From contig CAJXUL010000001.1 in assembly GCA_913060615.1 (NCBI GenBank), positions 6,391 through 70,390 of the forward strand: 64,000 nucleotides of DNA. Direction: 5' to 3'. Shown here one piece after another: positions 1 through 64,000 of the stretch. Each line of letters starts with the position of its first letter. The stretch's first letter is position 1. The DNA comes from an uncultured Gammaproteobacteria bacterium. Lineage in GTDB: Bacteria; Pseudomonadota; Gammaproteobacteria; Pseudomonadales; Azotimanducaceae. The notes beneath the pieces were generated by a model. The model was not told the origin of the DNA. It searched no databases and saw nothing but the letters and a program-made list of their open reading frames with translations. The position numbers and the translations under genes are program-made.

Positions 1-1525
1 TGAACTTTTCGATGATTTCACGGAGCGTTGCAACGACACCGTCGTTATAAGCACCGGTGGTATTTGTGCTTTCAACAAACTCTACATATTCAGAGTTCAT
101 GAAGCTCAACAACGCTGCTTCGAAGTCCAAAACCTTGTCGATAGGTACATCTTCTAAATAGCCTTCGTTGGCCGCGAAAAGTACGGTACCCATTTCTGCA
201 ACAGACATTGGCGCAAACTGCTTCTGCTTCATAAGCTCTGTTACACGCTGTCCGTGCTCTAACTGACGACGAGTTGCATCATCGAGATCTGAGGCGAACT
301 GAGAGAACGCAGCCAATTCACGGTACTGGGCCAAAGCCATCTTAATACCGCCAGAAATTTTCTTCATGAATGGCACCTGGGCCGATCCACCTACTCGAGA
401 TACCGAAATACCTGGGCTCATCGCAGGGCGAAGACCTGAGTTAAAGTTCTCAGTCTCTAAGAAGATCTGTCCATCTGTGATTGAAATCACGTTGGTTGGT
501 ACAAACGCAGATACGTCACCAGCTTGTGTTTCAATAATCGGTAGAGCAGTTAACGAACCTGTTTTACCTTTTACAGCGCCGTTGGTGTGCTTTTCAACAT
601 AAGCAGCATTTACCCGTGCTGCGCGCTCTAGTAGACGAGAGTGCAAATAGAAAACGTCGCCTGGGTATGCTTCACGACCAGGTGGGCGCTTAAGCAACAG
701 TGAAATTTGACGATACGCCCATGCCTGCTTTGTTAAGTCATCATAAATGATCAAAGCGTCTTCACCGTTGTCGCGGAAGTATTCGCCAATCGCGCATCCG
801 GCGTAAGGAGAAATAAACTGCATAGCCGCAGGGTCAGAAGCACCGGCGGCAACGACTGTGGTGTACTCCATAGCGCCGTGTTCTTCCAAAGTACGAACGA
901 TGTTCGCAATGGTCGACATCTTTTGGCCAATGGCTACATAAACACACTTAATACCACTACGCTTTTGGTTAATGATTGCGTCGATAGCGATGGCAGTTTT
1001 GCCGATCTGACGGTCACCAATAATGAGCTCACGCTGACCGCGGCCAACAGGAACCATGGCGTCGATACACTTAAAGCCAATTTGTACTGGCTGATCCACT
1101 GATTGACGCTCAATTACACCCGGCGCAACTTTTTCAATAGGTGAAGTTTCTTTAGCGCCTAATGGACCTTTGCCGTCAATAGGGTTACCCAATGAGTCAA
1201 CTACGCGACCCAAAAGTTCAGGGCCAACTGGCACTTCAAGAATACGACCAGTACAACGAGCGGTCATGCCTTCGGTCAGTTGTCCATAATCGCCTAGTAC
1301 AACAACACCAACCGAGTCACGCTCTAGGTTCAATGCCATGCCATAGAGGCCGCCATCAAATTCGATCATCTCGCCGTACTGAGCATCTGCTAAGCCGTGG
1401 ATTCGGACAATACCGTCAGAAACGCCAACGATTGTTCCTTCGTTTTTCGCTTCTGCCTTAATATCAAGGCCCTGAATCCTGCTCTTGATGATTTCACTGA
1501 TTTCCGATGGATTCAGTTGCTGCAT
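1..1525 (-). CDS. atpA: F1 ATP synthase alpha subunit (3' end runs off the window)
   Basis: Manual translation from ATG at 1525 gives [10 protein letters not shown]..., with Walker A GDRQIGKT. It follows atpH and stays open to the window edge (...EIIEKF). Confidence 0.97.
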
Positions 1526-1564
1526 TTTAGCTTCCTTTTAAATCTTATTTCGTTTCGCGGTGCG

Positions 1565-2104
1565 CTACGCTTGCACCAACGTTTCAACCAACTTAGCCAG
1601 ACGTCCCTTCACAGAGCCGTCAATCACAATATCTCCAGCTCGAATAATCGCGCCGCCAACTAAACTGGCGTCAACCGAGGCTTCAATTGATATTTCTTTA
1701 TTGAATTTGGCGTGGAGTGCTGCGCGCAAAGATTCGCTTTGGCTGTCAGAGAGCGCGTAAGCAGAAATAACTTCTACTTCTATGCTTCGCTCCTCTTCAG
1801 CCCGCAGCGCTTCAAATTGACCGCGCACATCACTTATGAGTTCTAAGCGATCGTGCTCAGCTAGCGATTGCAGAAAGGCATTACCTTGTTCGGTAATCTC
1901 TTCTGCACAAATCTCTGCTAGCTTTGCAGCTTTGTCAGATGCGGCTAGATCAGGGCTCCTCAACAAACCTTTGACGGTCTCCTGCTGAGAGGTCGTATCC
2001 AATACCGCTAATACGTCAGACCATTGAGCTAGGGTGCCTTCGCTTTTCGCTAGGCCAAAAACCGCATTCGCATAGGGTCTAGAAATGGTTGCTAGTTCTG
2101 CCAT
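1565..2104 (-). CDS. atpH: ATP synthase delta subunit
   Basis: MAELATISRPYANAVF start, C-terminal GGAIIRAGDIVIDGSVKGRL, operon position. Confidence 0.96.
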   Translation of the reverse strand: MAELATISRPYANAVFGLAKSEGTLAQWSDVLAVLDTTSQQETVKGLLRSPDLAASDKAAKLAEICAEEITEQGNAFLQSLAEHDRLELISDVRGQFEALRAEEERSIEVEVISAYALSDSQSESLRAALHAKFNKEISIEASVDASLVGGAIIRAGDIVIDGSVKGRLAKLVETLVQA

Positions 2105-2107
2105 TTT

Positions 2108-2578
2108 CTATAGCTCTGCCGCGAGCTTATCAAGCATCTCACCGTGCTTTGCAGCGTCGATGTTGTCTTGAAGCACTTTTTCAGCGCCGGTAATGACTAA
2201 GCTTGCCACTTGGCTGCGCAAAGCTTCCTTCGCACGATTAATCTCTTGTTCGATTTCTGATTTCGCAGAGTCTATAAGACGCTGACCTTCGGTCCGCGCT
2301 TCTGTCTTAGCTTCTTCTACGATCTGACTAGCCCGGTTACGAGCTTGTTCAATAATCGCTGAGGCTTCCTGCTTCGCTGCACCCATTTCCTGTTCAGCAT
2401 TTGATGCTGCTTGGGCGAGCTTTCTATCAGCTTCTTCCGAAGCTTGAAGTCCAGCAGCGATGGCTTCTTGGCGCTCGCGCATAGCGGTACCAATAAGCGG
2501 CCAGATGTACTTCATACAAAACAAGACAAATATAACAAACGTTATACTTTGACCTAGTAGAGTTGCGTTTAGATTCAT
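2108..2578 (-). CDS. atpF: ATP synthase F0 b subunit
   Basis: [27 protein letters not shown] followed by a coiled coil, 156 aa. Confidence 0.97.
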
Positions 2579-2720
2579 CGCTCTTCTCTTTTAAAATTAT
2601 TTACTTTTTGCTGCCAAGCTCGTCTAGACATCATCCCGCCGAACCGAACCTTATCTAAATTTCTCTAGCAGGGCGAGGTTCGAACCTGGCTGATACGCAG
2701 CCGAGCAAAAACAATTCGCC

Positions 2721-2969
<249 letters not shown>

Positions 2970-3032
2970 TTACAATTTAAAATTAATTTTAGCGGCTTGG
3001 CCGCACTCAGCCTTCATCCAAAGACTTATCTA

Positions 3033-3881
<849 letters not shown>

Positions 3882-4110
3882 TTATCTTCGACCCTTTGGC
3901 GGCACGCTATAGGTGCTGCTTTTATATTTTATTCGTTGCTGTTGTCTTTAACTCAGACACTCTGTTTTGTCTTTCAATCTATTTTTGCCTACCGATACTC
4001 AGATCGATACGCACTGTATTCTTTTGCATCAAGCTGACCAGCCATCTGACCAGCTAACTTCGCAACCGGTAGACCCTTAAGCCTTAATATCTCAGCCGCG
4101 CTAGTCCGAT

Positions 4111-4512
4111 CTAGTCGGAATGTGGCAATTTAAACACCGGCGCTAGAGCCAGTAGATAACTAACTTGCACTATCACCAAGCTAAAAAAGTAACCTAGCGG
4201 CTCAACTTGTAAAAACACTAAACTCGCCACCATTAACAAGCAGGTGGTCACCGTCTTTACAACACCTTGCGCCAAAATGCGCAGTGGGTTGCTGGTTCGG
4301 CTATTACTCCAGGCCAAATACGCGCTGGGCAAAATAATCGTTAACGCCCCAATAAGTGCAGCGTAACTTTGCTCAACATCCACACCAAGGAACCCAAGGC
4401 TCGATAAGCTGCCTATTATCACTTGCAACTGAATCACTAGGACATGGCGATGTTGCGCAAATATCAGACGTTTCGCGGCGCGTAGTATAGAGATGGCGGC
4501 GCTACCATTCAA
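4111..4512 (-). CDS. atpI: ATP synthase protein I-like membrane protein
   Basis: Four hydrophobic segments, located between parB and atpB. The sequence is divergent, so the call rests mostly on position. Confidence 0.7.
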   Translation of the reverse strand: MNGSAAISILRAAKRLIFAQHRHVLVIQLQVIIGSLSSLGFLGVDVEQSYAALIGALTIILPSAYLAWSNSRTSNPLRILAQGVVKTVTTCLLMVASLVFLQVEPLGYFFSLVIVQVSYLLALAPVFKLPHSD

Positions 4513-4530
4513 TTATAATTCACCGAAATA

Positions 4531-5427
4531 TCAGTCAGATAGACTAAAGTGCGATAAAACACCGTCTAATTCTTCTAAAGTAGAGTACTTGATGACGAGT
4601 TCACCACGCCCGCTCTTGCCATGTCTAATGTTTACCTGTGCACCCAAATGATCCATTAGCTTGCGCTCAAGGCGCTGAGTGTCGGCATCTTTGACCGGCT
4701 TTACCTTCGTTTTATTGCCACTGTCTTGCGCTTGAAGCAGCTTTCTTACTAAGGCCTCGGTATCTCTAACCGACAATTGACCATCCGCTACTTTCAGAGC
4801 GGCTTGGTCTTGGGTTGTGCCCGTTAGACCAAGCAATGCACGGCTATGGCCCATATCTAATTTGCCATCTTCCAATAATTCGCGGGCCACCGAGCCTAAG
4901 CTCAAAAGTCTTAAACTGTTGGCAATGGCGGCGCGCGATTTACCTACCACATCGGCTACTTCTTGTTGCGTTAACTCAAATTCATTACGTAAACGTTCTA
5001 AGCCGATGGCTTCTTCTAACGCATTAAGGTCTTCGCGCTGAATATTTTCTATTAAGGCAATTGCCGAGGCTTCGCGGTCGCTTACTTGCTTATTGATTAC
5101 CGGTATTTTTGTCAGGCCTGCAAGCTGAGCTGCACGCCACCGACGTTCGCCAGCTATTAATTCGTAGCCACCCTGTGCAAGTGGGCGCACAACGATAGGC
5201 TGCAGTAAGCCCTGACTTTTAATGGATTGAGCTAAATCTTGGAGCGCACTGGGCTCAAACCATTTTCTCGGTTGATACGGGCTAGTCTTAATTTGGTCTA
5301 TATCGAGCTCAAGACCACCTGAGGACGCAGACGTCGGCGGGTTATTCGCTGACGTCGCCATAGCGCCAGATTTCACTCCATCCGAAAGAAGGGCACTTAA
5401 CCCTTTGCCTAAACGTTTTTTACTCAT
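4531..5427 (-). CDS. parB: Chromosome partitioning protein ParB
   Basis: KRLGKGLSALL start, GLLQPIVVR, IAGERRWRAAQ, ENIQREDLN and an HTH. Confidence 0.97.
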   Translation of the reverse strand: MSKKRLGKGLSALLSDGVKSGAMATSANNPPTSASSGGLELDIDQIKTSPYQPRKWFEPSALQDLAQSIKSQGLLQPIVVRPLAQGGYELIAGERRWRAAQLAGLTKIPVINKQVSDREASAIALIENIQREDLNALEEAIGLERLRNEFELTQQEVADVVGKSRAAIANSLRLLSLGSVARELLEDGKLDMGHSRALLGLTGTTQDQAALKVADGQLSVRDTEALVRKLLQAQDSGNKTKVKPVKDADTQRLERKLMDHLGAQVNIRHGKSGRGELVIKYSTLEELDGVLSHFSLSD

Positions 5428-5462
5428 TGTCCGCCCGCGTAACCTTGTAAGTAGAGTCGTTG

Positions 5463-6239
5463 TTATTGAACTGGATGTACATCATGGCGCTTACGCAACT
5501 CTCCGGCCAAAGCCTGATACGCCAAAGATCCTCTAGAGGACTTATCATATATTAATACCGGCAGGCCGTGACTTGGGGCTTCTGCCAAACGCACATTACG
5601 CGGTACCACCGTGCGAAACACTTTTTCGCCAAAAAATTGTAGCAATTGCCGCGACACGTCTCTTGTCAGACTGTTCCGCGGGTCGTACATGGTTCGAAGT
5701 AAGCCATCTATCTGCAAATTTGGATTAGCGTGGCTACGAATACCTTCAACCGTGTCTAATAAAGCAGATAAACCCTCAAGCGCATAATATTCGCATTGCA
5801 TAGGAATGAGCACGCCGGTTGCAGAGATTAACGCATTCACCGTAAGAATATTTAGTGAAGGCGGACAATCAATAATCACGTACTCGTAGTTGTAGCAGTC
5901 TAGGCCAATACGCTCCTTCAATAGAAACTCGCGGTTGTCCATCTGTAACAACGCAACTTCTGCAGCGGTAAGCTCAATGTTTGCCGGCATGACATCGTAC
6001 AAAGCGGTAGAGGTTTGTTTTATTTGAGCAAAATCCGCGTTTTGCATGAGCCAATCATAAATGCTTAGTTCAAGTTCTTGCTTTTCTACGCCACTGCCCA
6101 TGGTTGCGTTGCCTTGTGGATCTAGATCGACAAGTAAAACTTTACAACCTTGAGCGGCCAAAGATGCACTGAGATTGACGCTAGTGGTGGTTTTACCTAC
6201 ACCACCTTTTTGATTTGCAATCGCAATAACTTTGTTCAT
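5463..6239 (-). CDS. parA: Chromosome partitioning ATPase ParA/Soj
   Basis: Deviant Walker A NQKGGVGKTT, DLDPQGNAT, IIDCPPSL. Confidence 0.97.
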   Translation of the reverse strand: MNKVIAIANQKGGVGKTTTSVNLSASLAAQGCKVLLVDLDPQGNATMGSGVEKQELELSIYDWLMQNADFAQIKQTSTALYDVMPANIELTAAEVALLQMDNREFLLKERIGLDCYNYEYVIIDCPPSLNILTVNALISATGVLIPMQCEYYALEGLSALLDTVEGIRSHANPNLQIDGLLRTMYDPRNSLTRDVSRQLLQFFGEKVFRTVVPRNVRLAEAPSHGLPVLIYDKSSRGSLAYQALAGELRKRHDVHPVQ

Positions 6240-6246
6240 TGGCTCT

Positions 6247-6921
6247 CTAATCTTTGTCTTTGCGCTGCAAGATGCACAAAAAATGCGGCTGCTCTAAGCC
6301 AGGAATAAGACAACTTATTTTCTCAGAGCTGTAGCCTAACTCAATTTCGTCGAGGGTATCTTCCGGCGTTTTTTCGCTTTCTGCCGTTTCTTCTACAACC
6401 TCTACTTGGGCGCTTTCAAAGACAATGACCCTGCCGCCTTTTGCCAAATAGGGCTCAACCATGGGCCATAGCAATGGGCCTGACGCTACGCCTCGAGCAA
6501 GAATCGTATCGAAGCGCTGGTCGACAAAGGGGTCTTTAGCGAGGTTGCGTTCCTCAAGGTTAACATTGGACGTTTGTAATTCGCGGCTAGCCATATGCAA
6601 AAACCGAATCCTCTTCGCCATGCGATCGCACAAGGTATAGGTTCTATTCGGGTCCACAATTGCCAGGGGCATACCGGGCAGACCCGGACCTGTACCTACA
6701 TCTAAAACGCTGGTTCCAGTTAGGTAGGGCAGAACGCTTAAGCTGTCCAAAAGGTGTCTTGGCAAAAGGCGGTTAATATCGCGGCGGGAAATTAGATTCA
6801 TACCCTTATTCCATCGCACCAGCAATTTTGCAAAGTCGTGTAGCTTAGATAAGCTGTTAGAATCAATAACTAATTCTAAACCTTCTATACCTTCCGCTAA
6901 ACTCTCAAGGGTAATGTTCAG
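6247..6921 (-). CDS. rsmG: 16S rRNA m7G527 methyltransferase (start uncertain)
   Basis: [27 protein letters not shown]. The frame stays open upstream of the ORF-track TTG (6825) to a CTG at 6921 overlapping the mnmG stop. Confidence 0.92.
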
Positions 6922-8822
6922 AGTGTTGACGCCTTTTTAGGATTTTTAGCTAGTGCTTTGGCATTTATCAATAGAATTGACAGTGCTGCCGGTGTCATAC
7001 CCGGTATGCGCGCAGCCCTAGCTAACGAATCTGGTTTGTGGTGTTCGAGTTTCTGCTTTAGTTCGTTGGACAGTCCGTCGAGCCGGGAAAAATCCATAGA
7101 CTCCGGCAGCAACATGCCTTCGTGTCTACGGATTTTTAAGATCTCATCGTCTTGGCGTTTAATATAGCCAGCATATTTTGTTTCTATCTCTAACTGTTTC
7201 AGAGCCAGAGCATCTTTATGAGCATCACCATTTTCCTCTGTTAATGCGATATCTAGCGCTTTTGAAATTTTTGCGCTATCAATTTCCGGTCTGCGCAGCG
7301 CTTCTTCTAAGGTCGTTTCTTTTCGCAAATTTAGCGCTAATTTTTGGTCTAAGTCGCTACCGGGCAAAATACAAATACCCTTAAACTGTTTTCTAAATGC
7401 CTCAACTTTGCGCAATTTTTCTTCAAAATGCGCGCTCCTTTGTCGCCCCACTAGACCAAATTCTATGCCCATTGGCGTTAAGCGTTGGTCCGCATTGTCT
7501 TCTCTCAACCGCAACCTAAACTCGGCGCGGCTAGTAAACATTCGGTAGGGCTCGGTTGTGCCTAAATTAATTAGGTCGTCTACCAACACGCCTATGTATG
7601 CTTCATCGCGGCGTGGCTCCCAAGGAGATTTGTCCTGGCATTTGCGCGCAGCGTTAACACCTGCAAGTAAGCCTTGTGCACCCGCCTCTTCGTAACCTGT
7701 TGTGCCATTAATTTGGCCAGCAAAAAATAGTCCTTCTAGCGCTTTAGTTTCCAAGGAATGGTTGAGGTCTCTTGGGTCGAAGTAATCGTATTCAATGGCA
7801 TATCCAGGGCGCGAAATGTGCGCATTACTGAATCCCTGCATGGAGCGCACAAACTGTATTTGTACGTCGAAAGGTAAGCTTGTTGAAATGCCATTAGGAT
7901 AAAGCTCTGTGGTATTGAGGCCCTCTGGCTCGATAAATATTTGATGGCTTGATTTGTCGGCAAAGCGAACCACTTTGTCTTCAATACTCGGGCAATATCT
8001 GGGTCCAACGCCTTCAATGGCGCCACTGTACATAGCGGACCGGCTCAAATTATCTGTGATTATTTGGTGCGTATCCGCATTGGTATAAGTGATGTGGCAA
8101 CTGATTTGTTTGGGGTGGTAACTACGCTTGCCCATGGAGGACATTACCGGCCTTGGTTCATCGCCTAACTGACTTTCTAGTTCAGAAAAATCAACGCTTC
8201 TGCCATCTATTCTAGGTGGCGTGCCAGTTTTTAGGCGGCCTACTCTAAAAGGTAGAGCGCGTAGTCTCTCCGCTAAAGCAATTGAGGGGGGATCTCCTGC
8301 ACGGCCACCCGACTGCTGTTGGTCACCAATGTGAATCTTACCGCCAAGAAAAGTACCGGTCGTTAAAACTACGGTTTTGGCGTCAAAAATTAGACCCATT
8401 TGGGTTTCACAACCAACCACTTTGCCGTTTTCAACAACTAAGTCTACAACAGACTGCTGGAACATTTGTAAATTGGGCTGATGTTCTAGAATTTCTCGGA
8501 CGGCATTTTTATACAAAGTTCGATCTGCTTGCGCGCGAGTAGCTCGGACTGCCGGGCCCTTACTAGAGTTTAGTACTCTAAAGTGAATGCCTGCTTTATC
8601 CGTCGCCGCACCCATAACGCCATCTAGTGCATCAATTTCCGCTACTAAATGACTTTTCCCTATGCCTCCAATAGCAGGATTACAGGACATTTGGCCAAGT
8701 GTTTCGATACTTTGGGTCAGTAGCAGTGTTTTTGCGCCCATGCGGGCAGACGCCGCAGCGGCTTCGGTTCCAGCATGGCCACCGCCAATTACGATGACAT
8801 CAAATTGTTCTGGGTAATGCAT
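6918..8822 (-). CDS. mnmG: tRNA U34 5-carboxymethylaminomethyl modification enzyme
   Basis: [44 protein letters not shown]. Confidence 0.99.
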
Positions 8823-8934
8823 ACCTATGAATACTCATGGCTGCTAGGGGCGCAGTAGTATAGTGCTTAGTCAAGGGATTGGAAGATCTTGTTGTGACCA
8901 ATTATTTGCAAGATTGGACTTCATTTTAATGAAA

Positions 8935-10323
8935 TTACTTGCCGATACAAAATTCTGAAAAGATTTTTCCTAATAAATCATCAGGTGTCACGATACCTGT
9001 GACCTCACCTAAACATTGGTGGGCGATGTAAAGTTCTTCTGCAACAAACTCAGCGCCGAGGTTCTGCGTAAGAGCATCTGCCGCCGCATTGACCTTAGCC
9101 AAGGTGTCTTGAATGATTAGAATATGTCGCTGGCGTGCAGCAAAAGGGACATTTTCTTGACCAAAGCCAACACTTTCCTGAATGGCCTTTTTCAATAAAT
9201 CTAAACCTTCGCCTGTTTTAGCAGACACCGTGACATTGGCAACGTCTTTTGGAACAGCCACACCAAGATTTAAATCCGACTTATTGATCACTAAAAGAAT
9301 ATTGTTTGTCTGGCCGTCTGCTGCGGTGTCATTTGACGCATGAAGGGAGTCTAGGTTGCTTATCAGTTCAGAAGTCTTAACAACTGTTGTTAACTCATCT
9401 GCGGCGGCAACATACAGCGTTAAATCTGCTTCAGCGGCTTGAGCTTTGGCGCGCGCGATACCAATTTTTTCTACTTCATCATCACTTTCGCGCAGACCAG
9501 CTGTATCAACTAAGCGAATAGGCAGGCCACCTATAACCAGATCTACTTTCAACAAATCTCTTGTTGTACCGGGTACGTTAGTGACAATGGCCGCTTCTTC
9601 ACCGGCCAACGCGTTCAACAAACTTGATTTACCCACATTGGGTTTACCAATGAGCGCTACTGAAATTCCTGAGTTAATTAATCTACCTTGGTTCGCTTGA
9701 GCCAGGATAGATTCTAATGCGGTAATCGTTTTAGTGATGTCTTCTGCAACCCTAGCCTCTTGTAGAATCTCAATATCCTCTTCAGGAAAATCAATGGCCG
9801 CCTCTACACGCACCCGCATATTCGCTATATCTAGGGCAATAGCCGTAATCATTTGCGAAAAAGCACCCTTGAGAGTGTTAAGGGCTGCCTTGGATGCTGC
9901 AACTGAGGTAGAAGATATTAAATCTGCGACAGCCTCGGCTTGAGCGAGATCTAATTTCCCATTCATAAACGCACGTTCGCTAAATTCACCTGGTCGGGCT
10001 AAACGAGCGCCACGCTGGCACAAAGCATTGAGAATTCTATGTTGAATTACTGGCCCACCATGCCCTTGTAGTTCGACCACATCTTCGCCAGTAAATGAGT
10101 TTGGTCCGGGAAACCAAAGAGCCAAGCCGTTATCTAACATTTCTTCTGCGTCGAAAAAATCAGTGTAAACCGCTGTTCTAGAAATGAGCGGTTTTTTGCA
10201 TAGCTGGGCAGCTATTGTGTGAGCACCTTCGCCAGATAGACGCACAATACCTACGCCCCCTTGTCCTGGCGGCGTTGCTATTGCACAGATTAAATCATTA
10301 TTTAGCGCTTGGTTTGTTGCCAC
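8935..10323 (-). CDS. mnmE: tRNA modification GTPase
   Basis: [23 protein letters not shown] and C-terminal FCIGK; GTG start. Confidence 0.99.
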
Positions 10324-10406
10324 GATGTTGTTCAGAAGTTCTTTCGTTGTAATACATCAAACGCAAAAATACCTGTTGTAGGCATTTTTCAGAGTAACGG
10401 TTGTTT

Positions 10407-12146
10407 CTAGGAGCGTTCACTTTCCACTTTCTTATAAATATAAGTTTGTTGAGCGATGGACAATAAGTTGTTCACCAACCAATACAAAACCAAACCTGCT
10501 GGGAAGAATAAGAACAATACCGTGAACATAATTGGCATTAGTTTCATCATTTTGACTTGCATTGGATCACCTACCTGCGGATTCAATGATTGCATCAAAT
10601 ATGTACTGGCACCCATCAGTAGCGGCAATATGAAATAGGGGTCCATCGCCGAGAGGTCCTCAATCCAAAACATAAAAGGCGCTTGGCGCAATTCAACCGA
10701 TTCTAACAATACCCAGTAAAGCGCCAAAAATACGGGCATGGGCGCAAGCATCGGAAGACATCCACCCAAGGGGTTAGCGCCCTCTTTTTTGTATAAAGCC
10801 ATCATTTCTTTAGATAACTTTTCTCTATCGCTGGAATAACGTTCCTGGAGTTTTTTCATCGCCGGTGCAACCCGACGCATGTTTGCCATGGACCGATAAC
10901 CTTTCGCAGAGACCCAGCCCAACGTAATTTTAACCGCGAGCGTTAGAAGGATAATCGCCAATCCCCAGTTACCCACAAGGTCATGGAAAAACGTTAATGC
11001 CTTGAAAAGTGGAATCGCTATCCACCAAAGGAATCCATAATCTACAGTCAGATTAAGGTGTTCTGATATGGCTTCCAACTCAACCTGATCCTTCGGTCCT
11101 GCATAAAAATTAGCGTTCCAAACACCTGATTCTCCGGGCTGTAAAGTTTTTGCTGGCCCAGTAAAACCAAACAAGTAATTATTATCTTTGGTGGGGCGAG
11201 CGTAATAACGAATTTGTTGGTCTGCTGGTGCTACCCAAGCCGAAAGAAAATAGTGCTGAAGAAAAGCCACCCAACCGCCCGTATTTTCTGCTTGTAGAGC
11301 GTCCTCATCTAAATCATCGAATTCAACTTTTTGATAAGGGGTCTCTAAAGTTGTGATTGCACCGCCTAGGTAAGGGTCTGGCGCTAGCGAGAAAGAATCA
11401 TCTGCTAATACCGCTTTTCTATCGCGCTTAATTTGGGTGAACATCCCCGCGGTAAAAGCGTCATCACTGGTGTTAGTTAATCTGTAGCTGACGGACAAAA
11501 GGTACTTATCCGCAGTAAAAGAAAACACTTTTTCCACCGTCACACCATCGGCTAGGGTTGATAGAACCAAGTCAGTTTGTCCGTCGCTGTCATCCATGTT
11601 CAGTTCACGGACCGAGGTCGAGTACTTGGGTCTTTGACCGTTTTTATCCACACCGTTTGGACCGATAAGTCCACTTTGAGCTATGTAAGTTTGGTTCTGA
11701 TTCTGTTCAAGCAATAAAAAAGGTGTATCTTGCAGATCTAAAGCAACTGGATACTTGGGTAACTGAACCCTAACAATATCTCCACCTAACAAATCTATCC
11801 AAACCTTCAACTTAGGTGTTGTAACAACAACCAATCGGCTCTCTGGTGTTTGTGCCTGAACCTCGCTGAATGCATCATTAGTTGCTAGTGAAGTCGGTAG
11901 TTCATCGCTGCTGAGCAGGCTGATGTCTGGTATGTCTGAATCAGACTGGCGTTGATCGACAATGCTTGGTCTTATTGCAGAAGTATCTATGGCATTTGTT
12001 TGTTGATCAGAAACTAGCGGCGCTTCGCTGTAAGAGATAGGCGATCTATCTGCCTGCATGTCTTCATTCCACGCCAAAATAAGCAAATATGAAGTTGCTG
12101 CGAGACCAATAAGCAGAACAATACGTTGAATTTCAGGAGGTAACAT
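10407..12146 (-). CDS. yidC: Membrane protein insertase YidC
   Basis: N-terminal TM, large periplasmic domain, LTVDYGFLWWI, GGCLPML, LYWLVNN. Confidence 0.98.
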   Translation of the reverse strand: MLPPEIQRIVLLIGLAATSYLLILAWNEDMQADRSPISYSEAPLVSDQQTNAIDTSAIRPSIVDQRQSDSDIPDISLLSSDELPTSLATNDAFSEVQAQTPESRLVVVTTPKLKVWIDLLGGDIVRVQLPKYPVALDLQDTPFLLLEQNQNQTYIAQSGLIGPNGVDKNGQRPKYSTSVRELNMDDSDGQTDLVLSTLADGVTVEKVFSFTADKYLLSVSYRLTNTSDDAFTAGMFTQIKRDRKAVLADDSFSLAPDPYLGGAITTLETPYQKVEFDDLDEDALQAENTGGWVAFLQHYFLSAWVAPADQQIRYYARPTKDNNYLFGFTGPAKTLQPGESGVWNANFYAGPKDQVELEAISEHLNLTVDYGFLWWIAIPLFKALTFFHDLVGNWGLAIILLTLAVKITLGWVSAKGYRSMANMRRVAPAMKKLQERYSSDREKLSKEMMALYKKEGANPLGGCLPMLAPMPVFLALYWVLLESVELRQAPFMFWIEDLSAMDPYFILPLLMGASTYLMQSLNPQVGDPMQVKMMKLMPIMFTVLFLFFPAGLVLYWLVNNLLSIAQQTYIYKKVESERS

Positions 12147-12160
12147 ATATCTAGGTCTCT

Positions 12161-12472
12161 TTATTTACTTTTTTTAACAATTTCAGGGACGTTATCTATG
12201 CCCCCTTCGTGTAACGGGTGGCACTTAGCGATACGTTTTAGGCCCAGCCAAAGACCTTTAAGAGCCCCATGTGAGCTGATGGCTTGAATCATATAGGTTG
12301 AGCAGGTCGGGTGGAATCGGCAACTTGGGCGAAAAAGCGGGCTGATGGCTTTTTGGTAAACAACAACGCCGCTTATTAAGAATTTTGACACAAGTCTTAT
12401 AGGCGCAGATTCCACTACTTCTGCTGCTGGTTCCGCCACTATTTCTGACTCTATATCCGCCTCAGAAGTCAC
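12161..12472 (-). CDS. yidD: Membrane protein insertion efficiency factor
   Basis: YQKAISP...CRFHPTCS...RIAKCHP motif; extra acidic N-terminus. Confidence 0.93.
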
Positions 12473-12833
12473 TTTTGCTCAGACCCTCTTTGCGCTCCAA
12501 AATCAGAAACTGGCGTTCAAGTAATTGGTGTAGACGTTTATCGTCTAACTCCGCAAAAAGCTGAATTACTAAATCTACTGAAGGCAAACTATTCAGTTCC
12601 CGACGAAATCTATCGCGGATAATTCGCTTTATTTTATTTCGCCGCACTGCTTTCGAGAAAACACGCTTAGCTATCACTAGACCTAGTCTTGAATGGTCTA
12701 GCGTATTCTTTTTCACGCGAATACGCAGGGGGCCATCTGACACCACCAAGTCTGGTTGTTTGAATACATCAGTATATTGGTGAGCACTTAACAGCCGAGC
12801 TCGCCTTGGGAAAGCGTAGCTGATTAAGTTCAA
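12462..12833 (-). CDS. rnpA: RNase P protein component
   Basis: [25 protein letters not shown] motif; TTG start; follows rpmH. Confidence 0.93.
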
Positions 12834-12844
12834 GGAGGGCTCAA

Positions 12845-12979
12845 TCAGACAGTAAGACGTTTACGTCCCTTTGCTCTTCTTGCATTCAATACTTTGCGAC
12901 CAGCTTTGGTAGCCATGCGAGCACGGAAGCCGTGAGTTCTAGCTCGTTTAAGGTTACTTGGTTGAAACGTTCTTTTCAT
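12845..12979 (-). CDS. rpmH: 50S ribosomal protein L34 (below the ORF-track size cutoff)
   Basis: Manual translation: [44 protein letters not shown]. Confidence 0.99.
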
Positions 12980-13074
12980 ATCAGACTCTAAAGCTCAGAA
13001 ATTTCGGTACTTTTGGGTAATGCTTCAATCATTCTACCACTGAATTAACCAGAGCGAGTGAATTAAGGTGCGCG

Positions 13075-13103
13075 ATTCTATGAACAGTGGAGAGAAGTGT
13101 CAA
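13075..13103 (-). promoter_or_regulatory. Sigma70 promoter for the rpmH-rnpA-yidD-yidC operon
   Basis: Minus strand reads TTGACA (13103-13098), a 17 bp spacer, then TAGAAT (13080-13075). Confidence 0.8.
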
Positions 13104-13370
13104 TTAATTTGATTTATATATATTTAAGATTTTATTGTTGTTTGTTATTGAGGGAGAAGATCTACTGTATAAGTAGGCTAATGTCCTGATTATTATGGGT
13201 TTTGCGGGGATTAAAGCTTGTGGGTAAATGGTGTTCCTACTATGTACAGGTAGATGGGTAATTATGTATAAAAAGTTATCCACAGGTTCTTAAACGTTTT
13301 GCACACAACTTATTCATTAGCCAGCTCACTTTATACCCCTGGAACCAAGCGTTAAGTCGTTGATATAAAA
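13104..13370. other. Probable replication origin oriC
   Basis: Lies between rpmH and dnaA. AT-rich tract about 13104-13150, GATC at 13159, perfect DnaA box TTATCCACA at 13276-13284, one-mismatch boxes at 13219-13227 and 13263-13271, IHF-consensus match at 13353-13365. Gene orientation flips here. Confidence 0.8.
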
Positions 13371-13715
13371 AGATAAGGCGAACACATTTTACTTTTTTTT
13401 CTGATTGCGTAGTACTTAGGCTGTGCATGGGCATAGAATTGCACCCTAAGCGGATGGATGACAAAAGTAAGATTATTCCTATTTAGATCTATTTGAGAAA
13501 AAAGCACCCAACTGGAGCGACGCAGTAGCCATTGCTCGGTAGGGACACAGTTCTCAAAATAGGAAACAGAGACAAAGACAGAGTTGAGTCTAAATTGAGT
13601 GAAATAAGAAGTTTCTGAAAAGAGACTATTTAGTAAATCTAAATGTTGGCAGGGGAAGGTTGCAGGCCAGGAACCTTTCAAACACAAGAATAATGAATGC
13701 AGAGGATGCTTGTAG

Positions 13716-15035
13716 GTGGCAAAAACTATTTGGCAACAGTGCTTAGGGCAACTTGAATCAGAGTTGGCGAACGAGCAGTTCGATACATACATCCGCCCGT
13801 TACACGCGGAATATGATGATGGTCGCCTGACTCTTCTTGCGCCTAATATTTATGTAGAAGAAAAAGTTCGCTCAAGCTACTTAGAAAGAATAAGTGAATA
13901 TTTCGACGGTGCTCTGGACAATTCCGAGGTTAATTTGTCAGTAGGGGGTGTTATAGAAGCGCAACCTCTACGTGTTGAAGCTAAATCGGTTATTAGTCCG
14001 GTGTCACGCATTGCGGGTCACAATTTGAACAGAGAATTTACTTTTGACACCTTTGTTGAGGGTAAATCAAATGAAATGGCCAAAGCCGCTGCTTCCCAGG
14101 TGGCCAATAATTCAGGCAAGTCTTATAACCCCTTGCTTATGTACGGCGGTGTTGGTTTAGGTAAGACCCACCTAATGCAGGCCGTAGGCAACGAGATTTT
14201 GCGCATTAAGCCAGAGGCGAATGTGCTATATCTGCACTCTCAACGTTTTGTACAAGACATGGTAAAAGCCCTGCAAACCGGCACTATGCAGGATTTTATG
14301 CAGTATTACCGGTCGATAGACGCATTATTAATAGATGATATTCAGTTCTTTGCGAAGAAGCTAAGATCGCAGGAAGAATTTTTTCACCTGTTTAACTCAT
14401 TGATAGAGCGCGGCGCTCAGATGATTTTGACCAGCGATAAGTACCCTCGAGAAATTGATGGGTTGGAAGACAGACTTAAATCGCGCTTTGTGTGGGGTTT
14501 AACAGTAGAAGTAGAAGCGCCTGATTTGGAAACGCGAGTTGCTATATTAATGAAAAAAGCTGAGGCAGATGAAGTTGCCTTAGACCATGAGGTGGCTTTT
14601 TTTATTGCTGAGCGCATTAGATCTAATGTTCGTGAGTTAGAAGGTGCTTTGCGGCGCGTGATAGCTAATGCGCGATTTACAGGCAGTCGCATTTCTATTG
14701 AGCAAGTGCGTCGCGCCTTACGCGATTTGTTTGCTATTCAAGATCGGCAGATTTCAATTGATAATATTCAACGCACTACAGCAGAATATTTTAATATTAA
14801 GATAGGTGACTTATTATCTAAGCGCCGCAATAGATCGATAGCTAGGCCGCGGCAGTTAGCTATGGCCTTAGCAAAAGAGTTAACTAATCATTCGTTGCCT
14901 GAAATCGGTGACGCGTTTGGTGGTAGAGACCACACAACAGTTTTGCATGCTTGTAGAAAGGTTGTAGAACTTAGAAGTACGTCCTTAGATATAGCGGAAG
15001 ATTACAAAAATTTGTCACGACTTTTGTCGGGCTAG
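13716..15035 (+). CDS. dnaA: Chromosomal replication initiator
   Basis: [39 protein letters not shown]; GTG start. Confidence 0.99.
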
Positions 15036-15045
15036 TGAGGCAAGA

Positions 15046-16152
15046 ATGAAATTCACATTACAAAGAGAACAACTGTTAAAGCCACTCCAATTGGTTACGG
15101 GCGTGGTGGAACGCCGTCAAACATTACCAGTTTTGTCGAACTTGCTTGTTCAAGCTGGGGAAAATGGGATCTCACTAACGGGTACTGACTTAGAAGTTGA
15201 GATGGTTGCCCATTGCAATGTTGAAGTTCAAGAAGCCGGAGAAGTGACCATTCCCGCAAGGAAGTTAGCTGACATTTGGCGTTCGTTGCCAGATGGTGCT
15301 GAGGTTTCTTTGTCTGTTGAGGGCGACAGGGTCACCATTCGTAGTGGCAGAAGCCGTTTTACACTTGCAACGCTACCAGCAAGTGACTTTCCTAAAGTGG
15401 AAGGTGGGGATGCTGACATTCTCGTGCCCCTAGAACCAACTGCGCTTGCAGGTTTAATAGACCAAGTTTCTTTCGCTATGGCTCAACAAGATGTAAGAGT
15501 CTTTTTAAATGGCATGCTGTTGGAAATTGGCAATGACTATATTCGAGCTGTTGCTACGGATGGTCACCGTATGGCTATGTCTACCAAGCCTTGTACGCCA
15601 GAAACGCCACTAGAAAGTCGTAAGCAGGCAATTGTTCCAAGAAAAGCTGTCCTAGAGTTAGGTCGCTTACTAGATGAAGAGGACGAGGAGCTGAAGCTTC
15701 AGCTGGGTACGAATCATCTTAGGGTAACTAAAGGAGCTTTTACGTTGACAACAAAATTAGTCGACGGGCAGTTTCCGGATTACGATAAGGTTGTTCCGAA
15801 GGATGCGTCCCGTGCAATTGCTGGTGATAGGAACACGCTGCGACAGGGCTTTCAGCGCGCATCAATCCTTTCAAACGAGAAGTATCGCGGTGTTCGTCTG
15901 GTAGTTGCAGATGACCAGATGACGATAAAGGCTAATAATCCTGAACAGGATGAGGCTGAAGAAACCGTACCAGTAGAGTTTAGCGGCGAGCAGCTGGAAA
16001 TAGGTTTCAATGTAAGTTACCTATTGGATGTGTTGAGCGTTCTATCTGGAGACGACGTTCAGATAAGTGTGTCAGATGCAAATAGCTCGGCTCTGCTGGA
16101 AGACCCAGCAAAGGAAGGTGCTGTGTATGTCGTTATGCCTATGAGGCTGTAG
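15046..16152 (+). CDS. dnaN: DNA polymerase III beta clamp
   Basis: MKFTLQREQLLKPLQLV, ATDGHRM, C-terminal VVMPMRL. Confidence 0.99.
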   Translation: MKFTLQREQLLKPLQLVTGVVERRQTLPVLSNLLVQAGENGISLTGTDLEVEMVAHCNVEVQEAGEVTIPARKLADIWRSLPDGAEVSLSVEGDRVTIRSGRSRFTLATLPASDFPKVEGGDADILVPLEPTALAGLIDQVSFAMAQQDVRVFLNGMLLEIGNDYIRAVATDGHRMAMSTKPCTPETPLESRKQAIVPRKAVLELGRLLDEEDEELKLQLGTNHLRVTKGAFTLTTKLVDGQFPDYDKVVPKDASRAIAGDRNTLRQGFQRASILSNEKYRGVRLVVADDQMTIKANNPEQDEAEETVPVEFSGEQLEIGFNVSYLLDVLSVLSGDDVQISVSDANSSALLEDPAKEGAVYVVMPMRL

Positions 16153-16178
16153 CAGACTTATAGTTTTAGGATCTCTTT

Positions 16179-17279
16179 TTGCGTTTATTAAACGTCACTG
16201 CCTTTTCGTTTCGGAATATAGATCAAATTACACTAGATCTTGGCGCTGGGTTTAACCTCATATATGGCGACAATGGCGCAGGGAAAACTGCGTTATTGGA
16301 GGCTATATATCTTATTGCGCGGAGCCGATCTTTCCGTACAACCAAATTAAAAAACATTGTTAAAGCTGACTTAAAAGAAGCTTGCGTCAGAGCCGAGGTG
16401 ACTAATGAGGCGGGGCAGGTACGTGCTTTAGCGGTGGCAAAATCGTTGAATGGTACGTCAGAGCTTAGGATTGATGGGGAAAGTGTTAAGAAATCCTCTG
16501 ATCTTGCTAGATTTCTGCCGGTACAAGTTCTGCTTCCTGGTGTGATAGATCTCGTTTTAGACGGCCCCAACGCGCGACGCGAGTTTTTGGACTGGGGTTT
16601 GTTTCACGTGGAACATGCATTTCTAGATGTTTCTAAACGCTATAAGCGAGTTCTTACCCAAAGGGCCGCGTGGATGAAAGCAAATCAGAGCAGCGCCTTT
16701 GAAGAAGACCCCTGGGCCGGCCAGCTTGTAGCCGGCGGAGTTCAGATAACCAAGTGGCGAAATGCCTTTCTTGACGAAATGAATCCGTACTTTGAACAGA
16801 TGCTGCGGTTGTTAGATCCGGACTTATCTTGCTCTTTAGCCTACATAGATGGTGGGTATGGACAAGGCGAGGAAGAGGGCAAACAAAAGCTGGCCAACGG
16901 GTTTGCCCGGGATTTACGCTTTGGTGTCAGCCACTATGGCCCGCATCGAGCCGACTTAGAGTTTAGGTTTAATGGATCTACAGCAAGGGACATCGCATCT
17001 AGAGGTCAGGCTAAGATTATTGCCAGCGCCGTGACCTTGGCACACGCAGCACTGTTGGCAAAAGCTTATGAGAAAAAACCTGTCATCCTCATAGATGACT
17101 TTGGTGCAGAGTTGGACGAAGATCGCAGACAGAACTTCTTAATGGCGCTAATGTCTTTAGACTGTCAGGTCATCGCAACGTCTACAGATGCGCCGACCGA
17201 CCTGCTGGAGCATAAGGTTTTAGAGGAAATTGAAGTGTTCCACGTGAAACACGGTGCACTGACCACAGATTCGCACTAA
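16179..17279 (+). CDS. recF: DNA replication/repair protein RecF
   Basis: GDNGAGKT, GPHRADL, SRGQAK, ILIDD; lies between dnaN and gyrB. Confidence 0.96.
   Translation: MRLLNVTAFSFRNIDQITLDLGAGFNLIYGDNGAGKTALLEAIYLIARSRSFRTTKLKNIVKADLKEACVRAEVTNEAGQVRALAVAKSLNGTSELRIDGESVKKSSDLARFLPVQVLLPGVIDLVLDGPNARREFLDWGLFHVEHAFLDVSKRYKRVLTQRAAWMKANQSSAFEEDPWAGQLVAGGVQITKWRNAFLDEMNPYFEQMLRLLDPDLSCSLAYIDGGYGQGEEEGKQKLANGFARDLRFGVSHYGPHRADLEFRFNGSTARDIASRGQAKIIASAVTLAHAALLAKAYEKKPVILIDDFGAELDEDRRQNFLMALMSLDCQVIATSTDAPTDLLEHKVLEEIEVFHVKHGALTTDSH
16600..16615. promoter_or_regulatory. parS site within recF
   Basis: TGTTTCACGTGGAACA matches the 16-bp bacterial parS consensus. Confidence 0.85.
17236..17251. promoter_or_regulatory. 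Second parS site within recF
   Basis: TGTTCCACGTGAAACA matches the 16-bp parS consensus. Confidence 0.85.
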
Positions 17280-19790
<2,511 letters not shown>

Positions 19791-19873
19791 AGTAGTCTCA
19801 ACAGGGATGCCCAGAGTTTTAAGCTACTGGGTGTCAGAGTGCATTTACTGCATAACAACTTAGAGAACTGTTT

Positions 19874-20512
19874 ATGGCTGCCCACTCCGAAACTGTGCTT
19901 AAAGTCCCCTCCAAGCAAACGCAAAAAGAAAAGGCAAAAGACAAAAATCGTTGCAGTTGGTGTAGTGGTAGCGAATTATATGAAAACTATCACGATGAAG
20001 AATGGGGTGCTCCGCTTAAAGATCCAGCAGATCTTTTTGAGCTGCTAATTTTAGAAGGTATGCAAGCGGGCCTTTCTTGGATTACGGTTCTAAATAAGCG
20101 TAAACATATGCAAAGGCTGTTTTTTGGCTTCGATATGTCTAAGCTGGCCGCCGCAAAGCCTGAAGATGTTGAATCTTGGCTTTTGGATGCGGGTATTATT
20201 CGTCACCGAGGCAAATTAAACGCCATGATCGGTAACGCCAAGAGCGCTTTAGATATTGAAGACTTTAGCGCCTTTTTATGGCAGTTTGCGCCGCCTAAGC
20301 CGCGCAAGAGCAAAAAATTTGATGTGCCAGTACAAACCGACGAATCAAACGCAATGTCAAAGGCGTTAAAAGCTAAAGGTTTTCGTTTTGTCGGCCCAAC
20401 AATTTGTTATGCCTTTATGCAAAGTTCCGGCATGGTGAACGATCACATTGCAGATTGCTGGCGTTATACGGATTGCCAAAAAATGCTAAAGATGGCATTA
20501 GAAACAACTTAA
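19874..20512 (+). CDS. tag: DNA-3-methyladenine glycosylase I
   Basis: RCSWC, YHDEEWG, LEGMQAGLSW, FVGPTICYAFMQ, NDH. Confidence 0.95.
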   Translation: MAAHSETVLKVPSKQTQKEKAKDKNRCSWCSGSELYENYHDEEWGAPLKDPADLFELLILEGMQAGLSWITVLNKRKHMQRLFFGFDMSKLAAAKPEDVESWLLDAGIIRHRGKLNAMIGNAKSALDIEDFSAFLWQFAPPKPRKSKKFDVPVQTDESNAMSKALKAKGFRFVGPTICYAFMQSSGMVNDHIADCWRYTDCQKMLKMALETT

Positions 20513-20534
20513 CCTGGCAGACGTTCAACGCCTA

Positions 20535-21464
20535 TTGGTTGAGCTTTCATTAGCTTGTTGGAGAATTTTTTTGGCTACCTTCTTTCGGTGGAGCTTTTGG
20601 TTACTGAGCCTTATACCACCTCGTTGGGCGGTAGTTATTGGTCGTGGCTTCGCGCGCCTGCTGATCTTTCTTAATGCTGATTCTTATCGAGTCAGCAAAA
20701 TAAATATAGATCATTGTTTTCCGCACAAAAGCGACCAGCAACGAGCACAAATCGTCTTTCATTCTCTTGCCCAAACGGCTTTGTTGCCTATCGAATTTGC
20801 TCACCTGTTGCACCGACCTATTGACGCTTTAATGGCTCAAATTGTCAGTGTTGAAGGAGAAGATTTGTTGCGCGACGCGTGGTCTGAAGGTAACGGCGTA
20901 TTAATGCTCATGCCGCACTTTGGATGCTGGGAATTTATGAGTCTTTATTTAGGCAGCGATTATACCGTTTCGGCCCTATATACGCCTCCCAACCTAGCCT
21001 CCTTGGAACCAACTATTCTTCAAGCGAGGGAGCGCCAAGGCGCGACGCTATTTCCAACCGGCGCTGCAGGTTTGCGGGGCTTGGTTAGAGGTATGAAACA
21101 GGGTCACGTGGTGGTGTTGTTACCCGATCAAGTACCTACCGGCGAAGGCGGCGGCGTGATGAGCAAATTTTTTGCGCAAGATGCGTTAACAATGTCTTTG
21201 GCGAAGAGAATAGCCAAAGTAGGCCAGCCAAAAATAATTATGGGCTGTGCATGGAGAACAATTGATAAGTCTGGCATAGGCTACAATATTTCTTTTGTAT
21301 TGCCAGAGACTGGGATATCTAGTTCAGACGATGAAGTTTACGCAGCAGCTTTAAACAATAGTGTGCAAAAGATCGCAGAAAAAGATTTAGCCCAATACCA
21401 GTGGACGTATAAACGCTTTCGTCGCTTGGGCCCTGATAAAGCGGATATTTATCGGCGCCAATAG
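20535..21464 (+). CDS. Lipid A biosynthesis acyltransferase (LpxL/HtrB family)
   Basis: PHFGCWE, LLPDQ, QYQWTYKRF; start uncertain. Confidence 0.85.
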   Translation: MVELSLACWRIFLATFFRWSFWLLSLIPPRWAVVIGRGFARLLIFLNADSYRVSKINIDHCFPHKSDQQRAQIVFHSLAQTALLPIEFAHLLHRPIDALMAQIVSVEGEDLLRDAWSEGNGVLMLMPHFGCWEFMSLYLGSDYTVSALYTPPNLASLEPTILQARERQGATLFPTGAAGLRGLVRGMKQGHVVVLLPDQVPTGEGGGVMSKFFAQDALTMSLAKRIAKVGQPKIIMGCAWRTIDKSGIGYNISFVLPETGISSSDDEVYAAALNNSVQKIAEKDLAQYQWTYKRFRRLGPDKADIYRRQ

Positions 21465-22894
21465 GCGGGGGTAAGTAATACTAAGAGTGTGAAAATCTCT
21501 AACCGGCCCAACATCATGTTGAACATAAGCACCCACTTTACGTCCGCATCTAATCCCGAATAGTTCATGGCAACGTCTCCAAGCCCTGGGCCAAGATTAT
21601 TCAAACTGGCGCCAACGGCTGAAAAGGCGGTCAAAAAGTCTAAGTCACTCATACCCATAATGACCGTTATCGAGAGCAGAAACAGCAATACATAAACGCT
21701 GAAAAAACTCCAAACAGCTTCGATAAGGCGATCGGGCACGGGTGTTTTGCCAAGTTTAATTGGGAAAACACCGTTAGGGTGAATTAGGCGTTTGACCTCG
21801 CGCATACCCTGCAAGTAAATCATTACCACCCGAATCATCTTAATGCCGCCGGCAGTAGAACCCGCACAGCCACCGACAAAAGCTGCAAGTAGTAGCATCA
21901 CTGGTGCAACTGACGGCCATTGGGAAAAGTCCTGAGTGACGAATCCAGTTGTTGTGGTGATAGAAATAGTTTGAAAAATACCATCGCGGATGGGTGAAAC
22001 GCTATCCGGCGTATTGGTCAGGAGAATGCTGCAGACCACTATGCCAATGAGTACTAAAAACGTCAGATAAGCGCGAACCTCAAAGTCTTGAAAGTAATGA
22101 AATGGATTACGTCGTCGCCAAACCAAAAAGTGCAGGCCAAAGTTAACACCGGATAAAACCATAAATAAACAGGCGACGGCCTCAATGGCGCCACTGTCAA
22201 AAAATCCCATGCTCGCATCGTGGGTAGAAAACCCGCCAATAGCTACGGTTGCGAAACTATGGCTGATGGCGTCGAAAGCCGTCATACCCGCCACCCAATA
22301 GGCTAGCGCGCAGGAAACAGTTAACCCTAGATAAATATACCAAAGGGCTTTTGCCGTTTCGGTAATCCTTGGAGTTAGTTTGTTGTCTTTCACCGGGCCA
22401 GGGGATTCTGTTCGGTACAGCTGCATGCCGCCAATGCCTAGCATTGGGAAAATGGCCACAGCCAGAACGATGATGCCCATGCCACCAAACCATTGTAGAA
22501 GCTGGCGGTAAAAGAGCAGAGATTTAGGTAAATCATCAAGGCCAACCAAAATAGTTGCGCCGGTGGTGGTTAAACCAGACATAGACTCAAATGCTGCATC
22601 GGTAAATGACAACTGTGTGGCAGGGTCGATATAAAATGGGATGGCGCCAAAGATACCCAAGCCGATATAAAACAGAGCTGTAATTAGAAAACCGTCACCG
22701 CCGCGCAATTCTCGGTTGCCTCGAAGCGGTAACCAGAGCACTAAACCGCTTATCAGGGTAACGAAAAATGCGCTGATAAATGTACTTGTGTTGCCCTCGT
22801 CGAAGGCCAGGGCAACAATAATAGGCAACAAAAACGTAAAGCTGAAAAAGGTCAGCAGCGTGCCGGTAACTCGAAAAATAACAGATAGGTGCAT
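21449..22894 (-). CDS. trkH: Trk potassium uptake permease
   Basis: Four pore motifs (SGLTTTG, VAIGGFS, TTTGF, NNLGPGLG) and GRLEIFT. Confidence 0.96.
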   Translation of the reverse strand: MHLSVIFRVTGTLLTFFSFTFLLPIIVALAFDEGNTSTFISAFFVTLISGLVLWLPLRGNRELRGGDGFLITALFYIGLGIFGAIPFYIDPATQLSFTDAAFESMSGLTTTGATILVGLDDLPKSLLFYRQLLQWFGGMGIIVLAVAIFPMLGIGGMQLYRTESPGPVKDNKLTPRITETAKALWYIYLGLTVSCALAYWVAGMTAFDAISHSFATVAIGGFSTHDASMGFFDSGAIEAVACLFMVLSGVNFGLHFLVWRRRNPFHYFQDFEVRAYLTFLVLIGIVVCSILLTNTPDSVSPIRDGIFQTISITTTTGFVTQDFSQWPSVAPVMLLLAAFVGGCAGSTAGGIKMIRVVMIYLQGMREVKRLIHPNGVFPIKLGKTPVPDRLIEAVWSFFSVYVLLFLLSITVIMGMSDLDFLTAFSAVGASLNNLGPGLGDVAMNYSGLDADVKWVLMFNMMLGRLEIFTLLVLLTPAYWRR

Positions 22895-22912
22895 ATTTTT
22901 TGTTGTTCTTCC

Positions 22913-24286
22913 TTAGAAGAACGTCAATCCGACTTGAAACAATCGCTCAACTGCCCGGACCTGAGTTTTATCAACCATAAATAAAATCACATGGTCGTCA
23001 GATACAACGATGACGTCATCGTGGGCGATAAGAACACTCTCGCCTCTGACAAGGGCGCCGATGGTGACGCCAACCGGAAGTTTAATTTCGCTTATTTTAC
23101 GCCCCACCACTTTCGAGCTTTTGGCATCGCCATGGGCTATAGCCTCCATGGCCTCAGCTGCACCGCGGCGCAAACTATGAACTCGAGCCACGTCTGCTCG
23201 CCTAACATAGGATAAAACGGTGCTGATGGTTGCCTGTTGTGGAGAGATTGCGACATCTATTTCACCACCTTGGACCAAATCAACGTAAGCCGGTTTGGTG
23301 ATCAGTGTAATGACTTGCCTAACGCCCAACCGCTTGGCCATAAGCGAAGACATAATATTAACTTCGTCGTCGTTGGTCAGCGCGCAAAAAGCATCGCACT
23401 GTTCAATGTTTTCTTCTAACAACAAATCCCTGTCGGTGGCGTCGCCGTGGATGACTACTGCCTTGTCCAATTGTTCTGCTAACTTAGCGGCGCGGGGTCT
23501 GGAATATTCGACAACTTTCACAGCATATTCATTTTCAATAGACGCAGCTAAGCGCGCGCCGATGTTGCCCCCGCCGACAATCATCACACGTCGGTAAGGC
23601 TGCTCTGCTTTGCGCAATTCTCCCATAACGGCGCTGATGTGTTCGCGCGCGGCAATGAAAAAGACTTCGTCATCCGTCTCAATAACGGTACTGCCCTCGG
23701 GCATGATTGACTGACCGCGTCGAAAGATGGCGGCAACCCGAGTGTCTACCTTAGGCATGTGCTTGCGCAGAAGACTTAATGCGTGACCAACTAAGGGGCC
23801 ATCGTGATAAGCGCGCATAGCCACCAATTGGGCTCTACCATCGGCAAAGTCTAAAACGTCTAGCGCTCCGGGGTGACTGAGTAGCTCATGTATTTGGTCC
23901 GTGACTACCTGCTCCGGATTAATCAGGCGGTCGATGGGCATATGGTTTTTGTGGAAAAAACCTTCTTTACTTAGATAGGCAGAAGATCGAATTCGGGCAA
24001 TTTTCATGGGTGTACGAAAAACTGAATAGCAAACCTGGCAAGCAACCATGTTGATTTCGTCGCTTGAGGTCACGGCAATGAGCATGTCCGCATCATCGGC
24101 ACCGGCTTTACGCAACACATCTGGGTGTGAGGCTGAACCTTCAATGGTTTGGATATCCAAGCGACTGCCCAGTTCGTGTAGGCGCTCACTATTTTGATCG
24201 ACCAAGGTAATATCAAAAGATTCTTTAGCTAGACTCTCCGCCAGTGTTCCCCCCACCTGTCCGGCGCCTAAAATAAGAATTTTCAT
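22913..24286 (-). CDS. trkA: Trk NAD-binding subunit
   Basis: Two GxGxxG RCK domains (GAGQVG, GGGNIG), 457 aa. Confidence 0.97.
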   Translation of the reverse strand: MKILILGAGQVGGTLAESLAKESFDITLVDQNSERLHELGSRLDIQTIEGSASHPDVLRKAGADDADMLIAVTSSDEINMVACQVCYSVFRTPMKIARIRSSAYLSKEGFFHKNHMPIDRLINPEQVVTDQIHELLSHPGALDVLDFADGRAQLVAMRAYHDGPLVGHALSLLRKHMPKVDTRVAAIFRRGQSIMPEGSTVIETDDEVFFIAAREHISAVMGELRKAEQPYRRVMIVGGGNIGARLAASIENEYAVKVVEYSRPRAAKLAEQLDKAVVIHGDATDRDLLLEENIEQCDAFCALTNDDEVNIMSSLMAKRLGVRQVITLITKPAYVDLVQGGEIDVAISPQQATISTVLSYVRRADVARVHSLRRGAAEAMEAIAHGDAKSSKVVGRKISEIKLPVGVTIGALVRGESVLIAHDDVIVVSDDHVILFMVDKTQVRAVERLFQVGLTFF

Positions 24287-25701
24287 ATCCTTTTAACCTT
24301 ACTCAGGCCCGCATAATAAAAACCGTCAGTACTCTTTTCCAACGGTAACAGTTGCCAGCCCAATGAGGTAGCGCTGCCATATTTCATGTCCAAGACAACC
24401 GACTTTGCGTCGGATTGAGTATTGATAAACTTCTCTATCACTTGATCGTTTTCTTCTGCGAAAATGGAACAGGTCGAATACAGCAGAGTACCCCCCTCTT
24501 TTAGCCTGCGCCATAGGTTGTGTAGCAACTGTAGCTGCAGATCTTGGTGGGCCGCTAAGTGATCAGCCTGCATCAGTAAGCGAATATCTGGGTTGCGACG
24601 AATCGTACCGCTGCCCGAGCATGGTGCGTCTAGCAATATGCTGTCGAAATGCAGATCGCCACAGCAACCTTCAACGGTCGCATCTGCGCACAACATGGTG
24701 AGTCGAGGGTCGTCACTGTGACCCAGCCGAGAGCCAATGATTTTAGTCTCGTCTAAGCGTTTCTTTTTGTTATCCAGCGCAAACAATTGGTGGGTTTTGA
24801 ACCGCGCACTCAGGCGTTCGTGTAGGTGGAATAGTTTGCCGCCAGGAGCCGCGCAAGCATCAAGGATACTTGGCCCTGCAATATGTGGTGGCAGCAAAGA
24901 CATTAGCGTATCTGCTGCAAGTTGAGCTGAGAGATCTTGCACTGCTGCTTCACCGTCAGACCAACTAGGCAGAGTTTCCGCGTTTTGTGGGATATCAAGA
25001 ATGACTGTCTCAGCCATGCTGGTCTCATTAAAAACGATGTCGTCTTCCCGGAGCTTGGCTTTATAGAACCCAGGTTCTACCTTGGTGGTATTTATGCGTA
25101 GTGTCATCGGTGCACGCTGGCTATTAGCGATCACAAGCCCTTGCCATTGCGCAGGATATTGCGCTTCTAGTTTTTCTCTCAACCAAGCGGGATGGTCGGC
25201 GGTTGCGCTGGCAAGTGCAGAGTACTCATCTTGCTGCTGATCTTTTTGGACAGCCTCCGCAGCTCTTTGTAGTTGCCTAAGCACTGCGTTGATCAAACCT
25301 TTGGCCCAGGGTTTGCCCAAGACTATGCTAGCGTTAACGCTCTCATTGATGACGGCATAGCTGGCTATGCCGGTGTATTTCAGTTGGTAGGCGCCCACTA
25401 TTAAAAGATGGAATAGATCTCTATCTTTGTCACGCATGGGTTTTTTGAGCAGCTCAGTGACTGAGCGCTGCAATGAAAGGTAATGGCGAGTTGCGCCGTA
25501 AATCAGTTCTCTGTGCAGTGGTGTTGCAATCCAAGGTGACTTTTCCGCTCTTATCCAATCTATGGTTCGGCCACCCTCAATAATATGCTGGAGTGCTTTA
25601 CACACCTCCATACGTGTTCGAGCGCTTTCGTTTTTCTTATTCAGACCCACCTTTGATTTGGGGTCTTGGGCTGCTCCTTTGGTATGCCAGGAAAAACTCA
25701 T
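24283..25701 (-). CDS. rsmB: 16S rRNA m5C967 methyltransferase
   Basis: NusB-like N-terminus, DACAAPGGK, LDAPCSGSG, YSTCS. Confidence 0.95.
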   Translation of the reverse strand: MSFSWHTKGAAQDPKSKVGLNKKNESARTRMEVCKALQHIIEGGRTIDWIRAEKSPWIATPLHRELIYGATRHYLSLQRSVTELLKKPMRDKDRDLFHLLIVGAYQLKYTGIASYAVINESVNASIVLGKPWAKGLINAVLRQLQRAAEAVQKDQQQDEYSALASATADHPAWLREKLEAQYPAQWQGLVIANSQRAPMTLRINTTKVEPGFYKAKLREDDIVFNETSMAETVILDIPQNAETLPSWSDGEAAVQDLSAQLAADTLMSLLPPHIAGPSILDACAAPGGKLFHLHERLSARFKTHQLFALDNKKKRLDETKIIGSRLGHSDDPRLTMLCADATVEGCCGDLHFDSILLDAPCSGSGTIRRNPDIRLLMQADHLAAHQDLQLQLLHNLWRRLKEGGTLLYSTCSIFAEENDQVIEKFINTQSDAKSVVLDMKYGSATSLGWQLLPLEKSTDGFYYAGLSKVKRI

Positions 25702-26696
25702 AGGTTATGGCCGCCTAAATCGTTTGCATCAAATTGCGCGCCTTCTGGTAAAAAGCGCTGAAAACCATTAATTGCCGCGGCAGTATCCATCGGTAAGCCT
25801 TTACCCTTATTTATTCGAAGTCGTTGAATTTGCAGCTGCCCGATTCCGCATTGGATAATCAAGCGCCCTTTGCGTGCAATAAGCAAGGTGCCGGGCGCGA
25901 CAAGTGTCGAGGTACTAGAAAGTGCTGAGTCTGTTTCTGTTTCGTTCAACACGCTTGCCGCTAGCAGCTGAACCTCGACCTCAGGCAGTTTAGTTGTCAC
26001 AGGCATTCTGTCAGCAAGAGCGCGAATTTGACGCTCTATGTCTATGGCTGAACTTTGCCAGGAGATCTGTCTATCTTTGGCAGTGAGTTTAGACGCGTAG
26101 GTAATGCCGTCGTCACTTTGAGGTTGTACTTCCATTGGCAACTTTCCCAGCACATCAATAAGCAGTTCGGCGCCGTTGACAGCTAGCTGTTGCTCTAATT
26201 GCAGAACCGCAGTTTGCGCGGAAATAGGCAATTGTCGTTGAGCAAATATCGGCCCGGTATCTAAACCTTTTTCCATTTGCATAATGCCTACACCTGTCGT
26301 TGTATCGCCAGCCATGATGGCTCTTTCAATTGGCGCAGCGCCCCGCCAACGCGGCAACAGCGAGGCGTGAACATTAATACATCCATACTTGGGCAAGGTT
26401 AAAACGGTTGTCGGTAAAATAAGCCCGTAGGCTGCAACAATCAGAACGTCAGGATTAAACGCAGCAAGCGCGTCTAAGCTTTCTTGAGATTTGAAATTGA
26501 CAGGCTGTAAAAGCGGAATATTTGTTTCTTGTGCAAGGGTTTTAACTGGGTTCGCCTGTAACTTGCGACCCCTACCTTTGGGCCTATCCGGCTGAGTTAG
26601 TACCACTGTTGGTGCAAACGGTGAATCTTGTAGGCTTTGCAAAATACTTTTTGCGAACTCCGGGCTACCTGCAAACGCAGTGGTTAGGGTTGTCAC
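25698..26696 (-). CDS. fmt: Methionyl-tRNA formyltransferase
   Basis: TQPDRPKGRG, INVHASLLPRWRGAAPI, LDTGP. Confidence 0.98.
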   Translation of the reverse strand: MTTLTTAFAGSPEFAKSILQSLQDSPFAPTVVLTQPDRPKGRGRKLQANPVKTLAQETNIPLLQPVNFKSQESLDALAAFNPDVLIVAAYGLILPTTVLTLPKYGCINVHASLLPRWRGAAPIERAIMAGDTTTGVGIMQMEKGLDTGPIFAQRQLPISAQTAVLQLEQQLAVNGAELLIDVLGKLPMEVQPQSDDGITYASKLTAKDRQISWQSSAIDIERQIRALADRMPVTTKLPEVEVQLLAASVLNETETDSALSSTSTLVAPGTLLIARKGRLIIQCGIGQLQIQRLRINKGKGLPMDTAAAINGFQRFLPEGAQFDANDLGGHNL

Positions 26697-27193
26697 GCCT
26701 CTTCTTTACTTTGCTTAAGTTTTTTGTTGATCCGACTGCGCTTCAGGCTTGATAGGTAGTCAACGAAGAGCTTGCCCTCTAAATGGTCGCACTCGTGTTG
26801 TATGCAAATGGCAAGAATACCCGAGGCTTCCATTGTGAACTCTTTGCCGGTGACGTCTTGAGCTGAAACCTCAATATGCTCGGAGCGTTGTACGGTTTCA
26901 TATATTCCGGGTACTGAGAGGCAGCCTTCTTCCCATGGAATATTTGCACCGATCAGCTTTAATGTTGGGTTGATCAGTATAAAAGGCTCGTCATTGTCTT
27001 CTGAAACATCAACGACGATTAACCGTTGATGCACATTAACTTGCGTTGCTGCTAGGCCAATTCCCGGCGCGTCATACATTGTTTCCAGCATATTTGCCGC
27101 AAGAGTTGCCACTTCAGGTGAAAACTCAGTGATCGCCTTAGCTTTTGTGCGTAAGCGTGGATCTGGATGATGCAAAATGTGAAGCCGTGACAT
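26693..27193 (-). CDS. def: Peptide deformylase
   Basis: GIGLAATQ, EGCLS, QHECDHL. Confidence 0.98.
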   Translation of the reverse strand: MSRLHILHHPDPRLRTKAKAITEFSPEVATLAANMLETMYDAPGIGLAATQVNVHQRLIVVDVSEDNDEPFILINPTLKLIGANIPWEEGCLSVPGIYETVQRSEHIEVSAQDVTGKEFTMEASGILAICIQHECDHLEGKLFVDYLSSLKRSRINKKLKQSKEEA

Positions 27194-27500
27194 GAGTTAG
27201 CTAAAGCCTTGTTAAATAAAGGCGGCAGTATAGCGCCTCCGCAGAAGGATACCGATACTTTGCGGGGCAATTACTGACCCCAAATGTGGCTAATTTCTTA
27301 TGCGTTGCTTGGAAATGGCTGATTTCCGGTTAACGTCGCAGAGTGCACCCTACCTTGAGATTGCAATTTTTCGCTAACTACATTGCCGATGGAGCCTTTT
27401 ATAGGCCTGATATAGGCCTGATTTTTCTATAGACAGTCCTTCTACAGGTAGTCTTTCTATAAAACATTCCTTATAAACGGGACCTCTTTAAAAATGTCCG

Positions 27501-27540
27501 TAGATAAGTAGATAAGTAGATAAGTAGATAAGTAGATAGA
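27501..27540. repeat. 8-bp tandem repeat (TAGATAAG)x4 plus a partial copy
   Basis: Read directly in the def-dprA intergenic region. Confidence 0.95.
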
Positions 27541-27632
27541 TAAATAAATAGAAACGCTCACCCCAATGAAATTCAGCACTATGAGGCTTTAACAAAAACT
27601 CGATTTACCAAACAAGCTTAGGGAGTAGAGGT

Positions 27633-28811
27633 TTGACAAGTAACAATGCACTGCGTCTTTGTGAGCTTTTAGTGAGTTGGCCCCGCCATGTGATCAACAC
27701 TTGGCTGTTTTCAAAAGATGCACCTAGCACGCTGTTGGCATCATCAGAGCATCCTCCAACGACATTGAGGCGAAGGAAAAACTTAGATGGCTTTTTATCA
27801 ACCCTTGGCCGCGACAAGACGCAAATTATTTGTATTTTAGACGACGAATTTCCACCGTTGCTAAAGATGATACCGGACCCTCCTCTGATACTTTTTTACC
27901 TAGGAGCCCCCAGCATGTTCGCCAAACGGTCCATTGCCATTGTGGGCGCGCGTAAATGCACAACGGTGGGGAAGCTAGTTGCGGAAAAATTGGCCGCAGA
28001 CTTAGCTGAGCTTGGTATTTGTACTATTAGCGGTCTTGCCTACGGCATAGATGCTGCGGCCCATAGGGGCGCGCTCTCAAGAGCCGGGGGTTGTACCGCT
28101 GCTTTTCTTGGCGCGGGCCTTGGCCACATTTACCCCCGTCAGAACAAATACCTCGGGGAAAAAATAGTCGCGGAAGGCGGTGCCTTGCTTAGCGAGTACC
28201 CCCACCAAACCCAGCCGCGTCCCTATCAATTTCCAGAAAGAAATCGACTAATAAGTGGTTCTGCTTGGGCAACCATTATGGTGGAAGCGGGTGAACAAAG
28301 TGGTTCTTTGATTACTGCGCGTATGGCACTAGAGCAAGGGCGTGAAGTTTTTGCGGTACCTGGCTCGCCACTCAGTGAGGTGAGTAAGGGGTGTCATAGA
28401 ATGATTCGACAAGGCGCGGGGTTGGTCACCAACGCCGAAGAAGTTGTGGAGGAAATGGGTTGGGTAACCTCAGCAAAAGAAAATGCTGCAAGCACATTAG
28501 CGCCAGCCACCATTGACATAAATTCAGACGCGAACTTAGAAAAAACACAGAGTTTGAAGTTACCAGAAGCAGGACCCACTGAAGGTAAAGATAAAAACAC
28601 TACAAACAATGCTTCGACAGCTCAGCCAAATCCACAACTCAGCGCAGTAGGTCAACGCGTGCTCAATGTTCTAAGTCCCTATGGCATGAGCCTAGATGAA
28701 ATATCTCTAGTTTGTATTGACGCCCCCCAAGATATTAGTCAAAGCTTAGTAGAATTACAGCTTGCAGGGTTTGTTCGGCAGGGCTTAGGCGGGTATATTC
28801 GCGTTTCATAA
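27633..28811 (+). CDS. dprA: DNA processing protein DprA/Smf
   Basis: AIVGARK, ISGLAYGIDAAAH, FPERNRLISG, SGSLITA, FAVPG and a C-terminal winged helix; start uncertain. Confidence 0.95.
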   Translation: MTSNNALRLCELLVSWPRHVINTWLFSKDAPSTLLASSEHPPTTLRRRKNLDGFLSTLGRDKTQIICILDDEFPPLLKMIPDPPLILFYLGAPSMFAKRSIAIVGARKCTTVGKLVAEKLAADLAELGICTISGLAYGIDAAAHRGALSRAGGCTAAFLGAGLGHIYPRQNKYLGEKIVAEGGALLSEYPHQTQPRPYQFPERNRLISGSAWATIMVEAGEQSGSLITARMALEQGREVFAVPGSPLSEVSKGCHRMIRQGAGLVTNAEEVVEEMGWVTSAKENAASTLAPATIDINSDANLEKTQSLKLPEAGPTEGKDKNTTNNASTAQPNPQLSAVGQRVLNVLSPYGMSLDEISLVCIDAPQDISQSLVELQLAGFVRQGLGGYIRVS

Positions 28812-28828
28812 TTAATAGGATAAAAGAC

Positions 28829-29329
28829 ATGTCTTGGGTTGCAGTTTTAATGGGTTCCGAATCAGATTGGCCGGTCATGCAAGCGACTACTTCAATGTTA
28901 GATACTTTAGGTATCAAGTTTGAGGTGCGTGTAACCAGCGCTCATCGAACGCCTCAAGGTACAGCAGATTATGTTGCAGATGCTGAACATCGCGGTTGTA
29001 GAGTTTTCATCTGTGCTGCAGGTATGGCCGCGCATTTAGCCGGCGCAGTAGCCGCTCACACCCAACGACCTGTTATTGGCGTGCCTATTGATAGCGGCCC
29101 ACTTCAGGGTTTTGACGCGTTATTATCCACAGTGCAAATGCCGGGCGGAATTCCTGTTGCGACTGTTGCTGTAGGCAAAGCAGGGGCAAAAAATGCCGCT
29201 TACTTGGCCGCGCAGATGTTGGCCATTGCTAACGATGATTTGCACAAAGTAGTTGTTGCAGATCGAAGCGCTAATAGAGAAAAAGTCGAAGCGCAAAATG
29301 CTTCAGTGCAGCAATCGCTTAACCCTTGA
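28829..29329 (+). CDS. purE: N5-CAIR mutase
   Basis: MGSESD, SAHRTP, AGMAAHLAG, STVQMPGGIPV. Confidence 0.97.
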   Translation: MSWVAVLMGSESDWPVMQATTSMLDTLGIKFEVRVTSAHRTPQGTADYVADAEHRGCRVFICAAGMAAHLAGAVAAHTQRPVIGVPIDSGPLQGFDALLSTVQMPGGIPVATVAVGKAGAKNAAYLAAQMLAIANDDLHKVVVADRSANREKVEAQNASVQQSLNP

Positions 29330-29874
29330 GTGATATCACAGATGCCGTTAGCGTTTTGCAACGTGGCGGTGTCTTGGCTCATGCTACAGAAGGTGTATGG
29401 GGGCTCGCCTGCGATCCATTGAATTACTCGGCAGTGCAGCGAATTTTAAATATCAAGGCGCGCTCCGAAGATAAAGGTCTGTTGCTCTTAGGGGCCTCAT
29501 CCAATTTTTTTGCGGCACAATTAAAAGTGCTCAATGACACCGATCGCCAGCGCATAGAAAACAGTTGGCCCGGCCACGTCACTTGGATTTTGCCTGATAC
29601 GGAGTACCCGTCTTGGGTCAGTGGTGGCCGACCAACGATTGCCTGTCGCGTGCCCGACCACGCCCAAGCAAGGGCGATTGCCGAAAAAATGGGCCGCCCA
29701 ATAGTTTCTACCTCGCTGAATTTGGCCGGTGAACAACCGCTTAAGATCTATGCAGATGCAGTGGCGCAATTTGCGCAGCTGGTGGATCTGGTCCTGCCCG
29801 GCGAAATTGGCGACGCTCAAGGGCCGAGCAAAATATTGCAACTTGAAGGTACCGGTACTCAAACACTGAGGTGA
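29326..29874 (+). CDS. tsaC: Threonylcarbamoyl-AMP synthase (TsaC/YrdC)
   Basis: TEGVWGLACDP, IKARSEDKG, STSLN. Confidence 0.92.
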   Translation: MSDITDAVSVLQRGGVLAHATEGVWGLACDPLNYSAVQRILNIKARSEDKGLLLLGASSNFFAAQLKVLNDTDRQRIENSWPGHVTWILPDTEYPSWVSGGRPTIACRVPDHAQARAIAEKMGRPIVSTSLNLAGEQPLKIYADAVAQFAQLVDLVLPGEIGDAQGPSKILQLEGTGTQTLR

Positions 29875-30109
29875 GCGCCGCGAGATGGTGTTCACCATGG
29901 CAGCGTCGACCTAGCCTGTGTTGATCTTAGCTGAGTTCCTTGAGGTTTTGTCCGCAAATACAATCAGTTAGTTAAACGCCGGTAATTCCGATATGGTGGC
30001 CACCACCACATCCTAGTTTATGTACGAGGATGCAATGAGCCATTAGTCTCTGACTTCACTAAGGTCGTAGCCTCGGGATAGAGAACTTATGACTGTTTGG
30101 ATATAGCGC

Positions 30110-30901
30110 ATGGATGTAAATCTTATAGCTCGTGTTTGTGAGACCTATGCCTACCATGGACAACTGGGCCTTCGACAATTCAATCTTTCTCATTGCGCCA
30201 TGGTGGTTGATAGCGCCAACCCTAATGTCTGGTCGTCAAACAAAGCATATGCGGTTGCCGCCAGTGGGCCAGACGAGGTTGAACTTCTCTTCAGTGAGCT
30301 TTCCGCTGCATTTCAACACGCCGATTATCATCACTTCATAATTGATCCGCTGACACCGACCCTATTTGAGGCGGAGTTAGTGGTTAGAGGATTTGTTGAG
30401 CTGGAGGCTACGCTACAAATGGTTCGCACGAATCCGGCTAAGTTGGCGCTGCGACCAGATCTTGAGATTCTGCCTGTGCAAACGCAATCCGATTGGGCTC
30501 TGCTTTTGCAATTAGTTCTAGCAGATCATGCTGAAGGTGCGCGCACTCGTGGTGCTTTGTCTAACACCGTTTCCGTGGGAATCGTTGCAGGCTATCGGGC
30601 TAAAGCGCCCAGCTGCCAGTTTTTCCTAGGTTACCAAGACGCTCAAGTGGTGGCGTGTGGGTCAGGCACTGTATGCGACAATGGCATGGGTATGGTTGAA
30701 GACCTTTTTTCTTTGCCAGCCCACAGAGGGCGAGGTATTGCTTCAAGTATTATTGAGCACTGTGTTGCGCACTGCGGTGAACTTGGAGCCAAGGATTTTC
30801 TTATCGGCAGTCACGTATCTGCGCCACCGAAAAAGCTCTATCGCCGGCTCGGATTCCAGCCGGTATGTGTAACCCGCGAATATTTCAGAAAATATAGATA
30901 A
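30110..30901 (+). CDS. GNAT-family acetyltransferase
   Basis: C-terminal acetyl-CoA motif HRGRGIA and LYRRLGF; N-terminal half unassigned. Confidence 0.8.
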   Translation: MDVNLIARVCETYAYHGQLGLRQFNLSHCAMVVDSANPNVWSSNKAYAVAASGPDEVELLFSELSAAFQHADYHHFIIDPLTPTLFEAELVVRGFVELEATLQMVRTNPAKLALRPDLEILPVQTQSDWALLLQLVLADHAEGARTRGALSNTVSVGIVAGYRAKAPSCQFFLGYQDAQVVACGSGTVCDNGMGMVEDLFSLPAHRGRGIASSIIEHCVAHCGELGAKDFLIGSHVSAPPKKLYRRLGFQPVCVTREYFRKYR

Positions 30902-31133
30902 TGAAAAGGTAGGCGCTAATTGAAAGCGTTAAACCTTTGCCAGTCAGCGCAGTTACTAAGGCGGCTTTGTCGAGTGACGCAATTAAATATGACGCAGCTC
31001 ATCCGGAAAAAGATGAATGCTCGTGTTGCGGTGTTCTATGATCGCGTAAGATATTGCAATGGAGCGAGATAAGAACTGTTGATTAAAAGTGCTCTAACCT
31101 CAAAAGAGAAGAACAGAACAGAAAAGGAAGTAT

Positions 31134-31973
31134 ATGGATCGCTATTGTGTGATCGGCAATCCCATTGACCATTCATTGTCGCCGCAAATTCATCAGGAGT
31201 TTGCATTACAGACAGGGGAGCTGCTGACTTACGAAAAAGTGCAGGTAGAGCTGACAGGTTTTGCCGAGTTTCTCAAAGACTTTGTTCACTCAGGCGGTAG
31301 TGGCCTAAACATAACCGTGCCCTTCAAAGTTGAAGCCTTCAACGGTGCGACGCAACTGCATGAACTCGCAAACATTGCCAATGCAGTAAATACGCTCTCC
31401 ATAGAGGGAGAGGACATTATTGGCTTTAACACAGATGGCCTTGGTTTTATCCGCGATTTAACTCAGCGACATGGTTTTGATCTTACTGGTAAATCTGTAC
31501 TTATTTTGGGTGCCGGTGGTGCCTGCCGGGGCATCATTGAACCGCTGCTGAGCACAAATCCCGCCCAAGTCACTATTGCAAACCGTACCCTGGCTAATGC
31601 TCAGGCGTTGTGCGACTTGTTTTCCGGCCGGCAGCGTCACGACAGTCTAAGGTGTGTAGATCTTTCGGTGTTGGCTGAGAGCGATGCCGGAACCTATGAT
31701 CTAGTAGTGAACAGTACATCATTAGGTCTGTCCGCAGATGGCGTTGATTTACCAGCTAGTTTGGCGAAGGGGTCGTTTTGTTATGACATGAGCTATGGTG
31801 ACAAAGCGGCATTTGCAGGCTGGGCCAAAGAGCAAGGCGCGCTCCACAGTGTGGATGGACTTGGCATGTTGGTGGAGCAGGCCGCTGAGAGTTTTAATAT
31901 TTGGCGTGGTGTTATGCCCCGTACCGAGAAAATATACCAAAGCTTAAAAAAGCAAGTAGGAGCTCAGGTTTGA
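31134..31973 (+). CDS. aroE: Shikimate dehydrogenase
   Basis: HSLSPQIH, NITVPFK, AVNT, NTDG, GAGGA, GMLVEQA. Confidence 0.97.
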   Translation: MDRYCVIGNPIDHSLSPQIHQEFALQTGELLTYEKVQVELTGFAEFLKDFVHSGGSGLNITVPFKVEAFNGATQLHELANIANAVNTLSIEGEDIIGFNTDGLGFIRDLTQRHGFDLTGKSVLILGAGGACRGIIEPLLSTNPAQVTIANRTLANAQALCDLFSGRQRHDSLRCVDLSVLAESDAGTYDLVVNSTSLGLSADGVDLPASLAKGSFCYDMSYGDKAAFAGWAKEQGALHSVDGLGMLVEQAAESFNIWRGVMPRTEKIYQSLKKQVGAQV

Positions 31974-32257
31974 AAAAGACAAAGCGCTTTGTTTCCGGGG
32001 CTGTGTGCCCGGAATGTCGAGAATTAGATCGAATAGTACTTGAAGCGGTGCCACTTGATTCCACTGAGGAAGAGGAGGGCGAAACAAGCAACGAAGTTCA
32101 GCGGCGCTGCGTGAGTTGTGGCTTTACTGAAATAATGGAGTCGGAAGCGCCTGCGAGTGGTGTTGTATTACCCCGAGCAAGGTTTGAACGAAATAGAGCA
32201 CCAGATGTGAAACCGCAAGTGGTGCGATTGATGGACCCCAGTTCGCCGAAAACATGA
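31970..32257 (+). CDS. YheV-like zinc-ribbon protein
   Basis: KRFVSGAVCPEC...CVSCG. TTG start overlapping the aroE stop is preferred over the ORF-track start at 31901. Confidence 0.8.
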   Translation: MKKTKRFVSGAVCPECRELDRIVLEAVPLDSTEEEEGETSNEVQRRCVSCGFTEIMESEAPASGVVLPRARFERNRAPDVKPQVVRLMDPSSPKT

Positions 32258-32412
32258 AAAGGCGTGAAGAGACCTAGATTGAGCTGAAGGTGCATAGCTT
32301 GTCATTGCTCCGATCTTTTGCTTTTCATAGGCTTACATAGCTTTTGTCTAAGAACTTTTAGCTTGTTGTACCCATCAAAAATCAAAGTTCGAGTTGCTCT
32401 AAGGCAATGAAT

Positions 32413-32421
32413 TGCTATAAT
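32413..32421 (+). promoter_or_regulatory. Extended -10 promoter element
   Basis: TGcTATAAT, about 520 bp upstream of the coxB start; a second TATAAT lies at 32740-32745. Confidence 0.55.
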
Positions 32422-32942
32422 CTCGCCCCGCTTGTGGGACTTGTATCTCACATAGCAACAGTATTACGCCCTAGCGTCGTATTAATAGCGTCAAAAGATC
32501 AGTAATCGCCGCCCTTCTGAGGTGTTTACGTTGACTATTTAATTGACTAGAGATGTCGGTAGGCAGCTGTCGCTTAGCGCCCAGAGCTTGAAGAGCTTAA
32601 AGGTCCTGTAGAGAAAATTTGTCGCCAACACTGCCCAGCGTTAGGGCTTAGTAGGGCTTATGGCATTGGCCTCACAAATGTCGACCGCTCAGTCGAAGAC
32701 ACCTTTAGCGGAAGGTGCGTTTAAGAGGTGAGTGGCCCGTATAATCGCGCAAATAGTGCATGAGTATTACCTCGGGCGTATTCGAAGAATACAAAAGCTA
32801 TGAAAGGCTTAAAGGGCGCAGCAGAAAGCGTGCCTGCAGATAAAATTAAAAATAGGTTGTTGGTCTTACTAGGTGGTTGCCGCCGAAAATGCTGACAATG
32901 TGTTTAATACGTACTTTAGAACTGAAAGTGAGACAGAGCAGA

Positions 32943-34076
32943 ATGAAAAATCAGATTTTGCGGATGCTACCCGGCGCCGTAGCCTTGTTGGCTTCAGGCG
33001 CGGCCATAGCAGACGAACTGAACATGCGCGTTGGCGTTACCGACATCAGTCGCCAAGTGTATGACCTGCACATGACAATTTTTTATATCTGTGTGGCCAT
33101 TGGCGTGGTCGTATTTGGTGTGCTCTTTTGGTCAGTTTTTCGTCATCGCAAGTCGCTGGGTGCAGTGCCAGCAACATTCCACGAAAGCACAAAAATGGAA
33201 TTGGCTTGGACTATTGTTCCAACTCTGATCCTTATCGTGATGGCTATTCCAGCAACTAAGGTGCTGGTCGCCATGTACGACACAGGTGGCGAAGACATGA
33301 ATATTGAAGTTCGTGGCTACCAGTGGAAATGGCAGTATAAGTATCTGGACGAAGACTATAATAATTCATTCTCGTTCTTTTCTAATTTGGCGACACCTAA
33401 GTCGCAAATTAAAAATCGGTCTGTAAAAACTGATAATTATCTATTAGAAGTGGACGAGCACTTAAGAATTCCAATCAATCGCAAAGTACGTTTCTTGGTC
33501 ACCTCCGAAGACGTAATTCATGCGTGGTGGGTGCCTGATTTTGGTATCAAACGTGACGCGGTACCCGGCATGCTCAACGAGCTTTGGGCGATTGTAGAAG
33601 AGCCGGGTATTTATCGAGGTCAATGCACCGAGCTATGTGGCAAAGACCACGGCTTTATGCCAATTGTTGTCGAAGCGATGCCTGAAGCAGAATTCGACGC
33701 CTGGTATGCAACAAAAGTTTCTTCCGAAGTTGTGCGTCAAGAAAGCATGACAAAGACATTTACGCATGATGAACTTATGGTTCAAGGCGAAGGCATATAC
33801 GGCACATATTGCTCTTCGTGTCATATGGCTAATGGCGAAGGCGTACCTCCGGTATTCCCAGCTATTGCAGGATCAACCGTCGCTATGGGTCCCCGAGACG
33901 ATCACTTAAGCTTAGTGATTAACGGTGTAGCAGGCAGTGCAATGCAAGCATTTGGCAAGCAGCTAGACGCAGTTCAGCTAGCGTCAGTAGTGCACTACCA
34001 GCGCCACGCATTCGGTAATGATGCTGGGGATATTTCCCAGCCTCAAGACGTTATCAATTTATCTAACGGTCAGTAA
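32943..34076 (+). CDS. coxB: Cytochrome c oxidase subunit II with C-terminal cytochrome c domain
   Basis: CuA motif CTELCGKDHGFM and heme motif CSSCH. Start placed at ATG 32943, just before the signal peptide. Confidence 0.96.
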   Translation: MKNQILRMLPGAVALLASGAAIADELNMRVGVTDISRQVYDLHMTIFYICVAIGVVVFGVLFWSVFRHRKSLGAVPATFHESTKMELAWTIVPTLILIVMAIPATKVLVAMYDTGGEDMNIEVRGYQWKWQYKYLDEDYNNSFSFFSNLATPKSQIKNRSVKTDNYLLEVDEHLRIPINRKVRFLVTSEDVIHAWWVPDFGIKRDAVPGMLNELWAIVEEPGIYRGQCTELCGKDHGFMPIVVEAMPEAEFDAWYATKVSSEVVRQESMTKTFTHDELMVQGEGIYGTYCSSCHMANGEGVPPVFPAIAGSTVAMGPRDDHLSLVINGVAGSAMQAFGKQLDAVQLASVVHYQRHAFGNDAGDISQPQDVINLSNGQ

Positions 34077-34085
34077 GGAATAGGC

Positions 34086-35690
34086 ATGAGCGAAGTTATT
34101 CACGCAGATCATCACGACGACCACGCACACGGCCCCGCTAAGGGAATGTTGCGATGGCTATATACCACCAACCACAAAGACATTGGTACGCTATACCTAT
34201 GGTTTAGCTTTGCTATGTTTTTGATCGGCGGTGTAATGGCTTTGGTTATTCGTACCGAGCTGTTTCAACCCGGTCTGCAATTTATAGAGCCAGAGTTTTT
34301 CAATCAGATGACCACCAACCATGGTTTGATCATGGTTTTTGGTGCCATTATGCCGGCCTTCGTAGGTTTGGCTAACTGGTTGATTCCAATGCAAGTTGGC
34401 GCACCTGATATGGCGCTACCTAGAATGAACAACCTGTCATTCTGGATTCTACCTTTTGCTTTCAGCATGATGATTTCCACATTGTTTATGGAAGGCGGCG
34501 GCCCTAACTTCGGTTGGACGTTCTATGCACCGTTGTCCACGACATATGCGCCAGATTCAGTCACTTACTTTATCTTCGCAGTGCACTTAATGGGTGCATC
34601 TTCCATCATGGGCAGCATCAATATCATCGCAACCATCTTAAACATGCGTGCGCCTGGCATGACCTTGATGAAAATGCCTATGTTCGTATGGACATGGTTG
34701 ATAACGGCATATCTTTTGATTGCGGTAATGCCTGTATTGGCTGGCGCGGTAACCATGATGTTGTTCGACATTCACTTCAACACCAGCTTCTTTAATGCAG
34801 CGGGTGGTGGCGACCCAGTGATGTTCCAGCATATTTTCTGGTTCTTCGGCCATCCTGAAGTTTACATCATGATTTTGCCTGCATTTGGTATTGTCTCGCA
34901 CATCATCCCAACCTTTGCGCGCAAGCAATTGTTCGGTTACACCTCAATGGTTTATGCGGTTGCATCAATTGCGTTCTTGTCCTTCATTGTTTGGGCTCAC
35001 CATATGTTCACCGTAGGCATGCCGTTAGCTGGCCAGTTGTTCTTTATGTACAGCACCATGCTTATTGCAGTACCTACCGGCGTTAAGGTCTTTAACTGGA
35101 TTTCAACGATGTGGCGCGGCTCCATGACATTTGAAACACCAATGTTGTTTGCCATTGCCTTTGTTGTGCTTTTCACTATTGGTGGACTTTCTGGTCTGAT
35201 GTTGGCAATTACGCCAGCGGACTACCAGTACCACGACACCTACTTTGTAGTTGCGCACTTCCATTACGTGCTTGTACCGGGTGCTTTGTTCTCCATCATT
35301 GCCGCAGTCTACTTTTGGATTCCAAAGTGGACCGGCAAAATGTACGATGAATCTCTAGGTAAGCTGCACTTCTGGCTGTCGTTTATTGGGGTTAACGTAA
35401 CGTTCTTCCCACAGCATTTCTCAGGTCTAGCAGGGATGCCGCGTCGTATTCCCGACTACGCTCTACAATTTGCTGACTTTAATATGATCTCGAGCATTGG
35501 TGCGTTTATCTTCGGATTCTCTCAAGTGTTCTTCCTCTACGTATTGATTAAAACAATACGCAGCGGTGCACCTGCGAAAGGTCGTTCTTGGGAAGGCGCT
35601 AAAGGATTGGAATGGACACTACCATCTCCTGCTCCTTACCATAGCTTCACTTACCCACCAGAAGTGAAAAACGAAGAGGTACACGGCTAG
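34086..35690 (+). CDS. coxA: Cytochrome c oxidase subunit I (A1 type)
   Basis: FGHPEVY, WAHHM, AHFHY. Confidence 0.99.
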   Translation: MSEVIHADHHDDHAHGPAKGMLRWLYTTNHKDIGTLYLWFSFAMFLIGGVMALVIRTELFQPGLQFIEPEFFNQMTTNHGLIMVFGAIMPAFVGLANWLIPMQVGAPDMALPRMNNLSFWILPFAFSMMISTLFMEGGGPNFGWTFYAPLSTTYAPDSVTYFIFAVHLMGASSIMGSINIIATILNMRAPGMTLMKMPMFVWTWLITAYLLIAVMPVLAGAVTMMLFDIHFNTSFFNAAGGGDPVMFQHIFWFFGHPEVYIMILPAFGIVSHIIPTFARKQLFGYTSMVYAVASIAFLSFIVWAHHMFTVGMPLAGQLFFMYSTMLIAVPTGVKVFNWISTMWRGSMTFETPMLFAIAFVVLFTIGGLSGLMLAITPADYQYHDTYFVVAHFHYVLVPGALFSIIAAVYFWIPKWTGKMYDESLGKLHFWLSFIGVNVTFFPQHFSGLAGMPRRIPDYALQFADFNMISSIGAFIFGFSQVFFLYVLIKTIRSGAPAKGRSWEGAKGLEWTLPSPAPYHSFTYPPEVKNEEVHG

Positions 35691-35714
35691 TCGATTATTG
35701 ACTGGCTAATACAT

Positions 35715-36317
35715 ATGACTGTAGAAACAAAACAACAGACTGAGATACGGCGAACTGTAAAAAAGTTGGCTCTTATAGTGGTAGGCATGTGCTTCTTTGT
35801 TGCAGCACTCGTGCCGCTGTACGATTTGTTTTGCGAGGTGACAGGGCTCAACGGTAAAACCGGTGGGCCATATGTATTTGATGAAGCTAAGAGCAGTCCC
35901 GATACATCGCGTTTAATAAAGGTAAACTTTCTTACCAATACTAACCAAGGCATGTCATGGGATTTTTGGCCAGAGAAGGGTGCTGTGAGGGTACATCCTG
36001 GCTCGGCCAATACTGTTAGCTTTTATGTGAAAAATACGACTGGGCGCCCCATGATCGCTCAAGCAATTCCATCGTTGGTGCCATCATCAGCGGCAGAGTT
36101 TTTTCACAAGACAGAATGTTTTTGTTTTGAACAGCAGCTTTTGCAACCCGGAGAAGAGTTGGAAATGCCAATGCGGTTCATTGTTGATCGTGGGTTACCT
36201 AGAAATGTTCAGAGCATCAACCTGAGCTACGCGCTCTTTGATGTAACGGACCGCATTGGGTTACCTGAAAATATGCAAAATGTAGACAATCAAGTCAGCC
36301 CAGTCGCGGGCGGATAA
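35715..36317 (+). CDS. ctaG: Cytochrome c oxidase assembly protein CtaG/Cox11
   Basis: PLYDLFCEVTG and KTECFCF. Confidence 0.95.
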   Translation: MTVETKQQTEIRRTVKKLALIVVGMCFFVAALVPLYDLFCEVTGLNGKTGGPYVFDEAKSSPDTSRLIKVNFLTNTNQGMSWDFWPEKGAVRVHPGSANTVSFYVKNTTGRPMIAQAIPSLVPSSAAEFFHKTECFCFEQQLLQPGEELEMPMRFIVDRGLPRNVQSINLSYALFDVTDRIGLPENMQNVDNQVSPVAGG

Positions 36318-36342
36318 CGAAATAATCCAGTGGAGGAGATAG

Positions 36343-37263
36343 ATGAGTAGCTCAACAGAGGTCGACAACTCGACATACTACGTACCCGAACAAGGTTGGT
36401 ACCCTGTATTTTTGGCTTTTGGCCTAATGCTCTTGGTTACTGGCCTTGCTGGTTTCTTGAACGATATGAAGAATGGCTTATCTGGGAGTTGGACACAAAG
36501 TCTCGTCGGTCTCGTCGTTGTAAGTTTCGTCCTCTATAGCTGGTTCGCAAAAGTTGTCGAAGAGAACAGCGCTGGCCTAAATAACGCGACACTTAAGAAA
36601 AGTTATGTTTGGGGCATGGGTTGGTTTATTTTCTCTGAAGTGATGTTCTTCGCTGCTTTTTTTGGCGCATTGTTTTACGTTCGTTCTTTCGTAGTGCCAT
36701 GGTTGGGCGGTGAAGGCGACAAGGGCATTATTGGTGACTATCTATGGCCGGCCTTTGAGTCCACGTGGCCGGTAGTAGCTAATCCGAATGCGGATATCTT
36801 TGTTAATCCGGGCGAGAGCATGGCGTCACCTGGTGTAATGAATTGGGGCGCATACTTGCCTTTCTATAATACGGTCATTCTTTTGACATCCAGCGTCACT
36901 ATTCACTTTGCTCATGATGCGATCAAGTCACAAGAGCGCAAAAAGCTTATTAACTGGTTAGCTGTGACAGTTATTTTGGGTATCATATTTTTGATTCTCC
37001 AAGTGGAAGAATATATCCACGCTTACAGTGCGCTGGGGCTGACGTTAGACAGCGGAATCTATGGCTCTACCTTCTTTATATTGACCGGTTTTCACGGTTT
37101 TCACGTGACGATGGGAACGTTTATAATCTTCGTTCAGCTAATTAGAGCAATAAAGGGCCACTTCACCGCCGAAGATTGCTTTGGCTTCGAGTCGGCCAGT
37201 TGGTATTGGCACTTTGTCGATGTGGTTTGGGTTGGTTTGTTTATTTTCGTCTACGTCGTATAG
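36343..37263 (+). CDS. coxC: Cytochrome c oxidase subunit III
   Basis: FIFSEVMFF, TGFHGFHV, WYWHFVDVVW. Confidence 0.98.
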   Translation: MSSSTEVDNSTYYVPEQGWYPVFLAFGLMLLVTGLAGFLNDMKNGLSGSWTQSLVGLVVVSFVLYSWFAKVVEENSAGLNNATLKKSYVWGMGWFIFSEVMFFAAFFGALFYVRSFVVPWLGGEGDKGIIGDYLWPAFESTWPVVANPNADIFVNPGESMASPGVMNWGAYLPFYNTVILLTSSVTIHFAHDAIKSQERKKLINWLAVTVILGIIFLILQVEEYIHAYSALGLTLDSGIYGSTFFILTGFHGFHVTMGTFIIFVQLIRAIKGHFTAEDCFGFESASWYWHFVDVVWVGLFIFVYVV

Positions 37264-37330
37264 AGAGAGCGCGCTGTCAGGTTGTCCTGTTAGCGCATCA
37301 TCTCGACGGGCTGTTGATAAGCCAGCATAA

Positions 37331-37357
37331 AAAAAGGGCTCCTGTTGAGCCCTTTTT
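37331..37357. terminator. Bidirectional intrinsic terminator
   Basis: AAAAAGGGCTC-ctgtt-GAGCCCTTTTT between the convergent coxC and DUF2909 genes. Confidence 0.85.
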
Positions 37358-37414
37358 ATTTGCATAGATTTTCACAAAACTTTGCCTGGTTGGATGGCAT
37401 TCTGCTTTGGTGGG

Positions 37415-37654
37415 CTATTCGTCTTGCTGAGTAGCCCCGTGCCATGGCGCGTTTATGCCCATGCGCAGTTCACCGGTGTAAAACCCGTAGCCAATGGTTA
37501 AGACTAGTAATGTTGCGAAAGTGACTCTTACGCCTAATGCATACCAAAGGCGCTTACTGTCGGGCTTGTCGGTGTCTTTGAAAAGAAATACCAAGCCGCT
37601 GCCAAGGCTGACTATGACGCACAAAAGTAATACAACAATAATGATTTTGAGCAT
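37415..37654 (-). CDS. DUF2909/HIG1-like small membrane protein
   Basis: Two TM segments, SLGSGLVFL...LGVRV; usual antisense position inside gammaproteobacterial cox clusters. Confidence 0.8.
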   Translation of the reverse strand: MLKIIIVVLLLCVIVSLGSGLVFLFKDTDKPDSKRLWYALGVRVTFATLLVLTIGYGFYTGELRMGINAPWHGATQQDE

Positions 37655-37713
37655 TGGTACACTTCTCGTTATTTGGAACTTAGTTTAAAGCATATGGGTG
37701 CAGGCGTTAAGCA

Positions 37714-38400
37714 ATGAAAGAATTTTCCCCCGGTTGGCGCATGAGTATTTTTACCCTTCTGTTTGTGCCGTTGTTACTGGCGTTAGGTAATTGGCAGGTT
37801 GAGCGTGGGGCGCAAAAGCGCGGTTTAGAAGCTGAATATTTGGCTCAGTTGGCGGCCTTGCCCACGCAGCCTACACCCGCTTCTTTAGCTATACCATTTC
37901 AAACAATTCGTTTGTCGGGTCGTTATGAGTCAGACTATTTTTTGCTGGACAACCAAATTAACGAGGGCAAGGTGGGCTACTGGGTTATTCAAGTTTTTTT
38001 AGATGAGCTGCATGGGCGATTTTTGCTCAACAGAGGTTTCGTTGCTGGGAGTGCCAATCGTGATACCGCCCCTGTGGTGGCGTTGCCACAAGGTAGGCTT
38101 TCTCCAGTCGCAACCGTCTGGCCTGACCTTGGGTTGATTCCGATTTTGGATGATGCGCCCTGGAACGACGGCTGGCCAAAACAGGTGCAACGATTAGAAA
38201 TAGACCGGATGGCCAAGGTAACAAGTGCTTATCCTGCTGAATTACGTTTAGAAGCAGGGCAGCCAGGTGTGCTGGCAGCTGCACCATTTGCACAAGTTTT
38301 TAGTGATGCGAAGCATAAAGGCTACGCCCTCACATGGTTTGGTTTGAGTATTACACTCATGTTCGGGTTTGTCTTTTATGGCTTTAAACGCACCGAGTAG
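37714..38400 (+). CDS. SURF1-family oxidase assembly protein
   Basis: LGNWQVERG, LLNRGFV, HKGYALTWF. Confidence 0.92.
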   Translation: MKEFSPGWRMSIFTLLFVPLLLALGNWQVERGAQKRGLEAEYLAQLAALPTQPTPASLAIPFQTIRLSGRYESDYFLLDNQINEGKVGYWVIQVFLDELHGRFLLNRGFVAGSANRDTAPVVALPQGRLSPVATVWPDLGLIPILDDAPWNDGWPKQVQRLEIDRMAKVTSAYPAELRLEAGQPGVLAAAPFAQVFSDAKHKGYALTWFGLSITLMFGFVFYGFKRTE

Positions 38401-38465
38401 CGCTGCTTTGGTACGCCAATGATCGGTATAACTTTTTAGTATCAATTTTTGAATAGGTTTTAATT

Positions 38466-39008
38466 ATGCAAGACGAAGCATCTGCAACGCGATCTAGTGG
38501 TCGTCGTCAACTCACATTGATTCTCATTACTGCTGCAATGTCACTTGGCGGTTCCTACTTACTGTTTTTCGCAACGCAGAATAGCAGCGGCTGGGGGACC
38601 ACAAACAATGGTGCCTTTGTAGACCCACCCCTAAATATTGAAAACTTGGGCTGGAAGGACGACAAGGGTATCAAGCTGGGCACCTCCGGCGATTGGTGGC
38701 TATGGACCGTGACCGAAAATTGCGCGGAAGATTGCGCCAAGGCATTGAAAAATCTCCAGGCCACCCACATCTTGTTAAATAGAGAAGCAAAACGCGTAAG
38801 ACGCGCTTTTTCCAACAATTCGGGGAATTTTATTCCCGAAAACCAGCCAGATCTAAAGCTTGTCAATACTGCAAACCAGTCAGTGCCAGAGGGAATCTAT
38901 ATAATCGATCCCAACGGTAATTTGGTTTTCCGCTATGCAATTGTGACTAATCCAAAAGACATATTGCAGGACCTCAAACGACTACTAAAGGTGTCACAAA
39001 TTGGTTAA
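38466..39008 (+). CDS. Conserved cox-cluster membrane-anchored protein (thioredoxin-like)
   Basis: TM anchor, TTNNG, CAEDC, IIDPNGN...DILQDLKRLLKVSQIG; lies between SURF1 and ctaA. Confidence 0.8.
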   Translation: MQDEASATRSSGRRQLTLILITAAMSLGGSYLLFFATQNSSGWGTTNNGAFVDPPLNIENLGWKDDKGIKLGTSGDWWLWTVTENCAEDCAKALKNLQATHILLNREAKRVRRAFSNNSGNFIPENQPDLKLVNTANQSVPEGIYIIDPNGNLVFRYAIVTNPKDILQDLKRLLKVSQIG

Positions 39009-39981
39009 CTCCCGACTCAGAAAATTAGCAGGCTTTGGCGTCATTTGGGCGCTACTCGTTGTATCAGTTGGTGCATACACTCGTCTCGCCGACGCTGGTT
39101 TGGGTTGTCCAGACTGGCCTGGTTGCTATGGGTTCCTTACGGTTCCTGAGGATGTGGCTACCATATCTACTGCGCAAACACGCTTTCCTGATGCACCGGT
39201 AGAGATCGAGAAAGCCTGGTGGGAAATGGGTCACCGTTATATAGCGGGGTTTCTTCTACTCATTGTCTTTACGATGCTGGTGATTACCTGGAGAAACGTT
39301 AAAGAGCACACGCCTACGAAAATGGTGTCGGCACTAATGGTGCTTATATTATGTCAGGCAGCTTTCGGTGCTTGGACAGTAACATTAAAGCTTTGGCCTC
39401 AGGTGGTCACCGCCCATTTGCTTGGCGGGTTTGCCACACTAAGCCTTATCTGGCTGATTTATCTGCGCCAGGGCGGTATGTCAGGCTTAGTCAGCAACCT
39501 ACCCACACCTACATTGCATACCAATATTGCGTTCGTTGCGGTAGTCGTACAAATCATCTTGGGCGGCTGGGTGTCCTCGAACTACGCAGCTTTAGCTTGT
39601 TATGACTTTCCAAGCTGTGATGGCAGTTACTCGCCCGCAATAGACCTGGCTCAAGGCTTTAACGTATTTCAAGGCATTGGCCCCAGTTATCTTGGCGGCT
39701 TGATGGACAGCGAAGCACGAGCGGCCATTCACTGGGTCCATCGTATTGGCGCTGTTTTTGTACTATTTATTGTGGGATCTTTAGTTTATCGGCTGTTGTC
39801 GACCAAACCTCTCATGGCTTATCTAATGGGCGCTATACTCGTGCTCCAAATATGCTTGGGCATTCTTAATATAGTTTGGGTATTGCCCCTGCTTAATGCC
39901 ACAGCCCATAACGCCGTCGGAGCCCTGTTACTATTGTGCCTAGTTACAGTAAACTTCGCGCCCAGATTGCGGTTCGTTTGA
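39001..39981 (+). CDS. ctaA: Heme A synthase
   Basis: GAYTRLADAGLGCPDWPGC, EMGHR, HLLGG, HRIGA. Confidence 0.94.
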   Translation: MVNSRLRKLAGFGVIWALLVVSVGAYTRLADAGLGCPDWPGCYGFLTVPEDVATISTAQTRFPDAPVEIEKAWWEMGHRYIAGFLLLIVFTMLVITWRNVKEHTPTKMVSALMVLILCQAAFGAWTVTLKLWPQVVTAHLLGGFATLSLIWLIYLRQGGMSGLVSNLPTPTLHTNIAFVAVVVQIILGGWVSSNYAALACYDFPSCDGSYSPAIDLAQGFNVFQGIGPSYLGGLMDSEARAAIHWVHRIGAVFVLFIVGSLVYRLLSTKPLMAYLMGAILVLQICLGILNIVWVLPLLNATAHNAVGALLLLCLVTVNFAPRLRFV

Positions 39982-40014
39982 ACCGCTATTTTATTACACA
40001 ACTAAGTTATCTAA

Positions 40015-40941
40015 ATGTCTGAAGTTATTGTTGGCGCCTCTTGGCGAGACTATCTAGAAATGTGCAAACCCCGAGTGGTTTTGCTCATGTTGATTTGTTC
40101 TGTTGCGGGAATGTTTCTTGCGACATCGTCTAGCGTTCCCCTAGACGTTTTGATCTACGGCAACATTGGTATAGCACTAGTGGCTGGCTCTGCCGCGGTG
40201 GTTAATCATATTGCTGATGCGCACATTGATTCGCGCATGGCACGCACTCAGAGTCGCCCTGTAGCAACCGGCAGAGTGTCTAATCGTGATGCGATCATTT
40301 TTTCCGCAGTTACGGGATTAATCGGGTTGGGTATGCTTTGGTTCTTAATCAATCCTTTAACCGCATGGCTGAATCTAGCTTCTTGGGTGGGCTACGGGTT
40401 GATCTACACGTTCTTTTTGAAACGAGCCACACCGCAGAATATCGTCATTGGTGGATTGTTTGGTGCAGCCCCGCCGCTGTTTGGTTGGACGGCTGTGACC
40501 AATAGCATTGATCCAGGTGGTTTGCTCTTGGTGCTGATTATTTTTGTTTGGACACCACCGCATTTTTGGGCCTTAGCCCTTGAGCGCAAGGATGAATATG
40601 CGGAAGTAGGCATGCCGATGTTGCCGGTGACTCATGGTGAAGCATACACTCGCCTGCACATTTTGTTGTACACAATCCTGCTGGTGGTTTGCACAATTTT
40701 GCCCTACCTTATTGGTATGTCAGGGCCTCTTTATCTTGCTGGCGCATTAGCGTTGGGTGGTGGGTTTTTGTACTGGGCAATTGTCCTCATGCGCAACAAA
40801 AACCCGCGTGCGCCAATGGAAACTTTTCGTTACTCAATAGTTTACTTGGGTGCGCTATTTTTGGTTCTATTGCTAGACCATTATCTTTGGGTCCAAGGAA
40901 TAGACATCTCCCCCATAGAACTGCAACGAGTGACGGTCTAA
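40015..40941 (+). CDS. cyoE: Protoheme IX farnesyltransferase
   Basis: KPRVV, DSRMARTQSRP, KRATPQNIVIGG, WTPPHFWAL. Confidence 0.97.
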   Translation: MSEVIVGASWRDYLEMCKPRVVLLMLICSVAGMFLATSSSVPLDVLIYGNIGIALVAGSAAVVNHIADAHIDSRMARTQSRPVATGRVSNRDAIIFSAVTGLIGLGMLWFLINPLTAWLNLASWVGYGLIYTFFLKRATPQNIVIGGLFGAAPPLFGWTAVTNSIDPGGLLLVLIIFVWTPPHFWALALERKDEYAEVGMPMLPVTHGEAYTRLHILLYTILLVVCTILPYLIGMSGPLYLAGALALGGGFLYWAIVLMRNKNPRAPMETFRYSIVYLGALFLVLLLDHYLWVQGIDISPIELQRVTV

Positions 40942-40945
40942 TTTA

Positions 40946-41605
40946 ATGCAAAGTATTAAGTCTACAGTTGGTTTGTGTGTTGTTTTCATTAGCATCGTAT
41001 TGGTGATGTTCGTCTTCAGTAAGATGCGCGTACCGGAACTTTCCGCGGACGAGATGCGCTCCCAAGGTGTTTTCATTTTGCCCACGCCAAGAGACATTGG
41101 CCCGTTCGAATTGCTTGACCATAGAGGCACCGTATTTAATCGTCAGAGTTTAGAGGGTCATTGGAGTTTCATATTTTTCGGCTTTACGAATTGCCCGGAT
41201 GTTTGCCCAACGTCACTTTCGGTTCTGGGCCAAGTTGAGAATCAGCTGAAAAAGCAAGACCCTGTATTAGCCGAAGGCTTCAAAGTGCGTCTGGTTTCTG
41301 TAGATCCTGACGCTGATACGCTAGAGCGTTTGGGCCAATATGTAAGTGCGTTTTCGCCGAGCTTTCTAGGCGTGCGAGGTGAAAGAGCAGATTTGGTGAA
41401 GTTCACAGACCAAGTTAACGTCGCGTTTGCCAAGGTACCGCTGCGCTCTTCAGTACCAGGTTCAGATGAGATGGGTTATACCGTGGACCATACCGGTAAT
41501 ATCGTGATCATTAATCCACGGGGGCATTATCACGGCTTCATCAAGTTGCCACACAAAGCCGAGACCATTAGGCTTAGCTATCAGACGTTAGACGCGCAAT
41601 TTTAG
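40946..41605 (+). CDS. SCO/SenC copper chaperone
   Basis: FFGFTNCPDVCP and YTVDHTG. Confidence 0.94.
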   Translation: MQSIKSTVGLCVVFISIVLVMFVFSKMRVPELSADEMRSQGVFILPTPRDIGPFELLDHRGTVFNRQSLEGHWSFIFFGFTNCPDVCPTSLSVLGQVENQLKKQDPVLAEGFKVRLVSVDPDADTLERLGQYVSAFSPSFLGVRGERADLVKFTDQVNVAFAKVPLRSSVPGSDEMGYTVDHTGNIVIINPRGHYHGFIKLPHKAETIRLSYQTLDAQF

Positions 41606-41612
41606 GATTTAT

Positions 41613-42935
41613 ATGCATTCGCGGTTCCAGTCTGCTGAGGCAGATACGAGTAAGATGGACCGCGCGGCTTTAAATAAAGCCCTTGAAGCATTGATGCTGC
41701 GCTACAAAAGCGTCCGGCGTAGGTCTGTAGATTTATGTCAGCCCTTGCAGATAGAAGACTTCGGCGTGCAGCCAATGGCCGACGCCAGTCCACCCAAGTG
41801 GCATCTTGCCCATATCACCTGGTTTTTTGAAACGTTTCTTTTACGAAAGTACGCGGTCGGCTATTCCCCTTATCACCCAGCCTTTGAGCACCTTTTTAAT
41901 TCTTATTACAATGGTGTGGGCGACCCTTTCCCGCGCCTACGAAGAGGCAGCCTGTCGCGGCCAACTGTCGCAGAAATTTACACCTATAGAGATAGCGTGG
42001 ATGAGGGTTTACTAACCTTTATCAGTGACGGCAAATTCGCCGATCAAGCTGCATCTGAGATTGTGCAAATTTTGGAGCTTGGGCTGCACCACGAACAACA
42101 GCACCAAGAATTGTTGTTAACGGATATAAAATATAACTTGGGTCATAACCCTTTATTCCCCAGTTATCATGACGCCTCAATTGTACTTTCCATGGACTCA
42201 CCGGGGCCGCTGAAGAAAGTTTCTTTTAGCGAACACAACCCAGGCTTAGTGGACATTGGCGCAGCAGCTGGCTTCGCCTTTGATAACGAGTATCCAAGAC
42301 ATCAAAGTTTCCTTGGTCCATTTGGTATTGCCAATCGACTTGTCAGCAATGGTGAATATCTGCAATTTATTCACGATAGCGGCTATAAACGGGCGGACTT
42401 ATGGTTAGCTCAGGGTTGGGCCGTTTTGCAGGAAAGTACCAGACACCATCCACTTTATTGGCACCAAACAGGGTCAGGTAGCTGGTCTGAATATCGCATG
42501 GATGGCTTGCACCCGTTACAGTTAGATGCTCCGGTAACACATGTCAGTGGTTACGAAGCAATGGCCTATGCGAGTTGGACTGGTGCGCGCCTGCCCACAG
42601 AGTTCGAGTGGGAGTGGGCCGCCAAAAAACAACCGCAAACAGGCAATTTCGCTGACTTAAATCGCTTTCACCCAATGATTTGCGATGCCGTAAGTGAACA
42701 ATTCTTTGGTGACGTTTGGGAGTGGACATCAAGTTCATATGGCCCGTATCCAGGCTACAAAACCCTCGAGGGTGTGCTGGGTGAATATAATGGTAAGTTC
42801 ATGAGTAGCCAGTTGGTTCTACGCGGTGGTTCGTGCGTTACAGATTCAAAACACATTCGTGCCAGTTATCGAAACTTTTTTTATCCCGGAGACAGTTGGC
42901 AGTTCTCCGGAATACGTTTAGCGGTGGATTTATGA
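41613..42935 (+). CDS. egtB: Ergothioneine sulfoxide synthase
   Basis: SPPKWHLAH, HHEQQHQELL iron ligands, FNSYY loop, FGE-sulfatase C-terminus (GDVWEWT, LRGGSC). Confidence 0.92.
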   Translation: MHSRFQSAEADTSKMDRAALNKALEALMLRYKSVRRRSVDLCQPLQIEDFGVQPMADASPPKWHLAHITWFFETFLLRKYAVGYSPYHPAFEHLFNSYYNGVGDPFPRLRRGSLSRPTVAEIYTYRDSVDEGLLTFISDGKFADQAASEIVQILELGLHHEQQHQELLLTDIKYNLGHNPLFPSYHDASIVLSMDSPGPLKKVSFSEHNPGLVDIGAAAGFAFDNEYPRHQSFLGPFGIANRLVSNGEYLQFIHDSGYKRADLWLAQGWAVLQESTRHHPLYWHQTGSGSWSEYRMDGLHPLQLDAPVTHVSGYEAMAYASWTGARLPTEFEWEWAAKKQPQTGNFADLNRFHPMICDAVSEQFFGDVWEWTSSSYGPYPGYKTLEGVLGEYNGKFMSSQLVLRGGSCVTDSKHIRASYRNFFYPGDSWQFSGIRLAVDL

Positions 42936-43909
42936 CAACCAATTCTTCTTTGTCCAATGCGCAATTTGCATTCTTGGATCTAAAGCCTGATCTAGATGTG
43001 ATTGTGGGTGAAGTGCAGCAAAGTTTGAGCCTAGAAGCCAAGTCAATATCACCAAAGTTTTTTTACGATGAGCGCGGCTCAGAATTATTTGATGCCATTA
43101 CGGAACTGCCCGAATACTATGTAACGCGTACGGAAATGGCGTTGTTTGATGCGCACATGGAGGAAATATCCGACTCTTTAGAGGAAAATATTTGCGTCAT
43201 TGAATACGGCAGTGGGTCGACAAAAAAGATCCGGCGTTTGCTCGACGTGTTGAAGCCAGAAGCTTATGTGCCGGTGGATATATCCGGCGATTATTTGCTC
43301 AGTAATGCCCAAACCTTATTAGGCGATTTCCCCGCGTTAAAAATCTTTCCAGTTTGTGCTGATATTACCGAAAGTTTCGCTTTGCCCACACAGGTAAGTG
43401 AGCTGCGGCCGCTTGGGTTTTATCCCGGCTCGAGTATTGGTAATTTTGAACCGGCTAAAGCGGTAGATTTCTTGAAAAGAGTGCATGCGACACTTGGTAC
43501 GGGCGGCTATTTTTTGGTCGGCGTGGACGCCAAGAAAGACGTTAGCATTTTGGAGGCGGCTTATGACGACGCTGCGGGCGTAACCGCCCAGTTCAACCTA
43601 AATACCCTCGTGCATTTAAATGAAAAACTCGGTGCCGACTTTGATTTAGACCAATTTGTGCATTTCTCCAAGTACAACTCAGACCAAGGTTGTATTCAAA
43701 TGTTTTTAAAGAGCTCGGTCGCCCAGCAGGTGAATGTCGCAGGAAAGGTAATTTCTTTTGCCGAAGGCGAGCTTTTGCATACTGAGAACTCCTATAAATA
43801 TGCCAAGCAGGAGTTCATCACCCTTGCTCAATCAGCCCAATTCGAATGTCTGAAAAGTTGGCAAGATGACAACGAGTGGTTCTCGCTGTTTTTGTTGCGT
43901 GCTTGTTGA
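42932..43909 (+). CDS. egtD: Histidine N-alpha-trimethyltransferase
   Basis: PKFFYDERGSELF, ELPEYYVTRTE, GSSIGNF, HTENSYKY; ATGA overlap with the egtB stop. Confidence 0.93.
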   Translation: MTTNSSLSNAQFAFLDLKPDLDVIVGEVQQSLSLEAKSISPKFFYDERGSELFDAITELPEYYVTRTEMALFDAHMEEISDSLEENICVIEYGSGSTKKIRRLLDVLKPEAYVPVDISGDYLLSNAQTLLGDFPALKIFPVCADITESFALPTQVSELRPLGFYPGSSIGNFEPAKAVDFLKRVHATLGTGGYFLVGVDAKKDVSILEAAYDDAAGVTAQFNLNTLVHLNEKLGADFDLDQFVHFSKYNSDQGCIQMFLKSSVAQQVNVAGKVISFAEGELLHTENSYKYAKQEFITLAQSAQFECLKSWQDDNEWFSLFLLRAC

Positions 43910-43926
43910 GGAGTAACTCGCTAATG

Positions 43927-44352
43927 CTAATCAAACTCCCATAACACCCAGCTGGCAACTAAACTGTCTACCCGTTCTAAATCACCATTACCTTTCGTCG
44001 CATCTGTTGGCACAAGGTAATAGGGTTTGCCGCGATTTGGTACAATGCGGATATATCTGAGCTGGCCATTCTGTCTAAATTCGTAAACCATACGATTTTC
44101 TTCCGCCACAATTACTACGTCGGGACCTCGATTTGTTGCAGCGCTGGCGGCACCTGGCAGCAAAATTAGGCTGGCAAAAACCAACCCGGCTAACACAAAA
44201 TATAGGCTCAGCCGTTGTGCAGTAGCGGATATATTAAAAGAGCAAAGCGTGCACCAGTTGATGCGCGCGCGCCCTGCAGATTGAGGCCAATCGTGGGGCA
44301 TTAAATAGCCTGTTCTTTTTTGTCCAAGCACAGGTAAAGTGCATCTGCTCAT
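43927..44352 (-). CDS. DUF2782-like small exported protein (true start probably downstream of 44352)
   Basis: VYEFRQNGQLRYIRIVPNRGKPYYLV...WVLWEF; divergent from polA. Confidence 0.75.
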   Translation of the reverse strand: MSRCTLPVLGQKRTGYLMPHDWPQSAGRARINWCTLCSFNISATAQRLSLYFVLAGLVFASLILLPGAASAATNRGPDVVIVAEENRMVYEFRQNGQLRYIRIVPNRGKPYYLVPTDATKGNGDLERVDSLVASWVLWEFD

Positions 44353-44387
44353 TGTCTAATTCTCTACAAATTATAGGAACGTAATTA

Positions 44388-47144
44388 GTGTCGGATAATC
44401 TACCGTCTATTCCCAACGAACGCCAAGCCCCTTTAGTGTTAGTTGATGGTTCCTCATATTTATTCAGAGCCTTTTACGCGCTTCCAGATCTGCGTAATTC
44501 TAGCGGCCATCCTACAGGGGCAATTCGTGGTGTCATTAGTATGATACGGAAGTTGGCGCGAGATTATCCCGGAAGTTTGGTGGCGGTAGTTTTCGATGCG
44601 CCTGGCAAGACTTTCCGTGATGACCTGTACGCAGAATATAAAGCCAATCGAACGTCTATGCCCGAAGATTTACGCGAACAAATCGCGCCAATCCACGAAC
44701 TAATAAAAGCTATGGGTCTGCCACTGATTTGCGTGGAAGGTGTGGAGGCAGATGACGTAATCGGCACTTACGCTACTCAAGCAAGTGCAACTCAGCGCGC
44801 CACAGTGATTTCCACTGGTGACAAAGACATGGCCCAGCTTGTAAGCGACCACGTTACGCTTGTAAACACCATGACCGAAACCACCATGGACCGTCAGGGC
44901 GTGATCGACAAATTTGCAGTAACACCTGAACAAATTATTGATTACTTAGCGTTAATGGGCGACACCGCTGACAATATTCCAGGGGTGCCCAAGGTTGGAC
45001 CTAAAACAGCCAGCAAGTGGTTAAATGAGTTTGGCTCACTGGATGGCGTGATTGCCCAAGCCGATGAAATAAAAGGCAAGATCGGTGAAAATCTACGCGC
45101 TAGTTTAGAGCAGCTACCCTTATCCAAGGCGCTCACCACTATCAAGTGCGATGTCGACTTAGAGCAGTCCATTGAGCAATTGCAATCTATACCAGCCGAT
45201 GTGCCCACGCTGCAAAAATATTTCAAGGAATTTGAGTTCAAAGCATGGTCCGATGAACTGGGCCGTACGGACAGTAAGACTGAGAAAAAGTCAGACGCCA
45301 CCCTCGCTGAAGCAGCCGTGCCTGCTGTTGAATATCCCCGCGACTATGAGGTAATTACCAGCGTTGAAGCGCTCAATTTATGGATTGAGGAACTATCAGG
45401 CGCTGAAGTTTTTGCCTTTGATACCGAAACCACCAGCGTCAACTATATGCTAGCGGAGCTGGTTGGTTTCTCATTTTCCGCCAAGGCTGGAAGAGCAGCC
45501 TATTTGCCAGTGGCCCATGACTATCCGGGCGCGCCTGACCAGCTTTCTCTCGATCAAGCATTAGCCGCGTTAACGCCATTGTTAGCAAATCCGGCCATTG
45601 GCAAGATTGGCCAGAATATTAAATACGATATGAGCGTCTTAGCTCGGTACGGCATCAGCTTTGCCGGACCACTTTATGACACTATGCTTGAGTCCTACGT
45701 TTTGAACAGCGTAGCAACGCGCCACAATATGGATGCGTTAGCAGAATTTTATCTAGATAGAAAAACCATTCACTTCGAAGATGTTGCCGGCAAGGGTGCC
45801 AAGCAGCTGACATTTAATGAAGTGCCTTTAGAAACCGCAGGTGAGTACGCTGCTGAAGATGCAGACATCACACTGCAATTGCATGAATGCCTGTATCCAC
45901 AAATTCAAGCAGAGCCAACACTGCTGCATGTGTTTACCAACATCGATATGCCGTTGGTACCCATACTTTCACATGTAGAACGACAGGGTGCTTTGGTAGA
46001 TGGGCGTATGCTCAAACAACATGGCGCAGAGTTGGCTGATCGGCTGAAAGAACTTGTTGAACAGGCTTGGGAGCAAGCGGGAGAGACCTTTAACTTAGAC
46101 AGTCCAAAGCAACTACAGACCATCTTTTATGAAAAACTAGGTCTGCCCATACTAAAGAAAACCCCAGGTGGTAAGCCCTCTACCGCGGAGGCGGTGTTGG
46201 TCGATCTGGCTCGAGATTATGAGTTGCCGGCTACGCTGCTGAATTACCGTGGCCTTGCTAAACTTAAATCTACCTATACTGATAAGTTGCCTTTAGATAT
46301 CAATACTGAGACAGGGCGCATACATACCTCTTATCACCAAGCAGTAACGGCAACCGGCCGCCTGTCTTCATCAGATCCAAACCTGCAGAATATTCCAATT
46401 CGTAATGCGGAGGGTCGGCGCGTTCGACAGGCGTTTGTGCCGCCTGCGGGTTATAAAATTATGGCTGCGGACTATTCGCAAATTGAACTGCGGATAATGG
46501 CGCATTTGTCAGGTGATCCAGGTTTGACCACGGCATTTGCCGAGGACCAAGATATTCATAGAGCAACCGCCAGCGAAGTATTTGATGTTGCACCAGATGC
46601 AGTATCTGATGATCAGCGGCGCAGCGCCAAGGCCATTAACTTTGGCCTCATTTATGGCATGTCTGCGTTTGGTCTCGGTAAGCAATTGAGCATTTCTAGA
46701 ACCTTAGCCCAAGACTACATTGATCGATATTTTTCGCGCTACCCAGGTGTTTTACGTTACATGGAAGAGACTAAGGCACTTGCGGCGGAGCAAGGCTATG
46801 TTGAAACAGTTTTTGGGCGCAGATTGTATCTGCCGGAAATTAATGCCAAAGCGGTGCCGCGTCGCCAAGCTGCGCAAAGAACGGCGATTAACGCTCCTAT
46901 GCAAGGTACCGCAGCAGACATAATTAAGTTAGCGATGAGCTCTGTGCAAAATTGGTTGGCCGGTGCGGATTTAGATGCGCGGATGATTTTACAGGTTCAC
47001 GATGAATTAGTGTTTGAGGTCAGTGAAGCAGATTTGCAGCAGCTCACTGAAGAAGTAGTGCAGCGTATGTGCGGGGCGGTTGAGCTATCAGTACCCCTTA
47101 CTGTGGCAACTGGCGTAGGTATGAATTGGGATGAAGCGCACTAG
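44388..47144 (+). CDS. polA: DNA polymerase I
   Basis: 5'-exonuclease (LVDGSSY, GVEADD), 3'-exonuclease (FDTETT), polymerase motifs ADYSQIELR, KAINFGLIYG, QVHDEL. Confidence 0.99.
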   Translation: MSDNLPSIPNERQAPLVLVDGSSYLFRAFYALPDLRNSSGHPTGAIRGVISMIRKLARDYPGSLVAVVFDAPGKTFRDDLYAEYKANRTSMPEDLREQIAPIHELIKAMGLPLICVEGVEADDVIGTYATQASATQRATVISTGDKDMAQLVSDHVTLVNTMTETTMDRQGVIDKFAVTPEQIIDYLALMGDTADNIPGVPKVGPKTASKWLNEFGSLDGVIAQADEIKGKIGENLRASLEQLPLSKALTTIKCDVDLEQSIEQLQSIPADVPTLQKYFKEFEFKAWSDELGRTDSKTEKKSDATLAEAAVPAVEYPRDYEVITSVEALNLWIEELSGAEVFAFDTETTSVNYMLAELVGFSFSAKAGRAAYLPVAHDYPGAPDQLSLDQALAALTPLLANPAIGKIGQNIKYDMSVLARYGISFAGPLYDTMLESYVLNSVATRHNMDALAEFYLDRKTIHFEDVAGKGAKQLTFNEVPLETAGEYAAEDADITLQLHECLYPQIQAEPTLLHVFTNIDMPLVPILSHVERQGALVDGRMLKQHGAELADRLKELVEQAWEQAGETFNLDSPKQLQTIFYEKLGLPILKKTPGGKPSTAEAVLVDLARDYELPATLLNYRGLAKLKSTYTDKLPLDINTETGRIHTSYHQAVTATGRLSSSDPNLQNIPIRNAEGRRVRQAFVPPAGYKIMAADYSQIELRIMAHLSGDPGLTTAFAEDQDIHRATASEVFDVAPDAVSDDQRRSAKAINFGLIYGMSAFGLGKQLSISRTLAQDYIDRYFSRYPGVLRYMEETKALAAEQGYVETVFGRRLYLPEINAKAVPRRQAAQRTAINAPMQGTAADIIKLAMSSVQNWLAGADLDARMILQVHDELVFEVSEADLQQLTEEVVQRMCGAVELSVPLTVATGVGMNWDEAH

Positions 47145-47305
47145 CTAGGTGGTCGTTGCTTTAGGGGCCTGCACTTTTTTCTTGGCACTTGTCTTGAGGT
47201 TGTCCAGGGTTGTCTAAATCTGTCTTAGGCTCTAGGGCTCGATTTGCGGCCCAAGGGCCATTGGCTTTAGCATTTGGCACTGCTATGTCTAGTTAACAAT
47301 TAGGG

Positions 47306-48088
47306 CTAAGGATTTTCCGATTTTTCTTGCGATTTTTCTTGCGATTTTTCTTGCGATAGATCTTCCGATATATCAGCTGGCAGGTCTGACGGCTGATCTT
47401 CCAATAGATCTTCCAAGACAGGTTCATGCCCGTTTTCTATCAACGCCTCTTCATCTGCTATCAATTCGTCGCCGTCTATTGGCGTAGCCAGTAAATCCAG
47501 CAGTTTCGTAATCAGCTCTTCCTTGCCAAGCCCGCGCATGGCGGAGAAACACTGCACGGTGGCATAAGGATAATCGCTATAACCGCTGCGAATCTTTTGC
47601 AGAATTTGTTTTTGTGCTCCACCGCTTAGCTTGTCAGCTTTGTTAAGTAGTACGTGAATAGGGATATCGCTTTTTGTGCTCCACTCGAGCATTTCCAGAT
47701 CAAAGGCTTGGTTTGGGTGGCGAATATCCATCACTAAAATAATGCCAGCCAAATGGTTGCGGTAAGATAAGTAGTGGTTGACCGATTTTTGCCAAGTTTT
47801 TTGCGCTGCTTTGGCCGCTTTTGCATAGCCATATCCAGGTAAATCGACAATCCGACCGCCAGTTCTGATGTCAAAAAAGTTCAATAGCTGGGTACGCCCA
47901 GGTGTTTTACTGACCTTTGCTGTTCTTTTATTGCCAGAGATTTGGTTCAAAACTGAAGATTTGCCTGCGTTGGATCTTCCCGCAAATGCCACTTCAGCGC
48001 CAAAACCGGGGGGGCACCGCTTTAAATCAGGCGCACTGGTAAGAAAGGTGGCTTCAAGTCGTTCAGGTAGTGACTCTTTTTTTGTCAT
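47306..48088 (-). CDS. engB: GTP-binding protein EngB/YihA with acidic C-terminal extension
   Basis: GRSNAGKSS, PGRTQ, DLPGYG, NKADK. Start placed at ATG 48088. Confidence 0.95.
   Translation of the reverse strand: MTKKESLPERLEATFLTSAPDLKRCPPGFGAEVAFAGRSNAGKSSVLNQISGNKRTAKVSKTPGRTQLLNFFDIRTGGRIVDLPGYGYAKAAKAAQKTWQKSVNHYLSYRNHLAGIILVMDIRHPNQAFDLEMLEWSTKSDIPIHVLLNKADKLSGGAQKQILQKIRSGYSDYPYATVQCFSAMRGLGKEELITKLLDLLATPIDGDELIADEEALIENGHEPVLEDLLEDQPSDLPADISEDLSQEKSQEKSQEKSENP
47319..47354. repeat. 12-bp in-frame tandem repeat x3, encoding (SQEK)3 in EngB
   Basis: (GATTTTTCTTGC)3 read directly. Confidence 0.95.
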
Positions 48089-48348
48089 CTTGATATATAA
48101 TCCGCAGTCTCTGAGCTTGGTTTTGATTTTGACCGACAGCACAAGGAGGTTCGTTGCAACTATTGGCGGTCAGGCGCCAGTGTAACATCCTTAAACTGTG
48201 CCGAGGTTTGGAATTGAACTTAACAATTATGAAAGCTTTAGAGATTAAATTTCTGCCTTTAGTCGGCGCGCTAATTAACATCGCGTTTATGTGACGAGTT
48301 AGCCGCGGCAAAGGTTGTATCGCTAAGTAAACAACGGAATTTGAATAC

Positions 48349-48984
48349 ATGAGTGTTCGCACAAGCATTGCAAAAATAACAACGATTTCTATTCTTTTAG
48401 GCTTTTTCAGTGGCGCAGCTATCGCCGCCGGTGACGTAGCCGCAGGTCAAGCTCAGGCTGTTACTTGCGCTGCCTGTCACGGGCAAGATGGCGCAACAGC
48501 TATTGATCCTACCTATCCTAATTTGGCAGGGCAAAATGAGGTCTATCTAACTCGCCAATTACAGATGTTTCAATCTGGAGAGCGCGACGTAGCCCTTATG
48601 AGCGCTCAGCTTATTGGTAAATCCGAGCAAGATTTGGCTGATCTTGGTGCTTACTATGCTTCGCTACCAGCCAAACATTCACAAGCGAAAGGTAGTGACG
48701 ATGACATCAAAGCTGCAGAAGCTATATATAAAGGCGGCGTAATTGCTAAAGGCGTTGCAGCTTGCTCGTCATGTCATGGACCCAACGGTGCGGGTAACGC
48801 GCAAGCCGGTTTTCCAGCCATTAGTGGTCAGTCTGTAGGCTATACCATCGTGCAATTAACAGATTATCGAGAAGGCAGAAGAGGCACTAACAATTCATAC
48901 GGAAATATGATGCGCGGTGTTGCTTCAGGTCTAAGCGACGGCCAAATTGCTATACTTGCTGATTACATTAGCGGCCTACATTAA
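48349..48984 (+). CDS. Diheme cytochrome c4
   Basis: Signal peptide, CAACH and CSSCH, YPNLAGQ; engB-c4-dsbA context. Confidence 0.93.
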   Translation: MSVRTSIAKITTISILLGFFSGAAIAAGDVAAGQAQAVTCAACHGQDGATAIDPTYPNLAGQNEVYLTRQLQMFQSGERDVALMSAQLIGKSEQDLADLGAYYASLPAKHSQAKGSDDDIKAAEAIYKGGVIAKGVAACSSCHGPNGAGNAQAGFPAISGQSVGYTIVQLTDYREGRRGTNNSYGNMMRGVASGLSDGQIAILADYISGLH

Positions 48985-49024
48985 GCGCCTAGTTAGGCCC
49001 TAATAACTATTTCAGGGTTCACAT

Positions 49025-49699
49025 ATGCAGATAAATAATATGATCCAGATGCAGACAAAGACAATTACTGGTGCAATCCAGGTATTTTTATTGTTGTTAT
49101 CCGCGCTGATAGCGCCAGCCGTAATTGCTGGCGAAGCGTATGTTGAAGGCGTTCACTACGAAGCCATCAGCGTGCCAGTGAGTACTGGTTTAACTGATAA
49201 AGTTGAAGTAGTCGAAGTGTTTGGTTATCTGTGTATCCACTGCTATAGCTTTGATCCAATGCTTGGACGTTGGGAGAAAACTAAGCCAGCAGGCGTAGAT
49301 TTTAAACGCGTCCCCGCAGTGTTTTCAACGGATTGGAGCCTTCTAGCTCAAGCCTTTTATACGGCGGAAACTTTGGGTGTTGGCGCTAAGATGCATGAAC
49401 CTCTTTTTGAAGCCATTCACATAGACCGACTTAATCTGTCCGACGAGCAGGTGTTGGCAGAACTATTTTTAGAGCATGCCGGTGTTGATACTGCGGATTT
49501 CACTCAAGCGTTTTCTTCTTTCTCCGTGAAAAGCAGAGTTTCACAGGCAAATGCTAAAGGCCGTGCCTACGGCATTACCGGCGTTCCAACTATGGTTGTG
49601 AATGGTAAGTACCGAGTTGATGGGCGTATGGCCGGCTCTAATGAAGATATGCTGAAAGTTGTAGATTTTTTGGTTGCTAAGGAACAAGCAGCGCTTTAA
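49025..49699 (+). CDS. dsbA: Thiol:disulfide oxidoreductase DsbA
   Basis: CIHC active site, GVPTMVVNGKY, signal peptide. Confidence 0.93.
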   Translation: MQINNMIQMQTKTITGAIQVFLLLLSALIAPAVIAGEAYVEGVHYEAISVPVSTGLTDKVEVVEVFGYLCIHCYSFDPMLGRWEKTKPAGVDFKRVPAVFSTDWSLLAQAFYTAETLGVGAKMHEPLFEAIHIDRLNLSDEQVLAELFLEHAGVDTADFTQAFSSFSVKSRVSQANAKGRAYGITGVPTMVVNGKYRVDGRMAGSNEDMLKVVDFLVAKEQAAL

Positions 49700-49758
49700 A
49701 AACGCTTGTTCTCTTTGTCTCAGAGAAAAAGTAGCAACGGAAAAAGTAAGTGCGGATC

Positions 49759-49782
49759 GGTGGGTTCAATCATGAACTCACC
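49759..49782. terminator. Hairpin between the convergent dsbA and arfB genes
   Basis: GGTGGGTTCA-atca-TGAACTCACC. No clear U-tract, so function is uncertain. Confidence 0.45.
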
Positions 49783-49833
49783 GCGGCTTGCTCTCTTAAC
49801 GCTCCCGCTTAACTATCCTGCCAAAGTATAAAC

Positions 49834-50232
49834 TCACCAGCTGGGTTTCTTCCGCTGACTTTTCACGCTGCCACGTACTTTTTTGCCTTCTAGCCGGCGT
49901 TTTTTTGATGCCAACGTGGGCCGTGTGGCCACCCGAGATTTGGGTCGGATCAATGCCTCGTCGATGAACTTTTCTACTCGTGATACGGCCTCCTGCCGGT
50001 TCATCAGCTGAGACCGATGGTTGCCAGATTGAATAACCAGCTCGCCGAGTTTATTAATACGCTTGGCCTGTTGTTCTTTAAGGCGCGATAAAGGCGCCGG
50101 CGGCAGCTGTAGCTTGCCAACAGCAACTCTAAGCTCGACAGTGCTGGCAGTTTTGTTGACGTGCTGGCCCCCTGGGCCTGATCCCAGAATAAATCGGAAC
50201 TCACAAATTTCTGGGGGCAATTTAAAAGCCAT
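49834..50232 (-). CDS. arfB: Alternative ribosome rescue factor B
   Basis: SGPGGQHVNKT (GGQ motif), SQLMNR and a basic tail RPTLASKKRRLEGKK. Confidence 0.95.
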   Translation of the reverse strand: MAFKLPPEICEFRFILGSGPGGQHVNKTASTVELRVAVGKLQLPPAPLSRLKEQQAKRINKLGELVIQSGNHRSQLMNRQEAVSRVEKFIDEALIRPKSRVATRPTLASKKRRLEGKKVRGSVKSQRKKPSW

Positions 50233-50444
50233 TATCAATCGACACACGCTGAATGGGAGCAGACCATAAAAGCCTCACTGCATAAGTTCAATGCCTGCGC
50301 GGGAATTTTGCGCAAAATATGGCGAGAGGTTATGGCAAGACGCCCAGCCAAGTTGGAAAGCGAAATGCCGCATTGCTGATTTCCTGCACTTGGCGGGGCA
50401 GCGCTAAGTACACGCGCAGCATGTAAATGGACAGACGCTTCAAA

Positions 50445-51005
50445 TTATTGGGATTTATCGAATACGCGGCTAAACGTGCGTTTCTTTGAGCCAGGATTTT
50501 TAATGGTGACCACGGCCAATAGTCGTCCATCGCCTCGTATGGACCACGTCTTAGCGACTTTACGCTCGGTAGTTTTATACTTTTGCTCAATCTTTTTCTG
50601 CGACCATTTGCTGTCTCTGCCGCGATAGTGACCTTTGCGCAAAACCTCCTTAGCGTCCACACCCCCGACTTCCGGGTAGTCTATTTGTATCTTCGTAGGC
50701 ATCACGGTAATAAACATCGTCCGTGAGCGTAAGACCGCTGGGTCGGCAGCAGTTAAAGGAGACTGGGCTCCGACTTTTGAGCGCCCGGTGGGAATGGGTA
50801 GGCCCAAGACGGATACGCTGACCCTGCCTGGGCCCCCGAGAACCGTTGGCTTTTCATCCAGCTCTTCACGCAATAAATCTGTTTCTGCAACATTTATGAC
50901 CCATTCACCTGCATATTTTTCAGCAACAGCGTTCGTTGCAGCAATAATACTGTTGCTGCAAAAAGTCGCCAGGCAGGTGAGTAAGGCAAGATACCCTAGC
51001 TTCAT
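50445..51005 (-). CDS. Hypothetical secreted protein
   Basis: 186 aa with a signal-peptide-like N-terminus; no family recognised. Confidence 0.7.
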   Translation of the reverse strand: MKLGYLALLTCLATFCSNSIIAATNAVAEKYAGEWVINVAETDLLREELDEKPTVLGGPGRVSVSVLGLPIPTGRSKVGAQSPLTAADPAVLRSRTMFITVMPTKIQIDYPEVGGVDAKEVLRKGHYRGRDSKWSQKKIEQKYKTTERKVAKTWSIRGDGRLLAVVTIKNPGSKKRTFSRVFDKSQ

Positions 51006-51056
51006 TTGTATGTTCCGCTGCTGAGTAGTTGTTCCATTAGCGTTCAGTCTAATTCC

Positions 51057-53072
51057 CTAAGAGTCCGTTATAGCGTTTTTCAAAGCTTCAAGCTCTGTTG
51101 GCGCTGTGCCGGCTTTTTCCTGTGCCAACTTAATCTTTGCCGCCGTTAAGAAGGTGTTCAGATCTTGTTTGTAACTATCTGGGTTAACAAACGGGTTTGC
51201 GGCCCCAGTTGGCCGAGCGGCCGCTAAGTCCCGACGTGCAAACACTTTGCCCATCTCTTGGTGATTAGGCAGGCTCACGGAAGTGCCTTCTTGAATAGAT
51301 TGCAAGCGTTCGTAGCTGCTTATGTAGGTTTCAGTGCGCGCCACACCTGAGAAATTCAGACCGACACCGCCCAGTGTCATAGCGGTATATTCATTGTCGC
51401 CTTCGCGTACCTTATAACGAATAGATAACACGCCGGTGGTGTGGCCGGGGGTATTGAAAAGTTCGAAGGCATTGTCACCTAGAGCAATTATGTCACCATC
51501 TTTAGCGACAACATCGATGTTGGGTTTAGGCATATAAAACTGTGGTAGCTCCGGTTCTGCCCTGGCGATTGCCCAGTCGTCGGCGGTCATGACTATTTCT
51601 GCGCCATAGACTTTTTGCAAGTAGGCCGAGCCGCCAGCATGATCGAAGTGACCATGGGTGTTGATGACATATTTGATGTCACTTGGATTAAAGCCTATTG
51701 AGCGAATGTTGTTCACTAACATGGGCACCCACTTTCCGTACAGGCTATCAATGAGTACCAGGCCATCATCGGTATCTATTAGGTAGGCGGCAACCCAGTC
51801 GATGCCAACATAGTAAACGTTGTCGAAAATCTTGAAGGGCTTTACATATTGGGTCGCTGGATCTTCCCAGCTATCCCAAAGGGCTTGTAGTGCAGGATCA
51901 ATGGCTGCGCCAACATAGCTTTCACGGATGCAATCACCGCACAACACATCTTCTACATCCGTAAAGCTCTCAAGATTGGCCACCCAGTCCCTAATGCCTG
52001 TGCCATTTGCAGCCCAAGTATAGAATTCCGGTTTCTGCAATACGGTGTGGGAAGTGCCGCCGCCAATAAAGCTGCGAAAATTATCGGCCTCTGCGCGGAT
52101 GTCCTGATGATTTGCTTTCAGCGAGTCTAAAAGCTGAACATGCTTCTGTCCGCTTAGCGCAAGAAACCTTTTTTGTACCGCGTCTTCAGCGGCATCGTAC
52201 TCAGCGAAAAGAATTTCTGGGTGCTGTTGGGCCGCAGCGATATATAAGGACTCATAATTCATGTCATGTGAATTCAGATGTTCGAAGCCCTTTTCGTCTT
52301 TAATGAAATTAAACGTACCCCATTGTTCGTGGGGTCGAGTTGCCTGATTCATGCGCCGATAGCCACCTGCCGCATCGCCCAGTTGAGCAATCTGGGCATC
52401 TGGGTAGTGGTCGGCAATGATGGAGGCATATAAGGGTGAGGGGATGGCGCCCGCAGATGAGCCGGTGACAAATATGTTTTTGGGACTTTTAACATTGGCG
52501 TAAGTCCAATCTAACACCGCTTGCATATTGGCTCGGCCTTGATGGCGAATCACTAAATCTTTCTGTCCCTCTTCAATAGGCGGATATATTGTATCGCTGG
52601 CCCCGATATGCACATCGCCGGTGCAATAGGGCGCATAAACTACAGTGTGATCTTTGAACGGGTTACCCGCTTTTGCGAAATTGAAAATGCCGAAATGGGG
52701 GTAAGAGGTATTTGCCACATTGATGGTGTAACTGGGCTGCATTTGCGGATCGCAGGTCTGCCTAAACCAGCAGCCCCCGCCGCCTTGGAGATATACTAGA
52801 AGCTTGTCGGACGAACCTTGGCGAACGAAAAATTTGTATGGAGAACCATCGGAGCAGGTGGTTTCGCCCTCTGGAAATAAAGTTTGCCAGTCATCCACTG
52901 CTGTTACGTCGCCCTCAACGCCAACTTCGACCCCAACTTCAACTTCAACTATAGACCCTGGACTTGCCGGCTCATGTTTTTGGCAACCTGTGAAAGCCCA
53001 GAGTGACGCCAGAACAATTAGGCCTATCTGCACCTTTTGCAAAGACGCTCGAGTATTTATCAGTCTTTGCAT
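51057..53072 (-). CDS. Lipoprotein fusion: pectin-acetylesterase-family hydrolase plus subclass B3 metallo-beta-lactamase-fold domain
   Basis: Lipobox FTGC30. Esterase motifs TCSDGS, LQGGGGCW, GSSAGA. MBL motifs PFKIFDNVYYVG, HGHFDH, PGHT, PNH. Confidence 0.88.
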   Translation of the reverse strand: MQRLINTRASLQKVQIGLIVLASLWAFTGCQKHEPASPGSIVEVEVGVEVGVEGDVTAVDDWQTLFPEGETTCSDGSPYKFFVRQGSSDKLLVYLQGGGGCWFRQTCDPQMQPSYTINVANTSYPHFGIFNFAKAGNPFKDHTVVYAPYCTGDVHIGASDTIYPPIEEGQKDLVIRHQGRANMQAVLDWTYANVKSPKNIFVTGSSAGAIPSPLYASIIADHYPDAQIAQLGDAAGGYRRMNQATRPHEQWGTFNFIKDEKGFEHLNSHDMNYESLYIAAAQQHPEILFAEYDAAEDAVQKRFLALSGQKHVQLLDSLKANHQDIRAEADNFRSFIGGGTSHTVLQKPEFYTWAANGTGIRDWVANLESFTDVEDVLCGDCIRESYVGAAIDPALQALWDSWEDPATQYVKPFKIFDNVYYVGIDWVAAYLIDTDDGLVLIDSLYGKWVPMLVNNIRSIGFNPSDIKYVINTHGHFDHAGGSAYLQKVYGAEIVMTADDWAIARAEPELPQFYMPKPNIDVVAKDGDIIALGDNAFELFNTPGHTTGVLSIRYKVREGDNEYTAMTLGGVGLNFSGVARTETYISSYERLQSIQEGTSVSLPNHQEMGKVFARRDLAAARPTGAANPFVNPDSYKQDLNTFLTAAKIKLAQEKAGTAPTELEALKNAITDS

Positions 53073-53158
53073 AGGTTCCCCGCCAATATCGTTTTAGAAT
53101 AGCCTCTGATAGTAACGTCGCGGCATCCGCTGGGACAACAGTCTTGTGGAGACAAGTT

Positions 53159-53500
53159 ATGGAAGTGCTAGATCGAGTAAAATTGTTGCAGCAGGCGCAA
53201 TTGTGGAAACAGGGCAGTGTCGACAGTGAAGCAATGTGGCTTTGGTCTCTGCAAGCTAAAGCGGAAATGAAGGTCGTTGATGCGGCAGTGCGTGATGCCC
53301 TAGATATGTTGTGCTCTATTCCCGAAGACCTACTGATCAGTGAAGACACGGAGGTTATTTTTGACGCATTAGGTAATCCAGAAGATCAGACAGACTTGTC
53401 CTGTAATTTGCTTTGGAATTATCTCGACATGGTGGATACCAGAAGCCGTAGAGCAACGTTAGCCCAAGACCCATTTTATGGTCCTTATTGCCAAGACTAG
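53159..53500 (+). CDS. Hypothetical small acidic protein
   Basis: GGAGA Shine-Dalgarno 6 nt upstream of ATG 53159; 113 aa, helical-looking, no motif recognised. Confidence 0.7.
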   Translation: MEVLDRVKLLQQAQLWKQGSVDSEAMWLWSLQAKAEMKVVDAAVRDALDMLCSIPEDLLISEDTEVIFDALGNPEDQTDLSCNLLWNYLDMVDTRSRRATLAQDPFYGPYCQD

Positions 53501-53540
53501 TTGTAAGGACTAGTTGTATTGACTAGTTATTGGACCAGTA
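53495..53540. repeat. Degenerate ~13-bp tandem repeat (GACTAGTTGTA core)
   Basis: gactagttgtaag / gactagttgtatt / gactagttattg / gaccagta. Confidence 0.8.
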
Positions 53541-53627
53541 AGCTAAATAATTTGCGTTAGAAATGCCCAGGCTCACCTGGGTAGGCCCGCCCTCCTAGAG
53601 GCGGCGGCGGAAGAGGAGGAAGAATTC

Positions 53628-54431
53628 ATTAACAAATTAGCTGAACTTTTACATTTGCTCGATATCGAGCAAATTGAAGAAGATATATTTCGCGCGCAAC
53701 ACCCGGCGGCCAGAACCAAAAGACTGTTTGGTGGTCAGATCCTGGCCCAGGCATTAATGGCAGGCATCAAAACGATAGCGCCTGATCGCTTCGTGCATTC
53801 ACTGCATGGATATTTTTTGCGTCCAGGAGACCCTTCTGTACCTGCAATTATTCGCGTGGAACGTACTCGTGATGGCGGCTCTTTTTCTGCCCGGCGTATA
53901 TTGGTGACGCAGCGCGGTGAAGCGATATTTAATATGGACGCATCTTTTCAGGTGCCAGAGTCTGGGTTAAGTCATCAGATGGCTATGCCCGATTTACAGC
54001 CACCTGTAGAGGCGAAAATTCCCAAGGCCTTATTTGATGCGCCATTTGTTACCTGGCGGCATGAATTTCGGCGTTTGCAGTCAGAGACACCACAGCCACC
54101 AGAGCAGTTTGTTTGGTTTAAAAGTACTGGGCCTGTGCCTGAAGACCCCGCATTAGCGGCATGCTTGTTGGTATACGAGTCTGATAACGTGTTATTGGGT
54201 ACTGCGCGCTTACCGCACCGAGGCAGTTTTAAGCGCGAGGCTATGCAGGTGGCAAGTCTAGACCATGCCATGTGGTTTCATCGGCCAGTAGATGTTAGTC
54301 AGTGGTTACTTTACGCCATCGACACCCCCAGCACGTCCGAAGCCAGGGGATACACCCGAGGGAGTATCTTCACCGAGCAAGGCGAACTGGTGGCATCTAC
54401 GGTTCAAGAAGGCTTAATTCGCATTCATTGA
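53628..54431 (+). CDS. tesB: Acyl-CoA thioesterase II (probable ATT start)
   Basis: LFGGQILAQAL, HSLHGYFLRPG, RDGGSFS, ASLDHAMWFH, VQEGLIR. Confidence 0.93.
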   Translation: MNKLAELLHLLDIEQIEEDIFRAQHPAARTKRLFGGQILAQALMAGIKTIAPDRFVHSLHGYFLRPGDPSVPAIIRVERTRDGGSFSARRILVTQRGEAIFNMDASFQVPESGLSHQMAMPDLQPPVEAKIPKALFDAPFVTWRHEFRRLQSETPQPPEQFVWFKSTGPVPEDPALAACLLVYESDNVLLGTARLPHRGSFKREAMQVASLDHAMWFHRPVDVSQWLLYAIDTPSTSEARGYTRGSIFTEQGELVASTVQEGLIRIH

Positions 54432-54452
54432 ACCGACTTGCATTGAGCTAAC

Positions 54453-55499
54453 CTACATAGAGTCAACGAGATTACGCAGCTTCTCACACTGAGCCACGCG
54501 CTCTTCAGCACTTTGACCTGCAAAGTTGACGTTCAGCGAAGTCACACCAGATTCTCTCAATGCATAAAGGCGTTCTTTAACAAAACTCTCGGGTCCAATC
54601 AGTGAACTCTTGGCAAGATAATCCGCTGGAATGGCTTCTTCAGCGGCTTTCTTATCACCTGCAAGGTAAAGGTCTTGAATGATTTTTGCTTCATCCACGT
54701 AACCACTCTTAGAAAAAATATCGTTATAAAAGTTTTTTGACCGAGCGCCCATGCCGCCGATATATAACGCCGCACCAGGACGAGCACGTTCTCTTAATTC
54801 TTCCATACCGTCGCCAATGGCAACGCTACCACCTGCAAAAATGTCCAATGGCGCTCTGCCACCGTCTCTTTTGGCATTACCCTGATCGAGTGACTCACCC
54901 CAAACGGCTCGGGCCGCTTCAGGTGTGTAGAAGGCCGGTAACCAAGCATCTGCTAGTTCAGCAGTTGCAGCCACACTGGTGGGTCCTAAGGAAGCAATGG
55001 CAATTGGAATGTCATCTTTCACTGGGTGGTTGATCAGCTTCAATGGCTTGCCCAAGCCAGTGCCTTCATTCTGAGGTAGCGGAATTTGGTAGTGCTTGCC
55101 AAGGTGTTGAACTTTTTCGCGCTTCCAAACTTTACGGCAAATCTCTATCACTTCACGAGTTCTGGCAACCGGTGCGTTGTAGGGTACGCCGTGAAAACCC
55201 TCAATTACTTGCGGGCCGGAAGCGCCTAGGCCAAGCATCGCGCGTCCGTCGGACAAATAGTCAAGGCCTGCCGCGGTCATCGCCAACAGACTCGGTGTGC
55301 GCGTATAAATTGGCAAAATGCCGGAGGCGATAATCACGCGCTCTGTTTCGGCGGCCAAGTAACCCATGGCTGTCGGCGCATCAAAGGAATAAGCCTCTGG
55401 TACCCATACAACATCTAGTCCTGCCTTTTCTAAGGCCTTTATTTCTGCAACAGCTTCTTTGAATCCGCCCGAATAACTCATCAATGTAGAGATTCGCAT
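54453..55499 (-). CDS. LLM-class oxidoreductase resembling F420-dependent Rv3520c-like enzymes
   Basis: WVPEAYSFDA, RTPSLLAMTAAGLD, LGLGASGPQVIEGFHG, GMGARSKNFY. ATG 55499 is preferred because the longer ORF overlaps the M20 gene. Confidence 0.88.
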   Translation of the reverse strand: MRISTLMSYSGGFKEAVAEIKALEKAGLDVVWVPEAYSFDAPTAMGYLAAETERVIIASGILPIYTRTPSLLAMTAAGLDYLSDGRAMLGLGASGPQVIEGFHGVPYNAPVARTREVIEICRKVWKREKVQHLGKHYQIPLPQNEGTGLGKPLKLINHPVKDDIPIAIASLGPTSVAATAELADAWLPAFYTPEAARAVWGESLDQGNAKRDGGRAPLDIFAGGSVAIGDGMEELRERARPGAALYIGGMGARSKNFYNDIFSKSGYVDEAKIIQDLYLAGDKKAAEEAIPADYLAKSSLIGPESFVKERLYALRESGVTSLNVNFAGQSAEERVAQCEKLRNLVDSM

Positions 55500-55581
55500 T
55501 TTTCTCCCCGGTAATTTTTGTTGCCAGATTATGGAGACTTGTGCATCTTCGTTGCTAGTGATTTTTTTAATAGGAATAGAT

Positions 55582-56988
55582 ATGAAGCGCAAAAATAGCG
55601 TTATGTTCAGGAGTTTGATGGTTTTAGCGGTGTCATTAGGTGTGATGCAGGGTGCTAAAGCGGACGTCACAACTTTTGCCGAAGCAGCTGTGCCTAGACT
55701 TTCGCAGTACCTGAAAATTGATACGGTTAATCCGCCGGGCAATGAGTATCGCGGTGTGGCGTATTTATCCAAGTTACTTGATGACGCTGGAGTCGTATAT
55801 GAATCGGCTGAATCAGCGAAAGGGCGAGGTAATCTCTGGGCCAGACTTGAGGGTGCACCAGGCCCGGATGGCAAAAAGAAGCCCGCATTGGTGTTGCTTC
55901 ACCATATTGACGTGGTGCCAGCGAACTTAAAGTTTTGGACAGTAGACCCCCTATCTGGCGACATTGCAGATGGTTATATATATGGCCGTGGGGCAATCGA
56001 TACCAAGGGTTTAGGTATTGCGCACCTGCAGGCTTTTTTGGCCCTTGCTGATAGCGGTATAACACTCAACAGAGATGTGCTTTTTGTCGCCACAGCAGAT
56101 GAAGAAGCGGGTGGGTTTTTTGGCGCAGGATGGCTTATTGAAAACCGCCCTGAGATTTTTGCTGATGTAGGTTATGTGCTCAATGAAGGTGGTTCAGGGC
56201 GCAGCTTTGGCAGCGATATTGCGGTTATGGTAGAGGTCACGCAAAAAGTCCCCCTTTGGTTGCGGTTAACCGCGCTGGGTAAACCTGGTCACGGCTCTGC
56301 GCCGCAAATGCAAACGTCCGTTACTCGGCTTATCCGTGGCTTGAAGCGCGTCAGTGAAACCGAGTTTCCAGTCAACGTAATAGCCCCTGTTGCACAAATG
56401 TTTGAAGGCATGGCGCCTTATCAAACTGGCGCCGATCGCTCGAACTTTGCCGACATAGCCAAGGCCGTAGAAAATCCCGACTACCTACTGGGTCTAAAAT
56501 TGAATAATCCAGGCGGCCACGCGCTACTGCGTAACACCTGTTCAATCACTACCTTGGAGGGCAGCAGCAAGATCAATGTTGTGCCAGCGCAGGTTCATGC
56601 AGAGTTAGATTGCAGACTGCTACCCGACCAAGATCCCGAGGCGTTTCTTGTTGATTTGAACAATATTATTAATGATAAACATATAACTATTGAGCGCATT
56701 ATGGGCTTCACGCCGGCTATCAGCCGTACTGATACGCCGCTGTATAAGTCAATCGCCAAGGTATCCGAACAAGCTTTTGGCGCGCCAGTTATTCCAACAG
56801 TAGCCGGCGGTTTCACCGACTCGCATTTTTTTCGTGATTTGGGTATTACCAGTTATGGTTACTCGCCGTTTGTCTTTGCGCCGGGAGAATTTTCAGGTGT
56901 GCACGGCAATGATGAGCGTCTAGGTGAGGAAAATCTCAAGCGAGGCGTGCGTACGCTTTACCAGCTGTTGGTAGATTTTGCCGGCTAG
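55582..56988 (+). CDS. Exported M20/M25/M40 (ArgE/DapE-like) metallopeptidase
   Basis: Signal peptide, HHIDVVP, GRGAIDTK, DEEAGG, NEGG, GHGS, TDSH, HGNDE. Confidence 0.92.
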   Translation: MKRKNSVMFRSLMVLAVSLGVMQGAKADVTTFAEAAVPRLSQYLKIDTVNPPGNEYRGVAYLSKLLDDAGVVYESAESAKGRGNLWARLEGAPGPDGKKKPALVLLHHIDVVPANLKFWTVDPLSGDIADGYIYGRGAIDTKGLGIAHLQAFLALADSGITLNRDVLFVATADEEAGGFFGAGWLIENRPEIFADVGYVLNEGGSGRSFGSDIAVMVEVTQKVPLWLRLTALGKPGHGSAPQMQTSVTRLIRGLKRVSETEFPVNVIAPVAQMFEGMAPYQTGADRSNFADIAKAVENPDYLLGLKLNNPGGHALLRNTCSITTLEGSSKINVVPAQVHAELDCRLLPDQDPEAFLVDLNNIINDKHITIERIMGFTPAISRTDTPLYKSIAKVSEQAFGAPVIPTVAGGFTDSHFFRDLGITSYGYSPFVFAPGEFSGVHGNDERLGEENLKRGVRTLYQLLVDFAG

Positions 56989-57030
56989 TTGTTTTGACAA
57001 GCAATGGCGGTTGCGGCTGTAAGTGAAAAA

Positions 57031-57092
57031 CTGGCTGAGTTGGACTGGCTGAGTTGGACTGGCTGAGTTGGACTGGCTGAGTTGGACTGGCT
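57031..57092. repeat. 14-bp perfect tandem repeat (CTGGCTGAGTTGGA)x4 plus 6 nt
   Basis: Read directly; no spacers between units. Confidence 0.97.
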
Positions 57093-57158
57093 AGGCGAAT
57101 AGACGGCTAGCCGTGTTAAGCTTCGACCACTGAAAAGTTATAAACATAGGGCTTGTTA

Positions 57159-58370
57159 ATGGCGTTAACGATAGAAGATAGCGGATTAGATTTTACTCCA
57201 ATGCATGAACGCATGGATTTTTATGTAAAAGAAAATATTTTGTCATGTTGCGCCACGGTGGTAATGCAAGGCACCAAGGTCGTGGATTATAAAACCTTTG
57301 GATATATGAACGTTGAGGACAAATCGCCGCTGCGCGAAGACGCTATTTATCGCATGTATTCCAGCACCAAGTTGGTTACTTCAGTGGCGCTGATGATGCT
57401 TTATGAGCAAGGCCTATTTAAGCTGGATGATCCGTTAGCTAAATTCATGCCAGATTTTGCCGACATGCAAGTACTCAAAGCTGCCGCGAGTTCACCAGAC
57501 GATGTCGCCCCAGCGAAAAACCCTATCCTGATAAAGCATATCCTAAGTCATAGTGCGGGCCTGAGTTATGGCTTTATTGAGCCGGACTCGGTCATTGATC
57601 AGGCCTACAACAAGGCGGTTAACGTCCTGAGTGATTTCAGTCCGGACCTAGAAGAATTTTGCGCAGACATTGCAAAACTGCCACTGGCTTATGAGCCTGG
57701 CACCAGCTGGCGTTATTCTGTGGCGACCGATGTTTGTGCCCGTTTGGTAGAAGTTTTATCCGGACAGAAGTTTGATGAGTTTTTGCGCGACAAAATATTT
57801 ACGCCGTTAGCAATGGTAGATACCGATTTTTGGGTGCCGCCCGAAAAAGCTGCTCGGTTCACTACCATGTATTCACCAACAGATATATTTAAGCCCATGG
57901 CGTCTGGGTTGGTTAAAGCCGACGATCCTATTGCGGGCCAGTACAACCAGCCACGTAATTGGTTAAGTGGCGGTGGCGGCCTCGTTTCTACGGTCTCCGA
58001 CTATGTTGCGTTTTTGCAGATGATCATTAGCGGCGGTGAATGGAACGGACAGCGAATTCTAAAAGCAGAAACGCTAAGTCTGATGAGGACCAATCAATTA
58101 GCTGAAGGGGTCAGTGTTGCATTCCCGATGTGGGCTATGCCGGGCACTGTTTTTGGTCTTGGCTTTGCCCTCAAAGAAAATTTGCAAGAAGGCGACCCGA
58201 TTGGTGCGCAAGGTGAGTATCACTGGGGCGGCATGGCCGGCACGCATAGCTGGATGGCGCCTGAAGCAGACCTTACTGGCTTTTGCTTGACCCAGCGCAT
58301 GCCAGGGTTTTGGCACCCATTCAGTCACGAGTTTAAAGCTCACGCCTATGCTATAGCTGGCACAAAATAG
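57159..58370 (+). CDS. Serine hydrolase, beta-lactamase/EstB (class C-like) family
   Basis: RMYSSTK (SxxK), LSHSAGL, WRYS, HWGG; no signal peptide. Confidence 0.92.
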   Translation: MALTIEDSGLDFTPMHERMDFYVKENILSCCATVVMQGTKVVDYKTFGYMNVEDKSPLREDAIYRMYSSTKLVTSVALMMLYEQGLFKLDDPLAKFMPDFADMQVLKAAASSPDDVAPAKNPILIKHILSHSAGLSYGFIEPDSVIDQAYNKAVNVLSDFSPDLEEFCADIAKLPLAYEPGTSWRYSVATDVCARLVEVLSGQKFDEFLRDKIFTPLAMVDTDFWVPPEKAARFTTMYSPTDIFKPMASGLVKADDPIAGQYNQPRNWLSGGGGLVSTVSDYVAFLQMIISGGEWNGQRILKAETLSLMRTNQLAEGVSVAFPMWAMPGTVFGLGFALKENLQEGDPIGAQGEYHWGGMAGTHSWMAPEADLTGFCLTQRMPGFWHPFSHEFKAHAYAIAGTK

Positions 58371-58411
58371 ACGAATAATAGAAGACTAATAGACGACCAG
58401 AGAGAGAAAAT

Positions 58412-59443
58412 ATGTCACAAGATCCGTCCGATGAGACACCAGACCAAGCCGCGCAAGGCAATGATTTAGATACAGGACCGGCAAAAAAATCTTCAAGTCT
58501 AGTTTTTAAACTGGCTACTTGGGGCTTAACGCTACTGTGTTTTTATTTGGTGTTTTCGCGCACTGAAGCAACAGCGGCTCGTGAAGGTTTGACCGTAATG
58601 GAGTATTTATTACGCTTCTTCGCTGATGCCGACTGGGTTCTGTGGTTATCTCTAATGATTCCCTATTCGGTATTTTTCTTCCTTGTAGACTCTCATGCCA
58701 GTTGGCGTGCAATTCGCTGGTTTAACGCAGAAAACCTGAAACTTAAAGACGTTTTACCCATTCGTGCTAGCGCCTACATTTTGTCGTTAGTGAATGAACA
58801 AGTAGGTAAAGGAGCAATGTCTCTTTATCTGGCGAAGCGCCATAGCGTTCCCGGATGGCAGGCGCTGTCGACTATGATTTTGTTAGGGCTAGTAGAGATT
58901 TATCAGTTACTTATATTCTCTGCTATCGGTGTGGGCCTTTATTACGGTTTGGTTCAGGACGCATCTACGCAAATCCGCTTGGATCTTATTTTGCCAACAG
59001 TGTTTGCAGTGGCCGCCCTTTACCTGCCAATACACATTCTTTTCTTCCGCGGCTACTTAGGCATATTTGAAAAGGTTCGGCAGGTACAGATTTTCAAAGC
59101 GTTCCGCGAAGCGAGCCCTAAGCACTACCTATTGTTACTTTTATGCAAAGCGCCAAACCTGATTTGTGCAGTACTCATTTATACCGTTGCCTTGTCCTTG
59201 TTCAATGTAGACGTAGGCTTTGGTCAGATGCTGGCGTTTCTGCCCGTGATCTTTGTCGCTGCTGCCATGCCTCTGCCCTTCCACGCAGGTGCATTGTTAC
59301 TTTGGACGGTATTGTTTCCGGACTATCCCGAAGTAGGTGTTTTTAGCCTGATTATGCACACGTTCTTTGTGTTGTTTAACGCAGGTATTGGTGTGTTATT
59401 TCTGCCTAAAGCTAACGCTGAGTTATTTGCCAGCAAGGAATAA
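58412..59443 (+). CDS. Lysylphosphatidylglycerol-synthase TM / flippase-like membrane protein
   Basis: About 8 TM segments, PIRASAYILSLVNEQVGKG; no soluble transferase domain. Confidence 0.7.
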   Translation: MSQDPSDETPDQAAQGNDLDTGPAKKSSSLVFKLATWGLTLLCFYLVFSRTEATAAREGLTVMEYLLRFFADADWVLWLSLMIPYSVFFFLVDSHASWRAIRWFNAENLKLKDVLPIRASAYILSLVNEQVGKGAMSLYLAKRHSVPGWQALSTMILLGLVEIYQLLIFSAIGVGLYYGLVQDASTQIRLDLILPTVFAVAALYLPIHILFFRGYLGIFEKVRQVQIFKAFREASPKHYLLLLLCKAPNLICAVLIYTVALSLFNVDVGFGQMLAFLPVIFVAAAMPLPFHAGALLLWTVLFPDYPEVGVFSLIMHTFFVLFNAGIGVLFLPKANAELFASKE

Positions 59444-59484
59444 CTTAGCCGTGTTGGTAGAAGCTAGGAGGTGGCAGAAGGTGG

Positions 59485-60009
59485 TTAGGCGTCTAGCCTA
59501 ACCAAGCTGTAGAGGCGATCGCCCATTGAAAGCAGCGACGTTGCGACAAGTGCCCAAGCCGCCCAGATCAATGCCGGGTTGAGCATTTGTAGGGTTAAGC
59601 ATTGGCAGCCCACGCAAATGCATATCAATACAAAGTAGGCAATGCCGTTATATCTTCCAAGCTTACTGCTGCGCAGAACCTGCCCGCTCAACGCCTTGGA
59701 ATCTAGGGTGTACTGCGCGAAAGCGAGCAAAATTAAAACCCACAAAAATCCGTTTATGAGTCCAAGCTGCGCTAATGCCCATGCTGCGGCACTGACAAAG
59801 ATTGCATCGGTGGCGTGATCGAACAGCCCGCCAAATGCGGTTGCTTGATTCATTTTGCGGGCGATTTTGCCATCGAAGATATCACTCAGAATGGCAATGG
59901 CCAGCGCTAGCGCCGCTAGCCACCAGTCTTCACTGAGAATTAGCCAAACTAGATATGGGGCAATGAGAAACCGCGAAAACGTTAATAGATTGGCCCATGA
60001 TCGCAACAT
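59485..60009 (-). CDS. CDP-alcohol phosphatidyltransferase
   Basis: ANLLTFSR and DIFDGKIARKMNQATAFGGLFDHATD (DxxDGxxAR...G..LD...D). Confidence 0.92.
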   Translation of the reverse strand: MLRSWANLLTFSRFLIAPYLVWLILSEDWWLAALALAIAILSDIFDGKIARKMNQATAFGGLFDHATDAIFVSAAAWALAQLGLINGFLWVLILLAFAQYTLDSKALSGQVLRSSKLGRYNGIAYFVLICICVGCQCLTLQMLNPALIWAAWALVATSLLSMGDRLYSLVRLDA

Positions 60010-60020
60010 AGATTTTACCG

Positions 60021-60476
60021 CTATTGGGCTGGAACTAAGCGGTAGAGTGCACCCTCTGTTTTAAAGTCAGGGTCTGGATCGAAATCGTATTTTGCAACGA
60101 AAGCCTGTCTGATTTTTTCAAACTCGACGCCCTCTACTGCCACGCGCTGTGCGCGAGCCGCGTAAAGTTTGCCGTCTACGTCCAAACGGACCTCGGGGTT
60201 CTGGTCAATATTCTGGGCCCAACGATTGCTGTATTTACCTGCAGCGACATAGAAATTTTGCTGGTCTCCCACACCCCAGATGGTCACTGAGTAGGGCTTT
60301 GCAGGGTTGGTTTCTAACAAAACATTTTCACAGTCTTCCGCAATAGACCAATCTGTTGGCCAAGGCATAACTTCGCCTTCTAGGCTGCCTCCGGCAATAG
60401 GGCCAATGGGCGAACCACATGCGCTGAGAAAAAGGGTGCACAATAGCGCCATGACCCCGTTTGGGTAATTGCGCAT
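60021..60476 (-). CDS. Lipoprotein with probable split-barrel (DUF2255/PNPOx-like) fold
   Basis: Lipobox LSAC, YSVTIW, WAQNIDQNPEVRL. ATG 60476 is preferred because the longer ORF overlaps the next gene. Confidence 0.65.
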   Translation of the reverse strand: MRNYPNGVMALLCTLFLSACGSPIGPIAGGSLEGEVMPWPTDWSIAEDCENVLLETNPAKPYSVTIWGVGDQQNFYVAAGKYSNRWAQNIDQNPEVRLDVDGKLYAARAQRVAVEGVEFEKIRQAFVAKYDFDPDPDFKTEGALYRLVPAQ

Positions 60477-60552
60477 TTTGGCTGGCTCGCTGTAAGGTGT
60501 TGCAGCGGTTTGGCTGTTCATACTTGAAATTGCATTAAGGTTTAGAAAAAGC

Positions 60553-61497
60553 ATGGTCTCAGAAGTATTAGGTAAATGGTTGATAACAGGCGCCAATGGT
60601 AACTTAGGCCGGCGTCTAATTGTGCATTTGTTGCAGTCTACTAGGGACAACATTGTGGCGGTAGTGCGTAGTGAAAGTGCATTGCAAACGCTGCAGCGGC
60701 TAACATCCCCTGAAGGAGAGTTGTCTGAGGCGGATAGTGCGCGATTGTCTTTGGTGGTGGCGGATTACACCAACGTTGCGCAACTCCAAGCTGCGGCTCA
60801 AGGGTGTGATAGAGCCGTGCACCTAGTTGGTATTTTGAAAGCAACTGCCTTTGCCACATATCAGGCGGCCCACGAAGACAGCTGTGCCGCGTTAGTCGAA
60901 GCGCTGGCGGCTACTAGCGTAAAACATATTACTTACCTTTCCATTGTCGGCTCTAAACCCGATGCAGCAAATGCTTGTTTGGCATCAAAAGGACAAGCTG
61001 AAGCCATACTTGCTGCTGGTGGTCCTAGTGCCTGCACACTGCGCGTGCCTATGGTGTTAGGCGAGGGCGATTATGCAAGCGGTGCACTGAGGCGTCGGGC
61101 GTTAGGTAAGAACGGCTTTGTTTTTCGCGGTGATAGCCTAGAGCAGCCCATTTACGCTGGAGATGTGGTTACTGCCATATGTGCGGCGTCAACGCAGCAG
61201 TTAGAGGGTGGGTATGACCTTGGCGGTCCCGAATGCCTTACCCGTAAGCAGCTTTATCAACGTGGCGCAGATCTCTTTGCGAACACCCCAATATTTGTCT
61301 CACTGCCAATCGGTCTGGGCTATCTGGTGGCAGGCGCGTTGGAGCAATTTCTCGGTAACCCGCCCATTACCACCGCCATGTTGGGTGTCCTTGACCATGA
61401 CGACAACATTGACCCAACGCCGACCATGAAGCTATTGGGTATGGAGCAATTGACCTCGTTGAACGCCATGCTAAAAGCGGTATTGGTTGCTCGCTAA
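60553..61497 (+). CDS. NAD(P)-dependent epimerase/NDUFA9-like atypical SDR
   Basis: TGANGNLG, HLVGIL, SKGQAE, QPIYAGD, GGPECLT. Confidence 0.88.
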   Translation: MVSEVLGKWLITGANGNLGRRLIVHLLQSTRDNIVAVVRSESALQTLQRLTSPEGELSEADSARLSLVVADYTNVAQLQAAAQGCDRAVHLVGILKATAFATYQAAHEDSCAALVEALAATSVKHITYLSIVGSKPDAANACLASKGQAEAILAAGGPSACTLRVPMVLGEGDYASGALRRRALGKNGFVFRGDSLEQPIYAGDVVTAICAASTQQLEGGYDLGGPECLTRKQLYQRGADLFANTPIFVSLPIGLGYLVAGALEQFLGNPPITTAMLGVLDHDDNIDPTPTMKLLGMEQLTSLNAMLKAVLVAR

Positions 61498-61570
61498 CAC
61501 CGCTAGAAAATATCGCGGCGCGTAGTGAGCGCTTTTTCCCAAGGTTGCTTCGCGTCACTTGAGCCTCTTC

Positions 61571-62734
61571 TTAGCCTTTTAGTTTCTTCGCCAAAAACGC
61601 TAGGCTGGTGTCCAATCTGTGGTCTACCCCTGAGTGGGTGCCATTGAATTCCTCGTAGCGATGTTCTACCCCGGCGTCCTGCAAAACTTCGCAGAGCTGG
61701 CGGCTGCCATAGTGAATGTGAAATTGATCGCGCCAGCCGCAGTCGATAAAAATAGCCTTAAGAGACTTTAAGTTCTTCTTCTGCCGCGAATTCATGTGAA
61801 TGGGATCGTGGCGAAGCCAGTTGCGCCAGCGAGTTTGCAAAAACTTGCCGTTTTCAAGGTCGAAGGGTAGGCCAAACCCATTGGGCAAGGTTGGATCAGT
61901 GTCATAGCTTGCAGCCATGGCCACCAACATCAACGCCATTATGTCCTTGCCCGCCAATGGGTCGTGTCCGTTCGGATTGCGCGACCAAATGTCTTCAAGA
62001 AAGCGTTTAATCCGGCCGTCATCTTGGCCAGGGTGGGCTTGGCCAGAGACGCTTTTACGTAGACCTTCTTTGAGCTGAGGTTTTGCGTACTTTTGTAAAT
62101 GGGTGAGTACTTCAGGCCACTCGGCTTTGTAGACGAAATCAAAATAGGCATCACCAGAATGATTGGCGATACCGCCCCAATATTGTGGGTAGTCCATAGC
62201 CATTCGCAGTGCACCGTAGCCGCCAGATGATTTGCCGAAACAACCGCGATGCTCTCTTGAGGCCAGAGTTCGGAGTTGGTCGTCTACAAACGGAATAAGT
62301 TCCAAGTTCAGATAGTCTGCATACTGCCCTATGGCGCTGGAGTTGATGTACTGGTTGCCGCCTAAACACGTGAAGCAATCTGGGAAAACTACAATTACTG
62401 GGGGCATGGCTTTATTAGTGATAAGCCGGTCTAGTTTCTGTGGTAGGTTTTCATCGAAATTACGCCAGTTCAAATGCCCAAGCCCGCTGCCAGTAAAGCC
62501 GGCTAAGTCGAACAGCACAGGGAAGCGCTTTTGTGGTTGGTTGTCATAGGCAGCGGGCAAATAAACATTCACAGGGCGTTCGAATGGATCACCTAAGGGG
62601 TTATCTTTGAGCACCGTTGAGGTGTGGTCTAGTGTGACAATTCGGCCCTTGCTAGAGTGCTTTTTGTCCTGCTTTTGGGCAGAGTGGGTTGGGCGTTCTG
62701 CTGTGCGTTTGCTCTGACTCATGATGTTGAGCAT
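61571..62734 (-). CDS. Alpha/beta-fold esterase (Fes/enterochelin-esterase-like family)
   Basis: VYLPAAY, GKSSGGYG nucleophile elbow, IDCG, EEFNGTH; start may be 62722. Confidence 0.87.
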   Translation of the reverse strand: MLNIMSQSKRTAERPTHSAQKQDKKHSSKGRIVTLDHTSTVLKDNPLGDPFERPVNVYLPAAYDNQPQKRFPVLFDLAGFTGSGLGHLNWRNFDENLPQKLDRLITNKAMPPVIVVFPDCFTCLGGNQYINSSAIGQYADYLNLELIPFVDDQLRTLASREHRGCFGKSSGGYGALRMAMDYPQYWGGIANHSGDAYFDFVYKAEWPEVLTHLQKYAKPQLKEGLRKSVSGQAHPGQDDGRIKRFLEDIWSRNPNGHDPLAGKDIMALMLVAMAASYDTDPTLPNGFGLPFDLENGKFLQTRWRNWLRHDPIHMNSRQKKNLKSLKAIFIDCGWRDQFHIHYGSRQLCEVLQDAGVEHRYEEFNGTHSGVDHRLDTSLAFLAKKLKG

Positions 62735-62946
62735 TCCTTGTTAGTTAATAAAACCTAGCTTACCAGCACTATCTAGCGTTATGTCCATTTCGCGGCTTGC
62801 TATGTGCGATCGATTTTTCCAACCTGATAAGGTTTTGGCGTTATTATTGCGCATCACTTTGCATGCATAGATACCTTGCCCAGCGAGTTGTCTGTGTGTT
62901 GAGCGTTGTTTAAATGAAGGGTTATTGAGACACATTAGGAGTAGTT

Positions 62947-63594
62947 ATGAAGTTTCTAAAAACTGCGGTTTTGGCAGGGTTAGTTATAGCTAGCGGGCAA
63001 ATTGTTAGTGCGGTTGCGCAAACAAATCTCGGTGATGCGGCAGCAGGCAAGTCTATGTATCCGTTATGTACTTCGTGTCATGGCGTTAATGGCAGTGGTA
63101 GCCAAGCCATGGGCGCGCCTAAAATTTCTGGGCAATTGGCCTTCTATACCCTTAAGCAATTGCAGCACTTTCAAAATGGCGCCCGTGGAACAGTGGCTGG
63201 CGACATGAAAGGTATGCAAATGGCTGCCATGTCTAAAGGACCACGACTAAAGTCTCCGGAAGCATTGGCAAATTTGGTTGCTTATGTTTCTTCGCTGCCG
63301 GATGAAGCGATCACGCCGACTATTCAAGGAGATGCGAGCAAAGGTAGGTCCGCTTATGCCGTTTGCGCTGCTTGTCATGGTGTTCAAGGGGAAGGCAATG
63401 AAGCAATGGCCGCGCCGCGTTTAACAGGACAAAGTGATTGGTACTTAGTTGCGCAACTGAAAAAGTTTAAGCAAGGCCAGCGTGGTTATCACAACGTAGA
63501 CCATGGCGGCCGCCAAATGCGCGCTATGACAGCGACATTGACCACAAATGAGTCGATGAATGACGTAGTCGCTTACATCAATAGCCTTAACTAA
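62947..63594 (+). CDS. Diheme c4/c554-like cytochrome
   Basis: Signal peptide, CTSCH and CAACH, APRLTGQ. Confidence 0.92.
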
Positions 63595-63602
63595 AGATAC
63601 TT

Positions 63603-64000
63603 ATGACCGGTCGTCTGACAATTAATCTGAATGCCCTAGCGCATAACTATGCGCAATTTCATGGTGGCAGTCCGGCTCAGTTTGCGACAGTGGTCAAGGC
63701 AGACAGTTATGGATTGGGCGTTGAAGTGGTTGCAAAAAAACTCTGGGACGAAGGCTGCCGGGAGTTTTTTGTTGCCTTTACCAGTGAAGGTAAGGCGCTG
63801 CGCAGAGTGTTAGGTGAGGCAAAAATATATGTGCTGGCTGGCGTCAGCCCAAAGAGCGAAGAAACCATTCAAGCGCTGCTTGCCGCCAGACTAATCCCTG
63901 TTCTCAATACCCTAGAGCAGTGTCGCTATTGGGCAAATACGCAAGCGCCTGCGGCTTTGCATGTTGATACCGGTATGTCCCGGTTAGGTATGGCGGTAGA
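63603..64000 (+). CDS. alr: Alanine racemase (3'-truncated by the window edge)
   Basis: Manual translation: [16 protein letters not shown]...[10 protein letters not shown]...[11 protein letters not shown]. Confidence 0.92.

Follow-up and report, generated by a model that had tools for sequence, protein, structure and literature searches.

Does a gene that joins two hydrolases in one polypeptide encode a single enzyme with two cooperating sites, or two enzymes on one anchor? We consider this question for a gene of a gammaproteobacterium, found in the 64,000-nt stretch of DNA that was analysed here (the window). One half of its product resembles the pectin acetylesterases (PAE) and Notum, and the other half has the metallo-β-lactamase (MBL) fold. 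Research has treated B3 metallo-β-lactamases almost exclusively as resistance enzymes of a single domain, and what they natively do in environmental bacteria is an open question. Here a B3-type module is permanently joined to a Notum/PAE-type esterase in a protein that is predicted to be lipid-anchored and that selection has conserved. Uncultured marine Gammaproteobacteria that are abundant commonly carry the gene. Should the two sites cooperate, they would point to an acylated lactam or lactone as the kind of natural substrate for which such MBL-like enzymes evolved, and they would open the pre-clinical function of the B3-type class to testing. The large bacterial branch of the PAE/Notum family would also gain its first opening for functional work. 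Without such cooperation, the protein is a further multi-domain periplasmic hydrolase and no more.

Reality and distribution of the fusion

The gene is a single 671-aa open reading frame, just as the original prediction described it (Table 1). A signal peptide with lipobox Cys30 is followed by a variable linker, a PAE/Notum-like module (residues ~60-385) and a B3-type MBL module (residues ~386-655). The Pfam PAE profile (PF03283) matches residues 71-255 at 58.3 bits against a cut-off of 26.6, over profile positions 22-205 of 355. Lactamase_B (PF00753) matches residues 428-554 at 83.7 bits against a cut-off of 22.7. The domain boundary had been placed near nt 51900, and ours agrees with this.

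One can imagine a scenario where a misassembly, a chimera or the loss of a stop codon joined two neighbouring genes. A database search returned at least 583 homologues of the fusion protein. The pairing of PF03283 with PF00753 is present in the best 120 of these at least 583, which are 58-88% identical to it and 640-672 aa long. The species-representative genomes of GTDB hold 14 full-length fusion loci, including those on the complete chromosomes OZ244143 and OZ245781. The junction near nt 51900 is crossed by contigs from four independent DNA runs in three studies, with no indels or joints. A single 2362-nt unitig is identical to the window over 50400-52534, and a metatranscriptome fragment covers 51811-52005, which takes it across the junction as well. 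An artefact would have to explain the same architecture in hundreds of independent assemblies, closed chromosomes among them, as well as unitigs and an RNA fragment that cross the junction identically. We rule out misassembly or stop-codon loss as the origin of this reading frame, and the probability of an artefact of any such kind is negligible. The junction is genuine.

The fusion gene is vertically conserved in uncultured marine Gammaproteobacteria. The genomes that match it best, at 88-89% identity, are MAGs of the K189A clade and of unclassified Gammaproteobacteria, and the hosts of the family also include OM182, Candidatus Azotimanducaceae and other Pseudomonadales. The architecture is neither rare nor unrecorded: hundreds of homologues have been deposited publicly, with automatic names like 'pectin acetylesterase-family hydrolase' or 'MBL fold metallo-hydrolase'. 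The original prediction did not recognise the architecture as characterised, and this fares better. No paper on a PAE-MBL fusion was found in the literature searched, and a review of B3 enzymes makes no mention of fusions or lipoproteins (PMC10318434).

Table 1. Positions in the window of the fusion gene, its modules and its predicted catalytic residues
Feature	Position (nt)	Strand	Basis
Fusion lipoprotein CDS	51057..53072	(-)	671 aa, ATG start, stop codon included, no internal stop
Signal peptide ending in lipobox F-T-G-C (Cys30)	52983..53072	(-)	Translation; Cys30 invariant 35/35
Low-complexity tether, aa 31-59, contains VEVEVGVEVGVEG	52896..52982	(-)	Repeat-encoded, low pLDDT, variable
PAE/Notum-like α/β-hydrolase module, aa 60-385	51918..52895	(-)	PF03283 58.3 bits; Notum profile match
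Ser206 codon, predicted nucleophile (G204-S-S206-A-G208)	52455..52457	(-)	Aligned to Notum's second Ser in GSSAGG
Asp297 codon, predicted triad acid (D293-A-A-E-D297-A-V-Q300)	52182..52184	(-)	Invariant; motif match
His342 codon, predicted triad base (S-H-T)	52047..52049	(-)	Invariant; plant PAE motif match
B3-type MBL-fold module, aa 386-655, including N-terminal helix PALQALWDSWEDP	51108..51917	(-)	PF00753; BJP-1 match; Foldseek
H473-G-H475-F-D477-H478 = B3 H116, H118, D120, H121	51639..51656	(-)	Aligned to BJP-1 HAHLDH; His/Asp invariant
His544 codon (PGHT) = B3 H196, third Zn1 ligand	51441..51443	(-)	Aligned to BJP-1 TPGHS; invariant
His604 codon (LPNH) = B3 H263, third Zn2 ligand	51261..51263	(-)	Aligned to BJP-1/Caulobacter 8u00 'PxH' His; invariant

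Export and tether

The N-terminus MQRLINTRASLQKVQIGLIVLASLWAFTGC puts the Cys30 codon at nt 52983-52985, in the lipobox context LASLWAFTG-C30. Lipoboxes seldom have Phe at position -3 but tolerate it. Cys30 is invariant in 35/35 aligned homologues, and every one of them has an L/x-x-[AG]-C lipobox after a hydrophobic stretch. The fusion protein has the signal peptide followed by a lipobox with an invariant Cys that define a lipoprotein, as had been predicted for it. Signal peptidase II would cleave at Cys30 and lipidation there would anchor the protein to a membrane on its periplasmic side. For this anchoring the outer membrane is the most likely site, because the residue at +2 is Gln and not Asp. 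The six invariant Cys of the esterase module (73, 101, 107, 150, 378, 381) would fit an oxidising compartment.

The linker claimed in the original prediction was found in its place, and it proves to be only a variable tether encoded by a repeat. A 6/12-nt tandem repeat at 52915-52950 encodes its VEVEVGVEVGVEG stretch, which spans residues 42-54. Among orthologues the tether is 10-59% identical and varies in both length and sequence. Residues 28-59 have pLDDT <50 in the AF2 model and are predicted to be disordered. This flexible tether of ~30 residues may hold a compact two-module enzyme at the membrane.

The PAE/Notum-like module

The N-terminal module shares membership in PF03283 (CAZy CE13), above the gathering score, with Notum and the plant pectin acetylesterases. 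Notum chains are its only strong matches among solved structures (E 1e-11 to 1e-19), and they are deposited as palmitoleoyl-protein carboxylesterase, a long-chain deacylase. The family profile aligns to the Notum structures 4uza/4uyu with E 1.5e-19. This alignment pairs GsSAGa with GSSAGG, and the G-x-S-x-G nucleophile and the GGG-C-W oxyanion region are shared. Several conserved disulfide Cys are also present. The fusion differs from these enzymes in that it is a bacterial lipoprotein. It must be noted that the sequence alignment with the Pfam profile and Notum covers only the first ~55-60% of the module (residues 71-255).

A GSSAGA esterase motif had been reported. GSSAG does lie at residues 204-208, but the nucleophile should be the second Ser, Ser206, and not Ser205. 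Ser206 corresponds to the second Ser of the Notum motif, which we take to be the Notum nucleophile Ser232. It does not vary in the fusion clade (35/35) or in 34 diverse relatives, both stand-alone and fused. Asp297 is invariant in both the fusion-clade and the wide-family alignments, with NxAxDxVQ as the family consensus. Downstream of the nucleophile, His342 is the one His that never varies across the wide family; it is also invariant in the fusion clade, and its position is equivalent to the His of plant PAE 'HCQ'. In plant PAEs the catalytic Asp is in NxayDxxQ and the catalytic His is in HCQ (PMC5465549). The fusion module shares the Asp motif (NxAxDxxQ) and the downstream His with them, and the two residues were assigned by motif match alone, from the family consensus against the plant PAEs. 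The predicted triad Ser206-Asp297-His342 looks intact. A PAE/Notum-like serine hydrolase with candidate Asp and His was foreseen, and all of its triad residues are invariant.

Pectin seems an unlikely substrate for this module, and Wnt is, to our knowledge, not available to free-living marine bacteria. No paper on bacterial PF03283 proteins, and so no characterised member among them, was found in the literature searched, and NCBIfam lacks a model of the esterase half.

The metallo-β-lactamase module

The C-terminal domain had been described as a B3 MBL-fold domain with a complete zinc set. HGHFDH (residues 473-478), PGHT, PNH and the B3-typical start PFKIFDNVYYVG (residues 412-423) are all where they were said to be. 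H473, H475 and H544 would bind Zn1 and D477, H478 and H604 would bind Zn2, and all six are invariant in 35/35 homologues. The N-terminal helix PALQALWDSWEDP is also present in stand-alone MBL relatives. BJP-1 matches the module with E 1e-31 by sequence, and it is the nearest solved structure (PDB 2gmn/3lvz; TM 0.82, Foldseek identity 28-29%). The AF2 full-length model has pLDDT 81 and pTM 0.81. In Foldseek comparisons its MBL module has the αβ/βα fold of BJP-1, FEZ-1 and Rm3 (TM 0.74-0.85 normalised to the target; FEZ-1 gives 0.84-0.85). The top 50 PDB matches of the full-length model are all B3-type MBL-fold structures, and these include HARLDQ-motif and unassigned MBL-fold proteins. Structures of MIM-1 and MIM-2 are among the fold matches.

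The ligands are all there, but the class assignment has to be softened. The module scores 155.6 bits with bla_subclass_B3 (NF033105) against a cut-off of 240. It scores 208.5 bits with the CAR family (NF000469) against a cut-off of 500, yet this is its best NCBIfam match. None of the curated NCBIfam B3 cut-offs is reached, and we therefore call the module B3-like and not a filed B3 β-lactamase. Stand-alone MBL relatives score 141-162 bits with bla_subclass_B3. The CAR family is the nearest curated one and includes CAR-1 of Pectobacterium and CAR-2 of Phytobacter. CAR enzymes favour cephalothin, cefuroxime and cefotaxime (PMC12434095). 3'-Acetoxymethyl cephems, in the form of cephalothin and cefotaxime, are what CAR-1 and CAR-2, the nearest characterised relatives, hydrolyse best.

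The module shares the six ligands, the N-terminal helix, the FxIFDNxYYVG start and export with the subclass B3 enzymes. It differs from them in being the C-terminal half of a lipoprotein joined to an esterase, and apparently in having a T-L-G-G-V-G-L-N-F loop in place of Ser221-x-Ser/Thr223, where the alignment is uncertain. Ser221 and Ser/Thr223 bind the substrate carboxylate in B3 enzymes (PMC10740994). By the BJP-1 alignment Leu567 and Gly569 occupy the 221 and 223 positions; the alignment to 8u00 differs by a three-residue shift and might put Thr566 there. The T566-LGGVGLNF loop is invariant in the fusion clade, and HMMER alignments are unstable in this region.

Selection and origin

Both modules are under equal purifying selection with dN/dS ~0.1 (0.08-0.13 for the PAE-like module and 0.11-0.15 for the MBL module). 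Their divergence is equal at every evolutionary distance. One of the domains could be a catalytically dead binding or scaffold module, which the sub-threshold NCBIfam scores and a Pfam PAE match that spans only the first half of the profile would allow. This requires that the triad residues and six metal ligands stay invariant in 35/35 homologues, and the triad residues in distant stand-alone relatives too, under a dN/dS of ~0.1 in both modules. We consider a dead domain extremely improbable, and the expectation that neither domain is degenerate holds up.

Stand-alone relatives are numerous for both modules, and some of them are lipoproteins (P0124, L015). The PAE-like ones are ~360 aa and stop just past the CxxC pair; the MBL ones are 50-56% identical to the MBL module. 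P0124, a 343-aa lipoprotein, is the 56% match, and P0125/L015 are lipoproteins of 364-392 aa that are 50-52% identical to the esterase module. They share HGHFDH, PGHT, TLGGVGLNF and LPNH, or GxSAG, NxAxDxVQ and SHT, with the fusion protein, as well as export signals and marine gammaproteobacterial hosts. They differ in that they are single-domain and have unrelated and variable genomic contexts. Clustering at 50% leaves two representatives of the fused clade, the full-length P0121 and the truncated P0122. Since the fused clade collapses in this way and both modules have many stand-alone relatives, a single fusion event looks likely.

Do the two sites cooperate?

We argue that the protein is probably exported, tethered to a membrane and active at two sites, one that would cleave O-acyl esters and one that would open cyclic amides or esters, on related small-molecule substrates. 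In the first module, a disulfide-rich PAE/Notum-type α/β-hydrolase, Ser206-Asp297-His342 would cleave an O-acyl (carboxyl-ester) bond. In the second, a di-zinc B3-type MBL-fold hydrolase, a metal-bound hydroxide would open a cyclic amide or ester of the β-lactam or lactone type. Both modules would act on the same or closely related small molecules, which would combine deacylation with ring or ester hydrolysis, and the role of the combined reaction may be periplasmic scavenging or detoxifying. We infer shared or related substrates because hardly any linker separates the modules and they evolve at the same rate. The metal content, the membrane localisation, the coupling of the sites and the substrate class are likewise what we infer from sequence and model.

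The original prediction went further and had one substrate undergo sequential deacylation and ring opening. This was overstated, and we keep it as a conjecture. In its most specific form the protein would be a dedicated two-step enzyme for natural O-acylated β-lactams or lactones in seawater, which we find improbable. Candidate substrates would be cephem-type compounds with a 3'-acetoxymethyl group. The Notum/PAE-like site would take off the acyl group, the ring would be opened at the di-zinc site beside it, and the product might be passed to catabolism by the recurrently adjacent cytoplasmic LLM-class oxidoreductases. If true, this would be a natural 'deacylase plus ring-opener', which is undescribed for any β-lactamase class.

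Alternatively, one anchor may carry two enzymes that work independently. In that case the MBL module would be an ordinary intrinsic periplasmic β-lactamase that protects the cell from environmental β-lactams, the PAE-like module would be a separate deacetylase of, for example, acetylated polysaccharide or other dissolved-organic-matter esters, and the fusion would only co-localise them. The complete zinc set, the B3 fold and the CAR cephalosporinase family as best curated match are all in line with this. The PAE-like module is fused elsewhere to TAP-like hydrolases, a PF00756 esterase, an FGE-sulfatase, a multicopper oxidase and Kelch; in P0157 the partner of the MBL module is a PF00144 class-C-like domain. 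With so many unrelated partners for the PAE-like module, the fusion could do no more than bring two independent activities to one place. Both modules commonly occur on their own, and no neighbouring pair of PAE-like and MBL-like genes was found in the few contexts examined (L015, L016, L018-L022). There is therefore no Rosetta-stone support for coupling, in a sample that is small because a metagenome scan with P0124 gave two loci only. Against independence, the junction is tight and linker-free with pLDDT >80, divergence is equal in both modules, and the pTM of 0.81 suggests an integrated unit. The MBL module is also below the curated B3 cut-offs and has an apparently altered 221/223 loop. We consider two independent enzymes possible but rather unlikely.

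Genomic neighbourhood

A last scenario draws partly on the neighbours of the gene. In it the MBL module is a lactonase, for example of N-acyl-homoserine lactones, the Notum-like site strips off or attacks a long acyl chain, and the two together break down lipophilic signals of the lactone or ester kind at the cell envelope. That the only strong solved-structure matches of the esterase module are to Notum, a long-chain deacylase, speaks for this scenario. So does the loop alignment, unstable as it is, in which the carboxylate-binding Ser pair typical of β-lactam recognition is not evident. The reference list of PMC10740994 cites MIM-1 and MIM-2, both marine B3 enzymes, for promiscuity towards quorum-sensing lactones. 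However, known AiiA-type lactonases, which have the MBL fold and act on AHLs, are far more distant from the MBL module than the B3 β-lactamases are.

The neighbours themselves can be read both ways. A conserved 186-aa gene lies directly downstream of the fusion gene in 11/15 loci. The gap between the two is 51 nt, holds no terminator and is spanned by an RNA fragment. The product of this 186-aa gene is a secreted barrel with a weakly FABP/calycin-like fold (E 3e-3 or worse). An acyl-CoA thioesterase II gene is a further neighbour, and acyl-CoA dehydrogenase and MAPEG genes are among the neighbours in other loci. These lipid-related genes would suit a hydrolase of lipid-like signals, but the FABP-like match is weak, and both the barrel gene and the thioesterase are part of a syntenic backbone that is likewise present where the fusion gene is missing. 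Homologues of the 186-aa gene (47-53% identity) are in the same block without the fusion gene in L023-L026. We downgraded the 186-aa gene as a functional partner for this reason, and its adjacency is probably backbone synteny. We consider a signal-quenching or lipid-ester hydrolase improbable.

NCBIfam has no model for the 186-aa neighbour or for the 118-aa upstream ORF, and an Rfam scan and a promoter/terminator scan of the region gave nothing useful. Genes for cytoplasmic LLM-class oxidoreductases recur next to the fusion gene, which we record as an oddity and nothing more. They could have been orthologues that moved within the locus, but we reject this: the three LLMs are unrelated paralogues.

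Reality and spread of the fusion

The fusion of a pectin acetylesterase (PAE)/Notum-like esterase to a B3-type metallo-β-lactamase (MBL) is real, conserved, widespread and uncharacterised, and both of its catalytic folds are well understood. The original prediction raised the doubt that the domain junction near 51900 is a misassembly. Contigs of 4 independent metagenome runs (3 studies) cover the gene, junction included, without indel or joint. One of them, a 2362-nt unitig, matches the window identically over 50400-52534 and so crosses the junction. Metatranscriptome contig coverage is sparse, and one fragment (51811-52005) crosses the junction while another (50959-51122) bridges the gap to the downstream gene, with DNA carry-over a possible source of both. 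The misassembly doubt is also answered by recurrence, since the architecture turns up in 14 full-length loci when one genome per GTDB species is scanned. The nearest are in a K189A-clade MAG (89% identity) and an unclassified gammaproteobacterial MAG (88%), which makes a marine gammaproteobacterium of the K189A clade, or one close to it, the probable source of the window. Fusion loci are also found in OM182, Candidatus Azotimanducaceae (including two closed chromosomes) and other marine Gammaproteobacteria. In a 5.8-billion-protein collection at least 583 proteins proved homologous. Among these the best 120 all contain the two Pfam domains, with lengths of 640-672 aa and identities of 58-88%. 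Their database names are homology-based only ('pectin acetylesterase-family hydrolase', 'MBL fold metallo-hydrolase', 'glyoxylase-like metal-dependent hydrolase').

Two fusion loci carry unexpected MAG labels, 'Limisphaerales' (L005, JBNMMV010000018.1) and 'Paraglaciecola psychrophila' (L012, JBLHLU010000328.1). The gene order of L005 matches Azotimanducaceae-type loci despite its label. These labels are probably binning contamination rather than broader taxonomic spread.

The ORF starts with ATG and has no internal stops, and its GC (0.48-0.50) is that of the flanking DNA. Every motif originally listed is present in it. The two-domain call holds too, with PAE PF03283 (58.3 bits, aa 71-255) and Lactamase_B PF00753 (83.7 bits, aa 428-554) both above the Pfam gathering scores. 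The linker stems from a short tandem repeat in the gene, and its length and sequence vary even among 88-90%-identical homologues. It is an ordinary variable lipoprotein tether with no functional role of its own.

Features of the fusion protein and its neighbours (window positions unless a locus is named; codon coordinates of all protein motifs verified)
Feature	Position	Strand	Detail
Fusion gene	51057-53072	-	671 aa
Linker DNA	52915-52950		6/12-nt tandem repeat
Signal peptide end			F-T-G-C30
Linker			VEVEVGVEVGVEG
Esterase motif			G204-S-S206-A-G208
MBL N-terminal motif	aa 412-423		PFKIFDNVYYVG
MBL motif 1			H473-G-H-F-D-H478
MBL motif 2			P-G-H544-T
MBL motif 3			P-N-H604
Secreted-protein gene	50445-51005	-	186 aa; 51 nt downstream of fusion gene
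Acidic ORF	53144-53500	+	118 aa; divergent, 71 nt upstream of fusion gene
LLM gene	54453-55496	-	347 aa
LLM gene, L005	9973-11121
LLM gene, L006	9873-10799
LLM gene, L014	9879-10805
M20 peptidase gene	55531-56988	+
PF00144 serine hydrolase	57153-58370	+	405 aa

Two conserved hydrolase modules

The esterase module is a remote yet valid member of PF03283, and no NCBIfam model matches it. A profile of 34 diverse relatives (mostly stand-alone, ~360 aa) matches the human and fly Notum structures (E 1.5e-19). It places GsSAGa on Notum GSSAGG and the GGG-C-W region on the Notum GGW-C-F oxyanion region. Ser206, Asp297 and His342 are invariant across this wide family, the latter two being its sole invariant Asp and His downstream of the nucleophile. 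Plant PAEs have a catalytic-Asp motif NxayDxxQ and an 'HCQ' His (PMC5465549). The consensus around Asp297, NxAxDxVQ, matches the former, and His342 is the counterpart of the latter. We predict a triad of Ser206-Asp297-His342, the Ser by alignment and the Asp and His by motif equivalence.

The original prediction called the second module a B3 MBL-fold domain with an apparently complete zinc set. The fold and ligands stand, but the module fails the curated B3 family cut-offs. The solved structures nearest to it in sequence are those of BJP-1 (E 1e-31), a Caulobacter B3-like protein, MEM-A1 and FEZ-1. An AlphaFold model of the fusion protein (pLDDT 81, pTM 0.81) matches B3 structures with target-normalised TM 0.74-0.85, and all six B3 metal ligands align. 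However, the module scores 208.5 bits against the NCBIfam model of CAR, a curated B3 cephalosporinase family (cut-off 500), and 155.6 against the general B3 model (cut-off 240). Its only NCBIfam pass is the generic class-B core domain (104 bits versus 100). By these thresholds it is a member of no named B3 family. Stand-alone relatives, 40-56% identical, score similarly (CAR 194-228 bits, general B3 141-162). Since both fall below the cut-offs, the module appears to belong to a distinct clade that is nearest the CAR cephalosporinases yet outside them. L1-type enzymes bind substrate by Ser221 and Ser223 (PMC10740994). In that region the fusion protein has an invariant T566-L-G-G-V-G-L-N-F loop, which the stand-alone relatives share; two HMMER alignments differ there by three residues, and a hydroxyl may or may not be kept. 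The preferred substrates of CAR-1 and CAR-2 are cephalothin, cefuroxime and cefotaxime (PMC12434095). The fusion protein may act specifically against O-acylated cephem-type β-lactams, a narrower reading that is not strongly supported.

The original prediction allowed that one domain might be inactive. Residue conservation and low dN/dS in both modules speak against this. The lipobox Cys30, the predicted triad, six more Cys (73, 101, 107, 150, 378, 381) and all six metal ligands (His473, His475, Asp477, His478, His544, His604) are invariant among 35 aligned non-redundant homologues. Comparison with orthologues L001-L003 gives a dN/dS of 0.08-0.13 in the esterase module and 0.11-0.15 in the MBL module. 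Selection thus maintains both halves. Their amino-acid identities are also equal at each distance (92/91, 85/87, 65/66 and 63/60%).

Origin and proposed function

An architecture search covered 1.84 billion representatives of 50%-identity clusters, with 150 matches listed. The fused clade is one full-length (P0121) and one truncated (P0122) representative, and the others listed are mostly single-domain proteins or differing architectures. The closest stand-alone relatives are also exported, some as lipoproteins. Among these lipoproteins P0124 is a 343-aa MBL with the same N-terminal helix as the fused module, and the PAE-like proteins of L015 and P0125 (364-392 aa) end right behind the CxxC pair. 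The junction of the fusion is therefore only ~5-10 residues. The model has pLDDT >80 throughout it. The simplest reading is one fusion event in marine Gammaproteobacteria.

Elsewhere PAE-like modules are joined to TAP-like α/β-hydrolases, PF00756 esterase plus TPR, FGE-sulfatase, multicopper oxidase, Kelch or an Ig-like domain. P0157 (833 aa) combines a B3-like MBL with a PF00144 class-C-like serine hydrolase and DUF3471, and P0135 (1208 aa) has four MBL domains in tandem. P0176, P0217 and P0210 are further unusual module fusions. One 1672-aa protein holds PAE-like, TAP-like hydrolase and multicopper oxidase modules. DUF6197 is often C-terminal to the PAE-like module.

The protein would work as a Notum/PAE esterase and a B3 MBL in one chain. 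It has an export signal whose lipobox is invariant and a tether predicted to be disordered, and its two hydrolase modules, compactly joined, both possess a complete and conserved catalytic apparatus. The lipidated enzyme would hang from a membrane into the periplasm, most likely the outer membrane because residue +2 is Gln. The triad would hydrolyse an O-acyl ester and the di-zinc centre a cyclic amide or ester. Since the fusion is tight and both halves evolve at equal rates, we infer that the two sites serve one pathway, which may be scavenging or detoxification. Their substrates are probably small molecules, either shared or related. On the main rival reading the two activities work independently and only share an anchor. 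Stand-alone genes of the PAE-like and MBL-like kinds have varying neighbours and are never adjacent in the few contexts examined. A narrower role in quenching lactone or acyl signals may apply but is not strongly supported. The original prediction did not recognise the architecture as characterised. The literature searched, a recent B3 review included and most subscription-journal papers lying outside it, agrees: it holds no account of a PAE-MBL fusion, no description of esterase-fused lipoprotein B3 enzymes and no characterised bacterial PF03283 protein.

Genomic neighbourhood

In the window's clade the block runs PF00144 serine hydrolase, M20 peptidase, luciferase-like (LLM) oxidoreductase, acyl-CoA thioesterase II, 118-aa ORF, fusion gene, 186-aa secreted-protein gene, ArfB, DsbA, cytochrome c4, EngB and PolA. 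The 186-aa gene is directly behind the fusion gene in 11 of 15 full-length loci, and no terminator-like site was found in the gap between them. One could take it for a functional partner. However, in loci L023-L026 homologues of the 186-aa protein (47-53% identity) occupy this syntenic block although the fusion gene is missing at that position, so adjacency is poor evidence of shared function. Locus L027 has both. The fusion gene behaves as a presence/absence insertion in a conserved backbone. Neither Pfam nor NCBIfam matches the 186-aa protein, and the homologues found make up only 32 clusters, all marine gammaproteobacterial. In its AF2 model the last ~90 residues have pLDDT >90, and the model only weakly resembles FABP/CRABP/NanoLuc-type calycin barrels (E 3e-3 to 3e-2).

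The 118-aa ORF, also without Pfam or NCBIfam match, is conserved in 9 related loci and has 113 aa in the L023-L027 backbone. Contig depth at 53126-53200 is 2-4x that of the fusion gene in 3 of 4 DNA runs (X1, X2, X6), and this bin is the deepest in 2 of 3 RNA runs (X24, X25). This suggests that the gene is highly conserved and expressed.

In three different contexts a cytoplasmic LLM-class oxidoreductase is encoded no more than two genes away from the fusion, and the three are not orthologous; in two of the contexts the LLM gene is directly downstream on the same strand. In L006 and L014 an AhpD/CMD-like 'peroxidase-related enzyme' follows the LLM. The whole 64-kb window has one LLM gene. Its mechanical ORF (54453-55874, 473 aa, TTG start) is too long at the 5' end. 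The start of the conserved TIGR03559-type protein lies ~126 codons further in, near 55496, which removes the apparent overlap with the M20 peptidase gene. The PF00144 protein best matches the NCBIfam model for methyl acetate hydrolase AcmB (149 bits versus a cut-off of 550) and is predicted to be esterase- or β-lactamase-like.
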